A model generated the notes under the pieces. The model did not search any database and was not told the origin of the DNA. It saw nothing but the letters and a program-made list of their open reading frames with translations. Below are positions 1 through 12,227 of a stretch of DNA of 12,227 nucleotides, in pieces (position 1 is the first letter of the stretch; every line of letters starts with the position of its first letter). A program made the translations under genes and the position numbers. Source of the DNA: a virus (Duplodnaviria; Heunggongvirae; Uroviricota; Caudoviricetes); IMG/VR virus record IMGVR_UViG_3300018080_000113, positions 128,097 to 140,323 of that record. The stretch is one strand, 5' to 3'.

Positions 1-2
1 TG

Positions 3-566
3 CATGGCTATGTTGTTAACAAAATTTTGCAATTTATTCGAGAAGGAATTGATGCCGAACCATTAATCAATTTCCTTAACAAAATTATGAACAATCCTTC
101 TAAACATTGTATTGATCAGTTGTTTTCATTTCTAGAGCATAAGAATATGCCAATCGATCCAGATGGTGATTTCTACGCATACAAAGCAATTAAAAATGAC
201 TGGAGAGATAAACATACTGGAACAATTGATAATAGTATTGGCACTGTAGTTAAAGTTACTCGCAATACAGTTGATGACAATCATGACGTAGGATGTTCTA
301 AAGGACTACATGCTGGATCTATGTCATATGTAACTAGTTTTCGTAGTCCTGGTGATCGTATTGTTATTGTAAAAATTAATCCTGGTGATGTTGTTACAGT
401 TCCTAGGGAAGACATGTCTAAGCTTCGTTGTTGTAGGTATGAGGTAGTAGCTGAATTTGAGAGTCTTCTTCCTGATACTACATATGATTATGATGAGGAC
501 GAAGAAGATGATAATGACTATTGGGACGAAGAAGGTGATGATAATATTTTCTCTGTGACGGTATAA
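3..566 (+). CDS. rIIB: rIIB-like protein (T4 rIIB family), 5'-truncated by the window edge
   Basis: Frame is open from position 3 (HGYVVNKILQFIREG). Recognisable rIIB segments PLINFLNKIMNNPS..QLFSFLEH..PIDPDGDFYAYK and CSKGLHAG..VKINPGDVVTVP..KLRCCRYEV; acidic tail. Confidence 0.85.
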   Translation, partial: HGYVVNKILQFIREGIDAEPLINFLNKIMNNPSKHCIDQLFSFLEHKNMPIDPDGDFYAYKAIKNDWRDKHTGTIDNSIGTVVKVTRNTVDDNHDVGCSKGLHAGSMSYVTSFRSPGDRIVIVKINPGDVVTVPREDMSKLRCCRYEVVAEFESLLPDTTYDYDEDEEDDNDYWDEEGDDNIFSVTV

Positions 567-567
567 A

Positions 568-1653
568 ATGGACTTACCAATCCTATATAGAAAAGACAAG
601 AAGGATGCTATTAGAATTTGGCAGTGTTGGACCAAAGACAATATTATTTATACATCTCATGGCCAACAAGATGGTCAGATGCAGGTTGCCCAAAAGGTTA
701 CAGAGGGTAAGAATATTGGTCGGAAGAACGAAACAACACCAGAACAACAAGCAGATTTCGATGCCAAGTCTATGTGGAAGAAACAGTTAGACAAAGGTTA
801 TGTTGAAGATATTAATAAGGTAGATGAAATTATTTATCTGCCTATGTTGGCACAAGACTTCCAGAAGCGTAAGGGAAAAGTAAAGTATCCAGTTGATATT
901 CAACCTAAGCTAGATGGCGTTAGATGTTTAGCGATGTGGGACGGAGATAGAATTGCTCTTGTTTCTCGCAAGGGTAAAGAATATGCAGTTGGACATATTG
1001 CACAAGAACTAGAGTCTGTTATTCAACCAAACATGATTTTAGATGGAGAAATCTATCTTCATGGTGCTACTTTCCAAGAAGCTGTAAGGCTTATAAAGAA
1101 ACACCGTCCAGGTGAATCTGAAAAATTAGAGTACTGGATCTACGATGTTCTTATGATTGGAGAAGAAGCAACGGAATGGGTTGAGCGACATAAGATACTT
1201 CTGGAAGTCATGGTCGCCAATACGAAAAGCATTAAGCGTACTGAAACTTACACTGCACATACTGAAGCAGAAATACTTGGTTTTCAAAAGCTTTGGGTTG
1301 AACAAGGGTTCGAAGGAGCAATTGTTAGAGAAAAACATGCCTTCTACGAAGTTAACAAACGATCTAATCATCTATTGAAGGTTAAAGACTTTAAGGATGC
1401 TGAGTATAAAATTACTGGTTTTACTGAAGGAGTAGGAAAGTTTGTTGGTTGTATCATATGGATATGTGTAACAGAAGAAGATAAACCATTTAAAGTTGTT
1501 CCCAAAGGAACACTAGTACAGAAGAAGAAATGGTTTAAAGAAGCAGATAAGTATATTGGTTCTTGGCTAAAGGTTAAGTTCTTTGAGTTATCAGAAGACA
1601 ATGTACCAAGATTTCCTGTTGGATTGGGCGTTCGTCTTCCTGAGGATATGTAA
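568..1653 (+). CDS. lig: ATP-dependent DNA ligase (phage type)
   Basis: Motif I QPKLDGVR (adenylated Lys), motif III ILDGEIY, motif IV GFEGAIVR, motif V KRSNHLLKVKDF, C-terminal OB-fold ending VPRFPV. Confidence 0.95.
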   Translation: MDLPILYRKDKKDAIRIWQCWTKDNIIYTSHGQQDGQMQVAQKVTEGKNIGRKNETTPEQQADFDAKSMWKKQLDKGYVEDINKVDEIIYLPMLAQDFQKRKGKVKYPVDIQPKLDGVRCLAMWDGDRIALVSRKGKEYAVGHIAQELESVIQPNMILDGEIYLHGATFQEAVRLIKKHRPGESEKLEYWIYDVLMIGEEATEWVERHKILLEVMVANTKSIKRTETYTAHTEAEILGFQKLWVEQGFEGAIVREKHAFYEVNKRSNHLLKVKDFKDAEYKITGFTEGVGKFVGCIIWICVTEEDKPFKVVPKGTLVQKKKWFKEADKYIGSWLKVKFFELSEDNVPRFPVGLGVRLPEDM

Positions 1654-1654
1654 A

Positions 1655-2065
1655 ATGAAAAAGAAAAATTACAAAATTCCATTTACATTAGTACCTGCAT
1701 GTCACAACCATCCAGAACGATGGGAGATGGAAGAAGACCCATGGTACAACGAATATGACACAACAACTATTAGACATTATGCAGGAGCAAACACAACTTT
1801 TGATGTTGAATGGAGAGATATTTATGAGTTTGAAACAACAATGGAAATTGTTACGTGGTATCAAAGAAGAAGTAAAGTAAGAGTTGTTCTTAAAGGAGAA
1901 GATCACACGTTGTATTCAACAACATTTAATAGTTTTATGGAAATTATTGAAGCAGGAATTGAAATTAAAGATAATACAATCAGTAAAATGAAATGGACAT
2001 TTGGTAAAAAAGGTCAGTATTATATGGCATTGCCAGTAATAGAGAAGGAGAATAAGAATGGGTAA
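1655..2065 (+). CDS. hypothetical protein
   Basis: ATG at 1655 one base after the ligase stop, GAGG upstream; the longer ORF call from 1583 overlaps the ligase. Confidence 0.75.
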   Translation: MKKKNYKIPFTLVPACHNHPERWEMEEDPWYNEYDTTTIRHYAGANTTFDVEWRDIYEFETTMEIVTWYQRRSKVRVVLKGEDHTLYSTTFNSFMEIIEAGIEIKDNTISKMKWTFGKKGQYYMALPVIEKENKNG

Positions 2066-2813
2066 ACTTCATGAGGTTTTAGCAGTAGAAAAGATGGTGC
2101 AAGAAAATGCACATAAAATTTGGAATGAAGCAATCACTACCTTTACTAAAAAGGCAGAACATTTTAGGGGTTATCATAAAACTCTTAAAATGATTGACGA
2201 AGAGAGACAAGAAGAAGCTCATGGAGTTGAAGAGCATCGAGAGATTGTCACTACTGTTGCCGACAAGCTTAAGTATCTTCGTAGTGCTACTGTAAAGTAC
2301 TTTGATACTTTAGGCCAAAAAGAAACTACCAATCAGATAGCCAAGGCGGATCTTGTAGTTGGAGAAGAAGTTCTTCTTAAGGATGCACCTGCAACTCTGC
2401 TACTAGGTCTTGAGAGCCGTTTGAAGCACCTTAGAGGCGTTATGGTAACAGTTCCTACTCTTGACCCAGGTATTGAGTGGAACAAAGATGAGAGCCAAAG
2501 AGAAGGCATCTATAAGACTGGACGTCCTGAAGCCACTCAGAAACAAGAGAAAGTAATTCGTACTCAAATTGTAGTTGCGCCTACAGAGCAACATCCTGCA
2601 CAGTATGAAAAGTGGACTGAGAACAAAGTTGTTGGCAACTATTTCACTACCAGGTGGAGTGGGTGTGTCACGCCTGCTCAAAAGAGCGAATGGCTTAGTA
2701 GAATTGATGTATTGATTCGTGCTACAGTCAAGGCTCGTCAACGTGCAAATGAAGCCAAGGTCGTAAAAGTAGACGTTGGCTCTAAGCTCTTCGATTTTGT
2801 GTTCGGAGAGTAA
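2058..2813 (+). CDS. conserved protein of unknown function (resembles the DUF7873-type family)
   Basis: 251 aa, AAGGAG upstream. Pattern MGKLHEVLAVEK..KETTNQIAKADLVV..VPATLLLxLE-like segment..PTLDP..W..HPAQ..VVGNYFTTRWSG..AxxxAN..G.KLFDFVFG matches my recollection of this family; not verified by search. Confidence 0.65.
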   Translation: MGKLHEVLAVEKMVQENAHKIWNEAITTFTKKAEHFRGYHKTLKMIDEERQEEAHGVEEHREIVTTVADKLKYLRSATVKYFDTLGQKETTNQIAKADLVVGEEVLLKDAPATLLLGLESRLKHLRGVMVTVPTLDPGIEWNKDESQREGIYKTGRPEATQKQEKVIRTQIVVAPTEQHPAQYEKWTENKVVGNYFTTRWSGCVTPAQKSEWLSRIDVLIRATVKARQRANEAKVVKVDVGSKLFDFVFGE

Positions 2814-2816
2814 TAA

Positions 2817-2909
2817 GTTTTGGGCTAGTATATTGTTGGTGTCAGACTCAAGCAAGAACGAGCAAACTTGCATTAGTTTCAGAGTATTGCCCAACAGTTT
2901 TAGCCAAAA
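2817..2909 (+). ncRNA. candidate structured RNA domain immediately 3' of the 251-aa gene
   Basis: TTTTGGGCTAG..ATTGTTGG (2817-2839) pairs with CCAACAGT..TTAGCCAAAA (2891-2909); inner helices ACTC/GAGT (2846-49/2882-85) and GCAAG/CTTGC (2852-56/2867-71). Confidence 0.5.
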
Positions 2910-2911
2910 GA

Positions 2912-3086
2912 AGGTTCGATTTAGATGATAGGATTTAGGTTCTGTGTTAGGCAGGGCCACCTTTCGGAGGTCGCTGGTTCAAATCCAGCCGAATGCACCA
3001 TGCCAGTAAATACATGCATTTGTAGCTCAGGGGTCAGAGTACCGAAAGTATTTGTCAGTAAAAAACCTATTCAATCAAAAGAACCT
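2912..3086 (+). ncRNA. circularly permuted tRNA-like RNA (Y RNA YrlA-like architecture)
   Basis: 3' half first: CTTTCGG AGGTC GCTGG TTCAAAT CCAGC CGAATGC A CCA (2961-3000); 15-nt linker; then 5' half GCATTTG TA GCTC AGGGGTCA GAGT A CCGAAAG (3016-3048). Acceptor 7/7 pairs, D stem, T arm and 7-bp CCGAAAG/CTTTCGG stem all form; irregular stem continues to AGGTTC/GAACCT (2912-17/3081-86). Confidence 0.85.
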
Positions 3087-3096
3087 GTACTGGCAC

Positions 3097-3160
3097 TGTG
3101 GGCCTAGGTGATTATATTACAAGGTGATGTAACTATATTTAATGATCCTAGTAACCCACA
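3097..3160 (+). ncRNA. long hairpin between the permuted element and tRNA-Val
   Basis: TGTGGG/CCCACA (3097-3102/3155-60), CTAGG/CCTAG (3104-08/3147-51), GATAT/ATATT, TTACA/TGTAA (3117-21/3128-32). Confidence 0.45.
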
Positions 3161-3163
3161 TTT

Positions 3164-3237
3164 GGACGCTTAGCTCAGCTGGTAGTAGCGCCGCCTTTAC
3201 ATGGCGGAGGTCGTGGGTTCAAGTCCCACAGTGTTCA
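3164..3237 (+). tRNA. trnV: tRNA-Val(TAC)
   Basis: Acceptor GGACGCT/AGTGTTC, anticodon arm CCGCC-TTTACAT-GGCGG, T arm GTGGG-TTCAAGT-CCCAC; extra T in D arm; no CCA (CAA). Confidence 0.9.
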
Positions 3238-3238
3238 C

Positions 3239-3375
3239 AAAAACTTCTAGTGGCAAACAAACAAATACTCTAAACTGATTCTGCATTCAGGTCTAGATGA
3301 GTAGAGGTGTGCTTTATGTGTGTAGTGATTGCAGTCATACCTACGGACAAACACAATGACAAACTGGAAGTTTTT
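3239..3375 (+). ncRNA. candidate ~137-nt structured RNA between tRNA-Val and tRNA-Glu
   Basis: 13-bp closing stem AAAAACTTCTAGT/ACTGGAAGTTTTT; internal hairpins TACTC..CTGA/TCAG..GAGTA (3266-3303) and AGGTGTG/CATACCT (3305-3342). Confidence 0.55.
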
Positions 3376-3401
3376 AGGAGTGGAAGCGCACCGCTCCGTC
3401 T

Positions 3402-3473
3402 GGCCCCATCATCTAATGGTTAGGATACTAGATTTTCGATCTAGTTATGGGAGTTCGAATCTCCCTGGGGTCA
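3402..3473 (+). tRNA. trnE: tRNA-Glu(TTC)
   Basis: Acceptor GGCCCCA/TGGGGTC, anticodon arm CTAGA-TTTTCGA-TCTAG, T arm GGGAG-TTCGAAT-CTCCC; no CCA (TCA). Confidence 0.92.
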
Positions 3474-3530
3474 TCAAAAAACATATTAGGAAACAAAAAT
3501 GGGGAAAAATTTTTGTGAGGAATATTGAAA

Positions 3531-3776
3531 ATGGAAATAAAAATGAAACTTGATAAAAAAATTTCGATTCCTTTCTGGGCTGTCCCTTCTGCTAGAGATA
3601 TTATCAACACCGAAATAGATTCTTTCTTGTCTAATTATAAAACTACTCGCCAAGCTCAATTCACTGAAGAAAATGCTATTGTTTATACTACATTTATTAT
3701 TTCTATTTCAGGTAGCGATGGAGCTGAAATTAAAGAACTTATGAATACAATAGAAAGGAAATTGGCAGAGATATGA
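3531..3776 (+). CDS. hypothetical protein
   Basis: ORF with GAGG upstream; start could be 3525, 3531 or 3543; stop overlaps next start (ATGA). Confidence 0.65.
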   Translation: MEIKMKLDKKISIPFWAVPSARDIINTEIDSFLSNYKTTRQAQFTEENAIVYTTFIISISGSDGAEIKELMNTIERKLAEI

Positions 3777-4288
3777 AGAAAGAAATTCTTTATGCAAATA
3801 AATGGATAAATGTAATTAAGTTAGATGATTGGTATGTTTGTACTGATGAAGTACGTACAAAGAACAATGATTTTGTTTGTGTTTTGCCTTACACTATAAC
3901 AAACAGTGGCATAAAGAAATATCTTCTTAGAATGGAACATAATCCTGCGCATCAAGAAAAAGGAAATGTTTTGTCAGTTATTACAGGTCAGTGTGAAACT
4001 GGTGTTGTTCTTTATCATGCAGAACAAGAACTAAAAGAAGAAGGTGGATATACTATAGAGTCTTCAAGATTTATTAGTTTGGGAACATGTATGCCTTTGA
4101 AGTCTTCTATGGCAAAAATGAATATGTTTGCTGTCCAGATTTTTAGTAATGATATTCCTCATGAAGCAAAAGGAGATGGAACTATTGGTGAAAACAATAG
4201 CTATCCTATTTGGACAGATAGAACTAATGTACTTGAATGTAAAGATCCATATGCACAAAGTGCTCTTCTTAGACTAGAAGCAATTTAA
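3773..4288 (+). CDS. Nudix-family hydrolase (degenerate Nudix box)
   Basis: GQCETGVVLYHAEQELKEEGGY resembles GX5EX7REUXEEXGU; N-terminal ILYANKWINV and VCVLPY segments typical of ADP-ribose pyrophosphatase-like Nudix proteins. Confidence 0.7.
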   Translation: MKKEILYANKWINVIKLDDWYVCTDEVRTKNNDFVCVLPYTITNSGIKKYLLRMEHNPAHQEKGNVLSVITGQCETGVVLYHAEQELKEEGGYTIESSRFISLGTCMPLKSSMAKMNMFAVQIFSNDIPHEAKGDGTIGENNSYPIWTDRTNVLECKDPYAQSALLRLEAI

Positions 4289-4292
4289 TACC

Positions 4293-4376
4293 GGAGGGTT
4301 GCGAGAGTGGTAATCGGCTGGATTGCTAATCCAAGACCTCGGAAACGGGACGGGAGTTCAAGTCTCCCACCCTCCT
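4293..4376 (+). tRNA. trnS: tRNA-Ser(GCT)
   Basis: Acceptor GGAGGGT/ACCCTCC, loop TTGCTAA, long variable arm, T arm GGGAG-TTCAAGT-CTCCC; discriminator T; no CCA (CTA). Confidence 0.9.
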
Positions 4377-4398
4377 CTAAACAACAAGGAGTTAATAC

Positions 4399-5769
4399 AT
4401 GGCAGTGCTTGATGTTTTACTACCAAAACAAATTGAAGAACTTGATAGAGAAATTCAAGAAGTTGGTGGCACTGCCTACATAGTAGGTGGTGCTGTTCTT
4501 GATCTTATTAGCCGCAAAGAAGTAAAGGACTGGGATATTGAAGTTGCAGGTCTTAGTTATGAGCAACTACTTAAGGTATCAGGAGAAGAAGCAGACCTAA
4601 TAGGTGCTAAGTTTGGTGTTGTTAAGGTTAATAGAGATGGTCTTGATATTGAATTGGCGACACCAAGAGTTGAGAATAGCACTGGGCCAAAACATATAGA
4701 CTTTGATATTAAACTTGCTCCTACTCTATCTATTGAGGAAGCAGCAGTAAGAAGAGATTTTACAATGAATGCTGTTTACTTTGAGATAGGCAACAGGAAG
4801 GTTCATGATCCATATGGTGGATTGAAGGACTATCGTAGAGGTATTGTGTCTCATATTAGTGATGATACATTTATTGAAGACCCATTGCGTGTCTTTAGAG
4901 CAATGCAATTTGTTGCTCGGAAATGTAAAAGAGTAGCTAAAGAAACTACAGGTTTGTGTTCTACAATGAAAGATATGTGCAAAGAACTTACAGGAGACAG
5001 TATCTATGGTGAGTTTGTTAAGATGCTGATGCTATCTGACAGGCCCGACAGAGGACTAAGATTTCTTGAAGAGAGTGGGATCATTAATATGTTTCCAGAG
5101 CTTAGCGCACTGATAGATTGTCCACAGAAAGAGAAGTGGCATCCAGAAGGAGATGCCTGGACTCATACTCAAATGGTTGTACGAGAAGCAGCTCAATATA
5201 GAGATGAACTTCCTGAAGAATGGAAGCTTCCCTTTATGTTCGGAATGCTTCTACATGATGTTGGTAAGCCAATAACACTAGACCCAAAGAAACTTACTAC
5301 TTATAGCCATGACTATAAAGGCATGCCAATTGCTAGAACTTTCATGGAGCGGCTCACCAAGAATGAAAAACTCATTAAAAGAGTTGAACGAATTGTTGGT
5401 ACTCACATGAGAGCAAAGACGTACCTAAAGTCCAAGGCTAAAGCTTCTGCATGGAGAAAACTACACAACCAATGTCCTTTGCATGTATTGGCATATGTTT
5501 CTGTTTGTGACCTGGATGGGAGAGGAATTGATCCTTCTGCTCGTGAAGGCAAAAAAGCTACTGTCTTTAAAGAGTGTATGCGTATGCACAATGCAATTGG
5601 ATCTTATCCTGATGATATTCCTCCTGTGTTGTTGGGCAGACATCTAATTGAAGCAGGACATAAACCTGGTATTGAGTTTGGCACGTTGCTAAACAAAGCA
5701 TATGAAATTCAACTTGAAACTGGCTATACAAACCCACAAGAACTACTTAAGGTTGTTACAAATGGCTGA
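4399..5769 (+). CDS. cca: class II CCA tRNA nucleotidyltransferase with HD domain
   Basis: Motif A VGGAVLD..DWD, RVE loop motif, RRDFTMNA, EDPLRVFRAMQF, HD-domain HPEGDAWTHT..LLHDVGKP; AAGGAG RBS. Confidence 0.93.
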   Translation: MAVLDVLLPKQIEELDREIQEVGGTAYIVGGAVLDLISRKEVKDWDIEVAGLSYEQLLKVSGEEADLIGAKFGVVKVNRDGLDIELATPRVENSTGPKHIDFDIKLAPTLSIEEAAVRRDFTMNAVYFEIGNRKVHDPYGGLKDYRRGIVSHISDDTFIEDPLRVFRAMQFVARKCKRVAKETTGLCSTMKDMCKELTGDSIYGEFVKMLMLSDRPDRGLRFLEESGIINMFPELSALIDCPQKEKWHPEGDAWTHTQMVVREAAQYRDELPEEWKLPFMFGMLLHDVGKPITLDPKKLTTYSHDYKGMPIARTFMERLTKNEKLIKRVERIVGTHMRAKTYLKSKAKASAWRKLHNQCPLHVLAYVSVCDLDGRGIDPSAREGKKATVFKECMRMHNAIGSYPDDIPPVLLGRHLIEAGHKPGIEFGTLLNKAYEIQLETGYTNPQELLKVVTNG

Positions 5770-5998
5770 AGTATATAGAGGACTAGAAGTTGGTATAGTT
5801 AGACTAAAATGTGATCGTTGCAATAAAGGATATTATAATTTAATAAAATTTCCTCAAAATACAACAAGACATATTTGTTCTTTCTGTAGAGAAGAAATAG
5901 AATGTGCTATACCTTATCCAAGATTAGAAATGAAAGAACCAAGTCCAACATTTTTTGAAGATGAGCCTCTTTGGTGGAAATATATAGAAGAAAACTAA
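5762..5998 (+). CDS. small zinc-ribbon protein
   Basis: ATG 5762 overlapping cca stop; CDRC...CSFC pairs. Confidence 0.65.
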   Translation: MAEVYRGLEVGIVRLKCDRCNKGYYNLIKFPQNTTRHICSFCREEIECAIPYPRLEMKEPSPTFFEDEPLWWKYIEEN

Positions 5999-6273
5999 TG
6001 AAAATCAAACCAAAAAATTTTATCTTAGCTCTTAAAGACCAAGGACCTCTGTCAAGATTCATTAAGAATCTTTGGAGGGGACATGTCCTAGGTCTTTTTC
6101 ATAAACGTTCTCATTTTAATGCCAAAGGCAAACCTAAAGTAGCCTACAATACAAAGCAAACTGCAATCAAATCAGCAGCTGCAATGCAAAGAAAGAATGG
6201 CGGATATTATTCTAACTATAAATGTATATTCTGTGATGGATATCATCTAGGCAGGAATAGAGATGGCAAATGA
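5998..6273 (+). CDS. basic hypothetical protein with C-terminal YKCIFCDGYHLG motif
   Basis: TAATG overlap with the previous gene; CxxC..H putative Zn site. Confidence 0.7.
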   Translation: MKIKPKNFILALKDQGPLSRFIKNLWRGHVLGLFHKRSHFNAKGKPKVAYNTKQTAIKSAAAMQRKNGGYYSNYKCIFCDGYHLGRNRDGK

Positions 6274-6500
6274 CTGAACAATACTACCAACAGTGTCTAC
6301 TCTATAGAGACAACAGGTATATGCTTTCTTGGATTCCAACTCAGTTTATTAAGAAGCATAATATTCTTAAGCTACTAAACAATGGAGAGTGGGAAAACAA
6401 TTGGATGATTATAACTTACTTTGGTACTAAAATTACAGAAGATAAACTTAACTTGGTTGAAGACCAATGTTTTAACACAAGGGAAACAAGTGACATATAA
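6270..6500 (+). CDS. hypothetical protein
   Basis: ATGA overlap with the previous stop; 76 aa. Confidence 0.6.
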   Translation: MTEQYYQQCLLYRDNRYMLSWIPTQFIKKHNILKLLNNGEWENNWMIITYFGTKITEDKLNLVEDQCFNTRETSDI

Positions 6501-6864
6501 AGACAAGTTCCTTAGTTTTGATGGCACCAATCAACACTTTTGTTCAGAAACATTTAATGATGAAGAACTAGAAACCTTTGGAGACGAGGAAAAAGTGACA
6601 AGTACATTTGAAAAAGAACTTGAAGATATTATGTGCTCGGTAGAGAAATCTCTTTCTGATATTCTTCTAAGCGAAGATAGAACATCTAAACATGATCCGT
6701 ACACATGGATTAATGAAGATGAAGATGAACATCTTCGTAAAGCAGCTAGACATATCACAACATATCAAATTATTCGTGATGGCCATCAAGAACCTGACGG
6801 AGAAGATCATTTAAACAATGCTATCACTCGTCTTGCGATGGCGATTGCCAAGCAAAAGATTTAA
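6490..6864 (+). CDS. protein with possible dATP/dGTP diphosphohydrolase (DUF5664-like) C-terminal domain
   Basis: Probable GTG start at 6490. KHDPYTW..EHLRKAARH..EPDGEDHLNNAITRLAMAI resembles KYxxxNW..ALRH..DxESGxxHLAHAAxxxxxL of that family (by eye). Confidence 0.45.
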   Translation: MTYKDKFLSFDGTNQHFCSETFNDEELETFGDEEKVTSTFEKELEDIMCSVEKSLSDILLSEDRTSKHDPYTWINEDEDEHLRKAARHITTYQIIRDGHQEPDGEDHLNNAITRLAMAIAKQKI

Positions 6865-6875
6865 GAAACAATAAG

Positions 6876-7082
6876 ATGGAAGACTTTAAAACTATAGCTG
6901 TAATTATTTATATAATCGCGGTAGTTGTTTTTGTAATGACTGTAGGTGTTACGGAAATGATAAAAAAGGATATGGCTAAAGAGATATGCGATCCTTATGT
7001 AGTAGAAACTTACAACAAGAACGTTGTTGTTTGTAAAAGCACAGAAGGTCATATCATTAAAGAAATAGAAAAGGAAAAATAA
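6876..7082 (+). CDS. small membrane-anchored hypothetical protein
   Basis: N-terminal hydrophobic helix IAVIIYIIAVVVFVMTVGV. Confidence 0.65.
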   Translation: MEDFKTIAVIIYIIAVVVFVMTVGVTEMIKKDMAKEICDPYVVETYNKNVVVCKSTEGHIIKEIEKEK

Positions 7083-7091
7083 TCTTATAGT

Positions 7092-7119
7092 TTGACTTCG
7101 GTTTAGTTTATGTTATTAT
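7092..7119 (+). promoter_or_regulatory. sigma70-like promoter with extended -10
   Basis: TTGACT (7092-97), 16-nt spacer, TG-n-TATTAT (7111-19), in the spacer before the ncRNA/tRNA block. Confidence 0.55.
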
Positions 7120-7130
7120 AGTAAACATGA

Positions 7131-7280
7131 GGTGCCTAATACACAGACTAAGTTCTTTTTCTGATTCGCGGCATCCGTCTGTCCATAATCCATCACATAA
7201 TAATGATTGGTTTCCGCGCTTCTAAAGCACGCTAGACCCCGACATAATGTCTAGTGTGCCCAGAGAAGTGGGATTAATGG
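7131..7280 (+). ncRNA. candidate ~150-nt structured RNA
   Basis: Pseudoknot GGTGCC/GGCATC (7131-36/7170-75) crossing ACAGAC/GTCTGT (7143-48/7177-82); stem CCATAATCC/GGATTAATGG (7183-91/7271-80); 11-bp hairpin GCACGCTAGAC/GTCTAGTGTGC (7227-59). Confidence 0.55.
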
Positions 7281-7314
7281 ATTTGTTTACTCTTTGACAA
7301 TTGAATAATTAGAT

Positions 7315-7386
7315 GGGTGGCTAGGTTGAATGGTAAACTGTCGGATTCCAAATCCGAAGCTCCTCGTTCGAATCGAGGGTCGCCCG
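7315..7386 (+). tRNA. trnW: tRNA-Trp(CCA)
   Basis: Acceptor GGGTGGC/GTCGCCC, anticodon arm TCGGA-TTCCAAA-TCCGA, T arm CCTCG-TTCGAAT-CGAGG; no 3' CCA. Confidence 0.92.
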
Positions 7387-7396
7387 CAGTTAATAT

Positions 7397-7470
7397 GGTG
7401 TTCATGGTGTACTGGTAAGCATACTTGGCTGTGAACCAAGAGGAATCGAGTTCAAATCTCATTGATCACC
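7397..7470 (+). tRNA. trnH: tRNA-His(GTG)
   Basis: G-1 (7397) opposite C73 (7470), anticodon arm CTTGG-CTGTGAA-CCAAG; T stem has a bulge and acceptor one T:T mismatch. Confidence 0.85.
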
Positions 7471-7479
7471 CTATCTTAT

Positions 7480-7551
7480 CCGAGTGTAATGCAGCGGTAG
7501 CATGCGTGCTTTGGGAGCACGAAGTCGGGAGTTCAAATCTCTCCACTCGGA
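7480..7551 (+). tRNA. trnP: tRNA-Pro(TGG)
   Basis: Acceptor CCGAGTG/CACTCGG (C1-G72), anticodon arm CGTGC-TTTGGGA-GCACG. Confidence 0.92.
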
Positions 7552-7593
7552 CAACTTGCTATATATGACAATAGAATTCATGATCCTTAGATA

Positions 7594-7666
7594 TGTGGTG
7601 TAGCTCAGTTAGGTAGAGCACCGGTGTTTGGAGCCGGGGCCGTTGGTTCAAATCCAGCCATCAAAA
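7594..7666 (+). tRNA. atypical tRNA-like element (nominal anticodon TTG, loop GTTTGGA)
   Basis: Canonical D arm and T arm (GTTGG-TTCAAAT-CCAGC), stem CCGGT/GCCGG, but G32 and a G:A mismatch at acceptor pair 2; acceptor extended by flanking helices. Confidence 0.6.
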
Positions 7667-7702
7667 TTATCTAGTATGTAGCAAGTAACTTTTTAACTGG
7701 CT

Positions 7703-7774
7703 CTAGATGTAGTTTAATCGGTAGAACATCATCCGTAATAGGATGAGATATAGGTTCGAATCCTATCTTCTAGA
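7703..7774 (+). tRNA. atypical tRNA-like element with 8-nt anticodon loop, isotype undetermined
   Basis: Acceptor CTAGATG/CTTCTAG, D arm GTTT/GAAC, stem TCATC/GATGA enclosing CGTAATAG, 3-nt variable loop, T arm ATAGG-TTCGAAT-CCTAT. Confidence 0.6.
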
Positions 7775-7790
7775 CTAAAAGGAGAACATA

Positions 7791-7973
7791 ATGTGCATAA
7801 GTATTGTAGAGCTAATCAATGATATTGAATGTAAAAAATTTAATCATGATTACAATTATAGTGAAGCAAAAGCATATGAAAAAGCTTGTGACGATATTGT
7901 TGCAATGATTAAAGAAGAAGAGAGAAACAAATGGTTTGTATTTAAGAAAGAGATTCTTGATAACAGACCATAA
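7791..7973 (+). CDS. small hypothetical protein
   Basis: AAGGAG RBS at ~7779-84; 60 aa. Confidence 0.65.
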   Translation: MCISIVELINDIECKKFNHDYNYSEAKAYEKACDDIVAMIKEEERNKWFVFKKEILDNRP

Positions 7974-8008
7974 ATATTATACATGCTTCTTATAGGAAGA
8001 TGTGTAAT

Positions 8009-8110
8009 TGCTAACTATATAGTGACAACAACAGACCTATCGACGTCTGTTGGTTCTAATGAGGATTGAGTCGCGAACTTTCTGAAAAAGAACTAGACTT
8101 TTAGTTGGCA
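8009..8110 (+). ncRNA. candidate ~100-nt three-way-junction RNA
   Basis: TGCTAACTA/TAGTTGGCA closing stem; CAACAGAC/GTCTGTTG (8029-36/8045-52); abutting GTTCT/AGAAC (8053-57/8089-93). Confidence 0.45.
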
Positions 8111-8115
8111 GGCCT

Positions 8116-8189
8116 GGAGTATTCGCGTAGGGGCCTATCGCGCTGGATTGTCGATCCAGACTTCACCGGTTCGAATCCGGTATACTCCG
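8116..8189 (+). tRNA. trnD: tRNA-Asp(GTC)
   Basis: Acceptor GGAGTAT/ATACTCC, G73, anticodon arm CTGGA-TTGTCGA-TCCAG; followed by CCG. Confidence 0.92.
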
Positions 8190-8191
8190 CC

Positions 8192-8214
8192 GACTCTTTA
8201 GCTCAGCTGGTAGC
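8192..8214 (+). pseudogene. orphan tRNA 5' fragment
   Basis: GACTCTT TA GCTCAGCTGGTAGC = acceptor strand plus most of a D arm, then tRNA similarity stops. Confidence 0.55.
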
Positions 8215-8221
8215 TTAATGA

Positions 8222-8292
8222 TCGTCTATGGTGAAATGGTATCACGTCAGGCTGTTAACCTGTTATTCTCCGTTCGAATCGGAGTGGACGAG
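8222..8292 (+). tRNA. trnN: tRNA-Asn(GTT)
   Basis: Acceptor TCGTCTA/TGGACGA, G73, loop CTGTTAA, T arm CTCCG-TTCGAAT-CGGAG. Confidence 0.92.
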
Positions 8293-8807
8293 CAAATTTC
8301 TGGTAATTTAGAAACACCAGCATGTACTTCAGTATGACAATTAGCACAAAGTAAAATACACTTGTCTATTTCTAATTTAACTTTGTTCCATGCTCTTGTG
8401 TTTCCAGATTTACTAACAGAAAAATCTTTTTGTTTAGGATCTATATGGTGAAAATGTAATGCTTCTGGACATTTGTCATAACCACACAGTTTACATTTTC
8501 CACCAAGATAAGTTACTGCTTTAATTTTGGTTCGTTTACGATACGAAATTACAGCTTTTACATTAGCTTCTTTAGTTTCCTGATCAGTTCTTCTAGATGC
8601 AACTCTAGCTGTTTTACGACACAAAGAAGAACAATATTTTAATGTTGAAGAGATTTTTGTGTTACATATTAAGCACGATCCTTCAAGTTGTCTTTTAGGA
8701 GTTCGAGTGTTGTTATATTTAGCAGCACAAGAACGAGAACAGAATCTTGGATTCTCTGTTTTGTTATTACATTGTAAACAATCATTCATGACTACAATGT
8801 AACACAT
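8247..8807 (-). mobile_element. free-standing HNH endonuclease with N-terminal Cys-rich Zn repeats
   Basis: YLGGKCKLCGYDKCPEALHFHHIDP..CILLCANCHTEVHAG HNH signature; CxxC..FCSRSC repeats; start may be 8789; 3' end overlaps tRNA-Asn antisense. Confidence 0.88.
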
Positions 8808-8853
8808 ATTAACAAAAATTGTTAATGTATTTTATGTAAATTCAAGTTTATTT

Positions 8854-8926
8854 GGCACTCTAGCTCAACTGGTAGAGCGTCCGGTTGAAGCCCGGAAGGT
8901 ACTCAGTTCAACTCTAAGGGGTGCCA
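8854..8926 (+). tRNA. trnF: tRNA-Phe(GAA)
   Basis: Acceptor GGCACTC/GGGTGCC, anticodon arm TCCGG-TTGAAGC-CCGGA; one C:A mismatch in T stem. Confidence 0.87.
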
Positions 8927-8937
8927 CTAATATTTAA

Positions 8938-9013
8938 GCCCGGTTAGCTCAGATGGATAGAGCGCAACGCTACGAACGTTGGACATGCAGAGGTTCAAGT
9001 CCTCTACTGGGTA
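8938..9013 (+). tRNA. trnR: tRNA-Arg(ACG)
   Basis: Acceptor GCCCGGT/ACTGGGT, D loop with A20, anticodon arm CAACG-CTACGAA-CGTTG, 7-nt variable region. Confidence 0.92.
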
Positions 9014-9027
9014 CTAAAGGAAAAGAA

Positions 9028-9798
9028 ATGTACTATGTAATACAAGAAAATACCTTCAATGAGAAAGGCCATGGTCGTTTAATAGACGGTCTCGAAAGAC
9101 TTAAGCTTCAATATGAAATCATTAAAGTAAAACCTTTTGTTGAAGAGCTAGAGTTTGATACGTTCAGGAAAGATGTGTTTTGTTTTGGCGGAACAAAGAT
9201 GTCTCGTCTTGCTAGTAATTATGGTTGGAAGCCAGGCGTAGTACTAACAAAGAATCATGACTTTATGGTTTATAGAAATTACTATAATGAAAACCTATTA
9301 AACTATGATTCAAATGTATTACAGTTCAGTGAAGACTTTCCTTGGACACAGGGACAGTATTTTATTAGGCCATGTAAAGATGATAAATCATTTGCAGGAC
9401 AAGTATTTGATTTTGCTGACTGGCATAAGTTTCAACATACAGTATTAGAACAAGGCTCAGACTATCATTCTCAGTTAGATAGTAAGACATTGATACAAGT
9501 ATCTCCTGTTAAAAGAATACAAAGAGAGTATAGAATATGGGTTGTTAATGGCAAGATTGTAACTGCTAGCCAGTACAAGCTAGGAACAAGACCGTTCTTT
9601 AGTCCACAGATAGAACCTGATGCTATAACATTTGCTAAAGAAATGGTTGATCTTTATCAACTAGCCGAGGCATTTGTTATAGATATTTGTCTTGCCAACG
9701 ACAAGTGGTACGTTGTAGAGTGTGGATGTATTAACTCTGCTGGATTTTATGAAGCAGACATGCAAAGACTAGTAATAGCTATAGAGGAAGCATTTTAA
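9028..9798 (+). CDS. ATP-grasp domain protein (R2K/DUF4343-like)
   Basis: ATG 9028 after AAGGAA; FIRPCKDDKSFAGQVF, REYRIWVVNGKIVTASQY, FVIDIC..VVECGCINSAGFY match the ATP-grasp R2K-type pattern as I recall it. Confidence 0.8.
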   Translation: MYYVIQENTFNEKGHGRLIDGLERLKLQYEIIKVKPFVEELEFDTFRKDVFCFGGTKMSRLASNYGWKPGVVLTKNHDFMVYRNYYNENLLNYDSNVLQFSEDFPWTQGQYFIRPCKDDKSFAGQVFDFADWHKFQHTVLEQGSDYHSQLDSKTLIQVSPVKRIQREYRIWVVNGKIVTASQYKLGTRPFFSPQIEPDAITFAKEMVDLYQLAEAFVIDICLANDKWYVVECGCINSAGFYEADMQRLVIAIEEAF

Positions 9799-9799
9799 A

Positions 9800-10111
9800 A
9801 TGAAATATTTATTAATGGTTGTTATGTTGCTGACTGTATCTTGTAAAGGTGATTTTATTATTGATCGCGCGAGCAAGCCAGACATACAAGAAGAGACAAT
9901 AAGTTGTGACAAATGTGATTATTGTTATACCTGTGGATTGAACTTTGATGGAGATTATAGCTGTGGAATGCGATACTCTTGTTCTTGTGACGGAGAGCAA
10001 AAAGCAATATCAGAAACTATAACTTATGCTGGTCACTATGAGAAAGAACCAGACATTACAGTCTATAAGCATAGCAAGCAAATTATTAAAAGACTAACAG
10101 ACTGTAAATAA
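9800..10111 (+). CDS. Cys-rich putative lipoprotein/secreted protein
   Basis: Signal-like MKYLLMVVMLLTVSC with lipobox-like Cys15; 9 Cys in total. Confidence 0.6.
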   Translation: MKYLLMVVMLLTVSCKGDFIIDRASKPDIQEETISCDKCDYCYTCGLNFDGDYSCGMRYSCSCDGEQKAISETITYAGHYEKEPDITVYKHSKQIIKRLTDCK

Positions 10112-10112
10112 A

Positions 10113-10745
10113 ATGGAAAGCAAACAATATCCAAGATCTACATGGCAAATCATTACTTTTCTTGTTAGTGGAGTGGCATTGCTTCCTCTTATTGCAGCAG
10201 TTTGGATGCTTTCTACAGCAATGATAGGAAACATCATAGCAACAGTAGCAATTGTTTTTGTTTCGGGAATTCTATTTGGTTTGGGCAGCGTCAAACTAAA
10301 ACAAAGAAACTATATTATTAAAAGAATCATAGACGAGTGGGACTTATTGCTTATCGTAAACGAAGCAAACTTAACTAAAGAAGACATTGAAAAGATTAAA
10401 CAGATAAATCATGACATCCTTAATGAAACTAGAGAACAACTATTAAACTCTGTCACTTTTAATTCTTGGTGTAAAGGATGGAAAATTGAATTTAATGAAA
10501 AGAAACAAAAAGAAGCATTATCTCCATTAACTTTTTGTAGAATTCATCCTTATAAAACAATAGAATATAAGGATAAACTTTATCATGGCTTGGCACACGG
10601 ACAAACAATAGATATAGAATGGACTGGAGACATAGATGTATTCATTGGTCTAATGAAACATGAACTTGCTCATCTTTATGTGTTTGAATGTAAAATGCTT
10701 GGTGAAGAAAATCATCATTATATATTTGGACAAGTAGGTTTGTAG
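10113..10745 (+). CDS. membrane protein with C-terminal HExxH (zincin-like) motif
   Basis: Two N-terminal hydrophobic helices; MKHELAHLY near the C terminus. Confidence 0.6.
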   Translation: MESKQYPRSTWQIITFLVSGVALLPLIAAVWMLSTAMIGNIIATVAIVFVSGILFGLGSVKLKQRNYIIKRIIDEWDLLLIVNEANLTKEDIEKIKQINHDILNETREQLLNSVTFNSWCKGWKIEFNEKKQKEALSPLTFCRIHPYKTIEYKDKLYHGLAHGQTIDIEWTGDIDVFIGLMKHELAHLYVFECKMLGEENHHYIFGQVGL

Positions 10746-10816
10746 GGCGGGTAGCTTAGTGGTCAAAGCACTTAACGAATAATTAAGAGATGCAGGTTCG
10801 ATTCCTGCCCCAACCA
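10745..10816 (+). tRNA. atypical tRNA-Ile-like (nominal anticodon AAT, G33)
   Basis: D arm GCTT/AAGC, anticodon arm CTTAA-CGAATAA-TTAAG, T arm GCAGG-TTCGATT-CCTGC; acceptor GGGCGGG/CCCAACC has two mismatches. Confidence 0.6.
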
Positions 10817-10830
10817 TAGAAAGAATAATT

Positions 10831-11058
10831 ATGGCATGGCTAAAAGAAACACCACAAGAACCTGAAGAAGGAAGCTTGCCAGTTTGGTACTGGTATTATG
10901 ACTTTAAAGATAATATAGTTGAAGCTATTCAGCTCTACCATGGTTGTTGGAAACGATATGCCTATGAAGGTTTATGGTGGGACAAACCAATAACACCACC
11001 AAAGAAACCTGTAATAAAAACACAAGACAAAACAGCACGAAGGAGAAAAGAAAAATGA
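10831..11058 (+). CDS. Trp/Tyr-rich small hypothetical protein
   Basis: 75 aa ORF; stop overlaps next start (ATGA). Confidence 0.65.
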   Translation: MAWLKETPQEPEEGSLPVWYWYYDFKDNIVEAIQLYHGCWKRYAYEGLWWDKPITPPKKPVIKTQDKTARRRKEK

Positions 11059-11555
11059 AATTGTATATTCATTATCCAGATGTAATGACAGACGAAGAGA
11101 CAAAAGCACTTCAACAATTGAAGGACAGACAAACAAAAAGAATTGAATCTGGTGGAGTAAGAAAAGTAGAAGACAAGCCAGTGGTAGCTGCCAAAACTGT
11201 TGAGACAGTAAAGAAAGAGGAAAAGAAAATGAGAAATCCTATCGACATGTACGGACAAACAATCAACGAGGGTCAATATATTAACTATCCAGTTCGTAAT
11301 GGTAGCGATACATACATGAGAACTGCAAAAGTTATTCGAGTCCGACAAAGAAATAATCATTTGGACAAACCAGAAATGGTTCTTGATGTCGCAGTTGCTA
11401 TTGCACCTCCCGCATGGGAACGAGCAAAGAATAAAAACTGGGAACAAGATGTACATGTACGTCGTGTTACGGTCTCCTGTCCTTACCGCTCCACAATCCT
11501 TCCTAAAGAATATATCGAATCAGATAGACGTTACAAAATCTTATCAAATATCTAA
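11055..11555 (+). CDS. hypothetical protein
   Basis: ATG 11055 with AGGAG RBS at 11041-45; the longer call from 10974 overlaps the upstream gene. Confidence 0.7.
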   Translation: MKLYIHYPDVMTDEETKALQQLKDRQTKRIESGGVRKVEDKPVVAAKTVETVKKEEKKMRNPIDMYGQTINEGQYINYPVRNGSDTYMRTAKVIRVRQRNNHLDKPEMVLDVAVAIAPPAWERAKNKNWEQDVHVRRVTVSCPYRSTILPKEYIESDRRYKILSNI

Positions 11556-11560
11556 AAGCA

Positions 11561-11595
11561 GGAGGGTTGGCAGAACGGTATTGCATCGGACTTGA
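11561..11595 (+). pseudogene. 5' half of tRNA-Ser(TGA), interrupted immediately after the anticodon
   Basis: GGAGGGT TG GCA GAACGGTAT TGC A TCGGA CT TGA; acceptor strand identical to tRNA-Ser(GCT) at 4293; no 3' half within the window. Confidence 0.75.
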
Positions 11596-11650
11596 CGCTG
11601 CACTGTCCTTAGGGTATAGTTTAATTTCAACTTTACCAAAAGGAATAAAA

Positions 11651-12151
11651 ATGGGATGGAAATATACAAAAGAAAAACTAGAAAAAATAATTCCAAAATC
11701 AAAAAGTTGGGCTGATGTTTGTAGGGCTTTTGGAGCTTCTCTGCATGGTGGCTTACAGAGTCATATCAAAAAGAGAGCTATTTTATATGGAATAGACTTC
11801 TCTCATTTTAAAACAGAAAGAGGCGGATGGAACAGAGGATTACCATCGCCTAAAAGAAAAAACGCATCAGAAATTCTTATTAAAAGAGAAAAAGGCAATA
11901 GAAAAAAAGCACATCTTCTTAGAAGAGCGCTTGCTGAGCTTGGAATTCCAAACCAATGTGAAATATGCTTAAGTAGCACATGGATGGATTTGCCTATTAG
12001 ACTTGAAGTAGATCATATAAACGGCAATCCTTTAGATGATAGAGCAGACAATTTAAGACTGTTATGTCCTAATTGTCATTCACAGACAGGAAATTACAAA
12101 AACAAGGGAAGGCAACACGGACTTGAAAAAGTGAAGGAGGTTAACAGGTGA
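11651..12151 (+). mobile_element. HNH endonuclease
   Basis: N-terminal YTKEKL..SKSWADVCRAFG..HIKKR..GIDFSHF DNA-binding segment; CEIC..LEVDHINGNPLDDRADNLRLLCPNCHSQT HNH core; AAGGAA RBS. Confidence 0.9.
12118..12126 (+). repeat. 9-bp direct repeat CGGACTTGA of the tRNA-Ser anticodon arm (11587-11595)
   Basis: Exact match; here followed by AA, completing a CTTGAAA anticodon loop. Confidence 0.6.
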
Positions 12152-12227
12152 GCTTACAAGACTTAAGTTCTAACTATCCAGAAGGTCACCCTGGTGAGTG
12201 TATGCATGGGATGCCCGATGATGGCTT
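12148..12227 (+). CDS. hypothetical protein, 3'-truncated by the window edge
   Basis: GGAGG (12136-40), GTG at 12148 overlapping the HNH stop; open to the end (MSLQDLSSNYPEGHPGECMHGMPDDG). Confidence 0.55.
   Translation, partial: MSLQDLSSNYPEGHPGECMHGMPDDG

What the first reader, a model, noticed from the sequence alone, without database searches (positions are those of the whole stretch)
2912..3086. Circularly permuted tRNA mimic with an encoded CCA and no anticodon
Seen: the 3' half of a tRNA (2961-3000, ending A-CCA) lies upstream of its 5' half (3016-3048). All four arms pair (acceptor GCATTTG/CGAATGC, D stem GCTC/GAGT, T arm, 7-bp CCGAAAG/CTTTCGG). Where the anticodon loop should be, the stem runs on irregularly (GGCAGG/TTTGTC, ATAGG/CCTAT, AGGTTC/GAACCT). 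Known: this T-acceptor-D order on a long stem is the architecture of bacterial YrlA Y RNAs, which bind Ro60/Rsr; two-piece tmRNA genes are permuted the same way. Inference: either an uncut Y-like elbow decoy or tether, or RNase P cleavage at 3016 plus trimming to 3000 gives a two-piece, CCA-ended, anticodon-less RNA. The acceptor ends resemble E. coli tRNA-Arg(ACG) (GCATCCG..CGGATGCACCA), but there is no A20 and no G3:U70. A cloverleaf scanner would probably miss it.
Basis: partly seen in the sequence, partly recalled or inferred. Interest (0 to 1): 0.9.

Follow-up and report, generated by a model that had tools for sequence, protein, structure and literature searches.

The report
Back-to-front tRNA mimic beside DUF7873
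This phage encodes a tRNA-shaped non-coding RNA with its two halves in swapped order, a built-in CCA and no anticodon; it belongs to a widespread, apparently undescribed RNA family that follows a gene of unknown function (DUF7873), and it resembles the Y RNAs that partner the Ro60 protein but mostly occurs without Ro60.

Summary
Window 2961-3048 is a complete tRNA body in the order T arm, acceptor 3' strand, ACCA, 15-nt spacer, acceptor 5' strand, D arm. It sits on a long irregular stem (2912-3086) and has no anticodon loop.

It is not a one-off. The same module lies 114-300 nt downstream of the DUF7873 gene in 70 of 80 related viral loci and in 16 of 18 MAG loci with enough flank. The T, acceptor and D stems and the tertiary 15:48 pair all covary. 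NCCA is kept in 57 of 61 members. A covariance model built without the window scores it at 52 bits (E about 5e-17).

The closest known family is YrlA, especially M. smegmatis YrlA, which RNase P cuts and which gains CCA. Three membership tests fail:
- Rfam score is 23.7 against a cut-off of 69.
- The GNCGAA Ro60-binding motif is absent.
- The element lies 17 kb from this phage's rsr gene, which has its own Y RNA cluster, and only 4 of 23 phage records carrying the family encode Ro60.

DUF7873 matches no known fold. The most likely reading is a Ro60-independent, Y-RNA-like tRNA mimic, probably matured by RNase P. Its function is unknown. This scan has already found the family on many other genomes.

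The parts
2058..2813 (+). DUF7873 gene (251 aa), the conserved upstream neighbour of the RNA
   Evidence: Pfam PF25283, E 1.7e-70, full length. 491 homologues found. The AlphaFold model has pLDDT 86 and no named fold match.
2873..2903 (+). Conserved leader: two direct 8-mers (AGTTTCAG 2875-2882 and AGTTTTAG 2896-2903, 21 nt apart) flanking TATTGCCC 2885-2892. It could be part of the RNA or a dedicated DNA control site; this is undecided.
   Evidence: The block is conserved across 55 homologues. Identity at the repeat offset is 47% against 20-27% at other offsets, and 3.6 sd above a row shuffle. The combined motif occurs only here in the 140-kb record. A local hairpin for this block is not supported by pair counts.
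2912..2917 (+). Outer helix, 5' strand AGGTTC; pairs with 3081-3086
   Evidence: RNAfold minimum-energy and centroid structures.
2918..2937 (+). 5' strand of the irregular stem: internal loop GATTTAGATG, helix strand ATAGG 2928-2932 (pairs with 3066-3070), then ATTTA
   Evidence: The family has a matching 5'-strand element (AGTA/TTAG followed by YTGG) 32-38 nt before the T arm.
2938..2958 (+). Local hairpin GGTTCTGT/GTTAG/GCAGGGCC, an insertion specific to this phage.
   Evidence: Minimum-energy fold. Gap columns in most homologues.
2961..2972 (+). Anticodon-like stem 3' strand CTTTCGG (2961-2967) and 5-nt variable loop AGGTC (2968-2972; C2972 is position 48)
   Evidence: In the family this stem pairs in 70-76% of members against a background of about 38%. 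The G15:C48 / A15:U48 pair covaries 43/16, with 2 exceptions.
2973..2989 (+). T arm GCTGG-TTCAAAT-CCAGC
   Evidence: Covariation. T54, T55, C56 and A58 are invariant in 61 members.
2990..3000 (+). Acceptor 3' strand CGAATGC, discriminator A2997, encoded CCA 2998-3000 (predicted mature 3' end at 3000)
   Evidence: Acceptor pairs show 9-32 double compensatory changes. CCA is present at this position in 57 of 61 members, while the discriminator base is free to vary.
3001..3015 (+). Spacer capping the acceptor stem (predicted to be removed). It ends in T at position -1.
   Evidence: Spacer length is 7-95 nt across the family. It commonly ends in TAT, and position -1 is T in 36 of 61 members.
3016..3041 (+). 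Acceptor 5' strand GCATTTG (predicted RNase P site between 3015 and 3016), U8 A9, D arm GCTC-AGGGGTCA-GAGT, A26
   Evidence: In 61 members U8 is 100%, A14 97%, GG in the D loop 100% and A21 95%.
3042..3086 (+). Anticodon-like stem 5' strand CCGAAAG 3042-3048. Then the 3' strand of the long stem: conserved loop with TCAG 3055-3058, CCTAT 3066-3070, ATTCAATCAAAAG 3069-3081 (family consensus ATTCAACGAAAG), GAACCT 3081-3086.
   Evidence: A GAAAG-type motif sits 30-36 nt after the D arm in about 22 of 61 members. Cognate flank duplexes average -29.8 kcal/mol against -21.1 for non-cognate pairs.
3091..3103 (+). Possible extra closing helix (TGGC ACTG TGGGC) pairing with leader bases 2889-2906. Seen only in this window's fold.
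   Evidence: Minimum-energy fold of 2873-3115, z -2.6. By eye, no matching pairing was seen in relatives.
3164..3238 (+). tRNA-Val(TAC), the first ordinary tRNA after the element. Many relatives also have a tRNA about 100 nt downstream, of varying isotype.

Best explanation
Window 2912-3086, probably with the conserved leader from about 2873, encodes a structured non-coding RNA. Its centre is a complete class-I tRNA body (T arm, 7-bp acceptor stem, D arm, tertiary core) written in circularly permuted order. A long bulged stem, made from the RNA's own flanks, stands where the anticodon loop would be.

The element is one member of a large family that sits just downstream of, and on the same strand as, the DUF7873 gene in phages and in MAG contigs. 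This part is shown here.

The following is inferred:
- The RNA folds into a tRNA-like L shape and is treated as a pre-tRNA by host enzymes.
- RNase P cuts between 3015 and 3016.
- The spacer is trimmed back to the encoded CCA at 3000, or the CCA is repaired by the CCA-adding enzyme encoded at 4399-5769.
- The result is two base-paired pieces: a long-armed, anticodon-less tRNA with a normal 5' phosphate and CCA-3' end.
- It works as a Y-RNA-like scaffold or decoy in tRNA/RNA metabolism during infection. Its most likely protein partner is DUF7873, not the phage's Ro60/Rsr.

Its biochemical role is not known.
For: Shown:
- All stems are present in the sequence.
- The module follows DUF7873 in 70 of 80 viral loci and in 16 of 18 MAG loci with enough downstream sequence. 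The other flanking genes are not conserved: ligase appears in 6 loci and the CCA-adding enzyme in 3.
- The T, acceptor and D stems covary.
- The Levitt pair covaries: G:C in 43 members, A:U in 16, other in 2. The tRNA tertiary bases are invariant.
- The long stem covaries. Cognate flank duplexes average -29.8 kcal/mol against -21.1 for non-cognate pairs, and the cognate partner ranks in the top 3 of 61 in 28 cases.
- NCCA is kept in 57 of 61 members although the discriminator and acceptor sequences vary.
- A model built without the window scores it at 52.1 bits, the best hit in the whole phage record.
- TROVE/Ro60 is found in only 4 of 23 phage records carrying the family, and in 1 of 11 records at least 90% complete.
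- This phage's rsr gene has its own cluster of Ro-motif RNAs beside it, 17 kb away.

Precedent for processing: M. smegmatis YrlA has a 7-bp acceptor stem, is cut by RNase P in vivo and in vitro, and carries CCA (PMC4201824).

Established knowledge: bacterial RNase P recognises the acceptor/T-arm stack and the 3' RCCA, and favours U at position -1. All three are present here.
Against: There are no transcript, end-mapping, binding or processing data for any member, and no RNA run was available.

DUF7873 has no recognisable RNA-binding fold, and its pI is near neutral (family median 7.0). The protein-RNA partnership therefore rests on gene order alone.

In several relatives the CCA lies inside a hairpin formed by the spacer. 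A few lack CCA and cap the acceptor stem with a long hairpin. Cleavage may therefore not be universal.

The position directly after a coding gene also fits a cis-acting 3' element.

This phage does encode Rsr, so binding to Rsr cannot be excluded here. A later check recorded in this scan's notes put only about 22 in 100 on the DUF7873-RNA particle reading (e1-2703945).
Confidence: 0.55

Rival explanations
1. It is an ordinary, if divergent, YrlA-type Y RNA. It binds the phage's own Ro60/Rsr through its long stem and tethers it to an effector such as PNPase.
For: The phage encodes a 542-aa TROVE protein on the same strand. YrlA is the only Rfam family with a structured hit (23.7 bits here, 29-43 bits in relatives, some over the full model). 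The 5' strand starts with GGTTCGA (2913), which resembles the metazoan GGUCCGA. In three of five phages with both genes, rsr and DUF7873 lie 1-7 kb apart.
Against: The score is far below the gathering cut-off of 69. The same model gives 23.3 bits to a junction of two tandem tRNAs. The GNCGAAN0-1G motif is absent here and present in only 5 of 61 relatives, against about 1.7 expected by chance. The element is 17 kb from rsr, whereas published YrlA genes lie within 4 kb. The rsr gene already has about nine Ro-motif RNAs next to it. Nineteen of 23 family-bearing phage records have no TROVE gene.
Confidence: 0.12
2. It is a cis-acting element of the DUF7873 transcript or of the tRNA-cluster precursor. 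A tRNA-like RNase P site would form and protect the 3' end of the DUF7873 mRNA, or separate it from downstream tRNAs, with no trans-acting RNA-protein particle.
For: The element always lies on the same strand, 114-300 nt after the DUF7873 stop codon, and is often followed by tRNA genes. The only terminator-like site here is weak and overlaps the stop codon. The conserved NCCA and 7-bp acceptor are exactly what RNase P needs.
Against: A processing signal would not need a full D arm, a covarying Levitt pair, a covarying 40-nt stem with sequence-conserved internal loops, or a conserved leader. Klebsiella phage FBKp24 carries an annotated promoter between the DUF7873 gene and its two modules.
Confidence: 0.15
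3. It is a decoy that soaks up host factors recognising the tRNA elbow and acceptor end, such as tRNA-targeting defence nucleases or end-modifying toxins. This would protect the phage's and the host's real tRNAs.
For: It has a perfect tRNA elbow and CCA end without decoding capacity. It lies in a phage region dense in tRNA genes, a CCA-adding enzyme, tmRNA, Rsr and Band-7 genes. Relatives were also found in MAG contigs, but I did not establish that those are cellular rather than binned phage DNA.
Against: No defence system is known that would be titrated by an anticodon-less tRNA. The idea does not explain the conserved long stem or the link to DUF7873. It overlaps with, rather than excludes, the best explanation.
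Confidence: 0.08
4. It is a true permuted tRNA or a two-piece tmRNA gene, or simply the junction of two decayed tandem tRNA genes.
For: The gene order matches permuted tRNA genes and two-piece tmRNA. One relative gives a weak beta-tmRNA hit (34.9 bits against a cut-off of 84).
Against: There is no anticodon loop in any member. There is no tag reading frame or pseudoknots, and only about 75 nt separate the stem from tRNA-Val. The D arm is intact and position 3:70 is A:U rather than G:U. ARAGORN finds no permuted tmRNA here but does find a standard tmRNA elsewhere in the phage. The two halves are complementary to each other and covary across 55 loci, which a chance junction would not do.
Confidence: 0.02

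Closest known systems
YrlA (Y RNA-like A; Rfam RF02553; Chen et al. 2014, PMC4201824), especially Mycobacterium smegmatis YrlA
   Same: A tRNA-like domain in the order T arm, capped acceptor-like stem, D arm, mounted on a stem formed by the RNA's ends. tRNA tertiary bases are present, including a covarying 15:48 pair. M. smegmatis YrlA also has a 7-bp acceptor, is cut by RNase P into two halves, and ends in CCA. Phage-encoded examples exist.
   Different: The score is far below the Rfam cut-off. There is no GNCGAAN0-1G Ro60-binding motif. The element is not next to rsr, and most carriers lack rsr. CCA is fully encoded and conserved. The conserved neighbour is DUF7873. The leader and stem-loop motifs differ.
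The tRNA-ordered Y RNAs next to this phage's own rsr gene (genome about 114.3-115.0 kb)
   Same: Same genome, and a tRNA body with a long arm replacing the anticodon arm. After RNase P cutting, the element studied here would have the same overall shape.
   Different: Those RNAs have normal tRNA gene order, and their long arm carries the Ro motif (GGGTCGAA...GGTTATC / AACTTACCC) closed by a loop. The element here is permuted, open at the far end of the arm, and lacks that motif.
Two-piece (circularly permuted) tmRNA genes of alpha- and beta-proteobacteria and cyanobacteria
   Same: The T arm, acceptor 3' strand and CCA are encoded upstream of the acceptor 5' strand. The two pieces are held together by a long helix. 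Maturation uses RNase P.
   Different: There is no tag reading frame or pseudoknots. The D arm is complete, and there is no G3:U70. ARAGORN is negative.
Circularly permuted tRNA genes of the red alga Cyanidioschyzon merolae (recalled from memory, not checked here)
   Same: The 3' half is encoded before the 5' half, and the intervening linker is removed at the acceptor ends.
   Different: Those genes yield real decoding tRNAs with an anticodon loop, through a circular intermediate made by the eukaryotic/archaeal splicing machinery. Here no anticodon loop exists.
Ro-independent tRNA-like RNA proposed beside SPFH/Band-7 genes in RNA-repair loci (Burroughs and Aravind 2016; recalled from memory and from scan note e1-2703945; the paper is not in the library)
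   Same: The idea of a tRNA-like RNA partnered with a scaffold protein other than Ro60.
   Different: The neighbour here is DUF7873, which gave no SPFH match. The phage's Band-7 gene is 35 kb away. The RNA features of that proposal could not be compared.

Membership tests
YrlA (RF02553) | tRNA-like module in the order T arm, capped acceptor-like stem, D arm, on a stem formed by the flanks | tested here: met
   The YrlA model aligns positions 23-89 to 2965-3048.
YrlA (RF02553) | tRNA tertiary signature, including compensatory G15:C48 / A15:U48 | tested here: met
   G3030:C2972 in the window. Family counts are 43 G:C, 16 A:U and 2 other. U8, A14, GG, T54-C56 and A58 are conserved.
YrlA (RF02553) | Reaches the Rfam gathering score (69 bits) | tested here: not met
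   23.7 bits here and 29-43 bits in nine relatives. A tandem-tRNA junction scores 23.3 bits.
YrlA (RF02553) | GNCGAAN0-1G Ro60/Rsr-binding motif near the 5' end | tested here: not met
   No match in 2873-2967; the nearest is GGTTCGAT at 2913. Five of 61 relatives match, against about 1.7 expected.
YrlA (RF02553) | Encoded within about 4 kb of rsr on the same strand | tested here: not met
   rsr lies at genome 112.3-113.8 kb and the element at 131.0 kb: same strand, 17 kb apart. Nineteen of 23 family-bearing records have no TROVE hit.
YrlA (RF02553) | Bound by Ro60/Rsr | not testable with these tools
   Needs immunoprecipitation or EMSA.
DUF7873-linked permuted tRNA-mimic RNA (defined in this scan; I found no publication) | Lies shortly downstream of a DUF7873 gene on the same strand | tested here: met
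   The T arm starts 160 nt after the stop codon at 2813. The family range is mostly 114-300 nt.
DUF7873-linked permuted tRNA-mimic RNA (defined in this scan; I found no publication) | Matches a covariance model of the family built without this sequence | tested here: met
   52.1 bits, E about 5.5e-17, full model, and the top hit in the genome. The next best hit is a tandem-tRNA junction at 39 bits.
DUF7873-linked permuted tRNA-mimic RNA (defined in this scan; I found no publication) | NCCA directly after the acceptor 3' strand, and the conserved leader block upstream | tested here: met
   ACCA at 2997-3000, with CCA in 57 of 61 members. Leader at 2873-2903.
Two-piece tmRNA | Tag reading frame with pseudoknots; reduced D arm; G3:U70 | tested here: not met
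   ARAGORN reports no permuted tmRNA here. The D arm is intact and position 3:70 is A:U. tRNA-Val starts 78 nt after the stem.
Permuted tRNA gene | A 7-nt anticodon loop that can be restored by joining the transcript ends | tested here: not met
   The stem runs on for about 40 nt on each side in the window and in relatives. The anticodons ARAGORN reports on rearranged copies are artefacts.
Band-7/SPFH-associated tRNA-like RNA | Adjacent to an SPFH/Band-7 gene | tested here: not met
   The only Band-7 hit is at genome 95,590-96,369, 35 kb away.

The most novel reading that the evidence does not exclude
DUF7873 and this RNA form a ribonucleoprotein that does not need Ro60. RNase P cuts the RNA into a two-piece, CCA-ended, anticodon-less tRNA. 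In this phage the particle would work alongside two other scaffold systems (Rsr with its Y RNAs, and a Band-7 protein) as parallel tRNA-mimic machines for RNA surveillance, repair or counter-defence.
Probability: 0.25. Interest if true: 0.85.

Novelty: new variant of a known kind. Interest (0 to 1): 0.68.

Why it matters
Y RNAs and their tRNA-like bacterial relatives are so far known only as partners of Ro60. This is a deeply conserved tRNA mimic of the same architecture that travels with a different, uncharacterised protein. Its CCA is hard-wired, and it sits in phage tRNA clusters and in MAG contigs assigned to several phyla (possibly binned phage DNA). If confirmed, it would add a second family of tRNA-shaped scaffold RNAs and give DUF7873 a first functional lead. 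It would also show that host tRNA-processing enzymes are routinely borrowed to mature non-decoding RNAs. This phage carries both Rsr/Y RNAs and the DUF7873 RNA, so the two systems can be compared in one genome. In practical terms, the element is missed or mis-annotated in public records; one is labelled a suppressor tRNA in Klebsiella phage FBKp24.

Tried and rejected
- **RNA evidence.** One search for sequencing runs listed no RNA holder, only a DNA run that may be the source sample.
- **Close relatives.** A single-protein scan of viral contigs and an exact 25-mer search both found nothing. The closest protein relative (80% identity) is on record, but its contigs came without DNA.
- **DUF7873 function.** Nothing informative came from any of these:
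  - no PHROG family;
  - no PDB sequence hit;
  - no Foldseek PDB hit with E below 0.001;
  - only uncharacterised AlphaFold DB clusters;
  - VIA-align gave only generic helical matches, Z at most 8.7;
  - the ESM Atlas returned only unnamed clusters.
- **Leader as a local hairpin.** Pair counts are no better than slid controls. Rejected.
- **Leader as a general promoter.** The combined motif is unique in the genome, and no sigma-70-like site was predicted there.
- **Ro-binding motif in the family.** Not enriched.
- **Conserved flanking genes other than DUF7873.** None found.
- **RtcB.** Absent from this 73%-complete record.
- **Burroughs and Aravind 2016.** The paper is not in the library.
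- **Complex prediction.** Not used, because it cannot test protein-RNA binding.

Full report
**Observation**

The sequence at 2961-3048 reads, in order:
- anticodon-like stem 3' strand CTTTCGG;
- a 5-nt variable loop;
- T arm GCTGG-TTCAAAT-CCAGC;
- acceptor 3' strand CGAATGC, then A, then CCA (ending at 3000);
- a 15-nt spacer;
- acceptor 5' strand GCATTTG (starting at 3016), then TA;
- D arm GCTC-AGGGGTCA-GAGT, then A;
- anticodon-like stem 5' strand CCGAAAG.

RNAfold recovers every one of these stems. It closes the whole with ATAGG/CCTAT and AGGTTC/GAACCT (2912-3086). That segment is an insertion absent from most relatives.

ARAGORN and the Rfam tRNA model find 13 ordinary tRNAs in the window but not this element. 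The folding z-scores are modest (-1.8 and -2.6), so the case for reality rests on comparison with relatives.

**Context**

The window is the last 12 kb of a 140-kb IMG/VR phage record, about 73% complete. The region holds the end of an rIIB-like gene, an ATP-dependent ligase, DUF7873 (2058-2813), the element, tRNA-Val, tRNA-Glu, a CCA-adding enzyme (4399-5769) and more tRNAs.

The phage also encodes a 542-aa TROVE/Ro60 (Rsr) protein 17 kb upstream on the same strand. Directly after that gene I confirmed a cluster of RNAs carrying the Ro-binding signature (GGNCGAA...GGTTATC with AACTTAYCC). Four of them have ordinary tRNA gene order, with the Ro helix replacing the anticodon arm.

**The element belongs to a family tied to DUF7873**

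The DUF7873 protein has 491 homologues. With an alignment of 31 of them I fetched 80 viral loci. I scanned them with a simple descriptor: a 5-bp T stem with a TTCRA loop, a 7-nt strand, a gap, a complementary 7-nt strand, and a D arm.

- A permuted module lies downstream of DUF7873 in 70 of 80 loci, mostly 114-300 nt after the stop codon.
- The same holds in 16 of 18 MAG contigs with enough flanking sequence.
- It also holds in cultured Rhizobium phage RHph_TM30 and Klebsiella phage FBKp24. FBKp24 has two tandem modules, and part of the region is annotated there as a suppressor tRNA.
- No other flanking gene is conserved.

**Comparative support for the fold**

- RNAalifold on 55 loci recovers the T arm, the 7-bp acceptor stem and the D stem. 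Each acceptor pair has 9-32 sequences with both sides changed.
- The tertiary Levitt pair covaries: G15:C48 in 43 members, A15:U48 in 16, other in 2.
- U8, A14, the D-loop GG, A21 and T54/T55/C56/A58 are invariant or nearly so.
- The anticodon-like stem pairs in 70-76% of members against a background of about 38%.
- The long flanking stem is more stable between cognate strands than between strands from different loci (-29.8 against -21.1 kcal/mol). The cognate partner ranks in the top 3 of 61 in 28 cases.
- CCA follows the acceptor 3' strand in 57 of 61 members, although the discriminator base and the acceptor sequence vary freely.
- One MAG clade, largely Burkholderiales, has NCCT instead.
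- A covariance model built from 45 relatives, without the window, scores the window element at 52.1 bits (E about 5.5e-17). This is the best hit in the phage. The next best is a junction of two tandem tRNAs at 39 bits.

**Further family anatomy**

Upstream lies a conserved leader (window 2873-2903). It consists of two direct 8-mers 21 nt apart around TATTGCCC. The combined motif is unique in the genome. I could not decide whether it is RNA or a DNA control site, and a local-hairpin model failed.

On the stem's 3' strand there is a conserved loop (T.AG..TGA.A; here TCAG at 3055-3058). In about a third of members there is also a GAAAG-type motif 30-36 nt after the D arm. The window has ATTCAATCAAAAG where relatives have ATTCAACGAAAG.

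**Is it a YrlA Y RNA?**

YrlA is the only Rfam family with a structured hit, but the hit is weak: 23.7 bits against a cut-off of 69. Nine relatives score 29-43 bits. The same model gives 23.3 bits to a tandem-tRNA junction.

The defining Rsr-binding motif GNCGAAN0-1G (PMC4201824) is absent here. It occurs in 5 of 61 relatives against about 1.7 expected.

Published YrlA genes lie within 4 kb of rsr. This element lies 17 kb away, and rsr has its own RNAs beside it. Of 23 phage records that carry the DUF7873 RNA, only 4 have a TROVE hit, and only 1 of the 11 that are at least 90% complete.

So it works like a YrlA in architecture but fails the membership tests. Where both genes occur they are sometimes close (1-7 kb in three of five cases). 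That hints at a shared RNA-metabolism neighbourhood.

**Likely mechanism (inferred)**

The element has everything bacterial RNase P reads in a pre-tRNA: a 7-bp acceptor stacked on a 5-bp T stem, the T-loop/D-loop elbow, a 3' NCCA, and usually U at position -1 (36 of 61; T3015 here).

M. smegmatis YrlA has the same 7-bp acceptor. It is cut by RNase P in vivo and in vitro into two Rsr-bound halves, one of which ends in CCA.

I therefore expect cleavage at 3015/3016 and trimming to CCA at 3000. This would yield a two-piece, long-armed, anticodon-less tRNA. That is the same overall shape as the tRNA-ordered Y RNAs next to rsr, but open at the far end of the arm.

Some relatives bury the CCA in a spacer hairpin, or lack it and extend the acceptor stem. 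Uncut forms are therefore likely in part of the family.

Aminoacylation seems unlikely, because no acceptor identity element is conserved.

**The partner**

The DUF7873 model is confident (pLDDT 86) but matches no named fold or solved structure. Its pI is near neutral. The partnership is thus inferred only from a gene order that is very well conserved. A cis-acting role for the DUF7873 transcript remains a serious rival.

**Other rivals**

Two-piece tmRNA, a true permuted tRNA and a decayed tandem-tRNA junction are all contradicted. There is no tag frame and no anticodon loop, the D arm is intact, and the two halves covary.

**Novelty and standing**

I found no paper on DUF7873, and no Rfam family reaches threshold. 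The idea of a Ro-independent tRNA-like RNA with another scaffold protein has been raised for Band-7 loci (Burroughs and Aravind 2016). I know this from memory and from a scan note, because the paper is not held. The Band-7 gene of this phage is 35 kb away.

This scan has already reported the same family many times on other DNA: 101 notes in at least 84 genomes. A later check there priced the DUF7873-RNA particle reading at about 22 in 100. My results agree with those notes and add three things:
- the within-genome contrast with the Rsr/Y RNA cluster;
- the covarying Levitt pair;
- a leave-one-out model score.

Noticed in passing
genome 113,850-115,300 (L006:1100-2545), 13-15 kb before the window: Directly after the phage's rsr gene lie about nine RNAs with the Ro-binding signature. 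Four have normal tRNA gene order, with the Ro helix (AACTTACCC-loop-GGGTCGAA...GGATTATC) replacing the anticodon arm. Two short ones hit the nematode stem-bulge (Y RNA homologue) family RF01656 weakly. An earlier scan note already reported this cluster.
   Followed up: partly
genome 95,590-97,435 (outside the window): A Band-7/SPFH gene (29 bits, 464-aa frame) lies just upstream of a standard tmRNA (tag GEDYYPMQAAA). tRNA-like hits occur near 98.0 and 102.6 kb. The phage thus carries three candidate RNA-scaffold proteins (Band-7, Rsr, DUF7873) within one 45-kb region rich in tRNA genes.
   Followed up: no
window 4399-5769: A phage-encoded CCA-adding enzyme (PolyA_pol head plus HD domain) lies 1.3 kb downstream of the element. 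The same gene order (ligase, DUF7873, gap, CCA enzyme) is seen in the closest relative's contigs, but not in more distant loci.
   Followed up: partly
window 7703-7775: ARAGORN reports a tRNA with an undetermined isotype and an odd two-base 'anticodon (aa)'. Rfam scores it at 49 bits as a tRNA.
   Followed up: no
window 2873-2903 and the same block in 54 related loci: Two direct 8-mer repeats (consensus A-R-N-N-T-Y-A-G), 21 nt apart, flank TATTG(A)CCC. Within a locus the two copies resemble each other more than the consensus alone explains. The spacing of two helical turns would suit a DNA-binding protein.
   Followed up: partly
L115:2518-2597 (Klebsiella phage vB_KpM_FBKp24, NC_061421): The GenBank record annotates a 'tRNA-Sup-TTA' that overlaps the flank and T arm of the second permuted module. 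This is probably a mis-call caused by this RNA family.
   Followed up: partly
L102, L104-L106, L109, L110, L113 (MAG contigs, largely Burkholderiales): In this clade the acceptor 3' strand is followed by NCCT rather than NCCA. The terminal A would have to be added after trimming.
   Followed up: no
window 8953-9798 and 3-566: An R2K-clade ATP-grasp protein and the C-terminal part of an rIIB-like protein flank the tRNA region.
   Followed up: no
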